From contig CAVUSO010000001.1 in the NCBI GenBank assembly GCA_963744145.1, forward strand, positions 3,808,001-3,872,000: a stretch of 64,000 nt of DNA, read 5' to 3'. A program made the translations under genes and the position numbers. A model generated the notes under the pieces. That model did not search any database. It worked only from the letters and a program-made list of their open reading frames with translations, and was not told where the DNA came from. Source of the DNA: an uncultured cyanobacterium. GTDB taxonomy: Bacteria > Cyanobacteriota > Cyanobacteriia > Cyanobacteriales > CAWUOF01. Shown here piece after piece: positions 1 through 64,000 of this stretch. Position 1 is the stretch's first letter. Every line of letters starts with the position of its first letter.

Positions 1-1473
1 GCTGCCGATCGGTATCTCAAACAAGCTAAAGGTGATAAATATTGCATGGCTTTAACCAGTTTCATTAAAGTTTATCAAGAATCAGGATTAGGTTTAAGTG
101 CCTATGATAAGTTTTTAGAACTGGAAACAAAGATTTATCATGATCAACAAGAGTGGAATAGTTTTGAAAGAGAAAGATTTTATGGGAATTTAATTTTTAG
201 TTTAGCACACTTACGCGATGATTTAGAAGCAAATACTAAGTTAATTAAATTGCTAGCCCAACTCTATGCAAGTCAGTTAGATGAGCAAATTCAAGCCTAT
301 GAAAAACCGCCCAAAAAACCTTTAGCTCAACGCGATCGCCTAGGGAAACCCTTAAGAATTGGCTTTTTATCTAAATTTTTCCGTCGTCATTCAGTGGGTT
401 GGTGTAGTGCCGATATTTTGCGAGAATTGAAAAAAATTACTCCTCACATATATTTATATGTAACTGGGAGTATGCCCACAGATGATCGGACTCAAATATT
501 TGAAAATCTAGCTGAAAAATTTTATCGTGCTACAGCAGAGGATGGAACAGCCGCAGCTAAAGAAGTAATTGGACAAATCCAGCAAGATCAGTTAGATATC
601 TTGGTTGATCTCGATTCAGTCACCCTACTGACTCAAGTAGAGATTATGCGGGCTCAACCAGCACCTGTTTGTGTATCATGGTTAGGTTTTGATGCACCCT
701 TTATGAGGGAAGATAATTATTATTTGTGCGATCGACATACACATCCGGAAGGGGTTGATCAATATTATCAGGAAAAGCTCATCCGGATGCCAGATTGTCA
801 TGTCGCAGTTGGGGGGTTTAAAAGTAACCCAGCAGATTTAGACATCCTCCGGAAAACTTTTCGGATTAGTAAAGATCAGATTATTTATCTCTGTGTTGCT
901 CCTGGACAGAAATTTAACTACAATCTGGCAAAAGCTCAGGTAGCGATTCTCAAATATGTCCCGAATAGCGTGTTATTTTATAAAGGTCGGCAAGGAGATC
1001 CAGAAGTAGTTTCTTCTCTGTACCGAAGTGCTTGTCAAGCTCAGGGAGTGAGTCACCATCGGATTAAGTTTTTACTACGCACTAAGTTTGAAGAAGAACA
1101 TCGCATTTCCTATCAAATGGCAGATGTATTATTAGATGCTTATCCTTATAATGGGATGACTCATACCTTAGAAGCACTTTGGTTTAATTTGCCGATCGTT
1201 ACTCTGACTGGACAACAGTCTGCTTCTCGGTTAGCTTATTGTTTATTGAAAACTCTTGGTGTGGAAGCAGGTATTACTAGAAGTTGGGAAGAATATATTA
1301 AGCGTGGAATTCGCTTTGGGTTAGATGCAGATTTCCGGAATTCGGTTAAAGAACAGTTAATCCAATCTAAACAACCAGAAAATTTATCACCTTTGTGGAA
1401 TCCTCAAAAGTTTGCTCATGATCTGTATGGGATATTTGAAGAACTTTTCCGTCAACGAGTGTTAAGAGGATAG
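1..1473 (+). CDS. O-linked GlcNAc transferase (SPINDLY/GT41 family), C-terminal part; 5' end lies outside the window
   Basis: GT41 motifs LRIGFLS..F..HSVG, DILVDL, PVCVSWLGF and ADVLLDAYPYNG.T..LEALW; the frame is open from base 1. Confidence 0.85.
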   Translation, partial: AADRYLKQAKGDKYCMALTSFIKVYQESGLGLSAYDKFLELETKIYHDQQEWNSFERERFYGNLIFSLAHLRDDLEANTKLIKLLAQLYASQLDEQIQAYEKPPKKPLAQRDRLGKPLRIGFLSKFFRRHSVGWCSADILRELKKITPHIYLYVTGSMPTDDRTQIFENLAEKFYRATAEDGTAAAKEVIGQIQQDQLDILVDLDSVTLLTQVEIMRAQPAPVCVSWLGFDAPFMREDNYYLCDRHTHPEGVDQYYQEKLIRMPDCHVAVGGFKSNPADLDILRKTFRISKDQIIYLCVAPGQKFNYNLAKAQVAILKYVPNSVLFYKGRQGDPEVVSSLYRSACQAQGVSHHRIKFLLRTKFEEEHRISYQMADVLLDAYPYNGMTHTLEALWFNLPIVTLTGQQSASRLAYCLLKTLGVEAGITRSWEEYIKRGIRFGLDADFRNSVKEQLIQSKQPENLSPLWNPQKFAHDLYGIFEELFRQRVLRG

Positions 1474-1480
1474 TTCAACT

Positions 1481-2074
1481 ATGGTACAAACTATTTCGAT
1501 CGAATTACCGATCGCGATCGGTCTTTCTGTTACTCCGGAACAATTTCAGACCCTCGCGATCGCAAATCGAGATTTAAGATTAGAACTGACAGCAACAGGA
1601 GAATTAATTGTGAATCCACCAACTGGAGGAGAAACGGGTGCAAAAAATTGCAGTATTACTGGACAACTAGATCGCTGGTACGAAAAAAACGAAAACTTAG
1701 GAGAAGCGTTTGACTCATCTACTGGGTTTAGACTGCCGAATGAAGCGATTCGTTCCCCAGATGCTGCTTGGGTTAGTCGGGAACGTTACCAAACACTTAC
1801 TCCTCAACAGCGAAAAAGCTTTTTACCCTTATGTCCAGATTTTGTAATTGAGCTACGTTCTGATTCAGATAGTCTGGTGACATTACAAACCAAGATGAAA
1901 GAATATATTGATAATGGCACAAAATTAGGTTGGTTAATTGACCCCCAGAATCGACGAGTAGAGATTTATCGATCGAACTCAGATGTGGAAGTCTTGGAAA
2001 ATCCGACTGAACTATCTGGTGAGGATATATTACCTGGTTTTGTGTTGAATTTAAAGCGAATATTTTATAAGTAA
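1481..2074 (+). CDS. Uma2 family (DUF820) endonuclease-like protein
   Basis: Motifs FDSSTGFRLP..AIRSPDAAW, PDFVIELRS and LGWLIDP. Confidence 0.9.
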   Translation: MVQTISIELPIAIGLSVTPEQFQTLAIANRDLRLELTATGELIVNPPTGGETGAKNCSITGQLDRWYEKNENLGEAFDSSTGFRLPNEAIRSPDAAWVSRERYQTLTPQQRKSFLPLCPDFVIELRSDSDSLVTLQTKMKEYIDNGTKLGWLIDPQNRRVEIYRSNSDVEVLENPTELSGEDILPGFVLNLKRIFYK

Positions 2075-2152
2075 GTTGGTCTCAATTATCCGTGATGGTT
2101 GCACAGCTTCGAGATGGGAACTAAATAATCAGACGCAGCTAGTACATCAGAC

Positions 2153-4964
2153 ATGGTTAAAGTAAAAAATTCAGACTCAATACTTAATTCTATTAAGCGA
2201 TCGCCTAAATTTAGTTTAATTCCACTCAGACTAATCCTCATAGCCCCATTTATTATTCAAATCTTTGCTGCTGTTGGATTAACAGGATGGTTAGCTTTAC
2301 GCAATGGGCAAAAAGCTGTTAATGATGTAGCTCAACAGTTGCGCTCAGAATTATCCCAGCGGATTGAGGAAAAACTAAAAACCTATACAGAAATTACCCA
2401 CGCTATCAACCATTTTAATACTGCCAATTTTGCCAGAGGTGTAATTGATGTTAGTGGTGTCAAAGGTGAAGCGCAAATGTGGGACCAAATGCAGATTTAT
2501 CCTGACCTCAGCGATGTTCACTGTGGGGATGAAAATGGTGGATATATTGGTATTGTTAGGGTTTCAGCCCAAGATCGTTCTAAGGTGAATTTAGTATTTA
2601 GCAATCCATCGACCAATTTTATCCTTCAATACTTTGCCTTAGATTCTCAAGGTAATCGTACTCAAAAGGTGGAATACACTATTAATAAGCCCTACGATCC
2701 CCGAGTTCGACCTTGGTACAAAGCAGCCAAGACAGCAGGGAAAAGCGTTTGGAGTGAAATTTATCTTGATTTTTCTACCTTATATCCGACACTAAATGGT
2801 AATGTGCCTGTCTATAGCCCAACGGATAAATCTTTTATGGGCGTTTGTGCGACAGCCTTCTATTTACCCCAGGAAATGTCAAAGTTTCTGCAAGGTTTAA
2901 AGATTGGGAAAACAGGTACAGTGTTTATGATGGAACGCTCTGGACGACTGGTGGCAACTTCTACTAAAGAACCTATGCTCGATGGTCAGGGAGAGAATGT
3001 TACCCGTTTAGCAGCAGTCGATAGTACCAATCTCACCATTAAAGCTACAGCGCAGCTTTTGAGCGATCGCTTCCAAGACCTCAACCAGATTCAATCCGTA
3101 CAACAAATTGACTTTAAAGGCGTCAGGTAAGAAGGATTATATCCAAGTAGTGCCATTTAAGGACTTGAACCTAGACTGGCTGATTGTGATTACTATTCCC
3201 GAATCAGATTTTATGGAGCAAATCGATGCCAACACCAATACAACAATTATATTATGTTTAGGAGCCTTAGCAGTAGCAATTGTGTTAGGAATTTACACCT
3301 CTCGTTGGATTTCTCAACCCATTGCCCGGTTGAACAAAGCATCTCAAGAAATTACTAGAGGAAACCTAGACCAAGAAATCCAACCAGAAAATATTAAAGA
3401 ACTGGATCAGCTTGGTCAGACATTTAATACAATGAGCCATCAACTTCAGTCTTTTTTCCACGCTCTAGCCCAAACTAATCGAGAACTCGAACAACGAGTA
3501 GAAGAACGCACCGCCGACCTAAAACAATCCAAAGAAGAAGCAGAACTAGCCAAACAAGCAGCATATAGTGCTAATCAAGCTAAAAGTGAATTTCTGGCTA
3601 ATATGAGTCATGAACTTCGCACTCCCTTAAATGGTATTTTAGGTTATGCCCAAATTCTCGGGCGGATGAAAGAACTTCCTGAAAAAGCTCGTCATGGAGC
3701 TAATGTTATCCATCAATGTGGTTCTCATTTATTAACCCTAATCAATGATGTTCTAGATATCTCTAAAATTGAGGCTCGTAAACTCGAACTAGTGCCTAGT
3801 GCTGTTCATTTACCATCACTGATACAAGGTGTTGTCGAAATCTCTCAAATCCGCGCTCAACAAAAAGGTATTGAGTTACATTACGAACCTGATCCTAACT
3901 TACCTAATGGTATTGTTATTGATAAAAAACGGTTGAGACAAGTATTGATTAATCTTTTAAGTAATGCGATTAAATTTACTGATCAAGGTCGGGTTACTTT
4001 GAAAGTTGAGCCGCGAAATATTAATCAAGATGTGATTAATCAAAACCAGATCCTTCTGTATTTTTCTGTCACTGATACTGGGATTGGTATCGCCCAGGAA
4101 AATCTCCAAAAATTATTTCAAGTTTTTCAACAAGTAGGCGATCGCAGTCGTCACGCAGAAGGAACAGGTTTAGGATTAGCAATTAGTCAACAAATTCTCC
4201 AATTAATGGGGAGTAAAATTCAAGTTGAAAGTCAACTGGGAGTGGGCAGTAAATTCTTTTTTGAACTAGATTTATCCTTGCATCAGGAATGGGTAGAGCA
4301 ACAAACCATTGAAGCGGGTAATATTAGCAGCTATAATGGCAGGAAACAACAAATTTTAGTTATAGATGATCGTTGGGAAAATCGGGCTGTAATTGTAAAT
4401 TTATTAGAACCTATTGGTTTTGTAGTTAGGGAAGCAGAAAATGGACAGATTGGTTTAGACAAAATGCGGGAAAATCTACCAGATTTAATCATTACAGACC
4501 TAGTAATGCCCGTAATGGATGGTTTTGAAATGCTCAAACAATTGCGAAATGATCAGAAATTAAAAGATTTAAAAGTTCTGGTTTCATCGGCATCTGTAGC
4601 ACAACTAGACCAACAAATGAGCTTAGACGCGGGTGGGGATGACTTTCTCGCTAAACCAGTGAACGCTCCAGACTTATTTAATCTCTTAGCCCATCATTTA
4701 CAACTGACTTGGAATTATGAAGAAGTAGAAGTAGTAGTAAGCGAGCAAGAAATAATATTTCCCCCAGCCTCTGAACTAGAGCAAATCTATCAAGCTGGTA
4801 GAATTGGTGATATGGATACGGTGATAAATGAAGCTAATCGGTTAGAACAGTTAAACCCTGAGTATAAACCTTTTGTTGATCGTTTAAGGGAATTTACTGA
4901 CAATTTTGATGACACTGGTATTAGGAAATTTATTGAACCGATTATGCGATCGGATCACCTCTAA
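2153..4964 (+). pseudogene. Cache-HAMP-HisKA-HATPase-REC hybrid sensor kinase, split by a one-base frameshift near 3113-3120
   Basis: ORF 2153-3130 has a TM helix and Cache domain (YDPRVRPWY). ORF 3108-4964 has [21 protein letters not shown]-boxes and REC. Deleting one base in TTTAAAGG joins them as [14 protein letters not shown]. Could be a sequencing error. Confidence 0.75.
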
Positions 4965-5237
4965 TCGCCGAATATGTGGACAAAAGTGGACTATACGGCA
5001 TAATTGTATCCATCGACCCGGTGAACTATTTGGCAGTATTTAGCTCTCACAGGGCTAATCTTGCCCTTGGCAGTCACCATTTCAAACACACCTGTGGCAC
5101 GAACAGTTAAGCGCCCAATATGAGTTCCTGCGAATTTTCCTTTTGGCAGAGTAGCGCGGACTATATCCCCAGTTTGAAACCCGAAAAAAGCTTTCTGTCT
5201 AGTTCGATGTCTGATCGGAAAACCATATTGGTTGGTA

Positions 5238-6817
5238 AGTAGTCGGACATAAATAAAGTTAACTATGTTAACTTTATTTAAGAGTAAATTTGACCCACAA
5301 ATTTACCAGAGAAAAGCATATAAAAGTATTCCCTCCGTCCAACTGAATAGGTTTCACTAGAGAGTAAGAAAACTGCATTTCCAGATTTTCTATTAACTAT
5401 AAATATGGTCAGTTTTGCCTCAGCCTCTCATTAAACAATTAATGGAATTTTTCCGGTTGACTAGAACTAGAATAAACCCGATTAGGATTTTTGTTCATCC
5501 TGGCTAGGCTGACCACCAAATCTAAATCTTTTTACTTCTAAGCCCTTACTAGTTTGACGAGCTTCGATTGCTGCTCTTACCGCGATGGTTAATTCATATT
5601 CATTCTCAAACATTTGACCAGCTAATTCATCTTCTTTGATTCTTTCCCACTCCGTTTCAATCAGATTTAATTCGGGAGAGTAACTGGATAATAGGAATAT
5701 ATATAATCCTTGTTTTTCCCATTGATCATAGTTGCTCTTCGTCAATTTACTTACGTGAACGGAATATTGGTCTTGGACAATTACAGTTATTTTGCCCGTT
5801 TCTTTCAATCTAGTTTCCGCTTGCGCGGCTTGCCAATCCATTAATTTGATATAATTCTTACTGTCAAAACTCTTAAAACTTAATCCATATTCAAAGCTTT
5901 CTCCCACGGCCAAAAATCCACATATATTTAATCTTTTCCCTTTCTTTTTAGGCTGTTTGATCTGTTTCTGTTGGCCGATTTTCCCCCAGGTATATACAGG
6001 TTCAGCCCACAGGCTAAATCCTGATTCATCCAAATATTTTAAACATATTTCACCCGCGGCTGCCGCGAATTCCAACATCTCTAAATCATTTCTTTTAGTT
6101 GCTCTTTTTTCCTGGTCTTGCTTTCCTTTTAGAGATGTTCTCGTTCTTTTCCACCGATAGTTTTTTTTGAGGATTCGACGCAACTGTCTTTGGCTCAGTT
6201 TTACTTGCCTTTCCTGGGCTAGATATTTCACTAACTGACGACTATTATAAGCTCGTTCCTCTGTCTCTAGTTTTTTTTCAATTTCTGCCAAATCTGCCTG
6301 ACTCCATTTTCTTTTCCTGCCCGGACGAGGCGCATCCCATAATCCTGCTAATCCCTGTTTTTCCCAACGATGTATTGTGGCTCTCACTGTCTTAATTGAC
6401 CAGTTCAGATACTTGCCGATCTGTTCCACTTTCCATCCCATTGATGATAATCTCAAGTTCGCAGCCCGATCTCTTGTTCTTAGTGGAACTCCCTCGGCTC
6501 TATTTAATTCCCATAAGGTTTGATTTTCCGCAGATGTTAAAAATATTCTCAAAGGAGGAGATGACATTTTCTTCAAACTTTTAAGTTAGCTCTATAATTA
6601 TTTCACAATCAGGGTGTTTTTTTTGAAGCTAAAATCGACCTCACTTATCCCCTTAATTACCAAAATAAGTCTAATTTTTTGCTCCCATTGTCCAGCCACT
6701 TCTTTGGCCAATCTTCTCCAGATTGGACTAATTTTTCGATGACTTTGTCCAGCTTATTGCTTGACCCATACGTTTTACAAAAGTTAATACAGTACCTATT
6801 ACTTTTGTCCGACTACT
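5238..6817 (-). mobile_element. IS630-family insertion sequence inserted in iscB
   Basis: Perfect 12-bp TIR AGTAGTCGGACA (5238-5249) / TGTCCGACTACT (6806-6817), with TA duplicated at 5236-5237 and 6818-6819. Excision restores the iscB frame QMSTTNQYG. Confidence 0.93.
5482..6576 (-). CDS. IS630-family transposase (HTH + DDE_3) in a single ORF
   Basis: DAPRPGRK HTH linker; catalytic motifs YLDESGF, VQDQYSVH and SPELNLIETEW. Confidence 0.92.
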   Translation of the reverse strand: MKKMSSPPLRIFLTSAENQTLWELNRAEGVPLRTRDRAANLRLSSMGWKVEQIGKYLNWSIKTVRATIHRWEKQGLAGLWDAPRPGRKRKWSQADLAEIEKKLETEERAYNSRQLVKYLAQERQVKLSQRQLRRILKKNYRWKRTRTSLKGKQDQEKRATKRNDLEMLEFAAAAGEICLKYLDESGFSLWAEPVYTWGKIGQQKQIKQPKKKGKRLNICGFLAVGESFEYGLSFKSFDSKNYIKLMDWQAAQAETRLKETGKITVIVQDQYSVHVSKLTKSNYDQWEKQGLYIFLLSSYSPELNLIETEWERIKEDELAGQMFENEYELTIAVRAAIEARQTSKGLEVKRFRFGGQPSQDEQKS

Positions 6818-7851
6818 TAGTAGACATTTGGCGAGTACCCCATCCCTTAGCCGTAATCAGTAATGGCTTAGTAGTTTTTAAGGCTAATTTCTCAACTACT
6901 CCTACACAAGCTGCATCAAGATAGTGACGTTTTTCAATGCCTAATTTGACGCGATTGAATTTAGTTCTACCACCAGTCCACACCTCAACAGCTAGACCTG
7001 TTTCTCGTAACCGATGATATAATTCCCATCGGGTTGAATTGACAGCCGCAGCGTCTTTTAATGGTGCCTTAGCTTGCGTTAAAACTCGCTTTAAAATTTC
7101 TGGTTGATTTTTCAAAAATTTCTCAATCTGCTCATTACCTTTTTTCTGATTACAAGCATGACAAGCTAGGGTAAGATTGCTGACTCTGTCTGTTCCACCT
7201 TTACTTTTAGCTAAAATGTGTTCAATCTCTAGGGGCGTTTTTTTAGCACCACAATAAACACATTTTCTGCCCCATTTTGCCAGTAAGTATTCGCGAACTT
7301 CGTACCCTTGTAGTTCCCCTTGTTGATACTCAGTACCGCTAATTTCAGGATTAACTAGGGCTTGAGGATCAAACCTTACTAACTCTTGAGAAATGCCTGT
7401 AATTGGGGCAAATTTCCTGAGTCTGTTTACCCAAGTTAGAGTGGTTTGGACTCGGTGTTCAAGACTGGGTGCTAACCAACCTTTAGGACGGGTTCTATTT
7501 AGAAATCTTGCTTGGCGATAACGAGTTTTACGGTTCCGTCGAGTCCGACGCAACGCTCGACCGAGACTCAAGATTAGCTTTAATTGCTTGACCACGATGG
7601 GTTAATTCTGCACCCCAAATAACCGCATCATTAGATACTAATGCCAGACCAGTTGTTTGAGAACCTGGATCTATTTTTAACTGAACTGGTTTAGTTATTT
7701 CAGTTGACACAGTTTTTAAGATGATTGTAAATGGAAATCTCCGCCAAACTGCGGCTTTCCCCCGATTCAACAACAATCGAGCTTGTGCTGGATGAACAGG
7801 ATTAATTGGGCGCTTGTTGGTATCGATCACAAAAACCAAGTTAGACATAGT

Positions 7852-8093
7852 TGAAACTCTGATTGCTCAGGTAATTTTTTCCTCGTCAATGTTACTTAGG
7901 CTTGTCATGTTCAGTTCACTTTCTTGAGCTAAATAGGAATGTTTAAAACTGAACGGCAGAGCTAAAAGCTGGAAAGCACTCGCAGGTGCCATGACCCAAG
8001 TAACGTAGTCCCTCGCTTTGCTTAGAACTGAGACTGGCCATCTCTACACTTTATGTACTGGTTGTCCAGATATGTCCAGTGTTTAGCGGATAG
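7852..8093 (-). ncRNA. omega-RNA (HEARO-like) scaffold upstream of iscB
   Basis: Minus strand shows HEARO-type blocks in order: GCCAGTCTCAG, ACTACGTT, GCACC..GAGTGCTTTCCAGC..CTCTG, TTAAACA, ACAAGC, AACATTGACGAGG, ending just 5' of the iscB ATG. Boundaries approximate. Confidence 0.8.
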
Positions 8094-8176
8094 CTATAAT
8101 TTAATCTTCAACATGGTAGTGAAATGATGTATATTAAAGGTAAGAGAGAAATGAAAATTTGTCTACTATCTGGGAG

Positions 8177-9752
8177 CAATACTCCGGACAAAATTAAACT
8201 GCAATCGCACCGTAGGAAAGTAGTTCTGAGTAATTGGGATGGCTTTTGATCAAAGTCGGCTCCAAATCTAACTTCAAAATAAATTGTTCCAAAAGATGCG
8301 CGTTGAAGGCTTGGCGTTTATAAGTAGCCATAGAAAAGATAAAGGGCTCATCTTCTTGATGGTTTAATCTGGCTGATAATTTGGCAATATTCAAAGCTGT
8401 CAGACTAGCATTAAAATGAAAATCTAATTTGGCCGCATCACGGGCTTGACAATCCACTAATCCTGTAAACTGTTTAGCATCACGAAAAATAAATTCAATC
8501 TGAAAACGAGCCTGATAATACTCGTAAATTTCCAGGGCGGTCAGCGACAAATCTGTTGAAAACAAAATTAGATAACCAGTTTTGTCAGGCTGACGCTGAT
8601 CAACAACCACGACAATTTTAATGTTTCTCTCTAAGGAGACATGATTAACTATCGCACTATAAATATTAACTGATTTCTCAACTTCCTGGCCCCAAGTCAA
8701 ACGACTTAAATTAGTGAAATTGACTTTTCCTGCATAGAGACGTGGGCGACCACGCTCTTTTTGTTCACCCTGATATAAATAACGCATATTGGCATCAATC
8801 CGCAATTTACCTAGGTAATGAAAATTGACAGATATCACCCCATCAACAAACTTTTTTTTACTATAGTACCCATCAGCTACTAGGTGGCGTATATCCGATG
8901 GAATATAGCTTTGAGCTCTTTTTAGTTGCTCTAAATACTGATCTACTCTTGTAGCTTCATCCTCTTGATTGTCCGATGTTTTCGGACTAGATTTTCGGGA
9001 TTTTTTCTGATTTTTTCCTGGCGATTTTTTGGTGGTTTTTCTTGGTGATTCTGTGGGCAAAGATGGTGATGTTTGCTGAACAGATAAAGCATAAGCCGTG
9101 TTGATATCTAAATCAATAAGTGCGAGCAGAGAAATTTCTAACCCCCGTTCTGCTTGGCTCTTACTACTATTATAGAAATAATCTTTTCCATAGGTTTTTT
9201 TACCACTTTTTTGAATAAATGAACAGTCCATTGCTAAAATTTTTCGACTCGTGACCGCTAGGGCTAATTGCAGGAGTTGTTTATTTAACTCCAAAAAATT
9301 GAAGGAGCGCTGAAAATGGCGTCGATAAGTTTTTTCGTTTAACTGCGAGTAACGACTTAAATTAGTAAAATTGACTTTACCATAGACTAACAAGATAGTT
9401 GTCATTAAGGTTAAGAAAAATTTTTTTTGAGCTTTACTAATCCCAGCAAGTTGAGTTAAGATGTTTTCTAGAAAATTCATAATTATCGGTCGGGTGGAAT
9501 TTACTATGTAAATTCTCTCACGATCGATATTTTTTTGGTGATCTCAGTAAGGAAAAAATTGCGCCCAATCCGTTCGGTTGCCTGATTTGGCCAGAAAATT
9601 GTTCAAGTAGAAAACGATTCAGAATCGAAAATATCTGCCAAATCAGGTTTTCGGCTAGTCCCAGTCTGTCTTTTGGCTATTGGACCGAAAACTATTGGTT
9701 AGTCAATTATACCTATAAATAATTTTCTCTCACCAAAGTGTCCGGAGTATTG
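8177..9752 (-). mobile_element. Intact DDE insertion sequence (IS4/IS701-like superfamily), 1576 bp
   Basis: Perfect 14-bp TIR CAATACTCCGGACA (8177-8190) / TGTCCGGAGTATTG (9739-9752); 6-bp TSD TGGGAG at 8171-8176 and 9753-9758. Confidence 0.93.
8194..9480 (-). CDS. DDE transposase
   Basis: Motifs LAMDCSF, VADGYY and Y..RFQIEFIFRDAKQ (YREK-like); lies inside the TIRs. Confidence 0.9.
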   Translation of the reverse strand: MNFLENILTQLAGISKAQKKFFLTLMTTILLVYGKVNFTNLSRYSQLNEKTYRRHFQRSFNFLELNKQLLQLALAVTSRKILAMDCSFIQKSGKKTYGKDYFYNSSKSQAERGLEISLLALIDLDINTAYALSVQQTSPSLPTESPRKTTKKSPGKNQKKSRKSSPKTSDNQEDEATRVDQYLEQLKRAQSYIPSDIRHLVADGYYSKKKFVDGVISVNFHYLGKLRIDANMRYLYQGEQKERGRPRLYAGKVNFTNLSRLTWGQEVEKSVNIYSAIVNHVSLERNIKIVVVVDQRQPDKTGYLILFSTDLSLTALEIYEYYQARFQIEFIFRDAKQFTGLVDCQARDAAKLDFHFNASLTALNIAKLSARLNHQEDEPFIFSMATYKRQAFNAHLLEQFILKLDLEPTLIKSHPNYSELLSYGAIAV

Positions 9753-9798
9753 TGGGAGAATGATAGCTAAGAATAGCTAATCAGTAATATTAACTATT

Positions 9799-10476
9799 AT
9801 GGCCACTATTGAAGAATTAATCGCAGATATCCAAAAAGAAGCACAAAGAGCCGAGTTTCCGATCGATGAACCAGTTTATCACCAAGCTGGACTCGAACCG
9901 ACCTTACCAATCCTTTATGCTGGTAATCTGGCCAGTGAGTTATGTTTTTTTGCGCGGGATTTGGGTAAAGATGAAGTATATAATCGTCAACCACTTTATG
10001 GAGCTGCTGGGAGAATGGTACGTGGTGGACTTTATCAGGCTTTTTATGGTCAGGAAGCCAAAAATAATGGGGAACTAGAACAAGTATTAGACCGAGTTTT
10101 ATTAACTAATACTGTTCCTTATAAACCACCCGGAAATAAAGCTTATATCGAAGCAGTTAAAAAAAGATTTCGTCCATTTATTGAACAATTTTTAGTATTA
10201 CATTGGCAAGGAAATAAAATTATCACTTTAGGAAATGAAGCTTTTAATTGGTTTACTCCCTACGGTGCTAAAGGTGCCTTAAAAGAGTTTTTCACCAACA
10301 GCGATCGCTACACTAAAAGTATCAAAGTCACCCTAGATGCTAAAGATGACCAATGGAACCTCATTTCGAGAGAAGTAACTTTACTCCCACTCCCCCACCC
10401 ATCACCACTTAATCAACAATACTACGCACAATTTCCGCAATTATTACAGCAACGATTAGCAGAAATCTTTACCTAA
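9799..10476 (+). CDS. Uracil-DNA glycosylase superfamily protein
   Basis: ARDLGKDE..QPLYGAAG, LTNTVPYKPPGN, IITLGNEA and PLPHPSP resemble UDG family motifs. Confidence 0.75.
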   Translation: MATIEELIADIQKEAQRAEFPIDEPVYHQAGLEPTLPILYAGNLASELCFFARDLGKDEVYNRQPLYGAAGRMVRGGLYQAFYGQEAKNNGELEQVLDRVLLTNTVPYKPPGNKAYIEAVKKRFRPFIEQFLVLHWQGNKIITLGNEAFNWFTPYGAKGALKEFFTNSDRYTKSIKVTLDAKDDQWNLISREVTLLPLPHPSPLNQQYYAQFPQLLQQRLAEIFT

Positions 10477-10818
10477 TGGTTGATTAGGTTAGATATTAGT
10501 TAATTGTTCGATAAAATAAAGCTTTCAGCTACTGACTACGTGAAATTTATTTTGCCTATTTAGAACCGCTCATTTAAGATTTAGTATGGCAAATCAATCT
10601 AAAAGCTAATAGAACTCTAACGATCAGCAACTATACCTACATAAAATTAATATTTTTTTATTGCTTAAAATTTGAGCAAGAGTTAGCATTTTAACAACTA
10701 GACAATTTTTGTTCGTGACTTTGCATAGACAAAAATTAAGTGCAAGCCAATCGAATAATTAGACAGGTTAAAAAGTCGTTTTCCTAGCAGATAAAATTCT
10801 TACTTAAGGAATGGAAAA

Positions 10819-13800
10819 ATGCTGATTAATCAAGAGCAAGTTTTTTCGATGCAGAATCAATCTCAGCTACAATCATCCGGAGCATTTAACTCCCTTAATT
10901 ATGGCGGTATCTTACCAACAGAAATGGGAAATTTCAGTCAATTGAATAACCCAGGTAATATTGGGAGCGGAAATATTTCTCCTCCTAATAATCTCTTTAA
11001 TAATTCTCTTCAGACATCAAGCGATCGCCAAGTTCAATCGGTCAATAATCCCGCTCAAATTGATCCGATTACTGGACAAACACTCGGACAAAATTCTCCA
11101 GTGAATTCCGAAATAGACCCATTAACAAATAATAGTAATCAAGCACAAGTGAGTAACAATTATGGCAACTTACCCTTAAGTTTTATTGCCAATGAAGGAC
11201 AATTTGATGAACCAGTAAAATTTGAAGTGAAGGGAGCAAATGAGACAATTTCCTTTAGACCAGATGGGGTGATATTTAATAGTCAAAGCCAGAGTGGAGG
11301 GCAAAAACTCAATTCTGAAGTGAACTTAACTTTTGTAGGTGCTAATCAGCAGCCTAACATTGTGGGAGATGCTAAACTAGCAGGAGTAGCTAACTTCCTT
11401 ACCAGTAATGATTCCAGTCAATGGAAAACAAACGTTCCGACCTATGGGGATGTTATCTATCAACAAATCTATCAAGGAATTGATTTAGTTTATCTGGGGA
11501 ATACGGGACAACTCAAGAGTGAGTTTATCGTAGCACCGGGAGCAAATCCGAATCAAATCTTATTAAATTATCAAGGAGAAAAAGGAATAAGTATCGCCAG
11601 TAATGGAGACTTAGTATTACAAACTGAGTTAGGAGAGATGCGAGAAAAAGCACCGTTTATTTACCAAGATATTAACGGGAAACAGGTGCAAGTAACCGGA
11701 AACTATTATCTGTCAAATGATGGCAAAGTAGGGTTTAATATCGGTGATTACGATCGAAGTAAACCATTAGTAATCGATCCAGTATTGGGTTATTCAACTT
11801 ATTTAGGTCAACCCAGTAACTCTAGTGGATTGGGAATTGCTGTGGATAATAGTGGTGCTGCTTATGTAACTGGTGTTATTAGTGATATTGATTTGTCTTA
11901 TTTTAATCTCAGACAGGTCTCAAGTCCAAACTCTTATTATTCTCTTAGTAATGGTGCTTTTATCACCAAATTAAATCCTCAAGGGACAGGAGTGGTATAT
12001 TCTACTTTCTTTGGTGGACCTGGAGTTGTTGGTACTTGTATTACGGTTGATGCTAATGGTAATGCTTATATAGGAGGAACTGCTTTCGCAACATCAGATA
12101 TCTATTCAGGTGATATTCCCATTGTGGGTGGATTTCAAAAAACCTTGTTAACTAAGCCCAGTAATAATGGCTCGAATGGATTTGTAGCAGAGTTGAATTC
12201 TAGCGGTGCTGGTGTAATTTTTTCAAGTTATTTAGGAGGAACAGGTGGTTTCGATGAAATTAATGGGATTGCCATTGATAATGTCGTGCAGAATCCGTCT
12301 AACCCCCAATTGCATAATATCTATGTGACAGGAGCAACAAATTCAGCTGATTTTCCCACAGTAAATGCCCTATTTCCTAGATTCTCTGGATCTGGTGGTG
12401 GTACTGTTGCTTTTGTCACTAAAATTAGTGGAGGAAAGATCAACTACTCAACTTATTTAGGTGGCAATGACAATAGCCCTGAAAATCAAGGAAATGCGAT
12501 CGCTGTCGATAATGCTGGTGAAGCTTATGTGACAGGAATAACGGGTTCAACTGATTTTCCTCTTTTTAATGCTTTGCAAATCCAGCCATCAGGTGGTTTT
12601 ATTACTAAACTGAATGCAACTGGAAACGGATTAATCTTTTCTACCTATACAAATGCAGCTAGTGCGATCGCGGTCGATAATGTTGGTAACGCTTATATAA
12701 CAGGACAAATAAATTCTACCAGCTTTCCGATTATCAATGCGGTTCAAACCAACCCTAGTAATATGTTTGTAACTAAATACAATTCCAATGGTTCAGGGAT
12801 CTACTATTCTACCTATCTCGGTGGTAGCGGAGGGGGTACACCTACGGGAATCGCGGTTGATAACCTAGGTAATGCTTATATCACTGGGGTGACACGAGAT
12901 CCTACTGATTTTCCCATCCTAAATTCGATTCAAGGTCCATCAACATATGGTGGAGATGCTCTTTTTGTCACGAAAATCAATCCTGCTGATCATATAGTTT
13001 ACTCTACCTTATTGGATGACGCTGTTAGTGCAGCGATCGCGGTAGATAGTCAAGGTAATGCTTATTTAACCGGTTCTACCCCTGGTTCTAACCTCTCATC
13101 AAATTTTCCTATCATTAATGGCGGAGTTCAAAGTACCTCGAACTCTGCTTTTGTAACAAAAATAATCCCCAGAAATATTCCAGCTAATTCTAGTGATTTT
13201 AATCGAGATGGTAATAACGACATTATTCTCAGATATAAGCCCACTAACCAACTATTTGTCTGGATTATGAATGGGACAACTCCTACTAACTTAGTCCCTG
13301 TACCTATATCAGCTGGCGATCCGATAGTTACCGATCCGAACTCCAGTGTAGTAGGAGTGGGTGATTTTCTCAGAAATGGAAATCCTGATATTTTGTTTTA
13401 TAATACATCAAATCCTCAACCATTCATTGCGATGTGGCAGATGACTAGAGGAACCATTAGCTCACCTGGACCACAATCAAATACAAATTACTTCGCCGCT
13501 ACACTTCCGGACGCAAATTGGAGTATTCAAGGAGTAGGTGATTTTAATGGTGATGGTAATGCAGATATTGTATTGAAGTATGCACCGACGAATCAACCTT
13601 TTATCTGGATTATGGGCAGTAATTCTATCTCTTCCGTTCCATACCCTACCGGATTAGTCCCATTACCGCCACTAGCCAACAGTAACTGGAGTATTAAAGG
13701 AGTAGGAGATTTCACGGGAAATGGAAACCAAGATATTCTCTTATATTATGCACCGACCGGGCAACCTTTTATCTGGACGATGAACGGTACTACAGTGACT

Positions 13801-14004
13801 GGTTTAATTCCATTACCTTCTATGCCCGATCCGAATTGGAGTATTAAAAAAGTAGCTGATTTTAACGGTGCAGGAACCGCAGATATTCTCTGGTACAACT
13901 CCCAGACTAGACAAACTCTCGTCTGGTTTATGAATCAAGGTAAGGTTTCTGGTCAAGCTAATATCCCATCTTTTCCAACCGCTGATTGGGAAATAGTTGG
14001 TTAA
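10819..14004 (+). CDS. Large surface protein: SBBP beta-propeller repeats plus C-terminal FG-GAP/VCBS repeats
   Basis: Repeated YSTYLGG..IAVD..GNAY.TG units; C-terminal GVGDFNGDG..DI repeats; low-complexity Q/N/S N-terminus. Confidence 0.85.
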   Translation: MLINQEQVFSMQNQSQLQSSGAFNSLNYGGILPTEMGNFSQLNNPGNIGSGNISPPNNLFNNSLQTSSDRQVQSVNNPAQIDPITGQTLGQNSPVNSEIDPLTNNSNQAQVSNNYGNLPLSFIANEGQFDEPVKFEVKGANETISFRPDGVIFNSQSQSGGQKLNSEVNLTFVGANQQPNIVGDAKLAGVANFLTSNDSSQWKTNVPTYGDVIYQQIYQGIDLVYLGNTGQLKSEFIVAPGANPNQILLNYQGEKGISIASNGDLVLQTELGEMREKAPFIYQDINGKQVQVTGNYYLSNDGKVGFNIGDYDRSKPLVIDPVLGYSTYLGQPSNSSGLGIAVDNSGAAYVTGVISDIDLSYFNLRQVSSPNSYYSLSNGAFITKLNPQGTGVVYSTFFGGPGVVGTCITVDANGNAYIGGTAFATSDIYSGDIPIVGGFQKTLLTKPSNNGSNGFVAELNSSGAGVIFSSYLGGTGGFDEINGIAIDNVVQNPSNPQLHNIYVTGATNSADFPTVNALFPRFSGSGGGTVAFVTKISGGKINYSTYLGGNDNSPENQGNAIAVDNAGEAYVTGITGSTDFPLFNALQIQPSGGFITKLNATGNGLIFSTYTNAASAIAVDNVGNAYITGQINSTSFPIINAVQTNPSNMFVTKYNSNGSGIYYSTYLGGSGGGTPTGIAVDNLGNAYITGVTRDPTDFPILNSIQGPSTYGGDALFVTKINPADHIVYSTLLDDAVSAAIAVDSQGNAYLTGSTPGSNLSSNFPIINGGVQSTSNSAFVTKIIPRNIPANSSDFNRDGNNDIILRYKPTNQLFVWIMNGTTPTNLVPVPISAGDPIVTDPNSSVVGVGDFLRNGNPDILFYNTSNPQPFIAMWQMTRGTISSPGPQSNTNYFAATLPDANWSIQGVGDFNGDGNADIVLKYAPTNQPFIWIMGSNSISSVPYPTGLVPLPPLANSNWSIKGVGDFTGNGNQDILLYYAPTGQPFIWTMNGTTVTGLIPLPSMPDPNWSIKKVADFNGAGTADILWYNSQTRQTLVWFMNQGKVSGQANIPSFPTADWEIVG

Positions 14005-14082
14005 GGTGAGGATTCTATCTTGAGGTAAAATTAATCGACCCTGGGTGGTAGTTAGTTTAATCGACTAGCGATCGCCCTTCAA

Positions 14083-14577
14083 TTACCATCCCATTGTTCC
14101 CGGTTCACCTTTAAATGGTCCAACAACATCAGTGGTAATCCATCCTCCATAGAAATTACCAGATTGGGGTGTCACCAACTCATCATTGACATAACAAGCA
14201 TCCATTAAACTAGCATTAAAACCATAGTATTCTTGCAGGGACAAAAAATTAGGAGTAGTCGCAATATATTGCCAAACCGCATAGTTAATATACTGATCAC
14301 CAATCTTAACATCATAATATTGATAGCGACCTTTCCATTCACACAAGTTTTTTTTCTCTGTAGCAATCAGATATTCTAGTTTAATGTCTTCAGGTGGAAA
14401 ATAATAGCTAGGGGGATGACTGGTTTCTAACACCCTTTTACCTCGGGTAGTTTCAGCCAAAACAATCCCCTTACAAATCACTTTTAGATGTTTATTGGTA
14501 TCTTGTAAAATTGCCGGACGTGGATAATCCCAAACAGATTCTTGACCGGGTTTTGGTGGAATAGGAAGAGGTCTCAT
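14083..14577 (-). CDS. DUF427 domain protein
   Basis: Motifs ESVWDYPRP, VLETSHPPSYYFP, CEWKG and FYGGWIT..GPFKG. Confidence 0.85.
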   Translation of the reverse strand: MRPLPIPPKPGQESVWDYPRPAILQDTNKHLKVICKGIVLAETTRGKRVLETSHPPSYYFPPEDIKLEYLIATEKKNLCEWKGRYQYYDVKIGDQYINYAVWQYIATTPNFLSLQEYYGFNASLMDACYVNDELVTPQSGNFYGGWITTDVVGPFKGEPGTMGW

Positions 14578-14636
14578 AAATCTCCGATTGCAGATTTTTC
14601 AGTGATAGAGCGATCGCCTGATCAAGTTATTATGAT

Positions 14637-15338
14637 TTAGTCAGGTAAATTGCCAAAATGCTGCTGATAACGAGCTAATAACATTTCCAACTGTTCAAGT
14701 CGAAGATGTTCTTGTTCAGCTCTTTGCTCTGCTTGAATTCTGGCTAAATTTTCCTGTTCTAGAGCATCTAACAACTCATCGGGAGTTAACAATTTTTTGC
14801 CATTATCTTCGCGATAAAAACTAATCAAATCACCTTCCACAGCTAAACTCAATTGTAAAGGATCACTCCGACCATCAAAAATTTCCTCAAACACCTCTCC
14901 TCGTAAACGATAACCCCGCAACCTTTCGGGAATCCACTCTCCTTTGGGATCAAACAACCAATATTCTCTTACCCCCAACTGTTCATACAGAATTCTCTTA
15001 AAGCTTTTATCATAGTCTTCAGTTTCTTTACCAGTGATTTCAAAAATCACTACCGGAATCTGACCTTCTTCCCAAATTTTATAACCATCCCTTAACCTGG
15101 GTTGCACATCAAAAATCACCATCACATCAGGAGCAGTTCGCAATTTCGGAAAACCTTGAGCATAATAAAGAAACTGATTAGCCAAAACACTTGCTTGATG
15201 ACCTTTAAGATATTGTCGCAGGACTTGTAAAGTATTGAGCAGCACATAAAAATTATCAACTGCTTCCATCCCAGGTTCATAATTTCGACCCTGAGCCAAA
15301 GGTTGAGCGGGTTCTTCTATGTATGAGTCAAAAGTCAT
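14637..15338 (-). CDS. Uma2 family endonuclease-like protein
   Basis: Motifs APDVMVIF, P.VIFEIT and YEQLGVREYWLFDP, with a coiled-coil tail; start placed at the ATG at 15338. Confidence 0.8.
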   Translation of the reverse strand: MTFDSYIEEPAQPLAQGRNYEPGMEAVDNFYVLLNTLQVLRQYLKGHQASVLANQFLYYAQGFPKLRTAPDVMVIFDVQPRLRDGYKIWEEGQIPVVIFEITGKETEDYDKSFKRILYEQLGVREYWLFDPKGEWIPERLRGYRLRGEVFEEIFDGRSDPLQLSLAVEGDLISFYREDNGKKLLTPDELLDALEQENLARIQAEQRAEQEHLRLEQLEMLLARYQQHFGNLPD

Positions 15339-15479
15339 AAGGATATTTTGAGGTTGATTGTCTATTTTAGGATACTTGCAAGCTGATCTCAATTTATCTC
15401 GGCAATTTTCCCTGGTTCAACTTGGATATCTGAATCCGGAAACTGAGATAATGATTGTCCGAACTAGAGAAAAACTACT

Positions 15480-17282
15480 ATGCGACTGTCCCAAATGCTA
15501 TTCGTCACTCTGCGGGAAGACCCAGCTGAAGCAGAGATACCTAGTCATAAACTCTTACTCCGAGCAGGTTACATCCGTCGAATTGGTAGTGGTATTTATG
15601 CTTATTTACCTCTGATGTGGCGCGTTTTAAAAAAAGTATCCCAAATTGTCCGGGAAGAAATGGACGCAACTGGGGCCGAAGAATGTTTGTTACCCCAAAT
15701 TCAACCAGCAGAATTATGGCAAGAATCGGGTCGTTGGGATACCTATACTAAAGCTGAGGGGATTATGTTTTCCCTAACCGATCGACAAGAACGAAAACTG
15801 GGACTTGGACCAACTCACGAAGAAGTAATTACCACGATCGCGAAAGAACTGATCCGCTCCTATCGACAATTACCTTTACATCTTTACCAAATCCAAACTA
15901 AATTTCGGGATGAAATTCGTCCTCGTTTTGGGTTAATGCGAGGAAGAGAATTTATTATGAAAGATGGCTACTCTTTTCACACCGATGAAGAAAGCCTAAA
16001 AAAAACTTACCAAGATATGAACCGTGCTTATAGTAATATGCTCCGTCGGTCTGGGTTAGCTTTTCGTGCAGTTGAAGCTGATTCTGGAGCAATTGGTGGA
16101 TCGGGTTCTCAAGAATTTATGGTATTAGCAGAAGCTGGCGAAGATGAAGTGATCTACACTGAAGATGGCAAATATGCAGCTAATGTAGAAAAAGCTGTTG
16201 CTTTACCTCCTGATCCCGAACCATCTCCTTTTACCAGTTATGAAAAACGCTCAACTCCAGAAACCGATACCATTCCCAAACTCTGCAAATTTCTCAAGTG
16301 TTCTGCTACTCAAATAGTCAAAAATATCCTTTATCAGGCTCTTTACGATCAAGGAACAACCGTTTTAGTATTGGTCAGTATCCGTGGCGATCGCGATGTG
16401 AATGAAGTAAAATTGCAAAATGAATTAACTAAACTAGCATCTCAATATAAGTCTCAAACTTTACTAACTCTTAAAGTTCCGGATGCTGAGGAACAGCAAA
16501 AATGGGCTGCTCGGTCTCTTCCTTTAGGTTACATTGCTCCTAATCTAGGTGATGATTATATTAGTAAGGTTAAAGATATCGCACCGCAGTTTTTGCGTTT
16601 AGTAGATCGAACAGCGGTAGATTTAACCAATTTCGTCACTGGTAGTAATGAATCTGGTTATCATGTTGTTGGTGCTAATTGGAATCAGCAATTTCCCTTA
16701 CCCCAAGTAGTTGATATTCAGAAAGCCAAACCAGGCGATCGAGCGATTCACGATCCAGAACAAATTCTCCAAAGTGCTAGAGGAATTGAAGTTGGTCATA
16801 TTTTTCAATTAGGAAGCAAATATTCCCAAGCAATGAACGCAACCTATACTAATGAACAAGGTGAAGAAATTCCTTTAATTATGGGTTGTTATGGAGTAGG
16901 AGTTTCCCGGTTAGCACAATCAGCAGTAGAACAATCTTATGATCAAAATGGGATAATTTGGCCCGTCGCGATCGCTCCCTATCATGCAATTGTCACGATT
17001 CCTAATATCACTGATCCTCAACAAGTTGAAATTGCAGAAAAACTCTATAATGAGTTAAACCAAGCTGGAATTGAAACTCTGTTAGACGATCGAGATGAAC
17101 GAGCTGGGGTAAAATTTAAAGATGCGGATTTAATCGGAATTCCCTATCGAATTGTTCCGGGTCGATCTCTGAAATCAGGTAAGGTAGAAGTAGTTGAACG
17201 CGCTACTCAAAAATCTCAAGAAATTCCCATTGCTGACGTTAAATCCACGCTGAAACAATGGATTGAATCTGCTTGCTCTTAG
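15480..17282 (+). CDS. proS: Proline--tRNA ligase
   Basis: Motifs [36 protein letters not shown] and [11 protein letters not shown]. Confidence 0.98.
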
Positions 17283-17407
17283 CTGATTTCTATCACTAAA
17301 TTTAACCCTCACAAACACTCTAATTTTGTTAATGATCAGATGCTTAAGAGTTAGGAATAATACTTGGTTTGTAGTAAGCGCTTACTACAAACGAATTATT
17401 TAATTTC

Positions 17408-18079
17408 TATAGCGTATTCCAGGTTTGTGAAGTATAGCACTTGTGTCGATGTTTCGACTACACTCAACACAAGGCATAGTCGAGATAGTGTTGTCTGTGA
17501 ATGGAAGATGGGGTAGTTCATCAAGGTGATCTGTGGGGCAGGGCGGGTTCATGAAGGTTATTTGTGTGTGGCAAATTCAGCGGTGAACCCGCCCCTACGA
17601 GATCATAAAAATGTATTGTCAATGAATTTATAAAGCAGGATTTGTAGGGGCGGGTTCACCAGTTAATTCTGACATAAATAGATCAACATCATCAACCCGC
17701 CCAACCAACACAGATCAATCACAATTGACTTTAACTGATCGGACAGACAAGATGCCTATCTCACAATCTTACTGTACTTCATCAACAGGTTATCCGCAAG
17801 GTGATCTGTGGGGCAGGGCGGGTTCATGAAGGTTATTTGTGTGTAGCAAATTCAGCGGTGAACCCGCCCCTACGAGATCATAAAAATGTATTGTCAATGA
17901 ATTTATAAAGCAGGATTTGTAGGGGCGGGTTCACCAGTTAATTCTGACATAAATAGATCAACATCATCAACCCGCCCAACCAACACAGATCAATCACAAT
18001 TGACTTTAACTGTTCGGACAGGCAAGATGCCTTTCCCATCACAATCTTACTGTACTTTATCAACAGGTCATCCGCTGTA
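17408..18079. mobile_element. MITE-like composite with imperfect ~30-bp TIRs, containing REP-like palindromes and an internal ~275-bp tandem duplication
   Basis: Left end TATAGCGTATTCCAGGTTTGTGAAGTATAG versus reverse-complemented right end TACAGCGGATGACCTGTTGATAAAGTACAG. Units 17523-17797 and 17798-18075 are nearly identical and carry GTAGGGGCGGGTTCAC / GTGAACCCGCCCCTAC pairs. Confidence 0.7.
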
Positions 18080-18107
18080 TTCCTTAAATATTTCCTAAAT
18101 TAATATC

Positions 18108-18908
18108 ATGGAATTTTTGACCATATTACTATCAACACTACTAACTTTAGTCTCACCAACCGGGTTAATAGTAGATCGAGCTGGTGAAAATATAATTCGG
18201 GCTAGATTTAAAAAAGTTGAACACCTAAAAGTTCGAGTAGATAATCCTCCTGCTTATCAAATATTACAAGGTAAAATTGAGCGATTATTAATTGCTGGAA
18301 GCGGATTGTTTCCTAGTCAAGATTTCCGAATTGATCTACTAGAAATCGAAACAGATCCAATTAAAATTGATCCGAATAGCTTCAAAAAAAGAAAACCCAA
18401 ATTAAAACAACCCTTCCAAGCAGGAATTCATTTAGTCTTAAAACAAGAAGACATTAATCAAGCTCTGCGATCGCCACAAATCAAGGAAAAATTAGCTAAA
18501 ATTAGTGGTAATTTTCTCAAATATCCACAATTGCAACCAGGACAACAGTTAGAATTTATCAATCCACATCTAGAATTTTTACAGAACAATCGAATCCTGA
18601 TCCAAATAGAGATCAAAGAAAGAGAATTCCCTGATTTATTAACCATATCGGCTGAAACTGGACTAGCAGTAATTCGCGGACATCAATTACAATTAATCCA
18701 ACCCATCATTTTGATTAATGGTCAAGCAGCACCGACCAAACTGGTAAACGCGATCGCGACGGGATTTAATACCAAATTAGACCTGAGTCGTTTAGAATCC
18801 CGTGGAATTACTGCCAGATTACTACAATTAAAAATAACACCTACCAGACTAGACATGGCCACATTTATCAAAATCGAGCCCCGATTTCTGGAAAATCACC
18901 AATTTTGA
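18108..18908 (+). CDS. DUF2993 (LmeA-like) protein
   Basis: N-terminal hydrophobic segment and P.YQILQGKIERL.IAG.G pattern typical of cyanobacterial DUF2993. Confidence 0.7.
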   Translation: MEFLTILLSTLLTLVSPTGLIVDRAGENIIRARFKKVEHLKVRVDNPPAYQILQGKIERLLIAGSGLFPSQDFRIDLLEIETDPIKIDPNSFKKRKPKLKQPFQAGIHLVLKQEDINQALRSPQIKEKLAKISGNFLKYPQLQPGQQLEFINPHLEFLQNNRILIQIEIKEREFPDLLTISAETGLAVIRGHQLQLIQPIILINGQAAPTKLVNAIATGFNTKLDLSRLESRGITARLLQLKITPTRLDMATFIKIEPRFLENHQF

Positions 18909-18992
18909 TGTAGTTAGCGAAGGGAGTGCCATATTTATACCCTTAATCTAACTAATTTAAACCCTACCCAATCTTTCCGGAGAATTAAATAT

Positions 18993-19637
18993 ATGCAAAA
19001 GCAACAACCTCATCATCACCTTTGGCTCCGTATAATTACGGGTTTCTCAGTTCTGATCGTCAGTGTGGGTCTCGCTTGGTGGACTTGGTACGAGAAAACC
19101 AATCTGTCAATTTCCACCCATACTAATACCATTAAATCATTACCAGTAGCACAACTAGATCAACCAGTAGCACAAAAACTTCCAGAACTAAAAGCTAAAG
19201 ATTTAGCGAAAGAAAATGTTCCAGAAGTTTACTGGCTCCAGGATACAGGTAATCATGTCGAACTTGTTCCCAGTCGAATCCAGCAAAAAGCTGTAGACCG
19301 AGCTAGCACCCTAGAGATTGCTTTCCATCGATTATTAGATCAACCAAAAGATACTAATCTCTTCAGCGCTATCCCTCAAGGGACAAAAATCCTCAAGGTC
19401 AACATAGAGGTAGACGGGGTTCATATTAATTTATCCCAAGAATTTACCAAGGGCGGAGGTAGTGCGTCCATGATCGGTAGATTGGGACAAATTCTTTATA
19501 CTGCTACGAGTTTAGAACCAAGAGCCATGGTATGGATTTCCGTAGAAGGAAAACCATTAACTACCTTGGGTGGGGAAGGTTTAGAGATTTCTCAACCCAT
19601 CGATCGTCACAGTTTTGACACCAGTTTTCAGCTTTAA
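18993..19637 (+). CDS. GerMN domain protein
   Basis: TM anchor; motif SAIPQGT..INLSQEF..GGGSASM..RLGQILYTAT..V.ISVEG. Confidence 0.88.
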   Translation: MQKQQPHHHLWLRIITGFSVLIVSVGLAWWTWYEKTNLSISTHTNTIKSLPVAQLDQPVAQKLPELKAKDLAKENVPEVYWLQDTGNHVELVPSRIQQKAVDRASTLEIAFHRLLDQPKDTNLFSAIPQGTKILKVNIEVDGVHINLSQEFTKGGGSASMIGRLGQILYTATSLEPRAMVWISVEGKPLTTLGGEGLEISQPIDRHSFDTSFQL

Positions 19638-19644
19638 ACAGCCA

Positions 19645-19998
19645 TTAGCGTTTTGCCGTTAAACTAAAATCACGAAACTGACGGGCTTGTTCTTCAATCC
19701 GAGTAGCCAGACGATCGCAAACTAAGTTACATAACTCAAAAATTAAATCATCTTCTACTCGATAATAGGCGGAAGTTCCTTCAGTTCGGCGGCTGAGAAT
19801 ACCAGCTTGAAGCATAACTTTTAGGTGTTTTGAGACATTTGCTTGACTAGTTTGGGTAGCTTCAACCAAATCTTGGACACATTTCTCACCGTCGCGGAGC
19901 AAATTTAAAATTCGCAGCCGCATCGGCTCACCTAAAATACTGAAATACTCAGCAACTTGTTGTACAACTTCCTGTGGTACATTAGGCGCTGCTTTCAT
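19645..19998 (-). CDS. ArsR/SmtB family transcriptional regulator
   Basis: Motif F..LGEPMRLRIL..L..GEKCV..SQANVSKHLKVM. Confidence 0.9.
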   Translation of the reverse strand: MKAAPNVPQEVVQQVAEYFSILGEPMRLRILNLLRDGEKCVQDLVEATQTSQANVSKHLKVMLQAGILSRRTEGTSAYYRVEDDLIFELCNLVCDRLATRIEEQARQFRDFSLTAKR

Positions 19999-20074
19999 CG
20001 GCTTTAACCAGAAATAACTGATCCCCAAATTGTAGCAATCTACATATCTATAACGATAGAAGAATCTTTAACCT

Positions 20075-20596
20075 TTAGCTAGGATTAATTCGCATTAGTA
20101 GTTGGTCATATTCCACCGGTTCCCCATTTTTGACCAAAATTTCCATCACCTGTCCTGAGATTTCCGCTTCAATTTCATTCATAAGTTTCATCGCTTCAAT
20201 CGTACAAATCGTTTGACCCACAGAAATGCGATCGCCAATTTCCACAAAAGGGGCTTCACCTGGCGCGGGGGCCCGATAAAAAGTCCCTACCATTGGTGAT
20301 TTCACTTCTACCCACCGTTTATCAACTGGTGGTGTTAAGGTTGGTGCTAGTCCGGTGGTTACACCACTAGGATGAGAACTCTCAACTTCAGGTGTTTTTA
20401 TTACTAGGGTTGATGAAGGTGTAACCACAGGTGCTAATTCAGGTACAGTGCTGCTATCTAAAGACCTAGATGCAGTCCCGGACAGATTCTTACGCACCAT
20501 CAATTCAAAATCAGCACTTTTTAAACTTAGTTCAGCGATTTCGGTGCGATCAAAAGCCGCTAGCAGTTCGCAAAGTTGCTTAAAATCCAATTGCAC
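20075..20596 (-). CDS. accB: Acetyl-CoA carboxylase biotin carboxyl carrier protein
   Basis: SPMVGTFYRAP and the EAMKLMN biotinylation motif; adjacent to efp. Confidence 0.97.
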   Translation of the reverse strand: MQLDFKQLCELLAAFDRTEIAELSLKSADFELMVRKNLSGTASRSLDSSTVPELAPVVTPSSTLVIKTPEVESSHPSGVTTGLAPTLTPPVDKRWVEVKSPMVGTFYRAPAPGEAPFVEIGDRISVGQTICTIEAMKLMNEIEAEISGQVMEILVKNGEPVEYDQLLMRINPS

Positions 20597-20717
20597 AGCT
20601 TTGTATCCTTAATATCTGTTCAGATGGGCAAAACGCCCATCAGTAATTATTGGTCAATGCTCCATCAGCTCAGACTCAGGATCAATTGACCAATAACCAA
20701 TCATTCCTGACAACAAT

Positions 20718-21275
20718 TTATTCCCGTCCCAAATAAGTATCTGAGCGAGTATCAATGCGAATGCGCTCTCCCACAGAAATAAAGAGAGGAACCATGACTT
20801 GGGCACCAGTTGTAACAATGGCAGGTTTAGTCCCGCCAGTCGCAGTATCTCCTTTGACTCCTGGATCAGTTTCAATTACCTCTAAAACTACGGAATTAGG
20901 CAGTTCCACATCGAGAACTTGTTCTCCCCAGCGGATCACATTCACCTCCATCCCTTCAATCAAATACTTGACGCGATCGCCAATTTGGGAGGCATTTAAT
21001 CTACCTTCTTCGTAATTTTCCATATCCATAAAGACATAGTCATCACCTTCTTTATAGGTATGTTGCATGGTGTTCTTTTCCAGATTAGCTTGGGGCACGG
21101 TTTCCCCTGCCCGGAAGGTTCGCTCTACTACATTACCGTTCTGTGCATTTTTGAGTTTGGTTCTGACAAAAGCAGAACCTTTTCCTGGCTTGACGTGGAG
21201 AAATTCCACAACTCGCCATACTCCTCCGTCTAGTACGATGGTGACACCTGGTCGAAAGTCGTTACTGGAGATCAT
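20718..21275 (-). CDS. efp: Elongation factor P
   Basis: Motifs [14 protein letters not shown] and [15 protein letters not shown]. Confidence 0.98.
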
Positions 21276-21473
21276 GAAATTTGATGTTTGGGCAGATCAA
21301 TCGGCAATCTATTTTAACTCTCTGGTGGCACTTACCTATCATTTCTGACGGAGAGTCACAAAAAAGTTAATGAGGATTTTAATCTTTGACCCATTTAGCC
21401 GATCAGTAACACCCCTATGGCAAGATGAGAAAAGCACAAGCCTAAAATCTGATTTTGCCGCAATTGTGAATTT

Positions 21474-22616
21474 ATGCTGAATTTTAACAATCTGATTCGC
21501 AGATCTAACCGTTGGGTAAAGACCTTTATCCTCTCATTCCTGTTGGTTTTTCTGTTTTTGGGAATTAACCCAGCTGATGCGGCTTTATTTGGGCGAAATG
21601 GTGGTTTACCATCGGGAAATGCAATTACTGATGGTAAAGCCCTCTTACGGTATTCTTTACCAATTGATAATCAGTCAATCCGTGAAATTCAAATTAATTT
21701 GGAAGATATATACAATGAATTACGGGGGAAACGCTGGAATAATATATCTCAGAAAATCAGTCAAACTGAAAAAATTTTGAGTTTTCACGCATCTGATCTA
21801 ATTGCCAGCGTACCGGACTCGAAAAAACCGGAAGCTGAATTACTGTTCCAGAAGTTGCAAACTGGGATAGCAAATATCCGTGATGCTGTTAAATCTAAGG
21901 ATAAGCAAGCAACTACTCTTCAACGTTCTCAACTGCTGGAAATAGTTGGTCAGCTAGAAGAAGCGATGGTAGCACAATTTCCCTTTCAAAGTCCTCCAGA
22001 ATACCGTCATCTACCCTACTTAAAAGGTCGTGCTACGGTAGAAATGACTACGGATAAAGGAAATATTACTCTGATCGTTGATGGTTATAGTGCGCCAATT
22101 ACTGCTGGCAATTTTGTGGATTTAGTTCAGCGCGGTTTTTATAATGGTCTTGAGTTTACCCGTGCTGAAGATTCTTATGTTTTACAAGCTGGTGACCCTC
22201 CTGGTCCAGATAATGGGTTTATTGATCCTACTACTGGTAAATACCGTGCTATTCCTTTAGAAGTTCTGGTGAAAGGTGATTCTGCTCCTTTCTATGGAAT
22301 TACTCTCGAAGATGCTGGTCGTTATCGGGATGAACCTGTTTTACCTTTTTCTGCTTATGGTACTGTGGCAATGGCTCGTCCCGAAACTGATGCTAATGGT
22401 GCTTCTTCTCAATTTTTCTTTTTCCTGTTTGAAGCTGAGTTGACTCCAGCTGGACGCAATTTGTTAGATGGTCGTTATGCGGTTTTTGGTTATGTGGTTG
22501 AAGGTCAGGAAGTTCTCGGTCAGCTTAAAGCTGGGGACAAAATTAAATCTGCTCAAGTTGTTCAAGGAGCTGAATATTTATCCCCACCCTTAAGCACAAC
22601 TGAACCTGTTTCCTAA
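21474..22616 (+). CDS. Cyclophilin-type peptidyl-prolyl isomerase (CYP38/TLP40-like)
   Basis: Signal peptide, LP.GNAITD..ALLRYSLP, helical bundle, DGYSAP.TAGNFVDLV and LDGRYAVFG. Confidence 0.9.
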   Translation: MLNFNNLIRRSNRWVKTFILSFLLVFLFLGINPADAALFGRNGGLPSGNAITDGKALLRYSLPIDNQSIREIQINLEDIYNELRGKRWNNISQKISQTEKILSFHASDLIASVPDSKKPEAELLFQKLQTGIANIRDAVKSKDKQATTLQRSQLLEIVGQLEEAMVAQFPFQSPPEYRHLPYLKGRATVEMTTDKGNITLIVDGYSAPITAGNFVDLVQRGFYNGLEFTRAEDSYVLQAGDPPGPDNGFIDPTTGKYRAIPLEVLVKGDSAPFYGITLEDAGRYRDEPVLPFSAYGTVAMARPETDANGASSQFFFFLFEAELTPAGRNLLDGRYAVFGYVVEGQEVLGQLKAGDKIKSAQVVQGAEYLSPPLSTTEPVS

Positions 22617-22679
22617 AATTAACCGGAGCAGATAGTTATCTGCTCCGGTAGCTGGAAACTATATTGATGAGGTTTTCAT

Positions 22680-22982
22680 ATGGCAATTCTAGAAGTTATT
22701 TTTGTTGTTGCTTTGGGGATTTTACTAGGATTATTGCTGTTAAATGCTCTGAATAATCAACAACAGCAACGACAGTTAGAAGATGCTTTTTATCGATTAC
22801 TTGAAATTCAAAATGGTCAGATTTCTCTGATTCAGTTAACGGTTGCTGCTCGCGTTAATGCGGAATTAGCACAACAATATTTAGAGCGTCAAATCCAATT
22901 TTTTAGTGCTAGCCTAGAAGTTGATGCTGATGGGGATACTTTTTATCGCTTTCCGAAGTTACGCTTACCAGAGAAAGGCTGA
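22680..22982 (+). CDS. Small membrane-anchored hypothetical protein
   Basis: N-terminal TM helix; GAGG Shine-Dalgarno upstream. Confidence 0.65.
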   Translation: MAILEVIFVVALGILLGLLLLNALNNQQQQRQLEDAFYRLLEIQNGQISLIQLTVAARVNAELAQQYLERQIQFFSASLEVDADGDTFYRFPKLRLPEKG

Positions 22983-23084
22983 TTGATCTAACTGAAAAAA
23001 TGATAATTTTGTCGATTTAATGATTAAACTTAGATTAAATTATATTTAAGTAAAATTGCCCGCAATTAATAAGGAAGGTTTTTT

Positions 23085-24080
23085 CTGCTAGTTAGAGAAA
23101 TTGGAGAAAAAGGACTTTTAAAGTTATTACAGAGTTTCTGTCCCCCAGAAATTGTCGGTGATGATGCGGCAATCCTAGCAACTGAATCTGGGCGATCGCT
23201 GGTAATAACAACAGATATGTTAGTTGATGGAGTACATTTTAGCGATCGCACGACTGCTCCAGAAGATGCAGGCTGGCGTGCGGCTACTGCTAATTTATCA
23301 GATTTAGCGGCGATGGGAGCTAGTCCGATCGCAATTACCGTGGGATTGGGTTTGAGAGGAGATACCCCAGTTGATTGGGTCGAGCGACTATATCAAGGAA
23401 TGACTAACTGTCTTGAGCAATATCAGACCCAAATTGTGGGTGGAGATGTAGTGCGATCGCCAATCAATACCATATCAATTACAGCAATTGGACAAGTTCA
23501 ACCCGATCGGGTAATTCATCGTGGGGTAGCTCAACCGGGAGATGAGATTGTAGTTACCGGAGCGCATGGTGCAGCGCGAGCTGGGTTAGAATTACTACTT
23601 GACCCAAATATCGGTCAGCATCTCTCAGCTAGCGATCGACAATTTTTAATTCAAGCACACCAAAGACCCGTCCCCAGATTAGACATATTACCGATCTTGA
23701 CCGAAATTTTGGCGACCGATGCACCATATCAGATTGCCGGGATGGATAGTAGTGACGGTTTAGCTGATGCGATCAGTCAAATTGCCATCAGTAGTGGAGT
23801 TGGGGCCAAAATCGATCGGCAGTTAATCCCGATTCCCACAGCACTTAATTTATTTACTAGCGCCGAAGTATCCCTGAATTATGTCCTATATGGTGGAGAA
23901 GATTTTGAACTTGTTCTGTGTTTACCATCGGAAAAAGCCCAGCTTTTAGTACAAAAGCTGGGAAAAGGGGCCGCTATTATTGGCCACATCACTAAATGCC
24001 CAGATATTTTCTTAGTAGACTCGCAATCAACCGACCAGAAGCAGATGATTAATCTCAAGTTAGGGTTTCAGCATTTTTGA
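23085..24080 (+). CDS. thiL: Thiamine-monophosphate kinase; probable CTG start
   Basis: Motifs VREIGE.GL..GDDAA, TTDMLVDGVHF, NLSDLAAMG, GMDSSDGL and GGEDFEL. The conserved N-terminus lies upstream of the ATG at 23217. Confidence 0.93.
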   Translation: MLVREIGEKGLLKLLQSFCPPEIVGDDAAILATESGRSLVITTDMLVDGVHFSDRTTAPEDAGWRAATANLSDLAAMGASPIAITVGLGLRGDTPVDWVERLYQGMTNCLEQYQTQIVGGDVVRSPINTISITAIGQVQPDRVIHRGVAQPGDEIVVTGAHGAARAGLELLLDPNIGQHLSASDRQFLIQAHQRPVPRLDILPILTEILATDAPYQIAGMDSSDGLADAISQIAISSGVGAKIDRQLIPIPTALNLFTSAEVSLNYVLYGGEDFELVLCLPSEKAQLLVQKLGKGAAIIGHITKCPDIFLVDSQSTDQKQMINLKLGFQHF

Positions 24081-24083
24081 GAG

Positions 24084-25097
24084 CTAAGACTGCCATTTTT
24101 GAGCCACCAATTCTGCTAAATCAACTACTCGTTGACTGTAGCCCCACTCATTATCATACCAAGACACAACTTTCACCATGTCGCCACCCATGACCATCGT
24201 CAGACTAGCATCAACAATCGAAGAAGCATCATGTCCTCGATAGTCAGATGAAACCAAAGGTAAGTCATTGTATTCGAGGATTCCTTTCATGGAACCTTCT
24301 GCGGTTTCTTTCAGAACTTCATTCACCTGTTCAGCAAAGGTATGTTTTTCCACCTGAACTACCAAATCCACCACCGAAACGTTAGGAGTTGGCACCCGCA
24401 TAGCGATTCCATTTAATTTGCCTTTCAGGTCTGGAATGACCAGAGCCACAGCTTTGGCAGCTCCAGTAGAGGTCGGCACAATATTCATTGCCGCCGCTCT
24501 AGCTCGTCGAGGATCGCGGTGACTTGAGTCAAGTAACCGCTGGTCACCAGTATAACTATGGGTGGTAGTCATAGTGCCTTTAATGATCCCGAAATGCTCA
24601 TGCAATACCTTAGCGACTGGGGCTAAACAATTGGTAGTGCAACTAGCATTGCTAATAATGACGTGCTTTTGATGTTCATAGGTTTCATGATTGACCCCCA
24701 CCACAAAAGTTCCGTCCTCATCTTTACCAGGAGCCGTAATCAGCACCTTTTTAGCACCAGCTTTTAAATGCTTAGAAGCTCCTGCTTTGTCGATAAACAC
24801 CCCAGTCGATTCGATAATCAGATCAATTCCCCACTCTGCCCAGGGCAAGTTTTCTGGATTACGATCTGATACGCATTTAGCGGTTTTGCCATTAACTGTG
24901 ATGGAGTTCTCATCTGCACTAATGTCAGCTTTAAACGTCCCCAGCATGGAATCGTATTTCAGCAGGTGGGCGTTGGTTTTTGGGTCAGAAGTGTCGTTAA
25001 TACCGACTACTTCTAATTGGCTATTTTCTCGACCCAGCCAGCATCGCATGAAGTTACGTCCGATGCGTCCAAACCCGTTGATCGCGACTCTAATCAC
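24084..25097 (-). CDS. gap2: Glyceraldehyde-3-phosphate dehydrogenase (NAD(P)-dependent Gap2)
   Basis: Motifs [32 protein letters not shown] and WYDNEWGYS. Confidence 0.95.
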
Positions 25098-25564
25098 TGC
25101 GTCTTGCCCTCTGTATACTTAAATTAGGTGCTTAGTAATCCCCACATCATATCGCAAAGGGTGTCAGATTCTTTTTTTTTCGTTTCTCGACCTGATTTAC
25201 TGATTTTGCCCATCAATTCCCGACCGTCTCCAGCACGATCAGCATTTTTTTTTCTTTAGTCCCGGATTTACTGGTAAAGTAAATCGGCAGCTTAACAGGT
25301 AGATAAAATTAAAAATTTTCACCAGTTAATCTGGGTTTTGGTTGATGATTTTTCGGAAAATAGCCGGATAATAGATGAAGTGACCAGAAGCCAGCAGTTA
25401 AGGATGTGATGATCAAAACATCACTCTACCACCTCTCCAAATCGGTGGAAAAGATATGGAAAACGAGTAATCGGAAATCTCGTGATAATGCTGTATCGTG
25501 AAAAAACAATTACTGCTATGATATCGCGTATTATTGGTGCCGTGTGGTGTGTAAGGAGCGTTGG

Positions 25565-27100
25565 ATGCTGAATTCTGTTGATTTCAGTGGCAGACCGTTT
25601 CATTTCATCGGCATTGGTGGAATTGGGATGTCGGCCCTTGCCTACATTTTAGCCAAACGTCAGTTGCCTGTATCTGGTTCAGATATTCGCTCAAGCCACA
25701 TTACTCAGCGTTTGCAGGAGAGTGGTGCTCATATTTTTGGTAGTCAAGATCCAACCAATTTTGATTTTTTTCAATCTCAGTCAAATTTCCCAAATGAGAC
25801 AGTTTTAGAGAAATCATCTTGTCTGTTATCGACTGGGGGACAAGGAGCAACAAGCTCGACTCGGAAGGAAACTAATCGAGTTAATCGTCAACAGACATGG
25901 TTTGGATTACCCCAAGTGATTTGTTCGACAGCGATTCAAACAGCTAATGCTGAGTATCAAGCAGCTCAAGATTTAGGATGTCCGATTTTTCATCGGGCAG
26001 AGCTATTAGCAGCTTTGAGTCAGGACTACCATCACAGTATTTTGGTCGCTGGTACTCATGGAAAAACTACCACTAGTAGTTTGATGGGCTACCTGCTGTT
26101 ACAGGCAAATTTAGACCCAACGATTGTAGTCGGTGGAGAGGTAAATGCTTGGGAAGGGAATGCTCGATTGGGACATAGTTCCTATTTGGTCGCAGAAGCC
26201 GATGAATCTGATGGTTCTCTGGTTAAACTAGCCGCAGAAATAGGCGTAATCACCAATATTGAACTGGATCATCCTGACCACTATGATAACCTCGAAGAAG
26301 TAATTGCTACTTTTCAGGTGTTTGCCAAAAGGTGTAAAAAAGTGGTGGCTTGCATTGATTGTGCGACAGTTCGCGATCGCTTGCCAGCTACAGTTACTTA
26401 TAGTCTTGATTGGTCGCTGGGTGCTGACTATACGGTTGATCATGTTGTCTATCAGTCCGATGGTACAACCGCAGATATTTGGGAAAGGGGAAAAAAATTA
26501 GGTCAGCTCAAATTAAAATTGTTGGGAAAACATAATCTCAATAATGCCTTGGCTGTGGTCGCGGTAGGACGATTGTTAGAGTTAGAGTTTGCAACCATCA
26601 CGAAGGCGATCGCCACTTTTCCAGGTGCTCGTCGTCGGTTTGAATATCGTGGTGAAGCTAACGGTATTTTGTTTATTGATGATTATGCTCACCATCCGAG
26701 TGAAATTCGTGCTACTCTAGCTGCGGCTCGCTTACAAGCTGGTAAGCGTCGGGTTGTTGCCATTTTCCAACCCCATCGTTATAGTCGCACTCTGGCATTT
26801 TTAGCAGAATTTGCTGAGTCCTTTAACGATGCTGATGTCGTCATTCTTACGGATATTTACGGTGCAGGTGAACAGAATTTGCAACAAATTAGTGGTCAAA
26901 CAATTGCTAATTTAATTGCCGATCGGTTTCATCCCAGGGTGTCCTATCAACCGTCCCTCCAATCGGTTGCGACATTGCTCAAGACCACCCTACTTCCTGG
27001 GGATCTAGCCTTATTTTTAGGAGCTGGGAATATCAATCAAATTATTCCCGAAGTGATCGCTTTTTATGAAAAGGCTGTCCCTATTCAGGTGGGAGGGTAA
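25565..27100 (+). CDS. murC: UDP-N-acetylmuramate--L-alanine ligase
   Basis: Motifs HFIGIGGIGMSAL, GTHGKTTT, EADESDGS, DDYAHHPSE and FQPHRYSR. Confidence 0.97.
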   Translation: MLNSVDFSGRPFHFIGIGGIGMSALAYILAKRQLPVSGSDIRSSHITQRLQESGAHIFGSQDPTNFDFFQSQSNFPNETVLEKSSCLLSTGGQGATSSTRKETNRVNRQQTWFGLPQVICSTAIQTANAEYQAAQDLGCPIFHRAELLAALSQDYHHSILVAGTHGKTTTSSLMGYLLLQANLDPTIVVGGEVNAWEGNARLGHSSYLVAEADESDGSLVKLAAEIGVITNIELDHPDHYDNLEEVIATFQVFAKRCKKVVACIDCATVRDRLPATVTYSLDWSLGADYTVDHVVYQSDGTTADIWERGKKLGQLKLKLLGKHNLNNALAVVAVGRLLELEFATITKAIATFPGARRRFEYRGEANGILFIDDYAHHPSEIRATLAAARLQAGKRRVVAIFQPHRYSRTLAFLAEFAESFNDADVVILTDIYGAGEQNLQQISGQTIANLIADRFHPRVSYQPSLQSVATLLKTTLLPGDLALFLGAGNINQIIPEVIAFYEKAVPIQVGG

Positions 27101-27205
27101 GCGCGAGATCGTTGGTATTAGTAATGCGATCAACTAGCTGTAATTCCTACTCAGTTGGTAGGTTTAGCGCGAGATCGTTGGTATTAGTAGCGTAATCGCC
27201 TAGCT
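27082..27205 (+). repeat. 66-bp-period imperfect tandem duplication covering the murC 3' end
   Basis: GCGCGAGATCGTTGGTATTAGTA is identical at 27101 and 27167; the flanks are also similar. Confidence 0.8.
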
Positions 27206-27264
27206 TTTGACAATGAAACTTGAAAACAGTTTATCACCCAGGGAAGTGAAATAATTCTATAGTC

Positions 27265-28284
27265 ATGACTCTTTCCTATGAATCTCCAAACTTACTACAT
27301 CCTGCTAGTTTGTTTGTTTCAACCGACCCCAGTCATTCCCCTCATAATTACCGTAAACAACAGCCGATTCAATTGCCAGATAGCAGTTGTCTAATTAAAC
27401 CCCAAGTTCCCTTACATAAACTGACATCCTTTCGAGTCGGTGGACCAGCAGAATGGTATATTGATCCCCGTCGTTTAGAAGACTTACAAGCAAGTTTTGC
27501 TTGGGCTAAAGCTGAAGGTGTACCGATTACCTTGTTAGGTGCTGGCTCGAATTTGTTGATCAGCGATCAGGGGATTCCCGGTTTAGTGATCTGTACCCGT
27601 CATCTACGTCAAACTCATTTTGATCCTGAAACCGGTCAAGTAACAGCAGCTGCGGGTGAACCAATTCCCCAGTTAGCTCGGCAAGCAGCAGAGCGAGGAT
27701 GGCAAGGAATGGAATGGGCTGTAGGGATTCCCGGTACAGTTGGGGGCGCTGTCGTCATGAATGCGGGCGCTCATGGTGACTGTATTGCTGATATCCTGGT
27801 TAACGCTCATATACTTTCTCCCCATAACCGAACAGAAATTCTGACTCCCCAAGAGCTGGGCTATCGCTATCGCACCTCGATGCTCCAAGATGGCAATGGT
27901 GAATTAGGCATAAAAATCCCGCGGTTGGTCACTCAGGCCACATTTCAGCTTAAACCTGGAGCTGATCCCGCCTTGGTTATGGCCACAACCACCCAGCATT
28001 GGGAACAACGACGCACGACCCAACCTTACCACTTACCCAGTTGTGGTAGTGTCTTTCGCAATCCTCACGCTTACAAAGCTGGCTGGTTAATTGAACAAAC
28101 GGGTTTAAAAGGTTATCGGATTGGTGCAGCTGAAGTCGCTCAACGTCATGCCAATTTTATTCTCAACTGCGGAGGAGCAAAAGCTAGCGATATTTTTCAA
28201 CTGATTCATCATGTACAGCAGCAAGTTCAAGCACGTTGGGATCTGATATTAGAACCGGAAGTTAAAATAATTGGAGAGTTCTAG
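27265..28284 (+). CDS. murB: UDP-N-acetylenolpyruvoylglucosamine reductase
   Basis: Motifs [40 protein letters not shown] and HANFILN. Confidence 0.97.
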
Positions 28285-28551
28285 GATTAAATTATTTTGG
28301 CCAATAGCAGCCGATCGCAACTTGGGGTGTCTTTTTTTAGCGATAGGATGATCTAAAAACCAGGAACTGAAAAAACTCACTCAATTAAAGATGGTGGCAA
28401 GTTACCAGAGAATTACCATAGTTTAGACCAGCCTGTGTCAAACTAAGAGATAGAGATCAAAACGTAGATAATCACTCTAGGCCGCTTGTCTTAAGGAAAT
28501 ATATTATTGCTCTTGAGATTTGCGCCTAGTTCATCCCACGCTAATTAGATT

Positions 28552-28902
28552 ATGACCAAAGGACAAGGACAAGGATTTGGCTTCGGCCTGGGCAAGATGA
28601 AAGAACTGACTGAAGCTTTCAAAAAAGCCCAGCAAGTGCAAGAAGGTGCCAAAAAACTCCAAGAAGAATTGGAACAGATGGAAATTGAAGGGCAAGCTGG
28701 TGGTGGTTTAGTTAAGGTTGTTCTTAGTGGCAACCAAGAACCCCGCAGCGTGACAATTTCTCCAGATGTCTTAGGAGAAGGAGCAGAGGTGGTTTCTGAT
28801 CTAGTTACTGCTGCTATGAAAGATGCCTATCATAAGTCCACAGAAACTATGCGGAACAAAATGGAAGAATTAACTGGTGGACTTAATCTGCCTGGTTTGT
28901 AA
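28552..28902 (+). CDS. YbaB/EbfC nucleoid-associated protein
   Basis: Motif [29 protein letters not shown]. Confidence 0.92.
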
Positions 28903-29008
28903 CTAACATCGATTAAATTACCACTGGATGTTAATATCCTGAAATTAGACCGATCATAATTTATGTATCGGTCAATTTTTTCTTGACTAACTATTGATCT
29001 AAGATGCG

Positions 29009-29491
29009 ATGAAAATACTGTTTGTTTGTCTTGGTAATATCTGTCGCAGTCCAGCGGCTGAGAATATTATGAATGATCTAATTAAAAAGGCTAACTTAGG
29101 CGATCGCTTAAGTTGCGATTCTGCTGGTACGGCTGGTTATCATATTGGTAGTCCACCTGATGCCAGGATGAGTGCGGCTGGGTTGCGACGTGGAATAACT
29201 TTTCAGGGTAAAGCACGTCAGTTTACCAGAGCTGATTTTTCAGATTTTGATTTAATTTTGGCGATGGATCGAGAGAATTATCGGGATATTCTGAGGCTTG
29301 ATCCAGATGGTAAATACAAAGATAAAGTAAAAATGATGTGTGAATTTTGTACTCATCACACTCTTAAAGAAGTACCCGATCCCTATTATGGCGGTCCAGA
29401 AGGCTTTAATCAAGTGCTTGATTTACTCGAAGATGCCTGTGCAGGATTATTACAGTATATTCAGGCAGAATCTGAAAAAATCTCGCACTAA
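29009..29491 (+). CDS. Low-molecular-weight protein tyrosine phosphatase
   Basis: VCLGNICRS P-loop and DPYYGG. Confidence 0.95.
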   Translation: MKILFVCLGNICRSPAAENIMNDLIKKANLGDRLSCDSAGTAGYHIGSPPDARMSAAGLRRGITFQGKARQFTRADFSDFDLILAMDRENYRDILRLDPDGKYKDKVKMMCEFCTHHTLKEVPDPYYGGPEGFNQVLDLLEDACAGLLQYIQAESEKISH

Positions 29492-29558
29492 AATAGTGGT
29501 AGATTAGACCCTCAATAGGTTTTATTTTTTGATGCTTTTTTCTTCAGGAGATTTTTCG

Positions 29559-30173
29559 ATGATCCAAGCATTAACCAAACCGATCACATTTGACAATTTT
29601 CTCGACTGGTATCCAGATCACTCAGAATACCGATACGAATTACACCGAGGAGTTATTGTTCAAATGCCTAATGCAACTGGTTTTCATTCACAGGTAGGGG
29701 GTTTTTTAATAGCTGAATCAATTTTAGAAATCAGACGAACAAAACTACCTTATTTTGTTCCTAGAGACTGTATTGTTAAAACTGCGGATGATACAGGCTA
29801 TGAACCTGATGTGATTGTACTTGATACCAGAGCGATCAATAATGAACCTCGCTGGTCAAAAGGTTCTACGATCGAAATGGGTTCATCTGTAATTATAATT
29901 GTGGAAATAGTTAGCACTAATTGGCGAGATGACTATTTAACGAAAGCTGCTAGTTATGAAGCAATGGGTATTCCTGAATACTGGATTGTTGACTATCTTG
30001 GTTTAGGTGGTAGAAGGTTCATTGGTAATCCCAAACAACCAACTATTTCAGTTTATCAATTGGTTGATGGTGAGTATCAAATTAATCAATTTCGTGGTAA
30101 TGAGCGGATTGAGTCGATCGCCTTCCCAGAACTAAATTTAACAGCAGAACAGATTTTTCAAGCCGGATTGTGA
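29559..30173 (+). CDS. Uma2 family endonuclease-like protein
   Basis: Motifs YELHRG, YEPDVIV, VEIVSTNWRDDY and GIPEYWIVD; AGGAG SD upstream of 29559. Confidence 0.88.
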   Translation: MIQALTKPITFDNFLDWYPDHSEYRYELHRGVIVQMPNATGFHSQVGGFLIAESILEIRRTKLPYFVPRDCIVKTADDTGYEPDVIVLDTRAINNEPRWSKGSTIEMGSSVIIIVEIVSTNWRDDYLTKAASYEAMGIPEYWIVDYLGLGGRRFIGNPKQPTISVYQLVDGEYQINQFRGNERIESIAFPELNLTAEQIFQAGL

Positions 30174-30178
30174 TCGGA

Positions 30179-31765
30179 TTAATGAGCAACAGTACCTCCG
30201 GCTGGTTTTACCTTTTTGAAAAATAAAATAGCTAACCCACTGAGTAATAAAGCCCAAGCGACAAAATAAAAACAATCGTTAAATGCCATCAAATAAGATT
30301 GAAGACGGACTTGATTACTAATCGCAGCGATCGCTTGATTTTGCGCTGTCGCTAGATCCGTACCTTTACTGATAAAAAACTGAGTCATTTGCTGAATTTG
30401 CTGCTGGGCGATCGGATTATACAGAGAAATCGCTTCACCCAAACGATTAGAATGAAATTGTTGTCTTTGGGTTAGTAAAGTAGCTAGAGCCGCGATCCCC
30501 ATTGATCCTCCCATATTACGCATCATATTAAACAAACCAGAAGCAGAACCAGCTACGGCTGGACTTAAATCCGCAGTCGCGATCGAAGTTAAGGGAACCA
30601 TAATTAAAGGTTGTCCCATCGCTCGCACAATTTGGGAAAATCGGAGTTGATCTAACCCACTATCGGGACTCATCCCCGAATTCATAAAAGCACTTAAAGC
30701 AAACAAGCTGACACCAACAGCAATCATGATGCGGATATCAAAACGCTGCATCATTTTTGGCACTAAGGGAATAATAAATAATTGTGGCATTCCAGCCCAA
30801 ACTAACACTTCCCCAATTTGCATGGCATTATATCCCTGAATCTGAGATAAATAGAGGGGCAAAATATATACGGAACCATATAACCCCACTCCCACAGAGA
30901 TATTAACAATACTAGCTAATCCAAAATTCCGATGCCCTAAGATCCGTAAATTAATAAACGGATGTTTGCGAGTAAATTCAATTACTAAAAAGATCGAGAG
31001 AAAAATTACAGCAGTTACAGTTAACCAACAAATTAAATCCGAACTAAACCAATCCTTGCGACTACCTTCTTCTAAAACTACCTGTAAAGAACTCAAGCCG
31101 ATCGCCATGGTAATAATCCCACCCCAGTCACCTTGTTTAAGGAGATGCAATTGTGGTTGTTCAACTTTAATACCGTAGAACACAAAAGCGAGCATGAGTA
31201 ATCCTGGTAAGAAATTTAGATAGAAAATATATTGCCAACCATAGTTGTCCGTCAACCATCCTCCTAAAGTCGGTCCGATCGAAGGAGCAAAAGTAGCAGT
31301 AATCCCAAACATCGCTAAACCGATCGGTTGTTTGGCTGGAGGTAAGGAGGTGATCACTACGGTAAAAGACATGGGGATTAATATTCCACCAGTAAATCCT
31401 TGTAAAGCACGAAATAGAATCATGGAATTCAAATCCCATGACCAAGCGCAACAGATGGAAAATAGGATAAAAAAGGTTGCATTCACTAGCAGATACAGAC
31501 GCTTAGAGAAAACTTGTGATAACCATCCACTGAGGGGAATTACCACAATTTCAGCGACTAAATAAGCAGTTGAGATCCAAGACCCTTCTTCTAAGGTAGC
31601 TCCCAAAGCAGCTTGGATATCTTTGAGAGACGAGTTAGTAATCTGGATATCAAGTACAGCCATAAACGCACCAATCATGGTGCCCATGATCCCGATCCAG
31701 GTTCTCAGAGAAACATGATCTGCTGAAGGTTTCTGTTCTAGGTTGTTAATTGTTGGAGTATTCAT
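30179..31765 (-). CDS. DHA2 family (EmrB/QacA) MFS efflux permease
   Basis: Motifs GAFMAVLDIQI, SWISTAYLVAE, FRALQGF.GG and ASGLFNMMRN.GGS.G; many TM segments. Confidence 0.92.
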   Translation of the reverse strand: MNTPTINNLEQKPSADHVSLRTWIGIMGTMIGAFMAVLDIQITNSSLKDIQAALGATLEEGSWISTAYLVAEIVVIPLSGWLSQVFSKRLYLLVNATFFILFSICCAWSWDLNSMILFRALQGFTGGILIPMSFTVVITSLPPAKQPIGLAMFGITATFAPSIGPTLGGWLTDNYGWQYIFYLNFLPGLLMLAFVFYGIKVEQPQLHLLKQGDWGGIITMAIGLSSLQVVLEEGSRKDWFSSDLICWLTVTAVIFLSIFLVIEFTRKHPFINLRILGHRNFGLASIVNISVGVGLYGSVYILPLYLSQIQGYNAMQIGEVLVWAGMPQLFIIPLVPKMMQRFDIRIMIAVGVSLFALSAFMNSGMSPDSGLDQLRFSQIVRAMGQPLIMVPLTSIATADLSPAVAGSASGLFNMMRNMGGSMGIAALATLLTQRQQFHSNRLGEAISLYNPIAQQQIQQMTQFFISKGTDLATAQNQAIAAISNQVRLQSYLMAFNDCFYFVAWALLLSGLAILFFKKVKPAGGTVAH

Positions 31766-31793
31766 CGGTAACGCTTCACTTCTCTATTCCAAT

Positions 31794-34700
31794 TTAGCGC
31801 GATTGCAAAATTGGTTCAAGCAAGAGAGTAATAGCATGATCATCAAATTGGTTAGCCAGCTCCATAATATGAGCAATAAACGGTTGATATTCTTGATTCA
31901 ACTGTTCTAAGCGACTAGCTTCACTTTTAACCTTAGCTATATCACCAATCCGACTGGATTGGTAGATTTGAGTGAGTTCTGCGGCTGGGGGAAAGATCAT
32001 TTCTAGTTGGTTGAATGTTTGCACCTCAGTTGAGTTTTCTGATTGCTCATATACCCATTCCAATTCCAGATATTTTTGTAAAGTTAGGAATAATTGTTTG
32101 ATTTCTACAGGTTTAGATAAAAAATCATTACAACCTGCTTTGATTGCTAGGTTTTGGTCAGCTAAAGAAACGCTAGCTGAACAAGCAATCATCGGAATCT
32201 TTTCTGAATAGGATTGACGAATTTTTCGGGCAAATTCATAACCATCCATCACGGGCATACCGATATCAGTAATGATAAAATCTGGTGAAAAAGATGAGAT
32301 TCTGGCTAATCCTTCGACACCATTTTCTGCTTCCGCAACTGTAAACCCAAGCGGTTCTAATAGATTGACAATTACCGCTCGATTTTCCCAGCGATCGTCT
32401 ACCACTAAAATCTGTTTTTTCTCCCCCTTATAGCTAATAATATTACCCGCTCCAATGGTTTTTTCTTGTACCCATTCATCATGCAATGGTAATTCCACTT
32501 CAAAAAAGAATTTACTACCTATTCCCAGTTTACTTTCAACTTGAATTTGTCCTCCCATTAACTTCACAATTTGCTGACTAATCGCTAGTCCTAATCCTGT
32601 CCCTTCTGCTTGACGCTGGCGATCGCCTACTTGCTCAAATGCTCGGAATAATTTTTGGAGATCTTGGTTACTAATCCCGACTCCTGTATCGATAACTGAA
32701 AAACGCAAACGAGTAGAAGACAATAGTCTCTGAGACTTACCTTGATGGTTTACGGACTGTACCCTAAGTTTACCCTGATGGTAGAGAAGTTCCGGTGGAA
32801 CCTCTGGACAGAGTGGAGTGGAAGGGTGGAGTCGTAGAGCGGAGTCGAAGTGGTCAAAGGGGTCAAAGGGGTCAAAGAGTTGATGATTATTTGAGTCTAA
32901 TTGTTCAACTTTTAGGATAACACTACCTCGATCAGTAAATTTAATGGCATTACCCAACAGATTAATTAATACTTGTCGCAAACGTTTTTCATCAGCAATA
33001 ATACCCCTAGGTAAATTGGGATCTGGTTCGTAGCTGAAATCAATATTTTTCTGTTGAGCGCGGATTTGGGAGATTTCTACAACTCCCTGTAATAGAGAAG
33101 GTAAATGGATATTATTGTAAGCGAGTTCAAGTTTACGAGCTTCAATTTTGGAGATGTCGAGAATATCATTAATTAAGGTGAGTAGGTGAGAGCCGCACTG
33201 GTGAATGACGTTAATTTCCTGAAGTTGTTTCTCGGGGAGAATTTTAGAGCGTCCGAGAATTTGAGCATAGCCCAAGATCCCATTCAGGGGTGTACGTAAT
33301 TCATGGCTCATATTAGCCAGAAACTCACTTTTTGCTTGATTAGCATTATCAGCTTTTTTCTTGGCTTCTTCTAGTTCAATTTCTGCTCTTTTGCGTTCTG
33401 TGATTTCATCTTGAAGTTGACTATTTTGGCGATCGAGTTCTGCTTCTGCTAGTTGTCTACTTTCTTCACTTAGTACAAACAACCAACAACCAATACCCAT
33501 CAATACCACCAGTGGGACATACAACTCGAGTAAGAAAAAAATCGAGACGGGGGAACCACTAAAGGATTTGTGGTAGTAACTTAAACCAAATACTATGGCA
33601 GTAACACTAGACAACAGCAAGAAAAACTCTGCAAACTTAGTCAACCTCGATCCCAATAAGGGATGGATCTTATCTGAAAAATTTCTCTGGATTAGCTCTT
33701 GTAAGAGTTGATCTAAAGTCTGATGATCAGGTTTACAGCGATCGTGGCAGCGAGCATCCAGACTGCAACAGAGGGAACAGATCGGACCTACATACATCGG
33801 ACAGTAAGCAGTATCTGGGATCTCATAATCTTGTTCACATACGCAACAAGTGATTAAATCTTTGCCATCAAAGGTAGTGGCTTGATGATTTTTTCTAGCA
33901 ATATAATATTTACCTTTAGTCGCGATCGCTATGATTGGGGAGAGGACAAAGGCAATTCCTAGAGCCAAAAAGGGGGCGTAAGCTTGAGGATAAGGTCCAA
34001 AAATCCCTACAAAAGCCAGGATCGAAATGATTGAAGCAATCACCATTGACCCAAAACCCACAGGATTAAAATTATACAGGTATGCCCGCTTAAACTCGAT
34101 ATAACTGGGACTCAAACCAAGAGGTTTATTAATTACTAAATCAGCTACTAATGCTCCCACCCAAGCGATCGCGACGTTAGAATACAGCCCCAATACGGTT
34201 TCTAGGGTTTCAAATACTCCCATTTCCATCAAGAGCAGGGCGATCGCGACATTAAATACTAAATATACTACCCGTCCTGGATGACTATGGGTGAGACGAG
34301 AGAAAAAGTTAGACCAAGCTAGGGAACCCGCATAAGCATTGGTGACATTGATTTTAATTTGGGAAATAATTACAAATAGGGTCCCGATCGTTAGCACTAA
34401 TTCATGGTTGCTAAACAGATCAGCAAATCCCCCCAAATACATCATGATCGGTTGTTTAGCGTTGGCGATCGTCAAACCGTGATGAATTGCCAAAGTAGCC
34501 AAAAATGCCCCACCGAGCTGCTTGGCTCCACCAATGATGATCCAACCTGGGCCAGCCAAAATTACTGCTAACCACCATTGCCAATGATTATCCTGACGTT
34601 TTTCTGGTAAAAATCTGAGGTAGTCTACCTGTTCTCCCAACTGAGCAATTAAGGAAAATGAGACTGTTGCTGCGGTGCCAAACAGTAGGGGATTAAAGCC

Positions 34701-35369
34701 CGAACTTCCACTCACTGTTCCCGCAAAATGAACCCAATTACTAATTGCATCTGGTTCTTTGTAGACAATACTTATATAGGGAGCAATCATTAAGAGTAGC
34801 CAAATTCCCTGACTCCACAATTGCAATTTACTAATCAGAGTAATCCCGTAGAATACCAAGGGAATAATCAGCAAAGAACAGAGCAAATAACCCCAAACTA
34901 AGGGCAAATGGAAATATAATTGTAGTGCTTGCGCCATAATTGCCGCTTCTAGGGCAAAGAAAATGAAGGTAAATGACGCATAGATTAAAGATGTGATGGT
35001 CGAACCAATATAACCAAATCCTGCTCCTCTGGTGAGTAAGTCTATATCAATGTTGTACTTGGCCGCGTAGTAAACAATCGGTAGCCCAGTAATAAATATA
35101 ATTATCCCCACCAAAATAATCGCCCAAAAGGAGTTAGTAAAACCATAATTGATTACTAACGAACCACCGATCGCTTCCAATGCTAGGAACGAGATCCCCC
35201 CCAAGGCAGTATTGACCACAAAGAATTCTGACCATTTGCGAAAGGACTTTGGTGCATAGCGGAGCGAATAATCTTCTAAGGTTTCATTTGCTACCCATGT
35301 ATTATACTCCCGTCGTTCTTTAACTACTGATTTAACAACGCTACTAACTACATTGCTTTGGGATTTCAT
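31794..35369 (-). CDS. Hybrid sensor histidine kinase with an N-terminal permease-like (NCS1/APC-type) multi-TM domain and a Cys cluster
   Basis: RREYNTWVANETLEDYSLRY start, many TMs, CCVC..CPMY..ICSLCCSLDARCHDRC, then HisKA, HATPase and REC. Confidence 0.88.
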   Translation of the reverse strand: MKSQSNVVSSVVKSVVKERREYNTWVANETLEDYSLRYAPKSFRKWSEFFVVNTALGGISFLALEAIGGSLVINYGFTNSFWAIILVGIIIFITGLPIVYYAAKYNIDIDLLTRGAGFGYIGSTITSLIYASFTFIFFALEAAIMAQALQLYFHLPLVWGYLLCSLLIIPLVFYGITLISKLQLWSQGIWLLLMIAPYISIVYKEPDAISNWVHFAGTVSGSSGFNPLLFGTAATVSFSLIAQLGEQVDYLRFLPEKRQDNHWQWWLAVILAGPGWIIIGGAKQLGGAFLATLAIHHGLTIANAKQPIMMYLGGFADLFSNHELVLTIGTLFVIISQIKINVTNAYAGSLAWSNFFSRLTHSHPGRVVYLVFNVAIALLLMEMGVFETLETVLGLYSNVAIAWVGALVADLVINKPLGLSPSYIEFKRAYLYNFNPVGFGSMVIASIISILAFVGIFGPYPQAYAPFLALGIAFVLSPIIAIATKGKYYIARKNHQATTFDGKDLITCCVCEQDYEIPDTAYCPMYVGPICSLCCSLDARCHDRCKPDHQTLDQLLQELIQRNFSDKIHPLLGSRLTKFAEFFLLLSSVTAIVFGLSYYHKSFSGSPVSIFFLLELYVPLVVLMGIGCWLFVLSEESRQLAEAELDRQNSQLQDEITERKRAEIELEEAKKKADNANQAKSEFLANMSHELRTPLNGILGYAQILGRSKILPEKQLQEINVIHQCGSHLLTLINDILDISKIEARKLELAYNNIHLPSLLQGVVEISQIRAQQKNIDFSYEPDPNLPRGIIADEKRLRQVLINLLGNAIKFTDRGSVILKVEQLDSNNHQLFDPFDPFDHFDSALRLHPSTPLCPEVPPELLYHQGKLRVQSVNHQGKSQRLLSSTRLRFSVIDTGVGISNQDLQKLFRAFEQVGDRQRQAEGTGLGLAISQQIVKLMGGQIQVESKLGIGSKFFFEVELPLHDEWVQEKTIGAGNIISYKGEKKQILVVDDRWENRAVIVNLLEPLGFTVAEAENGVEGLARISSFSPDFIITDIGMPVMDGYEFARKIRQSYSEKIPMIACSASVSLADQNLAIKAGCNDFLSKPVEIKQLFLTLQKYLELEWVYEQSENSTEVQTFNQLEMIFPPAAELTQIYQSSRIGDIAKVKSEASRLEQLNQEYQPFIAHIMELANQFDDHAITLLLEPILQSR

Positions 35370-35561
35370 AATTTTGTGATTTTAAGATGGCGATAAATGT
35401 AGTTTTTATAACAATCAAAGGTTAAAACCGTTACTGAGCAGTTCCGGTTCTTTCATATCAAGACTCGGAAATTATAGCACTAAGCCTGTACTTATAGGAA
35501 AGTTTACCCACATATATATCTTATACAACCTTATTTAGTACAATATTTTTGTGATGTAGAA

Positions 35562-35634
35562 GACAATTTAATTGACTATGATCCAGATCACTCGGAATAC
35601 CGATATGAATTACACCGATCAGCTATTGTTCAAA
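35562..35634 (+). pseudogene. ~73-bp remnant of the 5' part of the Uma2 gene at 29592-29664
   Basis: ATCCAGATCACTCGGAATACCGATATGAATTACACCGA is nearly identical to 29611-29648. Confidence 0.7.
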
Positions 35635-35656
35635 GGCATTGACTACGGTAGCATAA

Positions 35657-35953
35657 TTATGATATTTTGATGAAAAATAGCTGGTTGATTAAGTTTATTA
35701 ATAATATCAACCAAGTTTTGGATAAATTGGACAAATTTAACGTCTTAATCCTGGAAGTTGCTAATAAAATAGAAATGCTTCTAACAAATAAAAAAAATCT
35801 TCCTATCTTGAAGGTAATCCTGGTACCTAGGTTTGCTATTAAACTACCAGCAAATAAATTTTCTAGCGGTAATATTTCCATAAATGACATGGCAAATAAG
35901 CTCATCAACTGTCCTTGTTGATCATGATTATCTACCCAAGTTGAAAAAACTGT
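35657..35953 (-). pseudogene. Degenerate C-terminal fragment of an MFS transporter related to 38085-39353
   Basis: TVFSTWVD..QGQLMSLFAMSFMEILPLENLFAGSL aligns with TVLQTLVD..RGRLMSLFTMSFMGMMPIGSLFFGSL. Confidence 0.65.
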
Positions 35954-36049
35954 ATTTTTAGATACTATTTGCCTAATTAAGCCAAACCTAATCCCTCTTT
36001 TGTTAAACTGCGGTAAAATCTTAATTGTCCTTTGGCAATCCTCAGAAAA

Positions 36050-36649
36050 ATGTCTAGATTACCTCTATCTGTAGGTGCGATCGCGCCTAAGTTTATTTTA
36101 CCTCATCATCATTTTCAAGATGTTAAGTATACATATTTTACGGGTAAACCTTTAGTGTTGCTTTTCTCCGGAACAGATCAATATGATGCAGCTATTGAAC
36201 AAATTTGCTTATGGAGAGATTTATATTCTGAAATTGAAGCATTAGGTGGTAATGTCGCTAGTATTACTATTGATTCGATAGAGTCTTGATGCGAAATTAT
36301 GAATCGATACGAAGATTTAAAAGTGATTTGCTATGATAGCGATCGCGGTGGTTATTTTCGACCTCATCGGGACAATACTACTCCTGGAACTGCTCATCGA
36401 AAATTTGCCATGAGTATTAATTTGAATGTGGGAGAATACGAAGGAGGATATTTAAGATTTCCTGAATATGGACTCCATTTATATAAACCAGAAACAGGTA
36501 GTGCAGTAATCTTTTCTTGCTCTCTCTTACATGAAGTTACTGATATTACATCGGGTAGAAGTTTTGCGCTGACAGCGTTTATTTATAGCGATCAGGAAGA
36601 CAGTTTACGTGCCAAAAATGTTAATACTATTATCCTTTTCATGAGATGA
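36050..36649 (+). pseudogene. Internally deleted duplicate of the redoxin/2OG-Fe(II) oxygenase gene
   Basis: Both halves are near-identical to 36899-38041. There is a CGA-to-TGA stop at 36287-36289, and about 0.5 kb of the middle is missing at ~36297. Confidence 0.9.
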
Positions 36650-36898
36650 CAGGGAGAAACTAGAGCAGAGTCCAATTTTGGCGATCGTCCCAAGCTAATC
36701 GATCGCGACTATTTACAAAAATTTACCTAAAATATCTTTAATCTACCTAAAAACTGCGCTAAAATAACTCGGCTTGGCACAAAAAAAAAACTCCGTGCTG
36801 ATTTTAATAGCACTAAAGTCCTGAATCCAAACTTTCTTTAATTAGTTCAATCTCCTCAACAAATTTTCTGCCAAAATTCGCTGTCCTTTTACAACAAT

Positions 36899-38041
36899 AT
36901 GCAAACCTTATCTAGATTACCCCTATCGACAGGTGCGATCGCACCTAAGTTTATTGTGACTAATCATCATGAGCAAAATGTTAAGTATACATACTTTACG
37001 GGTAAACCTTTAGTATTGCTTTTCTCTGGAACAGATCAACGTGACGCAACCATTGAGCAACTTTGCTTATGGAGAGATTTATATGCTGAAATCGAAGCAT
37101 TAGGTGGTAATGTTGCTAGTATTACGATGGATTCGGTAGAGTCTCGATGCGAAATCGCGAAAAAGCACAATATTCCGTTTTTTTTAATGACAGATAGTCA
37201 AGCAGAAGTAAGTGGAGCTTTTGGTGTTTGTGAACCTACTACTATCAATGGACAAAAAGGACTCATATTTCATCGGGAAATATTTCTGATTGATTATAAC
37301 TGGAGAATTCTAAAAATTTATGATCAAGTAGATCCCCAATCTGATGCTTTACAAATAATTGCGGAGCTGAAAAAGTTAGTTTCGATCGAACCACCACGTC
37401 AAATTTTGTTACAAGCACCGGTCTTGTTAATTCCCCATGTTTTAGATGAAGACTTTTGTCGCAAGCTAATTAACATTTGGGAACATAACGGTAACTCTGA
37501 TTCTGGTTTTATGATGCAAATCGGTGATAAAACTGTCGGAATGTATGACTACAGTCATAAAATTAGAAATGATCATGTTCTTGAGGAGATCGAAGAAAGT
37601 CAACATGTAAGAAACTGTATTTCTGAGCGAGTTTCCCGAGAAATATGGAAAGCATTTAACTATAATATGAATCGATGCGAAGATTATAAAGTGGTTTGCT
37701 ACGATAGCGATCGCGGTGGTTATTTTCGACCTCATCGGGACAATACTACCCCCGGAACTGCTCATCGAAAGTTTGCTATGACTATTAATTTGAATGTGGG
37801 AGAATACGAAGGAGGATATTTAAGATTTCCTGAATATGGACCCCATTTATATAAACCAGAAACAGGTAGTGCAGTAATCTTTTCTTGCTCTCTCTTACAT
37901 GAAGTTACTGATATTACATCGGGTAGACGTTTTGCACTTACATCATTTCTTTATAGCGATCGGGAAGAAAGTTTACGGATAGAAAATGAGCATACGATTA
38001 TACCTGATGTGAGCAGAGAAAAGAATAGTCCTAATTCTTAG
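36899..38041 (+). CDS. AhpC/TSA-like redoxin domain fused to a 2OG-Fe(II) oxygenase
   Basis: N-terminal BCP-like fold; C-terminal HRD...H facial triad and GRRFAL 2OG-binding Arg. Confidence 0.85.
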   Translation: MQTLSRLPLSTGAIAPKFIVTNHHEQNVKYTYFTGKPLVLLFSGTDQRDATIEQLCLWRDLYAEIEALGGNVASITMDSVESRCEIAKKHNIPFFLMTDSQAEVSGAFGVCEPTTINGQKGLIFHREIFLIDYNWRILKIYDQVDPQSDALQIIAELKKLVSIEPPRQILLQAPVLLIPHVLDEDFCRKLINIWEHNGNSDSGFMMQIGDKTVGMYDYSHKIRNDHVLEEIEESQHVRNCISERVSREIWKAFNYNMNRCEDYKVVCYDSDRGGYFRPHRDNTTPGTAHRKFAMTINLNVGEYEGGYLRFPEYGPHLYKPETGSAVIFSCSLLHEVTDITSGRRFALTSFLYSDREESLRIENEHTIIPDVSREKNSPNS

Positions 38042-38084
38042 TAGACAAATAGTATTTTGATTGTTGATCGGGGCAAACTGAACT

Positions 38085-39353
38085 TTATTGTTCATATAAA
38101 CCAAGCTTGGTATAAACCGGACGAATAAAATGTCTTAATTGTGGTAGCTGTTGGTAAAACAGGAAAGAGCCTAATAGACAGAATAATCCCCCTATTCTGA
38201 GGGTATTGGGGGCACCGATATGATTAGCTAAACTCCCAAAAAATAAACTTCCGATCGGCATCATTCCCATAAAGGACATGGTAAACAAACTCATTAAACG
38301 TCCTCGTTTATCCTCATCTACCAAAGTTTGTAAAACCGTATTACTGGATGCTATTTGCATGATTGAGCCAAACCCAACTAGCAACAATACTAACTCCGAT
38401 AACCAAAAAGTTTGAGAAAGTGAAAAAATAATTAGACCAGTGCCCAAAATAGCTGGGGCAAAAGTAATAATCTTAACTAATCCTAATACACTCGGTCTCA
38501 AACTTAAATAAATTCCACCGATTAATGCTCCGATTCCTGATGCTGACATTAAAAACCCAAGAGTATCCGCACCACCATGAAGAATATCTTTGGCAAAAAT
38601 AGGTATTAAAGTAGTATAAGGCATTCCCACAAAACTGACAAAAGCCAACAGCATTAAAATAGAGCGAATGGGGGGAAAACTAAAAGCATAAACAAATCCT
38701 TCTTTTAATTTTTCCCAGGGATTAGTATTGGTAATAGTTATTTTGCTGGGTTTAATATTCATCATTAAAAGCGCAATGATCACCGCAATATAGCTAATCC
38801 CGTCAATCAAAAAACACATCCCTGTTCCTACCGCAGCAATTAAAACACCACCGATCGCCGGTCCGATTAATCTAGCTCCGTTAAACATTGAAGAATTCAA
38901 AGCGATCGCATTACCCAAGTATTCTTTTTTCTCTACCATTTGGGTTAGAAATGACTGACGTGCTGGGATATCAAAAGCACTAACTACTCCTTGAAAGATA
39001 CTCAAGCAAATAATCTGCCAAATTTGGATTGTACCTGTTAATGCCAAAACTGCCAATGCTAAGGATTGGAGCATGGACAGAACTTGAGTAATGACAATAA
39101 TATGATGACGATTGACGCGATCGGCTAAGATCCCACCCATAGGAGATAACAGAAAACTGGGGATTTGTCCAGAAAATCCGACTAAACCTAACCATAACGG
39201 GGAATTAGTCAAATGATAAACTAGCCAAACCGTAGCGATGTTAGTCATCCAAGTACCAATGACCGAAATTCCTTGTCCGATAAAGAAAAGACGTAAATTT
39301 CGGGAATCAAATGTTCTGAGAATTGGCTGTAATTTAAAGATATATGTAGCCAT
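38085..39353 (-). CDS. MFS transporter (MFS_3-like)
   Basis: Motifs RLFFIGQGIS.IGTWM, GG.LADR.NR, FDIPARQS and NAIALNS..FNGARLIGP. Confidence 0.9.
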   Translation of the reverse strand: MATYIFKLQPILRTFDSRNLRLFFIGQGISVIGTWMTNIATVWLVYHLTNSPLWLGLVGFSGQIPSFLLSPMGGILADRVNRHHIIVITQVLSMLQSLALAVLALTGTIQIWQIICLSIFQGVVSAFDIPARQSFLTQMVEKKEYLGNAIALNSSMFNGARLIGPAIGGVLIAAVGTGMCFLIDGISYIAVIIALLMMNIKPSKITITNTNPWEKLKEGFVYAFSFPPIRSILMLLAFVSFVGMPYTTLIPIFAKDILHGGADTLGFLMSASGIGALIGGIYLSLRPSVLGLVKIITFAPAILGTGLIIFSLSQTFWLSELVLLLVGFGSIMQIASSNTVLQTLVDEDKRGRLMSLFTMSFMGMMPIGSLFFGSLANHIGAPNTLRIGGLFCLLGSFLFYQQLPQLRHFIRPVYTKLGLYEQ

Positions 39354-39363
39354 GGGTCGGTAG

Positions 39364-39585
39364 TTATATTCTATCCCTTCTCACAATGAATGAATCATCA
39401 TGATCATGGGAAATTTTCAAAGCTTGAGCTGCTTGAAATGCAGATTTGGGATCTGGATATGGACCGGACCAGAAATATTCTTTAATTAGGGTATCTGTTC
39501 CGGACAGAGAACCATAGGTGAGATAATAAACGCTGTAAAGTTCCCTGGTATTATTAGGCATGGTTTTAGTGAGCATAATTCGCAT
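39364..39585 (-). CDS. Small hypothetical protein
   Basis: Co-oriented ORF filling the gap between the HlyD and MFS genes. Confidence 0.45.
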   Translation of the reverse strand: MRIMLTKTMPNNTRELYSVYYLTYGSLSGTDTLIKEYFWSGPYPDPKSAFQAAQALKISHDHDDSFIVRRDRI

Positions 39586-39646
39586 TTTCCCAATCAGATC
39601 TAAAATTAAAGTTTCCTTTTTATTTTATTACCTAATTGGTACATTG

Positions 39647-41206
39647 CTATTTAAGCTCTACATTCACAATGGCTGACATCCCTGGGGTAATACGTTCTTC
39701 GTATCCTTTAATACTGGCAGCATCAAAAACAATTTTGACTGGAATGCGTTGCACGACTTTAGTAAAATTACCAGTAGCATTATCTGGAGGTAATAAAGCA
39801 AACTGAGCCCCAGATGCAGGAGATAAACTATCAATATGTCCTAAGAAAGTTTGCTGGGGGAAAGCATCAATCTTAATTTCTACTGGTTGTCCTACTTTCA
39901 TTTTGGCTAATTGGGTTTCTTTAAAATTAGCCACCACCCAATCATCATTACCAACAAGTGCCATTAATGGAGTCCCCGTTTGGACTTGTTGTCCGACTTC
40001 TACAGTTTTGCGACCAATGCGCCCAGCGATCGGAGCCACAATATTAGTATAAGATAATTGCAGTTGGGCATCTTTCAGTGCAGCTTCCGCTTGGGCGATC
40101 GCTGAATTAGCTGCTTGGTAATTAGCACGATTAACTTGAGTTTGTTGTCCTTTAGCAGTCGCTTGTTCCACTCCTCCTTTGGCTGAAGCTAGTTTAGCTT
40201 GAGCTGAAGCAACTCCTTCTTGCGCTTGAGCTAGTTTAGCTTGAGCTGAAGCAACTCCTTGTTTGGCTTGAGCAACTTCAGCGATGGCTTTAGTGACATT
40301 TTCTTGAGCTGCTGATACCCGCGCTTTTGCTTGTTGAATACCTTGGAGAGCAGCATTTTTTTGCGCTTCACTTACTTCGTAGCTAGCTTTAGCCCCATCA
40401 AGTTGTTGACGAGAAATTGCACCAGACTCATATAAACTGTTATAGCGATCGTAATTAGCTTTAGTATTTTCTAAATTCGCTTCTACTTGGGCTAACTGAG
40501 CTTCGGCCGCCGGAACCCCCGATTCTGCTTCTTGCAGCGCCGCTTGGGCCGCTGGTACTCCTGATTCTGCTTGCGCCACCACAGCTTGGGCCGCAGGAAT
40601 ACCTGATTCCGCTTCCTGAACTGTGGCAATTGCTGTAGAAATCGCCGCTTGGGCCGCACCTACATCCCCTTGAGCTTGAGTATTACTAGCTTGGGCAGTT
40701 TCTGAAGCTAGGGCAATGTTAGATTGGGCTGCATTTGCTTGTCTACTTGCAGCTTCTAGTGCTGCTTGGGATTGCTGTAATTTTACTTGATAGTCTCGCG
40801 GATCAAGTTTAACCAACAAGTCTCCTGGTTTAACTATCTGGTTATCCTTGACTAATACATCGCTCACTGTGCCATTAATTCGGGTGCTGATCTGATGAAT
40901 ATGTCCGACTACAGTAGCGTTGTCAGTTTCTTGGTGCCTAGAACTATATTGCCAATAGTTGTATCCGTAATATCCCAGAGTTGCTAGTACACCTGCTCCT
41001 AACAATCCTAAAATTAAACGCTTTGGCTCTTTTTTCGGTGGTACTGGTGATTGTCTGACTAGCAGTTCTTCTGCTTCCAGATTAACTTCAGTGATGTTCT
41101 TGGATGCACTTTGTGGTTCCACCGTGAAGACCACTGCTTGGTCAATCGGTTTTTCCTCTAGAGCGATCGCTCTGTGTCCGTTTAGTGATACCTTGTGGTT
41201 TTCCAT
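39647..41206 (-). CDS. HlyD/EmrA family efflux adaptor with an extended coiled coil
   Basis: Motifs ETDNA.V, WVVANFKETQL and FALLPPDNATGNFTKVVQRIPV; internal Ala/Gln repeats. Confidence 0.93.
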   Translation of the reverse strand: MENHKVSLNGHRAIALEEKPIDQAVVFTVEPQSASKNITEVNLEAEELLVRQSPVPPKKEPKRLILGLLGAGVLATLGYYGYNYWQYSSRHQETDNATVVGHIHQISTRINGTVSDVLVKDNQIVKPGDLLVKLDPRDYQVKLQQSQAALEAASRQANAAQSNIALASETAQASNTQAQGDVGAAQAAISTAIATVQEAESGIPAAQAVVAQAESGVPAAQAALQEAESGVPAAEAQLAQVEANLENTKANYDRYNSLYESGAISRQQLDGAKASYEVSEAQKNAALQGIQQAKARVSAAQENVTKAIAEVAQAKQGVASAQAKLAQAQEGVASAQAKLASAKGGVEQATAKGQQTQVNRANYQAANSAIAQAEAALKDAQLQLSYTNIVAPIAGRIGRKTVEVGQQVQTGTPLMALVGNDDWVVANFKETQLAKMKVGQPVEIKIDAFPQQTFLGHIDSLSPASGAQFALLPPDNATGNFTKVVQRIPVKIVFDAASIKGYEERITPGMSAIVNVELK

Positions 41207-41361
41207 TACCTTGATCTCCTGGCTAATTAAAAATTTATTTAGGGGCTTAGTTCATGTAAATTAAGGATTCGTTTATTTCGTATCCGTAATATCATGGTAT
41301 GCCAGGAAATGATCTGACTACTTCACCCGATGGGATGAACTGAAATATAGTAAGGTAGCAA

Positions 41362-41829
41362 TTAGGCTAAATTAGCGATCATTAGGTCAATAAGTTGTGA
41401 AAGTCGCTCACGTTCAGCCAGAGGAATACCTTGCATCGCTTGTTCTCGCAATTCAATCGCGATCGGGGGCAAAATATTTTGCAGCTCTTTACCAGATTCA
41501 GTGAGCCAAATGCGCCAGATCCGGCGATCGCGTCCGTCCCTTTCTCTGTAGATCAGTCCACGTTCTTCCATTCGATCTAAAACTCCAGTTAAGGTTCCAC
41601 CTACTTGTTGGAGTTTTTCACCAATACTACAAGTCGCTAACCCATCTTCTTCCCAGAGACAGCATAGCACGATCCAATGAAATGGGGTCAGACCATAAGG
41701 CTCTAACCGCTCAGAGAATTTACGACTCGAAAGCTGGGATAATAATTTGATCCGATAGCCTAAGCTATAGGGTGCTAGAATCGTATCCCATGTGGCCAAA
41801 TGGTTAGAAACAACTGAATTAGAAATCAT
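41362..41829 (-). CDS. MarR family transcriptional regulator
   Basis: Motif GLT..W.VL..LW..TLTGVLDRMEERGLI.R..D..DRR. Confidence 0.93.
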   Translation of the reverse strand: MISNSVVSNHLATWDTILAPYSLGYRIKLLSQLSSRKFSERLEPYGLTPFHWIVLCCLWEEDGLATCSIGEKLQQVGGTLTGVLDRMEERGLIYRERDGRDRRIWRIWLTESGKELQNILPPIAIELREQAMQGIPLAERERLSQLIDLMIANLA

Positions 41830-41902
41830 ACAAATTTACTTAGGGTGCGTAGTATTAGTATACCACCTTTTTTTAGGTGATCAGTATAATGTTTAAAAAT
41901 GG

Positions 41903-42550
41903 TTAGTCGGTAAGAGACAAGAGAGATACTTCCAGTTTATTCGCAATTCCTGCGATCCAGTTTTCATCTTGCTGAGTATAACTGCGGGGAGCATTAGCAC
42001 CTAAAATCATTGCTCCTTGATGACCAATAGGTTGACAGATCACACCTTGAGTATTTTCGGGTAAATAGTTAAATTCGATTTTGCCAGGATAAATTTTGAG
42101 ATCAACTAGATAGACTGGTTTTTGTTGATCTAATACTCGCTGTAAAATTTGACCTGGTTGGACATGGGCGTTAGGTCCCAAAATGCCCCGTCTTAAGAGG
42201 ACTTTTCCTTGATAATATATGACCAGCGATCGGGTGACTGTATTAGTTAGTAATAAATGGGAAGCCCAAGCTAGTTCGGTTTTCAGATTATCGGGTAATT
42301 CTGATGCTAGTTCAAATCCTTCTGCTCCAATTAAATTTACTATATCGGGCGATCGGGGTTGGACTCGTTGCCATAATAACCCAACTAAAATTAATACAGC
42401 ACTTAAAATCACCCCTAGTACATCGGAGCGAGATTGGGAGTTGGTTAGCTGAGGTGTGAAGGTGCGATTGATCAGTAATAGCACCCCTGCTAACCCACCA
42501 ACTACTATGGGGAGCAGTCGGAGAATTTGATTTGGATCTGATTTAGTCAT
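41903..42550 (-). CDS. CCB2/CCB4 family (cofactor assembly of complex C) protein
   Basis: Two TMs followed by ELAWASHLLLTNT and PG.IEF.YLP.NTQGVICQP. Confidence 0.8.
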   Translation of the reverse strand: MTKSDPNQILRLLPIVVGGLAGVLLLINRTFTPQLTNSQSRSDVLGVILSAVLILVGLLWQRVQPRSPDIVNLIGAEGFELASELPDNLKTELAWASHLLLTNTVTRSLVIYYQGKVLLRRGILGPNAHVQPGQILQRVLDQQKPVYLVDLKIYPGKIEFNYLPENTQGVICQPIGHQGAMILGANAPRSYTQQDENWIAGIANKLEVSLLSLTD

Positions 42551-42665
42551 GTTTATTGTTGCGATAAGGGCGCTGAAGCGCAACTACATACCTAAAAATA
42601 ATATATTTTCTTCTCTAACTGAACTGTATTTTATTATGGCGATCGCACCAATCTACCAACAAGCT

Positions 42666-43145
42666 TTAGTCATGCTCAAGATGCTGACCCGGAAAAAACT
42701 TAAAATCTAATATCTGCTCTAATTCATAAGGACATTTAGTTGGAAAAATCTCATAACTTAAGGATGTTTCTTGCACAGCCAAGTCTACTCCATCTTCAAA
42801 AGCTTTTTCTTTAGTTTCAGATAAATAAGGTTTCAAACTAGGATTTTCTTCAAGTATTTCAAGAATCCTGCGTCGCTGTTCTCGGATTGTACCAATCCAA
42901 CTGTTAGAACGGTGCGAAACCTGAAATTCCCATTTGAGCAAATGTCCTAATAAAATTCCTAAACGACTTCTTAATTTTTGGCGCTCTTGCTTACCCAAAG
43001 AATTAATCTCCTCCACTAAATTAGGAATATCTAAACTATTCCATGTGCCATTTTGTAAAAATCTAGCTTGTTCAATAGTCCAAACATAGAAATCAGTTTC
43101 GTATAGTTCAGAAGTTTTAGATACCTCTATTTTAATTTGGGTCAT
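42666..43145 (-). CDS. DUF29 family protein
   Basis: Motif LYETDFY.W..Q..LD..NL.EE..LL.HLLKW..PSLK. Confidence 0.9.
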   Translation of the reverse strand: MTQIKIEVSKTSELYETDFYVWTIEQARFLQNGTWNSLDIPNLVEEINSLGKQERQKLRSRLGILLGHLLKWEFQVSHRSNSWIGTIREQRRRILEILEENPSLKPYLSETKEKAFEDGVDLAVQETSLSYEIFPTKCPYELEQILDFKFFPGQHLEHD

Positions 43146-43376
43146 ATTGATCGCCTTTTTTAGATTTATTATGACTTAACTTAACACTTGAAAACTTTTG
43201 ATGAAACTACCATTATCAATTATTAAGTAGTTGGACATCAATAAACTAGCGCGATCGCCAGTTAATGGGAAAGATCCACTTCCCTGATCCTTAAACTTAA
43301 TGAAACTCAAAATATTTTTGGGTCAATCTGCGTTCAGAATGGTTTGAAAGAGTAACAGTGATGACAGTAAAAATTT

Positions 43377-45348
43377 ATGTCAGAGTCCACCATTGAATCG
43401 ATCCTGCAAGAAAAACGTCTATTCCCTCCCTCGGCTGAATTTTCCCAATCAGCCCACATCAAAAGTTTGGAGCAATACCACCAACTATGCGATCGCGCTA
43501 AAGCAGATCCCCAAGCATTTTGGGCTGAACTCGCTACCCAAGAGTTAGATTGGTTTCAAAAATGGGATCAAGTCCTCGACTGGCAACCACCTCATGCGAA
43601 ATGGTTTGTTGGTGGTAAACTGAATATTTCTTATAATTGCCTGGATCGACATCTAAAAACTTGGCGCAGAAATAAAGCTGCTTTAATTTGGGAAGGAGAA
43701 CCAGGAGATTCCCAGACTCTCACCTACGCTCAATTACATCGGGAAGTTTGTCAATTTGCTAATGTTTTAAAACAATTAGGAGTTCAAAAAGGCGATCGCG
43801 TGGGTATATATATGCCGATGATACCTGAAGCCGCGATCGCGATGCTGGCTTGTGCCCGGATTGGTGCTACTCATACAGTAGTTTTTGGGGGATTCAGCGC
43901 TGAAGCACTTAGCGATCGCTTAGTTGATGGACAAGTAAAGCTGGTCATCACCGCAGATGGTGGATACCGTAAGGATGCGATCGTTCCTCTGAAAGAGCAA
44001 GTAGACAAAGCTTTAGCTCACAGTACCGTCACCACCGTAAAAGATGTCCTAGTGGTACGTCGGACTAAACAGACAATTCACATGGAACCAGGACGTGATC
44101 ATTGGTGGGATGATTTACGTCAAGGTGTATCCGCTGATTGTCCCCCGGAACCGATGGATAGTGAAGACCTATTATTTATTCTCTATACCTCTGGTAGTAC
44201 CGGTAGACCCAAAGGTGTAGTCCATACTACTGGTGGCTACAATCTTTATAGCCATATCACCACTAAATGGATTTTTGATCTTCAAGATACTGATGTTTAT
44301 TGGTGTACTGCTGATGTCGGTTGGATTACAGGACATAGTTACATCGTTTATGGTCCGCTTTCCAACGGTGCTACCACCGTGATGTATGAAGGTGCCCCCC
44401 GTAATTCTAATCCCGGTTGTATGTGGGATGTAATTGAAAAATATGGCGTTAACGTCTTTTATACTGCACCAACTGCAATTCGCTCATTTATTAAAATGGG
44501 GGAACACCATCCCAAATCGCGCAATCTCTCATCTTTGCGCTTATTGGGAACTGTTGGTGAACCAATTAATCCAGAAACTTGGATGTGGTATTATCGAGTA
44601 ATTGGTGGTGAAAAATGTCCGATTGTTGATACTTGGTGGCAAACTGAAACTGGTGGGATTATGGTAACACCTTTACCAGGAGCGATTGCGACTAAACCTG
44701 GTTCTGCTACTCTACCATTCCCAGGTATTTTAGTTGATGTGGTTGATTTAGATGGCGATCCGGTTAAAGATAATGAAGGCGGTTATTTAGCGGTAAAATC
44801 TCCTTGGATCAGGGATGATGCGAACTGTCTATGGCGATCCAGAACGTTTCCGGACTACCTATTGGGAACATATTCCCCCCAAAGATGGGCAATATACCTA
44901 TTTTGCTGGAGATGGCGCTCGACGGGATGAAGATGGTTATTTTTGGGTGATGGGACGTGTTGATGATGTAATTAATGTCGCTGGTCATCGTTTAGGTTCA
45001 ATGGAAATTGAATCAGCTTTAGTATCTCACCCTGCGGTAGCTGAAGCGGCTGTGGTCGGTAAACCAGATGACGTGAAAGGGGAAGATATTTTTGCTTTTG
45101 TGATTTTAGAAGAAAAATATCATGCCAGTGAAGAATTGCAAAAAGAACTGAAAAAACACGTAGTCAACGAAATCGGGGCGATCGCACGTCCCGGAGAAAT
45201 TCGGTTTACTGATGCTTTACCGAAAACCCGCTCAGGTAAAATAATGAGACGTTTATTGCGATCGCTTGCTGCTGGTCAAGAAATTGCCGGGGATACCTCT
45301 ACCTTAGAAGACCGAACTGTATTAGACAAACTGCGGGAAGAGGTTTAA
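43377..45348 (+). CDS. acsA: Acetyl-CoA synthetase, with an apparent one-base frameshift near 44808
   Basis: Motifs [36 protein letters not shown] and [12 protein letters not shown]; the frame breaks inside the conserved PWPGMMRT motif. Confidence 0.9.
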
Positions 45349-45580
45349 TCTCAGATCAATTGATCCCAGTCCCCCTCTTTCATCAGGGGGACTAAGGGGG
45401 AGCAATCAATTAACTACACCAAATCAAATCAGATTATGGACAATAGCAAAACTGTCTATGATCTAGACCCTAATGGAGAAAAAACCAGTCTAATCAGTAA
45501 ATCTATCCCTACATCTTGCGTTCGTTGAAAGAAAAAGTGATAGGGTAAAGATTAATTTTCTCCCTTTGTCAGGTTTGGCC

Positions 45581-46351
45581 ATGCAAATCAAATCCCCAAA
45601 TCATCTGTTATCAATTCAACTTCCAATTTGGATTAGTCTCGGAATAATCCTTGGATGGTCACAATTGACGCTAGCTTTACCGCAAATAACCGAGTTAAAG
45701 GAAATCAAGATTGCTCAAGATTCAACTGCTGAACCTAGTCAAAAATCTGACAGTCAAGAAGTATTTTTTGAAATGAAGGGACATAAAATTAATCAGTGCA
45801 GACAGACAGGAAATACCACGACAAGAGAATGTAGAGAGATCGGCAGTGGCTATAAAATGGGGTTAAGAATTGGTAATGAACTCTATAGTCGCGGCAAAGT
45901 TGAGAATGCAGGAGAAATTTTTTACGAATTAGTTAAACAATATCCGAAAGAATCTGAAGCTCGCTATAAATTAGCAACGATTTATTACCGTTTGGGTCAA
46001 GCTGACGAAGCAATTAAGCAGTATCAGGAAACCATTCAGCTTAACCCAGAGCATGCTAAAGCTCGGAATGATTTAGCTGTGGTGATGGCCAATCAAGGTA
46101 ATCTTGGTGACGCAATTACTCTTTGGCGTGAAGCGATTAAAATTAATAGTGACTATGCAGAAGCTTTGAGCAATTTGGGACATGGTTTGTTACAACAAGA
46201 AGAACAGCAAGATCCATCGAAGCATGATCATACAATCAGAGATGAAGCGATCGCTGATCTCAAAAAAGCCTATGATATCTTTACTAAACAAGGCAGAAAG
46301 CAACCCGCTAATACTGTAGCTGAATATTTGCAACAGTTGGGTGTTCAGTAA
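45581..46351 (+). CDS. Exported TPR protein
   Basis: Signal-like N-terminus; TPR repeats such as ARYKLA.IY..LG and AIKINSDYAEALSNLG. Confidence 0.8.
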   Translation: MQIKSPNHLLSIQLPIWISLGIILGWSQLTLALPQITELKEIKIAQDSTAEPSQKSDSQEVFFEMKGHKINQCRQTGNTTTRECREIGSGYKMGLRIGNELYSRGKVENAGEIFYELVKQYPKESEARYKLATIYYRLGQADEAIKQYQETIQLNPEHAKARNDLAVVMANQGNLGDAITLWREAIKINSDYAEALSNLGHGLLQQEEQQDPSKHDHTIRDEAIADLKKAYDIFTKQGRKQPANTVAEYLQQLGVQ

Positions 46352-46360
46352 CTGGTAAAA

Positions 46361-46981
46361 TTAAGTAGCCACTAGCTGATTGAGCTGCACTTCACATTGC
46401 TGGAAAATATAGTTGACAGCCGCAAACAACTTATCTATTTCCTGGATCAAGAAGCGGTTATTGTTTCTCATAAAAACCGCTTTTTCCAGTTTGCCAAACT
46501 CCCAATCTTTACCATTAGAAACGATTCCAAATATGACAATCTGTAACTGATCATTAAGTCGCTGTGCTGCGACCATTTCCGCTAGACACTGTGCCCATCC
46601 TTCGTCAAATTTGTCTTGCTTGGCTTCAACTAATAAAAAATAAGGCTGTTCAAAGACAATTTTTCCCAAAGGCGATCGCTTGGCTAAGATATACTCAGGA
46701 AAACCGGAAAGATTCTGGTCATAAGTTAAGGATTGATGACTCCACAACACAAAATTGCTGCGATAGCACTTCCAAACTTCTTTCAGAACGGGATAAATCA
46801 AGTTTTCGCAAATGGCAAATTCTGAGTTATCAACTACCCCATCTTGCATTACTGTTGCTAAATCTTCTCGGAAATAATCTGGAATCCTAAACTGAGTTTC
46901 CTTCATGAAATTAGCTTCAGTATAGACAATCTGAAACTCTTTCAAAACTGCACTAATAGTTTTGTAATTACTGAAAGCCAT
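46361..46981 (-). CDS. Conserved cyanobacterial hypothetical protein (possible PD-(D/E)XK-like fold)
   Basis: LVEAK...GWAQCLAEMVAAQ and GIVSNG..WEFG pattern. Confidence 0.65.
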   Translation of the reverse strand: MAFSNYKTISAVLKEFQIVYTEANFMKETQFRIPDYFREDLATVMQDGVVDNSEFAICENLIYPVLKEVWKCYRSNFVLWSHQSLTYDQNLSGFPEYILAKRSPLGKIVFEQPYFLLVEAKQDKFDEGWAQCLAEMVAAQRLNDQLQIVIFGIVSNGKDWEFGKLEKAVFMRNNNRFLIQEIDKLFAAVNYIFQQCEVQLNQLVAT

Positions 46982-46993
46982 ATGGAAGTACGT

Positions 46994-47716
46994 TTACAGT
47001 CCTCCAAACCATTCATAACCCCGATCTTCCCAATAACCTTTTTTCTTAGTTAATTTACTAACTAACTTAATTTTAGTTACCCATTTACTTTGTTTATATC
47101 CTAACTTGATCGGAGCAGCTAAACGCAAAGGAGCGCCATTTTCAATTGGTAAAGGAGCGCCATTTTTTTGATAAACCATTAAAGTTTGAGGATGTAAAGC
47201 CGAATCAATATCCCAGCTTTCATAATAACCATCAGCCGAATAAAAATAAACGTAACGCGCTGCTGGTTTGGGTTGAACTAAGCTGATGATATCTCGCAAG
47301 CGCACTCCTCCCCATTGGACGATCGCTGACCAACCTTCTACACAAATATGACGAATCACCATCGAAGTTAAGGGCATTTTTTGCAGGTCAGACAAACTCA
47401 AATTCACCTCATGATCAACTTCCCCATAAACTTTTAACTTAAATGTGAGTGGATCAATAATCGGACTATCATTAAAACTATTGATAATCAAAGCATTTGG
47501 TTCGATCGCAGTAACGGGAAATTCCGGTACAGGTTTTTGCGGATTAAATATTAAAGATTCTACCTTTTCATTAATCGGTTCAAATGTTTTACTTACCAAA
47601 TTATCAAGGGGAGCAGAGCGACAAGCACCCAAAATCAGCCCCATGCTAGTCAGTCCAGATAACTGGAGAAATCGACGACGTAGCAAATAACGGGGAGGAA
47701 CTTCAATTAAACTCAT
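46994..47716 (-). CDS. Molybdopterin-dependent oxidoreductase (MsrP/YedY-like), with Tat/lipoprotein signal
   Basis: LRRRFLQ Tat motif, LGAC lipobox, HICVEGWS (Mo-binding Cys), GAPLRL..P.KLGYK..KW and GYWEDRGY. Confidence 0.88.
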   Translation of the reverse strand: MSLIEVPPRYLLRRRFLQLSGLTSMGLILGACRSAPLDNLVSKTFEPINEKVESLIFNPQKPVPEFPVTAIEPNALIINSFNDSPIIDPLTFKLKVYGEVDHEVNLSLSDLQKMPLTSMVIRHICVEGWSAIVQWGGVRLRDIISLVQPKPAARYVYFYSADGYYESWDIDSALHPQTLMVYQKNGAPLPIENGAPLRLAAPIKLGYKQSKWVTKIKLVSKLTKKKGYWEDRGYEWFGGL

Positions 47717-47726
47717 ATTATCCTGG

Positions 47727-48335
47727 TTACCAAAAAATCGACTTAATCATCCGCATTCCCCCGACATTAAAGCCAAATCGGGAGTGAAATACAGCAAAAA
47801 TTATTACAGTTGGGACAGTAATAAAATGCACAACTCTCAATGCTTGCCAACTACCAAATATCCCGACAATCCAAGGAAATTGAGCTGGTTTATACATCCC
47901 AATCCCAGTGAGTAAAGCTAGGAGCAAAACTGGCAGAATCGCTGTATAAATTAATCTATGTAGGGAATAATTTTTGCGTTTGGGGTTTTGGCTAGCTTTT
48001 AAAGCTTTTAAATCACCTCCACTCACAAATCGATTTTTCCAACGACGAGTAATCAACACATATAATCCATACCAGATCAGATTGAGAGCAAATAGCCACA
48101 TCGCCGCAAAATGCCAATGTCTACCACCACCCAACCAACCACCTAGTAAAAATATCGGTGGAAAATGCCAACCTCCACGTCCACCAAAAACTGGATTAGC
48201 GTTGTAAATTTGCAGTCCACTGGTAATCATTAACAAGAGACTAATAATATTCAGCCAGTGAAATATTTTTGCTGGCAGAGTCTGAGTTGGTTTACGTCCA
48301 GACTGGGGTTTTGGCGCAGAGTCAGATACAGTCAC
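47727..48335 (-). CDS. Cytochrome b/b6-type membrane partner (MsrQ-like role)
   Basis: Heme-ligand His residues in FHWLN..SGLQIYNA.P, RHWHFAAMW and RVVHF; four TMs. Confidence 0.85.
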   Translation of the reverse strand: MTVSDSAPKPQSGRKPTQTLPAKIFHWLNIISLLLMITSGLQIYNANPVFGGRGGWHFPPIFLLGGWLGGGRHWHFAAMWLFALNLIWYGLYVLITRRWKNRFVSGGDLKALKASQNPKRKNYSLHRLIYTAILPVLLLALLTGIGMYKPAQFPWIVGIFGSWQALRVVHFITVPTVIIFAVFHSRFGFNVGGMRMIKSIFW

Positions 48336-48572
48336 AATTAGTAACCCGCAGAAATTTAGAGGATTAAGCCAAACTAGAAACTAGAATTTTGACTAAAATT
48401 ATAGCACTAAACCCACCCCTAAATCGGGATGGGTTGGCAGTGAGATGATTATTTCTCAAAATTGAGGCAACTAATTGTTTTTGCTGGCATCATCAAGCAT
48501 CGTGCCCGATTGATCAATTATGCTCAGACAAAATCTTGATTAATGCTTCTTAGTTTTTATTGGGTACATTAA

Positions 48573-48935
48573 CTAGGGTTTAGTAGGTGTAGCACTAGGA
48601 CTGGACATAGCGCCAGGGGACATCGCACCACTAGGAGTGCCCTTCATGCCCTCATCCTTCTTCATCTTGCCCTCGTCCTTCTTGAGTTCTTTCTCATCCT
48701 TCTTTATCTTGCCCTCGTCCTTCTTGAGTTCTTTATCATCTTTTTTCATGGCATCGGGTTTACCCATCGCATCGGGTTTACCCATGGCATCTGGTTTAGG
48801 AGGAGCCCCTGCAGGAGCAACAGGAGGAGCTGGGGGCTTAGTGTCAGCTGCTGGTTTATCACCACCACCACCGCAAGAAGCCAAACCTAAAGTCAGAGCT
48901 AGACCAGTAATCAATAAAAGTGGTTTCCAGTTCAT
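48573..48935 (-). CDS. Met/Lys/Asp-rich low-complexity lipoprotein
   Basis: GAGG SD, lipobox LASC, and PDAM(G/K)K and KKDE repeats. Confidence 0.75.
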   Translation of the reverse strand: MNWKPLLLITGLALTLGLASCGGGGDKPAADTKPPAPPVAPAGAPPKPDAMGKPDAMGKPDAMKKDDKELKKDEGKIKKDEKELKKDEGKMKKDEGMKGTPSGAMSPGAMSSPSATPTKP

Positions 48936-49028
48936 ATCATTCCTCACCCGTTTTTTTGAGTATTTCTACTTTGTTAAGGATTGTATCACCATGTCAGAGT
49001 AATTCTTTCATGGTGTTTCTTCATTTAG

Positions 49029-49055
49029 TACGAATAGGTTGATATTTTGGATTCA
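49029..49055 (-). promoter_or_regulatory. Putative ECF (SigK-like) promoter TGAATCC-N16-CGTA
   Basis: Minus strand reads TGAATCC aaaatatcaacctatt CGTA, ~95 bp upstream of the lipoprotein ATG and next to the ECF gene. Confidence 0.6.
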
Positions 49056-49270
49056 CTTGCCCAAAAAAATTTTTGCCATTAGTGGTCAAAAGCTTAACCC
49101 AGAGAGAGTTAGGGAAATTTTCCACCACGACCACTACCACCAGGGCAAACATCCAATTAGTTAACTCAACCGTATTGAATATGAAATGCTTTTTTGCCAA
49201 AGCTGATCTCTTGTACCATGACTGGAATTGATTTCTACTTAATGGGAGTGGGTCTATTCTCTCTCTACCT

Positions 49271-49858
49271 ATGAACATTGAATCTCTCAATGATAGGCCA
49301 GCCGATCTCTTACTCCAGACTGATGCAGAGTTATTCTGTGCCTTAAAGGCTGGCCAATCGGCGGCCTTGGGAATTTTGTACGATCGCTATGCCAGTCTCG
49401 TGTATCGATTAGCTTTGAGGGTCTTGACTAATCATCAAGAAGCAGAAGACCTGACCCAAGAGATTTTCTTAACTCTGTGGCGTAGTAATACCTACAATCC
49501 AGATCGTGGATCTCTGGGCAGCTTTTTAACCACGCTAACTCGTTCTCGGGCGATCGATAAACTACGTTCTCGTGGTACTAACCGAAAATTCATCCAGCGT
49601 TGGCGGGATATGAACGTAGAAACTCCCCCACCAACTCCATTTGAGGAGGCTTCTTTAAGCCAACGCTCCCATTATGTTCGCGCCGCTCTAGCCCAGTTGC
49701 CCGAACATCAAAGACAGGTATTAGAAATGGCCTACTATGAGGGCCTGAGCCAATCAGAAATTTCTAAGCGATTAAATACACCTCTGGGAACAATTAAAAC
49801 CTGGGCTCGCCAAGGTTTATTAAAGCTCAGAAAACACTTACAGGACTTTATTGAATAG
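49271..49858 (+). CDS. ECF sigma factor (SigK-like)
   Basis: Motifs AL..LYDRY, AEDLTQEIF, RSRAIDKLR and YYEGLSQSEI..L..PLGTIKT. Confidence 0.92.
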   Translation: MNIESLNDRPADLLLQTDAELFCALKAGQSAALGILYDRYASLVYRLALRVLTNHQEAEDLTQEIFLTLWRSNTYNPDRGSLGSFLTTLTRSRAIDKLRSRGTNRKFIQRWRDMNVETPPPTPFEEASLSQRSHYVRAALAQLPEHQRQVLEMAYYEGLSQSEISKRLNTPLGTIKTWARQGLLKLRKHLQDFIE

Positions 49859-49864
49859 TTCATT

Positions 49865-50602
49865 ATGTCTGGGTCAGAACTTCCTCAAGGATTAGAAGAA
49901 TTAATTGCAGGTTATGTCCTCGGTAATCTCAGTTCTGAAGAAGCTGAGGAATTCAGGCAACTACTTGCAGCACATCCTGAACTCAGTACAGAGATAACTC
50001 TCTTGCAGGAAGTGCTGGGACTTATGCCTTATGCTTTACCCCAAGTAGCTCCTCCCCAGCATATCCGTGTTGCTGTTCTCGAAGCGGTTGATGATGTTGT
50101 GGGCGAAAACTATTCACCTCTTCGTCGTCGTTGGCCCTGGAAGAGAATTACTGCAAGTATTGCCGCAATTTTGGTGCTAGCGCTTAGTTTAGATAATTAT
50201 TTTCTGCGCCGACAACTGCGAATCATGCAGGTGCAAACTTTGCCCCAGAAAGATGTGATTTCCATGCTCAAAAATGCCAATACTCATTTAATCTCTCTCA
50301 AAGGGATGGATATGGCATCTGCGGCTTCTGGTAGTATTGTAATTACACCTGGGGAACAAGAAGCGGTTTTAGTGGTGCAAAATCTACCAGTTTTGCCGGA
50401 AGGTCAGTTTTATCAGCTTTGGGCGGTAGTTAATGGTGAAAAAATCTCTTGGGGTCAATTTAATACCAGTTCTCAAGGAACGGTTTTAATTAAACTTTCC
50501 ATTCCCCCTGTAACCGATGCAGCTCAATTAGTTTTTACAGTCGAAGTTTCTCCCGCACCTTGGCAACCAGATGGAGGAATGGTCATGACCAGTCAATTGT
50601 AA
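49865..50602 (+). CDS. RskA-family anti-sigma factor
   Basis: L.AGYVLG.L..EE N-terminus, a single TM, and YQLWA in the extracytoplasmic domain; directly follows the ECF gene. Confidence 0.88.
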   Translation: MSGSELPQGLEELIAGYVLGNLSSEEAEEFRQLLAAHPELSTEITLLQEVLGLMPYALPQVAPPQHIRVAVLEAVDDVVGENYSPLRRRWPWKRITASIAAILVLALSLDNYFLRRQLRIMQVQTLPQKDVISMLKNANTHLISLKGMDMASAASGSIVITPGEQEAVLVVQNLPVLPEGQFYQLWAVVNGEKISWGQFNTSSQGTVLIKLSIPPVTDAAQLVFTVEVSPAPWQPDGGMVMTSQL

Positions 50603-50615
50603 TGGGATTGAGAAT

Positions 50616-53348
50616 TTATTGATGAATAAAATTATCAATTAGTCTGAGAATGGCTTTATCTTCAAACTCTTGGGATAGCTCTAAAATTAGATGGCAAAAT
50701 TCACTATATTTTGGATCAAGTAATTTGATGCGATTGGCTTCCTGCTCCACTTGCTCAATATCACCCAAACTTGCTGCTTCTTGTAAAATCTTTAGCTCTT
50801 CATAAGCAGGAGCGATAATTTTTTTGTTAGCTTTTGATGGCTGTTGGTTTTCGATCCAATCCATCGCCACAATCCATTCTAATCCCAGTAAATCTTTGAC
50901 TTTCTCTAATAGCTGTAATAGGTTAATTGGTTTGGCAATAAATTCATTACTACCTGTTAAAAGCGATTGTTCTTGGTAATGGGAAAATACCCGTGCAGAT
51001 AAAGCAATTATGGGGATTTCTTTTAATTTTGGTGTCAGTCTGATTTGTCGGATCATTTCTAACCCATTCATTGATGGCATCGCTAAATCGGTGATAATTA
51101 AATCTGGATTGGCGATCGCTGCTTGTGCTAATCCCTCATTTCCATTCTTAGCTTCGATTAATTCAAATCCGATTGGTTTGAGCATTTGTGATAAAAGAAC
51201 CAGAGTTTCTTCTTGATCATCTACGACTAATATTTTCACTTCTTCTTTACCAGTAAAACCAATAATTGCTTCTGGTTTGAGAATTTTAATCGCTTCTAAC
51301 TCTGATTTGGGTAGTTCCAAATTTAACTCAAATGCAAAAATACTGCCCACATTCACCTGGGAATAAACTTCCAATTTAGATCCCATCATTTGCACAATTC
51401 TCTGACTAATAGAAAGTCCTAATCCGGTTCCTTCCATTTTCCGTTTGTTATCTCCTACCTGTTCAAATGGTAAAAAGATTTTTTCGATCTGTTCGGTAGT
51501 CATACCTACCCCAGTGTCTTCAATTTGAAACCTAATTTTTGCCATGATTTGTCCAAGTTCATTTTTCTGATGTACTCCTACTAAGATCACTTTGAAAGTT
51601 ACTGATCCCACATCGGTAAATTTAATCGCATTACCTAATAAGTTGATTAATACTTGTCGTAATCGCTTTTCATCAGTTCGGACATATTCTGGTAAAGAAG
51701 AAGAAAATTTATAGTGTAATAAAATATCTTTTTGCTCTGCTTTAATGCGACAAATCTCCGCAACACTCACCAGGAAATTAGCCAAGTATAAGTCAGTTTG
51801 ACAAAGTTCTAATTTTTGGGCTTCTATTTTCGCAATATCTAAAAGATCGTTAATGATATTTAACAAATGTGTCCCACTTTGATAAATAATATTGATGCCT
51901 TTTTTATCTGTTTGACTGATAGTTTGAGAGCGTTCCAGGATTTGAGCATAGCCTAAAATTCCATTGAGCGGTGTTCTCAATTCATGACTCATTAATGCGA
52001 GAAAATCACTTTTAGCTTGGTTAGCTGTATCTGCTGCTTTTTTGGCTATTTCTAATTCTGCGGTGCGTTCCCTAACTTTAATTTCTAGATTTTGGGAATA
52101 TTCTGCTAATTCTTGATTGGCTCTCTCTAATTGTTGATTGGCTTTTTTAAGTTGGAATTGATTATAGTAATTACTGGTTAAAATAGCCGAAAGATTAATC
52201 GCGATGATCGGAGAAAAAACTGGAATAACCCAACCTGTAAGAAAGAAAATGTAACTAATTAGCCAAACTAAGATGCTGGTGACAACAATACTGATAATTG
52301 GACTGATTAACAACGTACTAGTGGGGAAAAATTTCCGTTTTAATATACTCCAAGTTACCACTGTACTGCTGATTGACCACCATAAAATCCAACCTTGATT
52401 ATTCCATTTAGACCAGGGTTGGAGCTGATGACGACCATCTAAAGCCGCACTGAGAATCTGACTGGTCAGATTAGCATGAATAATTACACCAGAAGTCAAA
52501 ATGTTCTGATAGGGGATATAGAAAAGATCATTGAGACTAGGTGCTGTTACCCCAATTAAAACTATCCGATCGCGTAGGAAATTGGGGGGAATGCGGTTAT
52601 TTAAAACATCGGTCATGGATAAATTAAGAAAATTATTGAGATCACCGCGATAGTTCAACAAGATTTGGTATCCTCCCCGATCTTTAGCTACATAACCACC
52701 TTCATCTCCTTTTAATGGGAAAAAAATCGCCCGACCCAAACTAATTTTTTGCTGCACCCGATCGACTAATTTGCCTTCTATTCCTTTAGTTTTTAGATAC
52801 ATTAAGGACAGTTTTACCCCTAATCCTTGTTTGGGAGAAGATGCTCCTAGCGAGATTAAAGCTCGACGGACTTTAGTATCAGGATCAAGCAGAAGATCAA
52901 TCATTCCCACTTGTTTTTGTTTGGCTAAAATCGGTGCTGGTGCGATCGCTTCTGGTGTGACTTTTTCAATCCCAATTAGATTTGGGGTGGACTGATAAAG
53001 TTGGACTAGCTCTTGATATCCAGGTTCTACGGGTAAGTCGCGGTATAAATCTAACCCAATTGCGATTGGTTGTTGTACTTTAATTTTTTTAATTAACTGG
53101 GTTAAAATTTGATCGGACATTGGCCATTGTCCCACTCCTTTCACATCAGCTTCTCCGATCGTCACAATCACAATCCGTGGATCGATCGGTTCTGTGGGAC
53201 GTAGGCTAAAAAATTGGTCAATGGTATTCCATTCTAATAATTGCAGCACTCCTGTGAGGTTACTCAAAATTGTTGCTGCTCCCACAGTTACAGCAATAAC
53301 AAAAACACCTCCCCATTGTTGGAGCCATTTCTTGATTTCAATTGACAC
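50616..53348 (-). CDS. CHASE2-domain hybrid sensor histidine kinase
   Basis: CHASE2 motifs GQWP.SD and [10 protein letters not shown], TMs, [10 protein letters not shown], HATPase and REC. Confidence 0.92.
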
Positions 53349-53760
53349 AATATAATTATTTGCTGAAGAACTTGATCGACGATATCTTTCAGTTTTACTT
53401 ATTTTGACAAATTCCGTCTACTATTTTAGCACAGCACTTAGCGTGGGAAATGGCCAAAGTCAAATATTAACTTATTCTGACTCGATTGTCACTTGTTAGT
53501 AGTAGGGACTTCAGTCCCTTAACGTTCAACCAGCAGAGGGAAGATAGCCATTACTACAAACAGAGATTTTCAGATTTACATAAATTAATCAAAAAACTGG
53601 TTTCGGGAAAAAATTATCAGTTGGTTATCTAGATATATCACAAACAATCCTCGGAGTGAGTCAGTCACGCAGGTATTATTTTGCTCAGAAACTATTTAAC
53701 TGAAAAGGACAGTTATAATTTATAATTATGATCAATACTTAGTTAGTACGGATTAAAAGA

Positions 53761-55077
53761 GTGACTTTCAAAATTGGTTTGCTGGGATTAGGAACAGTAG
53801 GGACAGGAACGGCAGAAATTTTGCTAGACTTAGTTGGACGTCATCCCCTCTTGTCAGAATTAGAAATCTACCGGGTAGGAGTGCGATCGCTAGATAAACC
53901 TCGCACTGTCAAATTACCTGAGCAAATCATCACAACAGATCTAGAAGCAATTGTCACTGATCCAAATGTGGATATTGTGGTGGAAGTAATCGGTGGATTG
54001 GAACCAGCTCGATCGCTAATCTTGAAAGCAATTGCGAATGGAAAACATATCGTAACAGCAAATAAAGCAGTGATCGCTCGTTATGGTGCAGAAATCTTTA
54101 CAATGGCTAATCAAGTGGGGGTTTATGTACTTCTAGAAGCCGCAGTTGGTGGTGGAATTCCCATCATTCAACCCCTGAAACAGTCTTTAGGTGTGAATCG
54201 GATTCAATCAGTGACTGGAATTGTTAACGGTACAACTAATTATATCCTGACGCGGATGCAAACTGAAGGTGCTGATTTTGATGTCGTTCTCGCAGATGCT
54301 CAAAAATTAGGTTATGCAGAAGCTGACCCCACCGCAGATGTCGATGGTTTAGATGCAGCTGATAAATTAGCGATTCTCGCTAGTTTAGCTTTTAATGGTC
54401 GGATCAAACTAGAGGAGGTTTACTGTGAAGGAATTCGTCAAGTTAGTGCCGCTGATATTGCTTATGCTGATAAATTAGATTTTGTGATTAAACTGCTCGC
54501 GATCGCTAAACGGGAACCTACTACAACAGGTGAAAATTTAGACAGGTTACAGTTAAGAGTTCATCCCACTTTAGTACCAAAAAATCATCCCCTCGCCAGT
54601 ATCAATGGTGTTTATAATGCTATTTTAGTCTCAGGAGAACCAATTGGAGATGTCATGTTCTATGGTCGTGGTGCTGGTGCTGGTCCAACAGCTAGTGCGA
54701 TCGTATCAGATATTTTAAGTATTACCGCAGTTTTAAAAACTAGCACGAGTGAACCACAACTAGAAAAACGTCACCCTCTCCTATCTTGTAGTCATCAACA
54801 CTACTGTGCGATCGCTCCAATTTCTGAACAGGTCAGTCGATTTTATGTCCGTTTTCTCACTCAGGATACTCCAGGGGTAATTGGTAAATTAGGCACCTGT
54901 TTTGGCGATCGGGGTGTTAGTTTGGAATCCTTAGTCCAAACTGGAATTCGGGGTAATTTTGCTGAAATCGTGGTAGTAACTCACGACGTTCTTGAATCTA
55001 ATTTCCGACAAGCATTAGCAGAAATTCAGACACTAGAAACTGTTGATAGTATTCCCAGTGTATTGCGGGTTCTCTAA
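53761..55077 (+). CDS. hom: Homoserine dehydrogenase with a C-terminal ACT domain
   Basis: Motifs GLLGLGTVG, VTANKA, EAAVGGGIP, NGTTNYIL, GYAEADP and GAGAGPTASA. Confidence 0.96.
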   Translation: MTFKIGLLGLGTVGTGTAEILLDLVGRHPLLSELEIYRVGVRSLDKPRTVKLPEQIITTDLEAIVTDPNVDIVVEVIGGLEPARSLILKAIANGKHIVTANKAVIARYGAEIFTMANQVGVYVLLEAAVGGGIPIIQPLKQSLGVNRIQSVTGIVNGTTNYILTRMQTEGADFDVVLADAQKLGYAEADPTADVDGLDAADKLAILASLAFNGRIKLEEVYCEGIRQVSAADIAYADKLDFVIKLLAIAKREPTTTGENLDRLQLRVHPTLVPKNHPLASINGVYNAILVSGEPIGDVMFYGRGAGAGPTASAIVSDILSITAVLKTSTSEPQLEKRHPLLSCSHQHYCAIAPISEQVSRFYVRFLTQDTPGVIGKLGTCFGDRGVSLESLVQTGIRGNFAEIVVVTHDVLESNFRQALAEIQTLETVDSIPSVLRVL

Positions 55078-55302
55078 AATTATTGCTAATCACTACTCTT
55101 GTCATCAAACACAAGGGTAGTAGTTTTAGTTTTTCTTTGGGAAGAGCGATCGCCAATTTCTCCTTTGAGGATTAGTCATTGTCTAAATCTCTCGATCGCA
55201 AGTCACAAGATTTTATCCGCTCATTTGATAGTTGTCAATCGGGTTTTTATAAAAAAGTTGATCCGCTAGAACAACGCCATATCAATATTTTCATGCTGCA
55301 TC

Positions 55303-55362
55303 ATATAAATTTATACGCTCACCTATATAAATTTATATGCTCACCTATATAAATTTATACGC
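55303..55362. repeat. 22-bp tandem repeat (~2.7 copies), each with the palindrome TATAAATTTATA
   Basis: ATATAAATTTATA(C/T)GC(TCACCT) at 55303, 55325 and 55347. Confidence 0.85.
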
Positions 55363-55401
55363 GGGGCTATAGAATTTTCTATATTTTCTTTGCTGGTATT
55401 A

Positions 55402-55557
55402 TACAGCGGATTCGGTGGCTGATGAAGTACAGTAAGATTTGGTATGAATGGTGGGACAGGCATCTTGCCTGTCCGAGATTGTGAGTGATCTGTGTTGGTT
55501 GGGCAGGTTTATGATAGTTATCTGTTTGGATCAGAATTGATTGGTGAACCTGCCCCT
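55402..55557 (-). mobile_element. Partial inverted copy of the 17.4-18.1 kb MITE/REP element
   Basis: TACAGCGGAT..GAAGTACAGTAAGATT..AGGCATCTTGCCTGTCCGA..GATCTGTGTTGGTTGGGC is the reverse complement of ~17920-18079. Confidence 0.75.
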
Positions 55558-55674
55558 TGTAGAAAACGAGCTAAACGCACTACTAATTGAGCATCTACAA
55601 GAAACTTCATTGGGCAATTTTATAAATCTTTTCACCTGAGTTAACCGAGTAGCAAATAGTAACGCTGCCAAAAT

Positions 55675-55700
55675 TGCATAATCGTTCCCACTCTTCACGA
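55675..55700 (+). promoter_or_regulatory. TGCATA-N16-ACGA motif, copy 1 (upstream of the GNAT gene)
   Basis: Same motif and spacing as 56455-56480. Confidence 0.55.
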
Positions 55701-55730
55701 AGAAAGGTTAGTTAAGCAGGCGCAGATAAT

Positions 55731-56354
55731 ATGAAAACTAACCTCATTAATCAGGAATTGACCGGAACGATCGCCACTTTCCCTCAGCATCAATACCAGC
55801 CTAACACTTGGGAAACAGAAAGGCTATTCCTCCGACCCTTTACCGCCAAAGATTTTGCCGATCTTTACCGATTTTACAGCCATCGAGAAGTGATGCGTTT
55901 TATCGGCAAAGGTGCGAGAACCGAATCAGAAACTCTTGCTGAATTAATCAGTTTCATCACCCATTGGGAACAGCACTATTTCGGCAATTTTGCGATCATT
56001 CACAAAGCCTCTGGGAAATTGATGGGTCGCACTGGACTTTATCTTAGTGATCGATGCAAAGAGGCTCAGTTTGGCTACGTTTTGGATAAATCTTATTGGG
56101 GTAAAGGTCTTGGTTTGGAGGCCGCGAAAGCCAGTTTAGACTATGGTTTTAAGGTACTAGAGTTTGAGCAGATTGTCGCCTTTGCGATGCCAGAAAATTT
56201 TGTATCTCGGAAGATTTTATCTCAGAAATTGGGGATGCACTGCATCACAGATAATTTCATCTATTCTGGCATCCAATATGCTTATTATAGCATTGGGCGA
56301 GTCGAATACTTGACAAGTTCTTCTTGGCGTGTTAGGGCTTACCAACCTTCCTAA
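55731..56354 (+). CDS. GNAT (RimJ/RimL-like) N-acetyltransferase
   Basis: Motifs ETERLFLRPF, FGY.L..YWGKGLG.EAA and EN..SRK. Confidence 0.88.
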   Translation: MKTNLINQELTGTIATFPQHQYQPNTWETERLFLRPFTAKDFADLYRFYSHREVMRFIGKGARTESETLAELISFITHWEQHYFGNFAIIHKASGKLMGRTGLYLSDRCKEAQFGYVLDKSYWGKGLGLEAAKASLDYGFKVLEFEQIVAFAMPENFVSRKILSQKLGMHCITDNFIYSGIQYAYYSIGRVEYLTSSSWRVRAYQPS

Positions 56355-56454
56355 GCAGTCAGGAAAGGTGGAGTGGCGATCGCCTCATTTCTGGGCCTCA
56401 TAGCAGCGCGATCGCACCATCCCCAACTTCCCCAAAACAATTTTCCAGCTAAAC

Positions 56455-56480
56455 TGCATAAACTCCCTAACTCCCCACGA
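56455..56480 (+). promoter_or_regulatory. TGCATA-N16-ACGA motif, copy 2 (upstream of the sigma-like gene)
   Basis: Same motif and spacing as 55675-55700. Confidence 0.55.
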
Positions 56481-56599
56481 GAAAGATATATAGGAGTTAC
56501 ACAAGGATTACAAACTATCGGAGGTAGGTTGTATAAATTAGTTCACTGCGATCGATATAACTTTAGTTACTCAAAGATGACTTGGGAGTAGTCACTAGA

Positions 56600-58120
56600 A
56601 TGGCAGACCTAATTGAGCGATTTTCGACTTTTCAAGGAATGGCAGACCTAATTGAGCGATTTTCGACTTTTCAAGAAGTCAATCCCCATCGTCGCCAAGT
56701 GCAGGATTCTAAGCTAAGACAAAATTTGCATTGCTTGCTAGAACAGTATCCAGAACTCAATGATGAAACAGCGTTGCTGAGATATTTCTGCAATGCTGCT
56801 GAGAATAACTCGGATTCATTAGCACGTTGTCATCTACTTGCTTATGTAGATTCTGCTTGCTATTCAGCAGCGATCGCAACTTACCAAATCTTCCGCACAC
56901 CGGATCTCACTTTGGAAGACTATCTGCAAATTGCCAGAGATAAAATTGCTCCCTGTCTTATTCAATTATGCGCTCAGTACGATCCCAGTCAAAGCCAAAT
57001 CACAACTTATGCTTCTCCGTTCCTCCGCAGTGCTATTATGAGCGAACTGCGTTGCCACCAAGAAATAGAAAGGCGGAGTGATTGGTCGCTGTTGCGAAAT
57101 TTCTCGAAGACTAAGCGGAAAAAAGTTTTAGATAAATTTGGAATCAAAGAGCCAAAATTATCTAATTGTTTGCTAATTTGGCAAGGCTTTTCAGAAGTTT
57201 ATGCCCCAGTTAAAGCACGGAGAAATCCGAAATTACCACCGCCAACTGAGAAACAATGGCAGGCGATCGCCCAATTTGGCAACGAACAGCAATTACCGCA
57301 CTCAGTTAAACCCTTCACCGTGCAGGACAGCCAAGAATTGTTAGGAATTTGCGTTAATGCGCTGCGAGAACCTAGTAGAATTAATTTGTATTCACTCAAT
57401 GAAGACAACCGAGATTTAGAACTAGAGATCACTAAAAAATCCCAGCAGCAAGTATGGTACAGAGAACAACAAACGGCTGAATCTGAGCAATACCAACAGG
57501 TGAAAATAGAATTAGCCAGCGCGATCGCCTCCCTCCCTGCTGATGCCCGAAAAATGTTAATCTTAGAACATGGCTTCATCGGATTTAACCAAAGTTACAT
57601 CGGTCAAGAGTTCGGCATCCAGCAATATCAGGTTTCTCGAAATTTAACTGGCTACAAACGCCGTCTCTTAGAAGTTTTGGTGCAGTGGAGTCAAAGACAA
57701 CTAGGTGTTAATTTGAGTTTAGAAACTGTCAAACGCCTATCAATTTATCTCGATGAGTGGCTGATTTGGTATTGCCAAAATACTATTCTGTACAGGTTTT
57801 TGGAAGCCGTTTTGAGGCTGCATCCTGCCCTTAAGTTGGAAATTAAGTTGTTGTATCGCTATTATGGGATGAGTTTACCAGGAAAAGCAGATGAAAGAGC
57901 GATCGAGATCGCCTGGGAATTTAACCTGGCACAAACTGAGTTGCAGGAAAAGTTAATGCAAGTTAAAACAACTTTGCAAGAACAGTTACACCAATGGCTA
58001 CAGCAAACTCTTGCACTCAAACCCTGTTCTCTAAGAGTGATGAATAATTCCTCAGCATTGTTAGTAGAACAGTTTTTAGCCAACGCGCCTTATGCCCTTT
58101 TAATCAGCGAACGGAGGTAA
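56600..58120 (+). CDS. Cyanobacterial sigma-70-like protein of the DUF1822/CHAT-linked type
   Basis: Region-2-like HLLAY..CY..YDPS...TYA...LR; region-4 HTH ML.L.HG..NQ..IGQEFGIQQYQVSR; degenerate second HTH near the C-terminus. Confidence 0.7.
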   Translation: MADLIERFSTFQGMADLIERFSTFQEVNPHRRQVQDSKLRQNLHCLLEQYPELNDETALLRYFCNAAENNSDSLARCHLLAYVDSACYSAAIATYQIFRTPDLTLEDYLQIARDKIAPCLIQLCAQYDPSQSQITTYASPFLRSAIMSELRCHQEIERRSDWSLLRNFSKTKRKKVLDKFGIKEPKLSNCLLIWQGFSEVYAPVKARRNPKLPPPTEKQWQAIAQFGNEQQLPHSVKPFTVQDSQELLGICVNALREPSRINLYSLNEDNRDLELEITKKSQQQVWYREQQTAESEQYQQVKIELASAIASLPADARKMLILEHGFIGFNQSYIGQEFGIQQYQVSRNLTGYKRRLLEVLVQWSQRQLGVNLSLETVKRLSIYLDEWLIWYCQNTILYRFLEAVLRLHPALKLEIKLLYRYYGMSLPGKADERAIEIAWEFNLAQTELQEKLMQVKTTLQEQLHQWLQQTLALKPCSLRVMNNSSALLVEQFLANAPYALLISERR

Positions 58121-59301
58121 TGAAAATGGTATTCAATTTAGAACAATTAAGCCTAGCCTGTCCCCATCATCTCTGGCTAGAGTTTTCGGAAAAAGAACAG
58201 GAAAAAGCTGTTTCTGTAAGACTGGATTACTCCCATGATGCAGCAAGTCATCGCGCTTTCTTAAATCGGCTGACTCTGGCAGTTTTGTTACCTGTATTGC
58301 AAGCAGAATCTGAAGCATTTACCCAAATTACATCCCCGGAAAATATTTGGGAATTTGTGACAGGTTTTGCCATCAGTTTGGGTAAAAATCGCTTGGTAAT
58401 TATTGCAAGTGAAACCATTGATACTGATGAATTTTCTGTGCCTCAAGAATGGGTAGATATTCCTGAATGGGCGGCTGATTATTATTTGGCTGTGCAGGTG
58501 AATTTAGAGGATGGATGGTTGCGGGTGTGGGGGTTTACAACCCATCGAAAACTGAAAAATGAAGGTAGGTATGATCGGGGCGATCGCACCTATTCTCTCA
58601 ATGGAGAAGATCTGTTTGAGCATCTCAATACTTTGTGGGTTTCTCTGAAACTTTGTCAAGGAGAAAAAGCGTTGATTGAACCTTTACCCGTCTTATCTTC
58701 TAACCAAATAGAGATGCTATTGGTAGAATTAGGTAAACCTTCTCTTTATTCCCCACGTTTGAAAATACCTTTTGCACAGTGGGGTGCGCTATTAGCTGCT
58801 GATAATTCAAGGCAAGAATTGTATCAGCGACGGTTGGAAAATGTGCCTAATATTGTGCAATTGGGTAAAAATATTTTCCCTGATTGGTGGCTAATGTTTG
58901 ATGAGTTAGTGCAAGCGTGTAACCTCAATCTTTCCTTTGCTAGAAGTGGAGCGCGATCGGGGGATAATGAAGAGCGTACTCCGGGAATTAGTCGGGGACG
59001 AGTGATTGATTTGGGGATTCAATTGGCGGGTAATTCTATGGCGCTAATTGTGCATTTCACTAAGGAATCAGAGAATAAACATAACATTTTGTTACAGGTA
59101 AATCCGGGTGGGGGTCAAACTTATTTACCGCCAGATGTGGAATTGATTGTATTAGATGATACGGGTGATGTGTTTTTGGAAGCGCGATCGCGCAGTGCTG
59201 ATAATTGGATTCAATTGGAGTTTCGGGGTGAGCCTGGGGAGCGGTTTAGTGTTAAGGTGGCTTTAGGGGATGCTAGTATTATGGAATATTTTGCAATCTA
59301 A
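58120..59301 (+). CDS. DUF1822 family protein
   Basis: Motifs VPQEWVDIPEWAADYYLAVQV, WGFTTH and ARSRSADNWIQLEF.GEPGERFSV; TAATG overlap with the sigma gene. Confidence 0.88.
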   Translation: MKMVFNLEQLSLACPHHLWLEFSEKEQEKAVSVRLDYSHDAASHRAFLNRLTLAVLLPVLQAESEAFTQITSPENIWEFVTGFAISLGKNRLVIIASETIDTDEFSVPQEWVDIPEWAADYYLAVQVNLEDGWLRVWGFTTHRKLKNEGRYDRGDRTYSLNGEDLFEHLNTLWVSLKLCQGEKALIEPLPVLSSNQIEMLLVELGKPSLYSPRLKIPFAQWGALLAADNSRQELYQRRLENVPNIVQLGKNIFPDWWLMFDELVQACNLNLSFARSGARSGDNEERTPGISRGRVIDLGIQLAGNSMALIVHFTKESENKHNILLQVNPGGGQTYLPPDVELIVLDDTGDVFLEARSRSADNWIQLEFRGEPGERFSVKVALGDASIMEYFAI

Positions 59302-59319
59302 CCTAACCAGGAGAAAACA

Positions 59320-62319
59320 ATGAGAAAGTTAGTGATGCTGATTTTTGAAGAAAAGGGAGACTTGGAAAGAGTAGGTTTTTCGGTAACGTTACGACTAGGG
59401 GACGAGGGGCAAACTTTGCCTACTCAGCAAACTGGATCTTTACCGTCAAACCCGGAACTGGTTGAGTCTTACAACAGTTGGAAAGAAACTTATGATGGCT
59501 GCTTTATTAGGGTAAATGGTAGTAGATTAGAACAGCCAGCAAAACAAATAACTAACTTCTCAATTCCAGAGGTTGAGATAAAATCTGAGAATTTGAGGCA
59601 ACAATTTAATGACTGGTTACAATCGCAGCAATTGAATAATGTTAGGCAAGAATTAGTTGCCCTAGTTGCCAATTTACAAGAAAATGATGAAGTGCGGTTG
59701 ATTATCCAAACTTCAAATACACAGCTACAGAAACTTCCCTGGCATCTTTGGGATATATTGAGAGGTTGCCCTAAAGCTGAAATTAGTGTCAGTCCGCACA
59801 ATTTCAGTCCGCGGCCCAGTGTTAGAAAAAGAACATCAGCCAAATTTGCTAATAATCAAGTTAATATTTTGGCAATTTTGGGCAATGATAAGGAAATTAA
59901 TGTTGAAGAAGATCGAAGAATATTAAATTCTATTCCGGGTGCTAAAGTTAAGTTTTTAGTTAAACCCGAGCAACGAGACATCGACAATGAACTCAGGGAA
60001 AAGTCTTGGGATATTCTATTTTTTGCGGGACATAGCCGCACGGAGGGAGAAAAAGGAATCATATATATTAATTCGACTGAGAGTTTAACTATCGGTAACT
60101 TAAATTATGCGTTAGAAGAGGCAATTAGAAACGGTTTACAAATAGCAATTTTTAACTCTTGTGATAGTTTAGGGTTAGCTAAAGATTTAGCTGATTTGAA
60201 TCTCCCTCACATGATTATCATGCGAGAACAGGTTCCTGATAAAGTGGCACAGGAATTTTTGAAATATTTTCTGGGTTTTTTTTCACAGGGTCAGTCATTT
60301 TATTTAGCGGTTAAGAAAGCACGGGAAAAATTGCAGAGTTTGGAAAATCAGTTTCCCTGTGCTTCTTGGTTGCCTGTTATCTACCAAAAAAATCCTACTA
60401 AGATACCCCCTACTTGGAAAGAGTTACGGAGAATAGATAAAAAATCAGCTTTTTGTCTGAGCGCGTTATGTTTGGCAGAGGCAGCGGCAGCTTTTCTGGT
60501 ATCGGTAAGTCTTGTCCCATCTCCTGTGAATACTAATCACATTCTGATCTTAGTTTTAGGTGGATTAATCTTTGCCCAATCTCCTCCTGCGATCAAAGGC
60601 AAAAATTTACTAATTATTGCTGTAATTACTTTACCAATTATTTTTTTATGGCGGAGTTTGCAAGGTGGTTTTGGTTTGGAAATTGTGATCGGTATAGCAG
60701 CTTTAGCTGGATTAGGTGTGATCGCGATGGCATTGCATAATGTCAGGATGATTTCCCCATTTTTCAGACGAATTTTCATCGCTTTCAGCCGTCGATTCAT
60801 CCCCTGGATTAGCAACGCCTTGCGGTTTGGAGTTAGATTACAGGTTTTAGTATTGCTGAGCTTGGGCATCGCAATGTTGGATAGTAATCCTCCCTTTAAT
60901 CTTCACTTTAGTTTGGGTGACAAACCCCTTTTTTATAATGGCACGGATGTGACAGCAAAAAAGCTGCTAGATACCGGGGTGTTTGTTTATAATGGCACGG
61001 ATGTGACAGCAAAAAAGCTGCTAGGTATCTGGGAGTTTGCCCTGCTGGGAAATGGCCTGGGACATTATGAATGTGCTAGGGATGCCTTCGACAATTATCT
61101 AAAGCAAAATCCAAATGACCCAGAGGCTTTAATTTATAAGAATAATGCGATCGCCCGTCTTTCTGGTCGTCCACCTCTTCGCATTGCCGTCAGCGTTCCC
61201 ATTGGCAGTAACCCGGACGTTGCTGCTGAGATTTTACGAGGTGTTGCTCAGGCTCAGGCTCAAATTAATAATGATGCAAACGGCATTAATGGTGCCAAGT
61301 TAGAAATCAAACTTGCTGACGATCGCAACAATCGCGCCCTTGCAGCAAGTATCGCGCATACTTTTGTTCATGATCCCCAGGTTCTTGCCGTTATTGGACA
61401 CAATGCAAGTAACGCTTCTCAGGCGGCTGCTCCCATCTATAACAGGAATCACCTGGTGATGATCACTCCCACAAGCTTTGCAAGCGCAGTAACTAATAGC
61501 GACTGGCCTTATATTTTTCAAACTACTCCTACAGCTGAGAAATATACCAAAAGATTAGTCAATTATATTGTCAAAACTGATAATATTAAGAAAGCCGTAT
61601 TTTGTTTTGACTCTAACGCGCAAGATAATAACGATTTCAAAAAGGCGCTCTCTAAATCCTTAATCGAACTTGCTAACACAAGTGAATGCGATGTTAGGTC
61701 ACAATCATTCAATGCGGATGATGCAATTCAGGAAGCTAATGATAGAAATGCACAAGCCTTGATCGTCAATCCTTTTATAGACGAGATTGATAAAACCGCA
61801 AAGCTATTTAATGCCAACACCAATAACGATCCTCCCTTGCATCTGTATGGGTCGTCCACATTCAATACCTTTAAGACCTTAAGTATGGGAGCAGCAATCG
61901 AAAACCTTGTCATTCCAGTCGCATGGTATCCAGATTTTTATACAAAGACTAAGTTTGTTGAGGAGGCCACAAACCTATGGGGAACATCCTCTATCAATTG
62001 GCGTACCGCCATGAGTTATGATGCAGCCGAAGCAATCATTACAGCTTTACTGCAAATCCCATCTAGATCCGATATCAAAGACATTCGATCCGATATCAAA
62101 GAGACTCTATTAAAAAAAGACTTTTCAGTAGAAGGAGCAGAAGGGACAGCTCGACCAGTGAAATTTGATAGCAAAGGTGGCCGCAGCTGCGATCTTCCTA
62201 TTTTATTACTCCAAGTGAAACAGAAAGACCCCTCAAACCCCAAGACAGAATATGGTTTTGTACGGTTGGACGTTCCTGATCCAGAGGATAAATCGACGGT
62301 TGAATGCGATAAAAATTAG
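59320..62319 (+). CDS. CHAT (caspase/HetF-like) protease + TM segments + type-1 (LivJ-like) periplasmic ligand-binding domain
   Basis: CHAT motifs LPWHLW, FFAGHS, FNSCD and PCASWLPV; hydrophobic block; then NDPEALIY.NNA, LRGVAQAQ, LAVIGHNAS and WRTAMSYDA. Confidence 0.88.
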   Translation: MRKLVMLIFEEKGDLERVGFSVTLRLGDEGQTLPTQQTGSLPSNPELVESYNSWKETYDGCFIRVNGSRLEQPAKQITNFSIPEVEIKSENLRQQFNDWLQSQQLNNVRQELVALVANLQENDEVRLIIQTSNTQLQKLPWHLWDILRGCPKAEISVSPHNFSPRPSVRKRTSAKFANNQVNILAILGNDKEINVEEDRRILNSIPGAKVKFLVKPEQRDIDNELREKSWDILFFAGHSRTEGEKGIIYINSTESLTIGNLNYALEEAIRNGLQIAIFNSCDSLGLAKDLADLNLPHMIIMREQVPDKVAQEFLKYFLGFFSQGQSFYLAVKKAREKLQSLENQFPCASWLPVIYQKNPTKIPPTWKELRRIDKKSAFCLSALCLAEAAAAFLVSVSLVPSPVNTNHILILVLGGLIFAQSPPAIKGKNLLIIAVITLPIIFLWRSLQGGFGLEIVIGIAALAGLGVIAMALHNVRMISPFFRRIFIAFSRRFIPWISNALRFGVRLQVLVLLSLGIAMLDSNPPFNLHFSLGDKPLFYNGTDVTAKKLLDTGVFVYNGTDVTAKKLLGIWEFALLGNGLGHYECARDAFDNYLKQNPNDPEALIYKNNAIARLSGRPPLRIAVSVPIGSNPDVAAEILRGVAQAQAQINNDANGINGAKLEIKLADDRNNRALAASIAHTFVHDPQVLAVIGHNASNASQAAAPIYNRNHLVMITPTSFASAVTNSDWPYIFQTTPTAEKYTKRLVNYIVKTDNIKKAVFCFDSNAQDNNDFKKALSKSLIELANTSECDVRSQSFNADDAIQEANDRNAQALIVNPFIDEIDKTAKLFNANTNNDPPLHLYGSSTFNTFKTLSMGAAIENLVIPVAWYPDFYTKTKFVEEATNLWGTSSINWRTAMSYDAAEAIITALLQIPSRSDIKDIRSDIKETLLKKDFSVEGAEGTARPVKFDSKGGRSCDLPILLLQVKQKDPSNPKTEYGFVRLDVPDPEDKSTVECDKN
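60729..60819 (+). mobile_element. 91-bp MITE-like element, left copy (translated in frame within the CHAT gene)
   Basis: Has its own imperfect TIRs GGCATTGCATAAT...ATTAGCAACGCC; 76/91 identical to the reverse complement of 62269-62359 by hand alignment. Confidence 0.75.
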
Positions 62320-62359
62320 TCCGAAAAATTGGAAAATCATACTGCCATTATGCAACGCC
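62269..62359 (-). mobile_element. 91-bp MITE-like element, right copy (inverted); supplies the CHAT stop codon
   Basis: Reverse complement of 60729-60819, ending ...CATTATGCAACGCC. Confidence 0.75.
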
Positions 62360-62998
62360 CTATTTCGACGTATTTACAATTCTCTGTCTCAGCAAAATAA
62401 AACTACAGTTTTAATCTTATCTTTATTAATTCCAGCAGGGTTTTGCATCTGGTGGTTTATGCCGCCTGATAGTTGGTGGTTTATGTCGCCTGATAGTTTT
62501 GCGAAAGTGTCCAATGTTCCCTCCGGATCTTTTTTTTATGGAGGAAGTACCGCTTGGGCACCAATTAGTCACGTTGTAAATTCTGTGATTGAAAATATAT
62601 GGCCTCAGTTTAAATTGAGTTATAAACAACCTAATACTGACGCTCCTGAATCAAGTACTGGGATTAAAATGCTTTTAGATAATCAGTTAGCATTTTCTCA
62701 GTCTTCTCGCCCTGTGAAAGATGAAGAATATAAAGCTGCTAAACACAAGGTATTTACCCTCAAAGAAGTAACGATCACTATTGATGGAATAGCGTTTATA
62801 GTTAAACCGAATTTAAATATTACTGGTTTAAATTTAGCTCAGATTAAAGATATTTATACTGGCAAAATTACCAACTGGAGTCAAGTCGGCGGTCCGAACC
62901 AAACAATTATCCCTTACTCTCTTCATAGTGGAAGTGAAACCATAGATTTTTTGATAGAAAACATTTTAAAAAACGAGAAGCTGGGCGAGCAGGTTTGA
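62356..62998 (+). pseudogene. Orphaned, truncated TM + PstS-type substrate-binding domain; probable former C-terminus of the CHAT gene
   Basis: Motifs VPSG.F.YGGST.WAP, S.TGI.MLL..QL.FSQSSRP and IYTGKITNW..VGGP; the second lobe is missing and there is no convincing own start. Confidence 0.75.
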
Positions 62999-63018
62999 TC
63001 GCTTAACATGAAACAAAA

Positions 63019-63309
63019 ATAAGCGCATCTTTTCTGGAACTTTCTAACTACCAAGTAGAAGCTTCAACACAATAAGAAGCTATCGAAAAATTGAACGAAA
63101 TCTTACATATTCGTTTGGAAAAACTAGAGATTATTCCAGTAGAAATTGAATGGCAACCCGCTCAAAAACCGGAGAATCCTTGGGTAAAATTTGCAGGCGT
63201 TTTTCAAGACAATCCCGACTTCACTGAGATTGCAGAAAGTCTTAGAAAAGAGCGTTTAGCTAACGATGATGCAATTAGCGATCGCCACTTTCACGCCCAA
63301 ATAATATAA
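63019..63309 (+). pseudogene. HicB-like small protein remnant
   Basis: Reads ASFLELSNYQVEASTQ*EAIEKL...NPWVKFAGVF, with an in-frame TAA at 63073-63075 and no N-terminus. Confidence 0.5.
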
Positions 63310-63318
63310 GGAAATGAA

Positions 63319-64000
63319 TTAAATTGACAAAAGTTCAAGAGAACGCAAAAATTGGCAAATCTGCCTCGCCACATCGATCGCAACCGCCCGCTGTGCCTCG
63401 CGTGTACCCGAACCCAAATGCGGACTCAAATGCAACTTATTACTCCTCCTAGCAAACTCTATCAAAGGTGAATCCTTTGGTAAAGGTTCATTAACAAAAA
63501 CATCCAAAGCAGCACCCGCAATTCGATTAGATTCCAACGCCTTCAACAAATCTGCCTCATTCACAATTCCACCGCGAGCACAATTGATAATAAAAGCAGT
63601 TGGTTTCATCGTATCTATAGCTGCTGCATTAATTAAATTCCTCGTTTCCTCTGTCAAAGGAATGTGTAAAGTAATAATATCAGATTTTTTCAGCAGTTCA
63701 TCTAAACTCGATAAAGTATAACCCCTTTCGCTAGCTAAATTCGCTACCTTTTCAGGATTACGATTGTAAGCGATAATCTCCATTCCAAACGCTTGCGCTC
63801 TTTCTGCCACCTTTTGACCGATATTGCCTAACCCAATAATTCCCAGGGTTTTTCCATAAAGTTCTGTTCCCCATGAACTGCGAGGACCATTCCAGTTTCC
63901 ATTTAATAGTTCTTCTTGTGGCGCGATAATAGGTCGAGCTAAATCTAACATCAGACAGAAAACTAATTCAGCCGTAGCAATACCATTAGCATTAGAATTA
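63319..64000 (-). CDS. D-isomer 2-hydroxyacid/phosphoglycerate dehydrogenase-like domain; 5' part lies outside the window
   Basis: Motifs GKTLGIIGLGNIG, LHIPLT, INCARGGIV, AALDVF..EP and SPHLGSGT.EAQ; no ACT tail. Confidence 0.85.
   Translation of the reverse strand, partial: NSNANGIATAELVFCLMLDLARPIIAPQEELLNGNWNGPRSSWGTELYGKTLGIIGLGNIGQKVAERAQAFGMEIIAYNRNPEKVANLASERGYTLSSLDELLKKSDIITLHIPLTEETRNLINAAAIDTMKPTAFIINCARGGIVNEADLLKALESNRIAGAALDVFVNEPLPKDSPLIEFARRSNKLHLSPHLGSGTREAQRAVAIDVARQICQFLRSLELLSI

Follow-up and report, generated by a model that had tools for sequence, protein, structure and literature searches.

A coupled sigma factor-DUF1822-CHAT receptor operon as a candidate protease-gated signalling module in cyanobacteria

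The window, a 64,000-nucleotide stretch of DNA from an uncultured cyanobacterium, carries three plus-strand genes for a sigma-70-family protein, a DUF1822 protein and a CHAT protease receptor, preceded by a GNAT acetyltransferase gene (Table 1). By their sequence the three are translationally coupled: a stop/start overlap (TAATG, 58118-58122), with GGAGG just before it (58113-58117), joins the sigma and DUF1822 genes, and AGGAG at 59309-59313 precedes the receptor start codon. These signals and the ORF coordinates bear out the tight coupling noted in a first-pass annotation of the same DNA. An alternative sigma start (ATG 56600) sits inside a perfect 39-nt tandem duplication; the second ATG is the start in homologues.

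Table 1. Features of the sigma-DUF1822-CHAT receptor locus (window coordinates)
Feature	Position	Strand	Remarks
Promoter-like bipartite motif (TGCATAA, 15 nt, ACGA)	55675-55700	+	31 nt upstream of GNAT start codon
GNAT acetyltransferase gene	55731-56354	+	207 aa; PF13302 7.4e-30
Promoter-like bipartite motif upstream of sigma operon	56455-56480	+	159 nt before ATG 56639
Sigma-70-family gene	ORF 56582-58120	+	opens at TTG 56582; likely start ATG 56639 or 56600; 493 aa from 56639
DUF1822 gene	58120-59301	+	393 residues; PF08852 4e-85
DUF1822 N-terminal part, residues 1-260	58120-58899	+	alpha+beta domain plus helices; predicted sigma-binding module
DUF1822 linker, residues 270-290	58927-58989	+	predicted disordered, Arg-rich; candidate protease site, by inference
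DUF1822 C-terminal beta-sandwich, residues 291-393	58990-59301	+	AF2 model; outside predicted sigma interface
CHAT receptor gene	59320-62319	+	999 aa; CHAT PF12770 and Peripla_BP_6
EACC2-type N-terminal domain and CHAT protease, residues 1-370	59320-60429	+	constant module; EACC2 as named by Kaur et al.
Five hydrophobic (transmembrane-like) segments, residues 376-521	60445-60882	+	Kyte-Doolittle scan
LivJ-type (type I periplasmic binding protein) sensor domain, residues 620-927	61177-62100	+	Peripla_BP_6

Regions 2 and 4 of the sigma-70 family are recognizable in the 493-residue protein by both sequence and fold. It matches TIGR02937 (7.3e-14, 51.7 bits, cut-off 42.9), as do 40/40 members of its family; a Pfam search of the protein gave no match, and Sigma70_r3 was matched in 4 of the 40 members. 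Profile comparison with FliA (2.9e-12) covers FliA region 2 and regions 3-4. The best 37 Foldseek matches of the AF2 model (pLDDT 87.3) are all sigma factors (probability 0.75-1.00; 0.99-1.00 for the best ten), with E-values of only ~1e-3 and TM-scores of 0.13-0.20, and of the matches listed only a designed repeat protein (probability 0.25) is not a sigma factor. As we read the model, the chain runs from an N-terminal extension through region 2, an insertion, a disordered linker and region 4 to a C-terminal extension; the insertion separates regions 2 and 4 by ~100 residues, a 20-residue segment has pLDDT below 50 (disordered linker, 252-271), and the C-terminal extension (~130 residues) is absent from family members of ~400 residues. 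A strict ECF (group 4) assignment, with only regions 2 and 4 in ~200 residues, is ruled out by the length, the extensions and the insertion.

DUF1822 is rarely mentioned in the literature we searched and has no tested function there, despite at least 1567 homologues in the protein database (E up to 1e-3), 586 confirmed matches among species genomes and matches on 31 plasmid records; longer homologues carry HEAT-repeat (PF13646) domains. Residues 275-285 of the AF2 model fall below pLDDT 50, and R275 is kept in at least 90% of 30 sequences. A structure search found neither a solved relative nor a known anti-sigma fold (best whole-model TM-score at most 0.19), returning only generic beta-sandwiches, including one RsgI sensor domain (rank 50, E 5e-3). 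We count this dissimilarity to every known anti-sigma fold against our best explanation.

Modelling the sigma factor with DUF1822 gave an ipSAE of 0.87 in three runs, compared with 0.00 for the best of 3 controls; the mark used was reached by 116/157 solved complexes and by 2/215 mismatched pairs, a calibration that is only rough here, as our own alignments were used. The runs have at least 88% of contacts in common (partner pLDDT 81-82), placing sigma residues 80-217 and 317-369 (regions 2 to 4) against DUF1822 residues 2-215. With no solved relative of DUF1822 to draw on, the model cannot simply reproduce a known complex. We predict with high confidence that DUF1822 binds sigma across regions 2 to 4, in the manner of anti-sigma factors. 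The first-pass annotation had cast DUF1822 as an anti-sigma and suggested predicting this complex: the predicted binding speaks for the claim, but the fold does not resemble a known anti-sigma.

The two proteins also co-vary, with a correlation of 0.91 between their distances over 42 triplets (partial 0.75). Residual co-variation of the CHAT module is 0.44 with sigma (given DUF1822) and 0.13 with DUF1822 (given sigma), an ordering that counts against a DUF1822-cleavage mechanism. Conservation of the predicted interface residues of DUF1822 does not exceed that of its other residues (0.60 vs 0.61), which also counts against our best explanation. Two loci are informative on the architecture of DUF1822. 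L083 and L084 retain the window CHAT module (42-44% identical) and share only the last 112-145 residues of DUF1822 (45.5% over 282-393 and 34.5% over 250-393, respectively); their N-terminal part is missing or unlike that of the window protein, and another, shorter protein takes the place of the upstream partner. DUF1822 thus looks to be a two-part protein, whose N-terminal part varies with the sigma type and whose C-terminal beta-sandwich stays with the CHAT module.

The receptor itself is modular. Its CHAT domain (PF12770, residues 111-350, 8.3e-12, 45.6 bits, cut-off 24) holds His238 (CAT, 60031-60033, within FAGHS) and Cys281 (TGT, 60160-60162, within NSCDS), both invariant in 69/69 aligned homologues, in agreement with the intact dyad noted at first pass. 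Residues 1-370 are conserved in these 69 homologues, the first 100 included; similarity to relatives stops near residue 370, beyond which even close relatives differ. A positive-inside reading of the hydrophobicity scan suggests an N-in/C-out topology, which fits the charge distribution. The LivJ-type ligand-binding domain of the first reading is likewise upheld, by Peripla_BP_6 (1.4e-26, 94.4 bits, cut-off 31.7) and by sequence matches to branched-chain amino-acid binding proteins in the PDB (3hut, 1.4e-13; LivJ, 2liv, 2.5e-9). Many cyanobacterial proteins fuse such a domain to CHAT, caspase, kinase or TIR. Among 51 CHAT neighbours of DUF1822 genes, the C-terminal region is CHASE2 in 35, NACHT in 4, nSTAND1+WD40 in 2, TPR in 2, CHAT only in 5 and something else in 3, with single cases of an AAA/STAND-like ATPase plus TPR plus RelA/SpoT and of a kinase plus CHASE2; the window receptor has its binding-protein domain in this place. 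PADLOC models searched against all four proteins (E up to 0.01) returned 0 families.

A survey of 80 related cyanobacterial loci places a sigma gene directly upstream of the DUF1822 gene in 70 (67/73 where the flank is at least 1.5 kb) and an EACC2-CHAT gene directly downstream in 57 (51/66 with enough flank); all three are present at 42 of the 60 loci with both flanks. Gene order is kept across many cyanobacterial families, several copies occur per genome, and at the level of gene neighbourhood the trio is a conserved unit. This is the co-occurrence that the first-pass annotation had proposed to look for. An EACC2-CHAT gene is missing within 3.5 kb at 13 of the 66 loci whose downstream flank is long enough. 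At 7 of the 13, the first gene of appreciable size downstream codes for a C14 caspase (L040, L055), a Ser/Thr kinase (L067, L080), a dynamin-like GTPase (L019, L069) or a STAND-WD40 protein (L071); protease input is therefore not obligatory for the sigma-DUF1822 pair, a point that we count against our best explanation. The model strain Nostoc PCC 7120 has one copy, on its plasmid alpha, and this makes the system experimentally accessible.

The promoter pair picked out at first pass belongs to a motif conserved upstream of the sigma family. TGCATA-N16-ACGA has exactly 2 matches in the 64 kb (expected 0.10), and at least 2 arose in 1/100 shuffles. Across the survey, TGCATA lies on the sense strand upstream of the sigma gene at 41/68 loci and its bipartite form at 35/68, with 1.116 motifs per kb upstream of sigma genes vs 0.0186 per kb elsewhere (60-fold enriched). 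The survey form is TGCATAA, 15-16 nt, then CACGA or CCCATA, the -10-like part differing between sigma clades; the window sigma-operon copy (CACGAG) misses the strict survey pattern, which we count against our best explanation. Copies also precede genes adjoining sigma loci, a GNAT homologue included (same motif type, 57 nt upstream, locus L006), and supplementary file 3 of Kaur et al. (PMC8195603) lists 'Acetyltransf' after one EACC2-caspase operon. The GNAT gene is a candidate member of the regulon.

Our best explanation, to which we give about an even chance of being right, is a widespread cyanobacterial signalling module in which DUF1822 holds the sigma factor, a ligand-activated CHAT protease cuts DUF1822 and the freed sigma transcribes; by analogy, it probably works like the protease/anti-sigma/sigma switch controlling heterocyst development. 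On the complex model, the N-terminal part of DUF1822 would cover sigma regions 2 to 4 and keep the long sigma inactive, and the C-terminal beta-sandwich may couple the pair to the cytoplasmic EACC2-CHAT module, as their staying together across loci suggests. Ligand on the extracytoplasmic LivJ-type domain would activate the protease, which, to judge from HetF and PatU3, would cut DUF1822 most likely after an arginine in or near the disordered linker. Conservation of the motif suggests that the freed sigma would transcribe from TGCATAA-N15-16-CACGA, serving its own operon and the GNAT gene.

Other readings assign the protease a different target or the module a different role. CHAT might instead cut the sigma factor itself, or sigma presented by DUF1822 acting as adaptor or scaffold, so that cleavage at the 252-271 linker or C-terminal domain, for example, switches sigma on or off. 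The higher partial correlation of CHAT with sigma (0.44 vs 0.13) points this way, the low-pLDDT segment and the C-terminal extension of sigma could offer cut sites, and the Steens et al. preprint describes a CRISPR-linked cascade in which a putative sigma factor is cut by a caspase-like protease. We nevertheless consider it quite unlikely, as L083 and L084 keep the CHAT module beside the C-terminal domain of DUF1822 though the sigma type changes, and in the nearest experimental precedent the inhibitor PatU3 is cut rather than the sigma factor. An ordinary ABC-transporter substrate-binding protein lying merely adjacent to the other genes is very improbable, even with many homologues publicly annotated as 'ABC transporter substrate-binding protein': here the binding domain follows, in one polypeptide, a CHAT protease with an invariant dyad and five hydrophobic segments, and the genes are translationally coupled in an order conserved across many cyanobacterial families.

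It is unlikely, though less so than sigma cleavage, that the module is at heart a conflict system for defence or programmed cell death, the framing of Kaur et al. (PMC8195603). In this reading the sensor triggers EACC2-caspase autoproteolysis, the transcriptional arm is secondary and the ligand would be an invader-derived or damage signal rather than a nutrient or cell-cell signal. The highly variable C-terminal domains of the 51 CHAT neighbours, differing after residue 370 even between close relatives, would suit such a role, as would several copies per genome and DUF1822 on 31 plasmid records. The absence of PADLOC matches for all four proteins argues against it, and the conserved sigma, whose promoter is also conserved and seems to be autoregulated, points to transcriptional output. 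This alternative concerns biological role and is compatible with an anti-sigma mechanism.

Systems of the RseA/DegS/RseP type convert an extracytoplasmic signal into proteolysis of a membrane anti-sigma and release an autoregulated sigma factor, a likeness to the module proposed here. In the latter, by contrast, the predicted inhibitor is a soluble protein, proteolysis would fall to a cytoplasmic caspase-like domain on the sensor polypeptide, and no anti-sigma fold was found. Type III-E CRISPR Craspase offers a second parallel, in that the CHAT protease Csx29 (TPR-CHAT) gates a sigma factor by cutting the partner, Csx30, that controls it (PMC10028731); Craspase is activated by guide-RNA target binding on Cas7-11, whereas the window has no CRISPR components or PADLOC match.

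The closest published description is computational. Kaur, Iyer, Burroughs and Aravind (eLife 2021, PMC8195603) described the EACC2-caspase, ECF sigma and DUF1822 neighbourhood and proposed a sensor-protease-sigma chain, so the first-pass annotation overstated the novelty of both. Their systems and the window locus both show a constant N-terminal domain joined to a caspase-like (CHAT) domain and followed by a variable sensor at the C-terminus, possibly extracellular and with TM helices, and both have genes for a sigma factor and DUF1822 alongside. Our survey recovers this arrangement, and the window locus matches the description at the sequence level, with EACC2 assigned by that description. 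They call DUF1822 'a TPR protein', and supplementary file 3 labels 21 NCBI-named DUF1822 proteins 'TRADD-N+TPRs', whereas our AF2 model is alpha+beta with a C-terminal beta-sandwich. The words 'anti-sigma', 'periplasmic' and 'PBP' are each absent from their main text, which does not call DUF1822 an anti-sigma, and their section 9 carries no promoter motif. Autoproteolysis is proposed there, compared with DUF1822 cleavage here, a difference that we count against our best explanation. The two-part architecture and sigma-binding model of DUF1822, and the conserved, enriched bipartite motif, are new in this analysis.

The heterocyst switch comes nearest in logic. In Anabaena PCC 7120, HetF (CHAT) cleaves PatU3 after Arg117 (Xing et al. 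PNAS 2022, PMC9457339), and PatU3, co-transcribed with sigma-HetZ, inhibits it and has been called a potential anti-sigma factor (Hu et al. PNAS 2026, PMC13342950). This last proposal, missing from the first-pass annotation, makes the HetF-PatU3 analogy much closer. By analogy, both systems may use a CHAT protease that cuts, after arginine, an inhibitor bound to an unusually long ECF-type sigma with extra domains, the inhibitor gene lying downstream and co-transcribed; the sigma-HetZ order (i1, sigma2, i2, sigma3.2, sigma4, i3; PMC13342950) matches that read from our model. Homology is only a lead: language-model look-alikes include a 'HetZ-related' cluster for sigma (PF28104, score 0.90, 177 shared features, rank 18) and a 'putative PatU' cluster for DUF1822 (score 0.82, 171 shared features, rank 15), each a lead only. 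No HetZ family appears for sigma among the best 25 of 120 Pfam families listed, no NCBIfam model of that name came up, the R..DY..Q motif is absent from 150 representatives, and our literature search returned nothing combining HetF, PatU3, HetZ and 'sigma factor'. The window protease is not a HetF orthologue (NF045509, 30.6 bits vs a cut-off of 1200); the alignment is collinear (receptor residues 202-357, model positions 205-376). It differs from HetF in its ligand-binding domain and in its place within the operon, hetF not being adjacent to hetZ-patU (PMC9457339, PMC13342950). The promoters differ as well (TCCGGA-N16-17-TGNA for sigma-HetZ vs TGCATAA-N15-16-CACGA or CCCATA).

We tentatively suggest, as a doubtful but possible extension, that sigma/DUF1822/sensor-CHAT modules form a broad family of which the heterocyst switch (sigma-HetZ, PatU, HetF) is a specialized offshoot, and that DUF1822 represents a novel type of anti-sigma adaptor in two parts, with an N-terminal clamp on sigma, a beta-sandwich docked on the constant domain of the protease and a linker cut when an extracellular ligand binds. 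If so, filamentous cyanobacteria would carry many caspase-gated sigma switches in parallel, each reading a promoter code of its own. For DUF1822 itself the analysis offers a concrete putative role, with a predicted sigma interface, a two-module architecture, candidate cleavage residues and a promoter motif by which the regulon could be delimited. A real link to HetZ, PatU and HetF would tie a developmental switch that has been studied in depth to a wide family of uncharacterized sensor-protease modules, and would provide a bacterial case of a receptor whose signal reaches sigma by way of a caspase-like protease.

Four consecutive genes encode a GNAT acetyltransferase, a sigma-like protein, a DUF1822 protein and a 999-aa CHAT receptor (coordinates in the table). 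The last three form a trio that belongs, with near certainty, to the EACC2-caspase, sigma and DUF1822 system described by Kaur, Iyer, Burroughs and Aravind (eLife 2021, PMC8195603), in which EACC2 is a constant N-terminal alpha+beta domain accompanied by a caspase domain and a highly variable C terminus (for example, CHASE2 with TM helices). Those authors proposed that a stimulus activates an autopeptidase, with the last step running via a sigma factor; the words 'anti-sigma', 'periplasmic' and 'PBP' are absent from their main text, and HetF, HetZ and PatU are not mentioned. Their supplementary file 3 labels 21 NCBI-named DUF1822 proteins 'TRADD-N+TPRs', with varied N-terminal parts; an EACC2-caspase gene comes next after 10 of those 21, and an acetyltransferase follows one operon. 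DUF1822 is rarely named in the literature that we searched, Kaur et al. being among the mentions. The three-gene unit is therefore of a known kind, so far by computation only, to which our analysis adds a predicted anti-sigma-like interface, a two-module view of DUF1822, a promoter motif and a parallel to sigma-HetZ, PatU and HetF of heterocyst control.

The gene structure proposed in the first-pass annotation is borne out: TAATG couples the sigma and DUF1822 genes (58118-58122, with GGAGG just before), AGGAG stands upstream of the CHAT gene (59309-59313), codons 60031 and 60160 supply the CHAT dyad His238 and Cys281, and five hydrophobic segments (residues 376-521) separate CHAT from the binding domain. 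Loop placement of positive charges, in our own reading of the topology made without predictor output, fits a cytoplasmic protease with an external binding domain. The latter matches solved branched-chain amino-acid binding proteins in a PDB sequence search (3hut, 1.4e-13; LivJ 2liv, 2.5e-9), and the DUF1822 protein has its best named relative in Microcoleus (83% identity), which places the window in an oscillatorian cyanobacterium. No second copy of the system occurs elsewhere in the window, and between 55000 and 63400 sigma-70 consensus promoters (22 vs 19.8 expected) and terminators (6 vs 7.6) are at chance level. A 72-aa ORF between the GNAT and sigma genes was discarded: no family matches it, and the promoter motif overlaps it.

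Several local features are recorded alongside. Short tandem duplications, every one a multiple of three, occur in three consecutive coding regions; the DUF1822 linker contains ARSGARSG; and the GNAT-sigma intergenic region (56370-56560) holds several GCGATCGC-type palindromes, which we take to be HIP1-like and typical of cyanobacteria. A separate ORF with a weak sigma-family match is probably an unrelated small sigma or helix-turn-helix protein. The PstS-like ORF shares 68 nt with the 3' end of the CHAT gene and covers TIGR02136 profile positions 42-189 of 295 only (93.7 bits vs a cut-off of 206.6); it may be truncated, or its true start may lie further in.

Coordinates of genes, repeats and neighbouring features, in window positions or, for loci around DUF1822 relatives (L numbers), in positions of the locus named
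Feature	Locus	Position	Strand	Evidence or remark
Four-gene stretch	window	55731-62319	+	ORF calls and family searches
GNAT acetyltransferase	window	55731-56354	+	PF13302 7.4e-30
Sigma-like ORF	window	opens TTG 56582; ATG codons 56600 and 56639	+	
DUF1822 protein	window	58120-59301	+	PF08852 4e-85 over residues 20-391
999-aa CHAT/binding protein	window	59320-62319	+	CHAT PF12770 8.3e-12, residues 111-350; type I periplasmic-binding-protein domain, Peripla_BP_6 1.4e-26, residues 620-927
Dropped 72-aa ORF	window	56373-56591		
ORF with weak sigma-family match	window	49232-49855		profile match 2.2e-06, 20.2 bits
PstS-like ORF	window	62252-62998		248 aa
Tandem repeat	window	56598-56675		39 nt x2, 100%, sigma N-terminus
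Tandem repeat	window	60932-61039		54 nt x2, 92%, immediately ahead of binding domain
Tandem repeat	window	62450-62498		24 nt x2, within PstS-like ORF
Intergenic repeat	window	55303-55362		22 nt x2.7
~182-220-aa gene 5' of sigma	L001	5718-6266		
~182-220-aa gene 5' of sigma	L005	5675-6337		
~182-220-aa gene 5' of sigma	L006	5477-6025		own TGCATAA
~182-220-aa gene 5' of sigma	L017	61-609		
~182-220-aa gene 5' of sigma	L027	5665-6228		
~182-220-aa gene 5' of sigma	L046	348-932		own TGCATAA
~182-220-aa gene 5' of sigma	L056	5960-6514		own TGCATAA
GTPase gene 3' of DUF1822	L019	10482-12389		separate gene
GTPase gene 3' of DUF1822	L069	10592-13336		separate gene
DUF928 gene	L063	3910-4692		bipartite motif in front
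DUF928 gene	L066	306-1088		same motif in front
DUF928 gene	L081	999-1763		
DUF928 gene	L082	2680-3450		
DUF928 gene	L084	7804-8616		
Sigma/DUF1822 pair	L081	plasmid alpha 339593-341853		Nostoc sp. PCC 7120 plasmid alpha; 370 aa and 383 aa

Pfam returns nothing for the sigma-like protein at E ≤0.01; NCBIfam TIGR02937 (sigma-70/ECF superfamily) matches it at 51.7 bits (cut-off 42.9) and matches 40/40 aligned family members. A profile of 40 members hits FliA (2.9e-12) in separate stretches on region 2 and regions 3-4, and the family comprises 391 cluster representatives (E ≤1e-3). Foldseek with the AF2 model (pLDDT 87.3) retrieves sigma factors as all of its best 37 matches, the best ten at probability 0.99-1.00, with E-values of just ~1e-3 and TM-scores of 0.13-0.20, values to be expected when a multi-domain protein is compared in a different conformation. 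The protein is more than a minimal ECF sigma factor, with an N-terminal extension, ~100 residues separating regions 2 and 4, a disordered segment (residues 252-271) and a C-terminal extension that, in the long-form proteins including this one, looks like a second helix-turn-helix. The start codon of its homologues lines up with ATG 56639, and the 39 nt ahead of that codon are a perfect tandem copy.

DUF1822 is, as modelled (AF2; pLDDT 82.6, pTM 0.49), a non-TPR protein comprising an alpha+beta domain (1-180), helices (190-270), a low-confidence linker (residues 275-285 under pLDDT 50) and a beta-sandwich (290-393). A PDB fold search with this model gave no meaningful whole-protein match (best TM-score 0.19); the hits to Brr2 Sec63 units and to generic Ig-like sandwiches reached TM 0.19 at most. 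Modelling of the sigma-DUF1822 complex, a check suggested by the first-pass annotation, yields a confident predicted interface when each chain is supplied with its own alignment (ipSAE 0.87 in three runs vs 0.00 for the best of three controls), with 184-208 contacts, at least 88% of them common to the runs, and partner pLDDT of 81-82. This ipSAE mark is reached by 116/157 solved complexes and 2/215 mismatched pairs, a calibration that is rough for our own alignments. We consider it probable, from these models, that the two proteins bind each other. The predicted interface takes in sigma residues 80-217 (region 2 plus the next insertion) and 317-369 (region 4) and, on the other side, DUF1822 residues 2-215 only, so that the beta-sandwich is free in the complex model. 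Covering both of these sigma regions at once is how anti-sigma factors act. Conservation at the interface slightly exceeds that of the remainder in sigma (0.46 vs 0.39, p = 2.5e-4) but not in DUF1822 (0.60 vs 0.61).

Two plasmid loci bear on how DUF1822 is divided. In Planktothrix pseudagardhii p1 (L083) the upstream partner is a 214-aa sigma-70-family protein, and the 377-aa DUF1822 protein shares residues 282-393 of ours (45.5%); in Nostoc sp. UHCC 0302 (L084) the partner is a 250-aa hypothetical protein, and the 319-aa DUF1822 protein shares residues 250-393 (34.5%). Neither partner matches the long-sigma profile at E ≤1. The CHAT protein of L083 carries a binding domain (43.6% identity over residues 6-366, 38.9% over the sensor), and that of L084 is CHAT-CHASE2 (42.2% over the constant module). 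The C-terminal beta-sandwich therefore stays with the protease module, and the N-terminal part changes with the upstream partner.

Co-occurrence of the trio, another check suggested by the first-pass annotation, emerges from a survey in which one genome per species was scanned, 586 DUF1822 relatives were found, 80 loci were kept and neighbouring ORFs were searched with profiles from our own alignments. A sigma gene lies immediately 5' of DUF1822 in 70/80 loci (67/73 where the upstream flank is 1.5 kb or longer) and an EACC2-CHAT gene immediately 3' in 57/80 (51/66 with enough flank; 53/66 within 3.5 kb); of the 60 loci flanked on both sides, 42 have the complete adjacent trio. All 69 aligned CHAT modules keep His238 and Cys281, and the receptor beyond ~residue 370 is unrelated even among the closest relatives. 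The 51 complete CHAT neighbours carry CHASE2 (35, one of these with a kinase), NACHT (4), nSTAND1 with WD40 (2), TPR (2), an AAA/STAND-like ATPase with TPR and a RelA/SpoT domain (1), a ricin-type lectin with DUF4214 (1), a weak binding-protein match (1) or CHAT alone (5). The window's sensor type is common (residues 560-999 are matched by 273 proteins, 549-1749 aa long), and among the matches listed its N-terminal companion is CHAT, caspase, kinase, TIR or AAA-like. Record titles are cyanobacterial in all but three loci: one 'uncultured bacterium' and bins labelled Flavobacteriales (L012) and Rhizobium (L039). These last two contigs nest within cyanobacterial clades, the L012 sigma protein being almost the same as its counterpart on the Pseudanabaenaceae contig L013 (end branches 0.002 and 0), and are probably mis-binned.

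An EACC2-CHAT gene is absent within 3.5 kb in 13/66 loci with enough downstream flank, and in seven of these 13 the product of the first sizeable 3' gene is a C14 caspase in L040 and L055, a Ser/Thr kinase in L067 and L080, a dynamin-like GTPase in L019 and L069, and a STAND-WD40 protein in L071. Loci L033 and L039 have a TPR-CHAT gene inserted ahead of the EACC2-CHAT gene. Long DUF1822 fusions comprise two proteins, P0391 and P0392 (921 and 931 aa), both with dynamin-like GTPase domains, and a search for longer fusions found none to a sigma factor or CHAT (weak evidence per the search tool). The fused and separate GTPase arrangements look like a GTPase-coupled variant of the module. Seven of the 80 loci have a conserved ~182-220-aa protein directly 5' of the sigma gene, which lacks a Pfam match in the three copies scanned and has no copy in the window. 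A DUF928 gene is a recurrent neighbour of these modules, in many cases accompanied by TPS (haemagglutinin-like secretion domain) genes. The Nostoc sp. PCC 7120 pair (L081), adjoined by a DUF928 gene and a divergently transcribed CHASE2-domain protein, offers a convenient experimental system in a model strain.

The motif TGCATA-N16-ACGA occurs twice in the window, ahead of the GNAT gene and of the sigma gene (0.10 expected by chance). Within 460 nt around the sigma ORF start, TGCATA is found on the sense strand in 41/68 loci and TGCATA[AT]-N15-16-C[CG][ACG][AT] in 35/68; the bipartite form reaches 1.116 per kb near sigma starts vs 0.0186 per kb elsewhere, a 60-fold enrichment over a background of the remaining locus sequence on both strands (34 matches in 1.83 Mb). 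The window's sigma-operon site ends CACGAG, one base off the strict survey pattern. The -35-like TGCATAA is constant, and the -10-like part tracks sigma clades on a quick maximum-likelihood tree (CCCATA-type in 24/26 rows of one clade, CACGA-type in 7/9 rows of the window's, the remaining clades being without the motif), with 9 label changes vs a shuffled mean of 29.4. Such clustering alone proves little because relatives have upstream sequence in common; the spacers, however, vary while both elements persist. Several matches outside sigma upstream regions stand ahead of neighbouring genes, including a GNAT homologue in L006 (57 nt 5'; PF13302, 4.8e-30), the CHAT gene of the same locus, DUF928 and trypsin-like peptidase genes, and, at loci without a sigma gene in front, DUF1822 itself. 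This placement supports a sigma factor that regulates itself and a small local regulon including the GNAT gene, the motif being its putative target.

These observations suggest a mechanism in which the N-terminal part of DUF1822 would hold the sigma factor, as predicted, and the beta-sandwich, judging from co-occurrence, would tie the pair to the receptor's constant module. By analogy, binding of an external ligand would activate the CHAT protease, which would cut DUF1822; the sigma factor would then transcribe its own operon and the GNAT gene, as the motif implies. Candidate cut sites are conserved arginines; of R213, R231, R238 and R275, the last lies in the disordered linker and R213 in an invariant YSPRL stretch that also makes the most confident predicted contacts in the sigma complex. 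We place the whole chain, from sigma hold to transcription, at an even chance.

The protease might instead cut the sigma factor itself. Pairwise distances over 42 complete triplets, all inflated by shared descent, correlate at r = 0.91 for sigma-DUF1822 (partial 0.75 given CHAT), 0.82 for sigma-CHAT (0.44 given DUF1822) and 0.78 for DUF1822-CHAT (just 0.13 given sigma); the partial values favour a tight sigma-DUF1822 pair and go weakly against DUF1822 as the protease's closest co-evolving partner. DUF1822 as the substrate, argued by analogy with PatU3, is put forward tentatively, at slightly under an even chance. The second rival, the framing of Kaur et al. as an autoproteolytic conflict system in which a stimulus switches on an autopeptidase, is more about biological role than mechanism; PADLOC gave no match for the four proteins. 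Release of sigma by cleavage of DUF1822, as first proposed for this locus, is plausible as a putative mechanism and better grounded now.

The closest comparison is the heterocyst switch of Anabaena. The CHAT protease HetF cuts PatU3 after Arg117 (Xing et al., PNAS 2022, PMC9457339); patU5-patU3 is co-transcribed with hetZ, and PatU3 contacts HetZ via i1, i3 and region 4 and inhibits it as 'a potential anti-sigma factor', HetZ promoters being TCCGGA-N16-17-TGNA (Hu et al., PNAS 2026, PMC13342950). HetF is unmentioned in the main text of Hu et al., and our literature search returned no paper joining HetF, PatU3, HetZ and 'sigma factor'; combined, the two studies give the chain proposed for our locus, a CHAT protease cutting the co-transcribed inhibitor of a long sigma factor. 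Family searches do not name HetZ: the 40 sigma members match only generic sigma models in NCBIfam and show no HetZ family among the Pfam families listed, NCBIfam at 1e-35 gives nothing for 86 of 150 listed representatives (those of 340-470 aa), the residue motif from the sigma-HetZ paper is missing from all 150 listed, and tblastn against plasmids returned just 'sigma-70 family' or 'hypothetical'. The window's CHAT module is collinear with the HetF model at 30.6 bits, far under its cut-off of 1200. Language-model look-alike searches liken DUF1822 to a 'putative PatU' cluster (0.82, 171 shared features) and the sigma protein to a 'HetZ-related protein' cluster (PF28104; 0.90, 177 shared features), two independent leads that point to the same trio of sigma-HetZ, PatU and HetF.

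Follow-up and report, generated by a model that had tools for sequence, protein, structure and literature searches.

Among the described systems closest to the locus analysed here are the EACC2-caspase systems, which combine a constant N-terminal domain with a caspase-type protease and have an ECF sigma factor plus a DUF1822 protein as neighbours (Kaur, Burroughs, Iyer and Aravind 2021, eLife, PMC8195603). Their C-termini are highly variable, with CHASE2, small-molecule binders, trypsin and multi-TM regions at this position; the part of the paper drawn on here describes this variability and gives no mechanism for it (PMC8195603). The present locus shares with these systems genes for an ECF sigma factor, a DUF1822 protein and a CHAT protein, the EACC2 domain being only a candidate. 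Exchange of C-terminal sensors is a known trait of the CHAT/caspase receptors in filamentous cyanobacteria, and we know of no description of the route by which it takes place.

In the DGR loci of Thiohalocapsa PB-PSB1, C-termini of sensor genes are duplicated and recombined with different N-terminal domains (bioRxiv 10.1101/2023.09.22.558884). The likeness lies in conflict-system sensor genes with IS and MITE-like repeats at their loci; in contrast, phylum, elements and domains are different and, in the portion of the preprint concerned, arrays degrading components are described rather than a pair of elements bordering a module.

Cyanobacterial MITEs sharing terminal inverted repeats (TIRs) with an insertion sequence (IS) are exemplified by Nezha (PMC3184786, in the part used here), and MITE frames fused inside genes that stay open are described, in the parts of the sources used here, for the Rickettsia palindromic elements and for MITEs of Anabaena PCC 7120 (PMC10969869, PMC3184786). 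As in these cases, a MITE frame is fused into an open protein gene at the present locus; unlike in the cases as described there, the peptide lies at the seam of a chimera and the ORF is terminated within a second copy. MITE-bounded composites include a 439-bp MITE pair around an Acinetobacter integron and the TIME-COMPs (PMC3934969, PMC13367494), where, likewise, two non-autonomous copies bracket a cargo. According to the portions of these reports that were used, whole genes are carried and a target duplication serves as evidence of movement, whereas the present cargo is a portion of a gene, with no duplication and no second instance.

Gene layout and the receptor

The window, i.e. the whole 64-kb stretch of DNA that was analysed, contains a three-gene system on the + strand in the order sigma factor ORF, DUF1822 gene and CHAT receptor ORF, the ORF list placing the former two directly upstream of the receptor ORF on the same strand. 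The first ORF (56582..58120, + strand, 512 aa) was assigned to the sigma-70/ECF type via NCBIfam TIGR02937 (sigma70-ECF; E 7e-14, 51.7 bits, cutoff 42.9), with no Pfam match for this ORF at 0.01. The DUF1822 protein (58120..59301, + strand, 393 aa) matched Pfam PF08852 with E 4e-85, covering profile positions 1-369 of 370. The 999-aa receptor ORF (59320..62319, + strand), as delineated from the ORF list, Pfam, an alignment to 7 CHAT-LivJ homologues and discordant trees, is composed of the constant N-terminal domain, CHAT, a 4-TM block, a MITE-coded loop, a TM helix, a TPR-like linker, a LivJ-type (Peripla_BP_6) domain and a MITE-coded tail. A promoter and terminator scan of 60500-63400 stayed at background level. 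Base composition and GC3 revealed small, non-diagnostic differences between the parts of the locus.

Homologue identity, trees and alignment define the constant N-terminal domain and the CHAT (caspase-like) protease as residues 1-369 (59320..60426, + strand). Pfam placed CHAT at residues 111-350 (E 8e-12, 45.6 bits, cutoff 24); the His and Cys of the dyad (H238, C281) do not vary across the alignment with 7 homologues, and the homologues also conserve a stretch of about 100 residues upstream of CHAT. The protein is the sole member of its cluster; to the best CHAT relative, identity is 69%. Over residues 1-369, identity to P0004-P0013, which are proteins with other C-termini, is 63-69%, and in the CHAT tree (FastTree with 95 rows; IQ-TREE with 43 rows) the window sequence falls into a clade, supported at 99, with 10 proteins with other C-termini. 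In the LivJ tree, by comparison, it joins P0129/P0130 in a clade likewise supported at 99. An AU test rejected the placement of the window CHAT with P0129/P0130/P0194/P0135 (p 0.0005, lnL difference 40.9), and P0129 is 33.5% identical to the window protein in the CHAT half and 52.8% identical in the LivJ half (432 aa). As judged from these trees and alignments, the receptor gene is shown to be chimeric, with protease and LivJ halves of different histories and the latter stemming from a distant CHAT-LivJ clade. This part of the sensor swap proposed in the earlier note is supported; LivJ and PstS modules have also been exchanged repeatedly across the CHAT tree.

The sensor module between the copies (60820..62268, + strand; Pfam, LivJ tree) consists of a TM helix, the TPR-like linker and a Peripla_BP_6/ANF_receptor domain, with Peripla_BP_6 at residues 620-927 (E 1.4e-26). 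The domain reached 58.6 bits against NF011933 (cutoff 477), thus missing the threshold for a transporter component, and is predicted to belong to the Peripla_BP_6 fold family in use as a sensor domain. The module spans 1449 nt, i.e. 483 codons, and reaches the natural C-terminus of the domain; in the alignment to 7 CHAT-LivJ proteins, the homologues end 2-12 residues past the start of the right copy. The left copy lies inside the only interval possible for the fusion junction, from 60426 to about 60900. The borrowed module is thus shown to have a copy exactly at each of its two ends; as had been noted from the letters alone, the copies bracket one complete sensor module (TM-TPR-LivJ).

The block of about four hydrophobic helices preceding the left copy (residues ~376-470; 60430..60728, + strand) was recognised in a Kyte-Doolittle scan. 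A phmmer search of this block against the 395 stored proteins matched only the block itself, and a single TM is found at its position in 36 of the 43 other CHAT-LivJ proteins and in 15 of 16 CHAT-PstS proteins. A derivation from CHASE2 minus its periplasmic part was considered and rejected, BLASTP to two CHAT-CHASE2 proteins yielding the CHAT end and weak hydrophobic matches.

The 91-bp elements and their relatives

The left copy (60729..60819, + strand, IS-type left end at 60729) and the right copy (62269..62359, − strand, IS-type left end at 62359) were delimited via repeat search and IRL comparison. The inverted orientation and the 76 identical positions out of 91 given in the earlier note were confirmed by direct count, and the repeat search returned arms at 60729-60817 and 62271-62359 (89 nt, 84%). 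The imperfect TIRs that the note had ascribed to each copy were recovered in so far as the 8-nt termini and a GGATGA block form inverted repeats, but single-strand folding was no better than that of shuffles (z −0.99 and +1.52). The left copy contributes 30 in-frame codons, giving an Arg-rich loop between helices, and the receptor's final 16 codons together with its TAG stop (62317-62319) come from the right copy, so that the receptor ORF indeed runs through the one and ends in the other. In another frame, the right copy is also read through by the ORF 62252..62998.

No transposase is encoded in the 91-bp unit, and its outer ends match the terminal repeat of an autonomous IS. This 755-bp element of Calothrix sp. 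336/3 (L010, 1507-2261) carries a CDS annotated as IS1 family transposase and has an 8-bp duplication; a second such IS is present on a Nostoc plasmid. The outer 23 nt agree with the IRL of the Calothrix element at 23/23 positions in the right copy and at 20/23 in the left copy, and both outer ends of the pair are IS-type left ends facing outwards. On the strength of these sequence matches, the 91-bp units are classed as MITEs derived from an IS1-family insertion sequence. In the 64-kb window, tblastx detected no IS1-family transposase.

A related 91-bp subfamily is spread across Nostocales (36 plasmid records, 46 genome loci), on plasmids and chromosomes of Nostoc, Tolypothrix, Calothrix, Aulosira and Brasilonema, and the element end was defined from 8 plasmid copies, 46 genome copies and the two full IS copies. 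The window copies have the length and the 8-nt termini of this subfamily, can be aligned with it end to end and share a left end corresponding to the IRL of the 755-bp IS; they differ in being only 66-71% identical, which makes them a subfamily of their own, and in lacking the 8-bp A+T-rich duplication kept in 29/46 relatives. Occurrence of the unit elsewhere, anticipated in the earlier note, was thus seen only in the form of this sister subfamily, and the window type was found in none of the plasmids, species-representative genomes or other proteins searched, a set to which the source genome did not belong. With the left-end pattern common to both window copies, 0 matches were obtained in the genome collection (source genome not included); the family-wide internal pattern returned the 46 loci, each belonging to the sister subfamily. 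Against plasmids, both copies gave just one weak Brasilonema match and one IS end by blastn. A MITE-peptide profile run against 5.8 billion proteins, which covered 'longer' lengths only and is weak evidence, matched 7 of 51 candidates, the window type occurring only in the receptor itself. Within the window, blastn-short with both copies revealed no third copy, the best other matches being ≤15 nt. Both known copies of the subfamily fit into a 1.6-kb stretch, and a second copy within 2.5 kb was seen at none of the 46 related loci.

The sister subfamily makes 8-bp, AT-rich target duplications. An exact duplication of at least 7 nt is kept in 29 of its 46 copies (8 nt in 24 of these), and 16 copies are without an exact duplication, two of which still match at 7/8 flank bases. 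Mean A+T content of the duplication was 80% in the 25 related copies with flanks matching at ≥7/8. For the window copies, flank comparison over 8 positions gave 3/8 for the left copy, 2/8 for the right copy and 1/8 for the outer flanks of the composite, with 5/7 being read off for the left copy at a shift of 1 nt; the flanking targets differ from the A+T-rich 8-mers preferred by the family.

Of the 15 differences between the copies, 10 are derived on the right copy, amounting to about 11% derived change, and 3 on the coding left copy, as polarised by an outgroup taken from another subfamily; the IS shares the base of the right copy at position 19. The copies have no identical run longer than 10 nt, so that operation of the pair as an on/off inversion switch, raised in the earlier note, is unlikely by homologous recombination.

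A footprint of 91 + 8 = 99 nt preserves the reading frame. In the sister subfamily, an in-frame insertion was found in a Nostochopsis epimerase gene (L011, P0390), which is annotated as a normal 353-aa protein. Selection of the MITE for open frames was considered as well; the window copies have 3 and 2 open frames out of 6 and the 8 plasmid copies 0-2, which gave no clear signal.

The PstS-type fragment

Downstream, the 248-aa ORF 62252..62998 (+ strand; ORF list, Pfam) begins with an ATG and 5 codons, continues with the MITE read-through and a basic stretch, and then encodes one TM helix followed by the first half of a PstS-type domain. Its PBP_like_2 domain covers profile positions 11-148 of 267 only, the score against TIGR02136 was 94.3 bits (cutoff 206.6), and tblastn with 5 PstS-type relatives found nothing of the second half beyond 62995 in the window. 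The module is thus shortened at both ends; it retains 213 open codons.

The nearest relatives are often stand-alone proteins, including N-terminally anchored ones. P0241 is 56% identical to the fragment, and the alignment with P0244 begins with residue 1 of that protein at window position 62384. This, together with the 213 codons still open, speaks against the one-step model of the earlier note, in which the old PstS-type module was left to decay. A CHAT-TM-PstS architecture, sought as the empty allele, exists in 11 of 47 scanned PstS relatives and in 16 of the 395 stored proteins, but the databases searched contained no orthologous allele. A tandem LivJ-PstS arrangement as in P0297, with which the in-frame result of strictly excising the right copy would agree, was rejected as ancestral state, a TM helix lying between the domains here and none in P0297.

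Origin of the arrangement

We tentatively read the MITE copies as rearrangement scars at the fusion points, with the left copy now serving as a 30-residue linker, and assign this reading a probability of roughly 0.4. The copies would be the points at which a rearrangement broke and rejoined the DNA, fusing the LivJ module to this protease. This could have happened via transposase-driven adjacent deletion or fusion, or via recombination between MITE copies in neighbouring paralogous receptor genes. Adjacent deletion or fusion by the transposase is known for IS1. A clean cut-and-paste insertion of a composite element is not part of the proposal because neither the single copies nor the pair show a target duplication. 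Afterwards, the need to code for a linker would have constrained the left copy, the right copy would have decayed, and the PstS piece would be the remnant of an adjacent, or possibly former, sensor gene. The missing duplications, the border positions, the unequal decay (3 versus 10 derived changes) and the clustering within 1.6 kb support this interpretation. It draws on position and on the missing duplications, with no direct trace of a deletion or of recombination; checked on the flanks, a recombination model gave no swapped duplications. A precedent, in the portion of the preprint used here, is given by Thiohalocapsa, where IS and MITE-like repeats lie around recombined sensor genes (10.1101/2023.09.22.558884).

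Nearly as likely, with about one chance in three, the copies are incidental, the chimera having formed earlier by unrelated recombination and the two MITEs having inserted later, independently or by local hopping. One copy would then have entered the juxtamembrane linker in frame, the other the 3' end of the receptor or the first codons of a stand-alone, membrane-anchored PstS-like gene, and the 8-bp duplications would since have decayed. Since 16/46 relatives lack an exact duplication, its absence is no rarity, and a pair of old, independent insertions could present the same picture. As the flanks of the left copy match at 5/7 positions at an offset of 1 nt and the 99-nt footprint is in frame, with a precedent in the epimerase gene, this copy could be a plain insertion. 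From its own ATG, the ORF 62252..62998 runs in frame through the right copy, and its closest relatives include the stand-alone, N-terminally anchored P0241 and P0244. Moreover, insertions are tolerated only in linkers and at C-termini, so that selection alone would put survivors at domain borders. Against this stands that the subfamily, seen at no other site, has its two copies within 1.6 kb and exactly at the ends of a phylogenetically foreign module, that the right-copy flanks match at just 2/8 and that the targets are not the A+T-rich 8-mers of the family. In addition, removal of the left copy plus 8 nt would make two helices abut with almost no loop.

The earlier note had preferred a one-step event, in which a composite element of two inverted MITEs and the TM-LivJ segment transposed into the loop region of a CHAT-TM-PstS gene at a HIP1 site and orphaned PstS. 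A transposase could work with two outward-facing IS-type left ends, composites bounded by MITEs are described from other systems, as far as the parts of the sources used here go (PMC3934969, PMC13367494, PMC10969869), and CHAT-PstS proteins exist. Removal of the insert including an 8-nt duplication (1639 nt) puts the CHAT frame into the PstS frame, which is a 1-in-3 coincidence, and the resulting membrane topology would be consistent. The outer flanks, however, match at 1/8, without a duplication, compared with the exact duplications in 29/46 relatives, and strict excision at the family-defined ends leaves CHAT and PstS out of frame. Joining 60728 to 62356 does yield the HIP1 sequence GCGATCGC, with the frame staying open into the PstS ORF, but the retained positions 62356-62359 are the last 4 nt (CGCC) of the element's own terminal repeat; because of these 4 nt, the rebuilt HIP1 is not evidence of a target. 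With 62 occurrences of GCGATCGC in the 64 kb, proximity of a given site to some HIP1-like string is nothing unusual. Among the 29 exact target duplications of the family, none contained the HIP1 core (GATCG or CGATC), and the duplications of the 25 copies with flanks matching at ≥7/8 averaged 80% A+T; HIP1 as insertion target of the family is not supported.

Further points against the composite are the 0/46 related loci with a second copy within 2.5 kb and the lack of any other instance of cassette or subfamily in the plasmids, the genome collection and the protein profile search. At the position in question, 15/16 CHAT-PstS proteins have one TM, not five, and 213 PstS codons are still open despite the about 11% derived change in the right copy. 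CHAT-LivJ fusions without flanking repeats, which the earlier note had regarded as speaking against its model, are common, with 43 others among the 395 stored proteins and the MITE segment absent from all 7 that were aligned. One-step transposition is therefore unlikely: the sensor domain was borrowed from another lineage, but its jump as one mobile cassette is not supported. Less probable still is intramolecular replicative transposition with inversion, by which the MITE would have been duplicated in inverted orientation and the segment flipped, bringing an opposite-strand LivJ behind CHAT. Such a reaction is known for IS1. The geometry fits, with inverted copies having one old and one new junction each, and each copy has the other as its sole close relative; the predicted inverted duplication at one inner and one outer flank was missing, however, the two pairings matching at 0/8 and 2/8.

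A broader proposal, which we regard as doubtful, is that pairs of IS1-family MITEs act as portable borders, moving or recombining TM-ligand-binding cassettes, enclosed by two MITE ends that face outwards, among the juxtamembrane linkers of CHAT/caspase, kinase and other receptors. If so, the open frames of the MITE and the 99-nt footprint would make the seams translatable, the hypervariable C-termini of conflict-type systems in multicellular cyanobacteria would gain a mechanism, and the window would represent a swap at a stage in which the displaced PstS module is still adjacent. If the copies are incidental, they would be an ordinary pair of old MITE insertions. With a demonstrable chimera, a MITE at both seams and a second, truncated sensor beside it, the locus offers a concrete case in which transposable-element-assisted domain shuffling in bacteria can be tested. 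In the apparently intact 999-aa receptor, the left MITE would seem to survive as a translated linker.

The receptor gene and its two seams

The plus strand of the window was found to encode a 512-aa sigma factor of the ECF type (TIGR02937), a DUF1822 protein matching its family at E 4e-85, and the receptor ORF of 999 aa, in which the CHAT domain spans residues 111-350 and the LivJ-type domain (Peripla_BP_6) residues 620-927. The pair of inverted 91-bp copies at 60729-60819 (left copy) and 62269-62359 (right copy), described in the earlier note, was confirmed; the copies are identical at 76 of 91 positions, and the inverted repeat arms 60729-60817 and 62271-62359 are 84% complementary. The left copy is translated in frame by the 999-aa ORF as 30 codons, and the TAG stop of this ORF sits within the right copy; in the corresponding frame of the left copy, the matching position holds no stop. 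Both seams of the chimeric gene are occupied by a MITE copy, the left one used in frame and the right one providing the stop codon.

A further plus-strand ORF (62252..62998) starts with an ATG 17 nt 5' of the right copy, which it reads in a different frame. Past the copy it codes for a basic segment, followed by a single TM helix and half of a PstS-type domain (PBP_like_2); this is the first half, and the second was not found anywhere in the 64-kb window. A 72-aa ORF without NCBIfam match (63091-63309) lies immediately 3' of this truncated fragment.

The layout agrees with the system presented by Kaur et al. 2021 (PMC8195603), in which a caspase and a constant N-terminal domain are combined with a C-terminus that varies greatly. 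C-terminal variability of such systems is already known, and the novelty here is where the MITE copies sit; among papers that treat both miniature inverted repeats and prokaryotic domain shuffling, a full-text search yielded no description of a MITE-bounded protein module. Between CHAT and the left copy (60430-60728), about four hydrophobic helices are encoded, a block with no match among the 395 proteins collected; typical CHAT-LivJ and CHAT-PstS proteins have a single TM helix.

The chimeric receptor and the PstS fragment next to it

The 999-aa protein clustered with no other sequence. Among the matches listed, the CHAT relatives nearest to it were 63-69% identical and had unrelated C-termini, and none of the 120 matches listed, the window's own protein aside, carried a LivJ or PstS domain. 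The LivJ half matched many CHAT-LivJ, caspase-LivJ and kinase-LivJ proteins, with a top identity of 53%. Analysis of the 395 proteins by phmmer revealed the combination CHAT+LivJ in 44 (window counted), CHAT+PstS in 16 and LivJ+PstS in one.

In a FastTree CHAT tree of 95 rows, for which 40 of 119 CHAT-only proteins were retained and rows below 250 query residues left out, the window shared a 99* clade with 10 proteins whose architecture differs from its own, and the remaining 40 CHAT-LivJ rows were placed outside this clade. The identical 99* clade was recovered in a quick IQ-TREE CHAT tree of 43 hand-picked rows. In the LivJ tree (120 rows), the window grouped with the homologues P0129 and P0130 at 99*. 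Placement of the window CHAT with P0129/P0130/P0194/P0135, a group chosen after the FastTree trees were known, was rejected by the AU test (p 0.0005). As judged from these trees, the receptor gene is a chimera. The CHAT tree requires four label changes for PstS and five for LivJ; on the sequences compared, sensor exchange is recurrent in the CHAT receptor family.

The earlier note held CHAT-LivJ fusions free of the flanking repeats to speak against its proposed cassette, and such fusions were found: all seven CHAT-LivJ homologues aligned at full length have a single TM helix, and in none of them is the 4-TM block, the MITE-coded segment or the helix after it present. A Ser/Thr kinase of 1039 aa (P0297) carries LivJ-type and PstS-type domains in tandem with the intervening TM helix absent; therefore, both sensor types can coexist in one receptor.

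For the PstS fragment, 3947 relatives were obtained at E <= 0.001. A domain scan of 47 relatives, mostly longer ones, from the best 150 of these revealed CHAT+PBP_like_2 in 11, the others being fusions with kinase, caspase, AAA_35, FHA or TPR, or stand-alone proteins. The nearest relative among the matches listed, P0241 (56% identity), is a stand-alone protein with an N-terminal anchor, as are P0244, P0332 and P0334; residue 1 of P0244 aligns at window position 62384. Among the 16 CHAT-PstS proteins, 15 have one TM helix, not five. Because the relatives comprise both fused and stand-alone proteins, and CHAT-PstS proteins mostly have one TM helix, it is equally conceivable that the fragment is the receptor's old module, as the earlier note had it, the module of a neighbouring receptor, or a small anchored protein.

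The 91-bp family

No third copy was found within the 64-kb window for either copy. A weak match on a Brasilonema plasmid could be aligned over its full length with both copies and has the same 8-nt termini. It belongs to a 91-bp family that was found in 36 plasmid records, of which 17 reach a coverage of at least 80%, and its final 25 nt are also present at sites with an IS1 family transposase annotation. Full 755-bp IS were found on plasmids of Nostoc sp. C057 (duplication CAATTGTT) and Calothrix sp. 336/3 (duplication GAAAATCT). Since the left end of the latter IS matches the outer ends of the window copies (right copy 23/23, left copy 20/23 identical), the 91-bp unit is, on this comparison of termini, a MITE with IS1-family ends.

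A duplication was seen by eye in seven of eight plasmid copies aligned with flanks. A family-wide pattern scan of species-representative genomes revealed 46 loci, nearly all in Nostocales, of which 29 have an exact duplication of at least 7 nt (8 nt in 24 of the 29); duplications of the 25 copies with a flank match of at least 7/8 average 80% A+T. At none of the 46 loci did a further copy lie within 2.5 kb. The expectation that the unit occurs elsewhere is not supported: all 46 loci belong to a sister subfamily (identity to a window copy at most 65/91 positions), and the window-type subfamily was found neither in plasmids nor by peptide-profile search, its left-end pattern giving no match in a genome collection without the source genome.

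In a Nostochopsis sp. MAG contig (L011, 2457-2547; duplication AATAAAGA), insertion of a sister-subfamily copy adds 99 nt in frame to an NAD-dependent epimerase/dehydratase gene, which is still open and carries the annotation of an ordinary 353-aa protein (P0390). In a Nostoc indistinguendum MAG contig (L037), a sister-subfamily copy with the 9-nt duplication GAAGATCCG breaks a long ORF into open frames of 587 aa and 322 aa. A variant copy starting with AGCATTGG was present with duplication GAATTTTA and identical flanks in six records (L004, L014, L036, L046, L053, L056), which stem from different genomes of Nostoc and Chlorogloeopsis. In L004, it adjoins a TrbI/VirB10 gene on a conjugative plasmid. 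The recurrence looks like a single old insertion on a common plasmid backbone.

Footprint and possible routes to the fusion

A transposition footprint is absent at the window copies and at the pair: of the 8 flank positions compared for a target duplication, 3 match at the left copy, 2 at the right copy and 1 when the pair is treated as one unit. The flank pairings that replicative inversion, or recombination between two independently inserted copies, would predict do not appear either, matching at 0/8 and 2/8. The earlier join of 60728 to 62356 retains positions 62356-62359, which are element sequence in every family member, and joining at the true element ends is out of frame. Taking out the pair together with a hypothetical 8-nt duplication preserves the frame, as does removal of the right copy alone, and ORF 62252..62998 is in frame through the right copy as it stands. 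Such in-frame reconstructions come cheaply at this locus, because 91 + 8 = 99 and the inter-copy segment measures 1449 nt, and carry little weight.

We consider that the MITE copies may have taken part in the receptor fusion, at a probability of roughly 40%. Fusion could have proceeded by transposase-driven deletion or by recombination between MITE copies in neighbouring paralogues; IS1 promotes adjacent deletions and inversions. Two independent old insertions, tolerated solely at domain borders, are a nearly as likely explanation. Insertion of a composite in one step at a HIP1 site, the earlier proposal, is improbable: its expected signature is missing, given outer flanks matching at 1/8, and the HIP1 core occurs in none of the 29 exact family duplications. 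The suggested on/off switching via inversion by homologous recombination is likewise unlikely, because the two copies share no identical stretch longer than 10 nt.

Polarised against 25 ungapped sister copies, three derived changes were assigned to the left copy and 10 to the right copy, with two ambiguous. This asymmetric decay is in line with, though no proof of, the left copy being translated and constrained.

Three in-frame tandem duplications were observed in the receptor/PstS region: 54 bp at 60929-61036 (18 codons, copies 91% identical), in the TPR-like linker ahead of the LivJ domain, where all seven aligned homologues have a gap; 21 bp at 62066-62107, close to the LivJ domain end; and 24 bp at 62450-62497, directly past the TM helix in ORF 62252..62998, which holds the PstS fragment. 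Three slippage-type duplications inside 1.6 kb are unusual.
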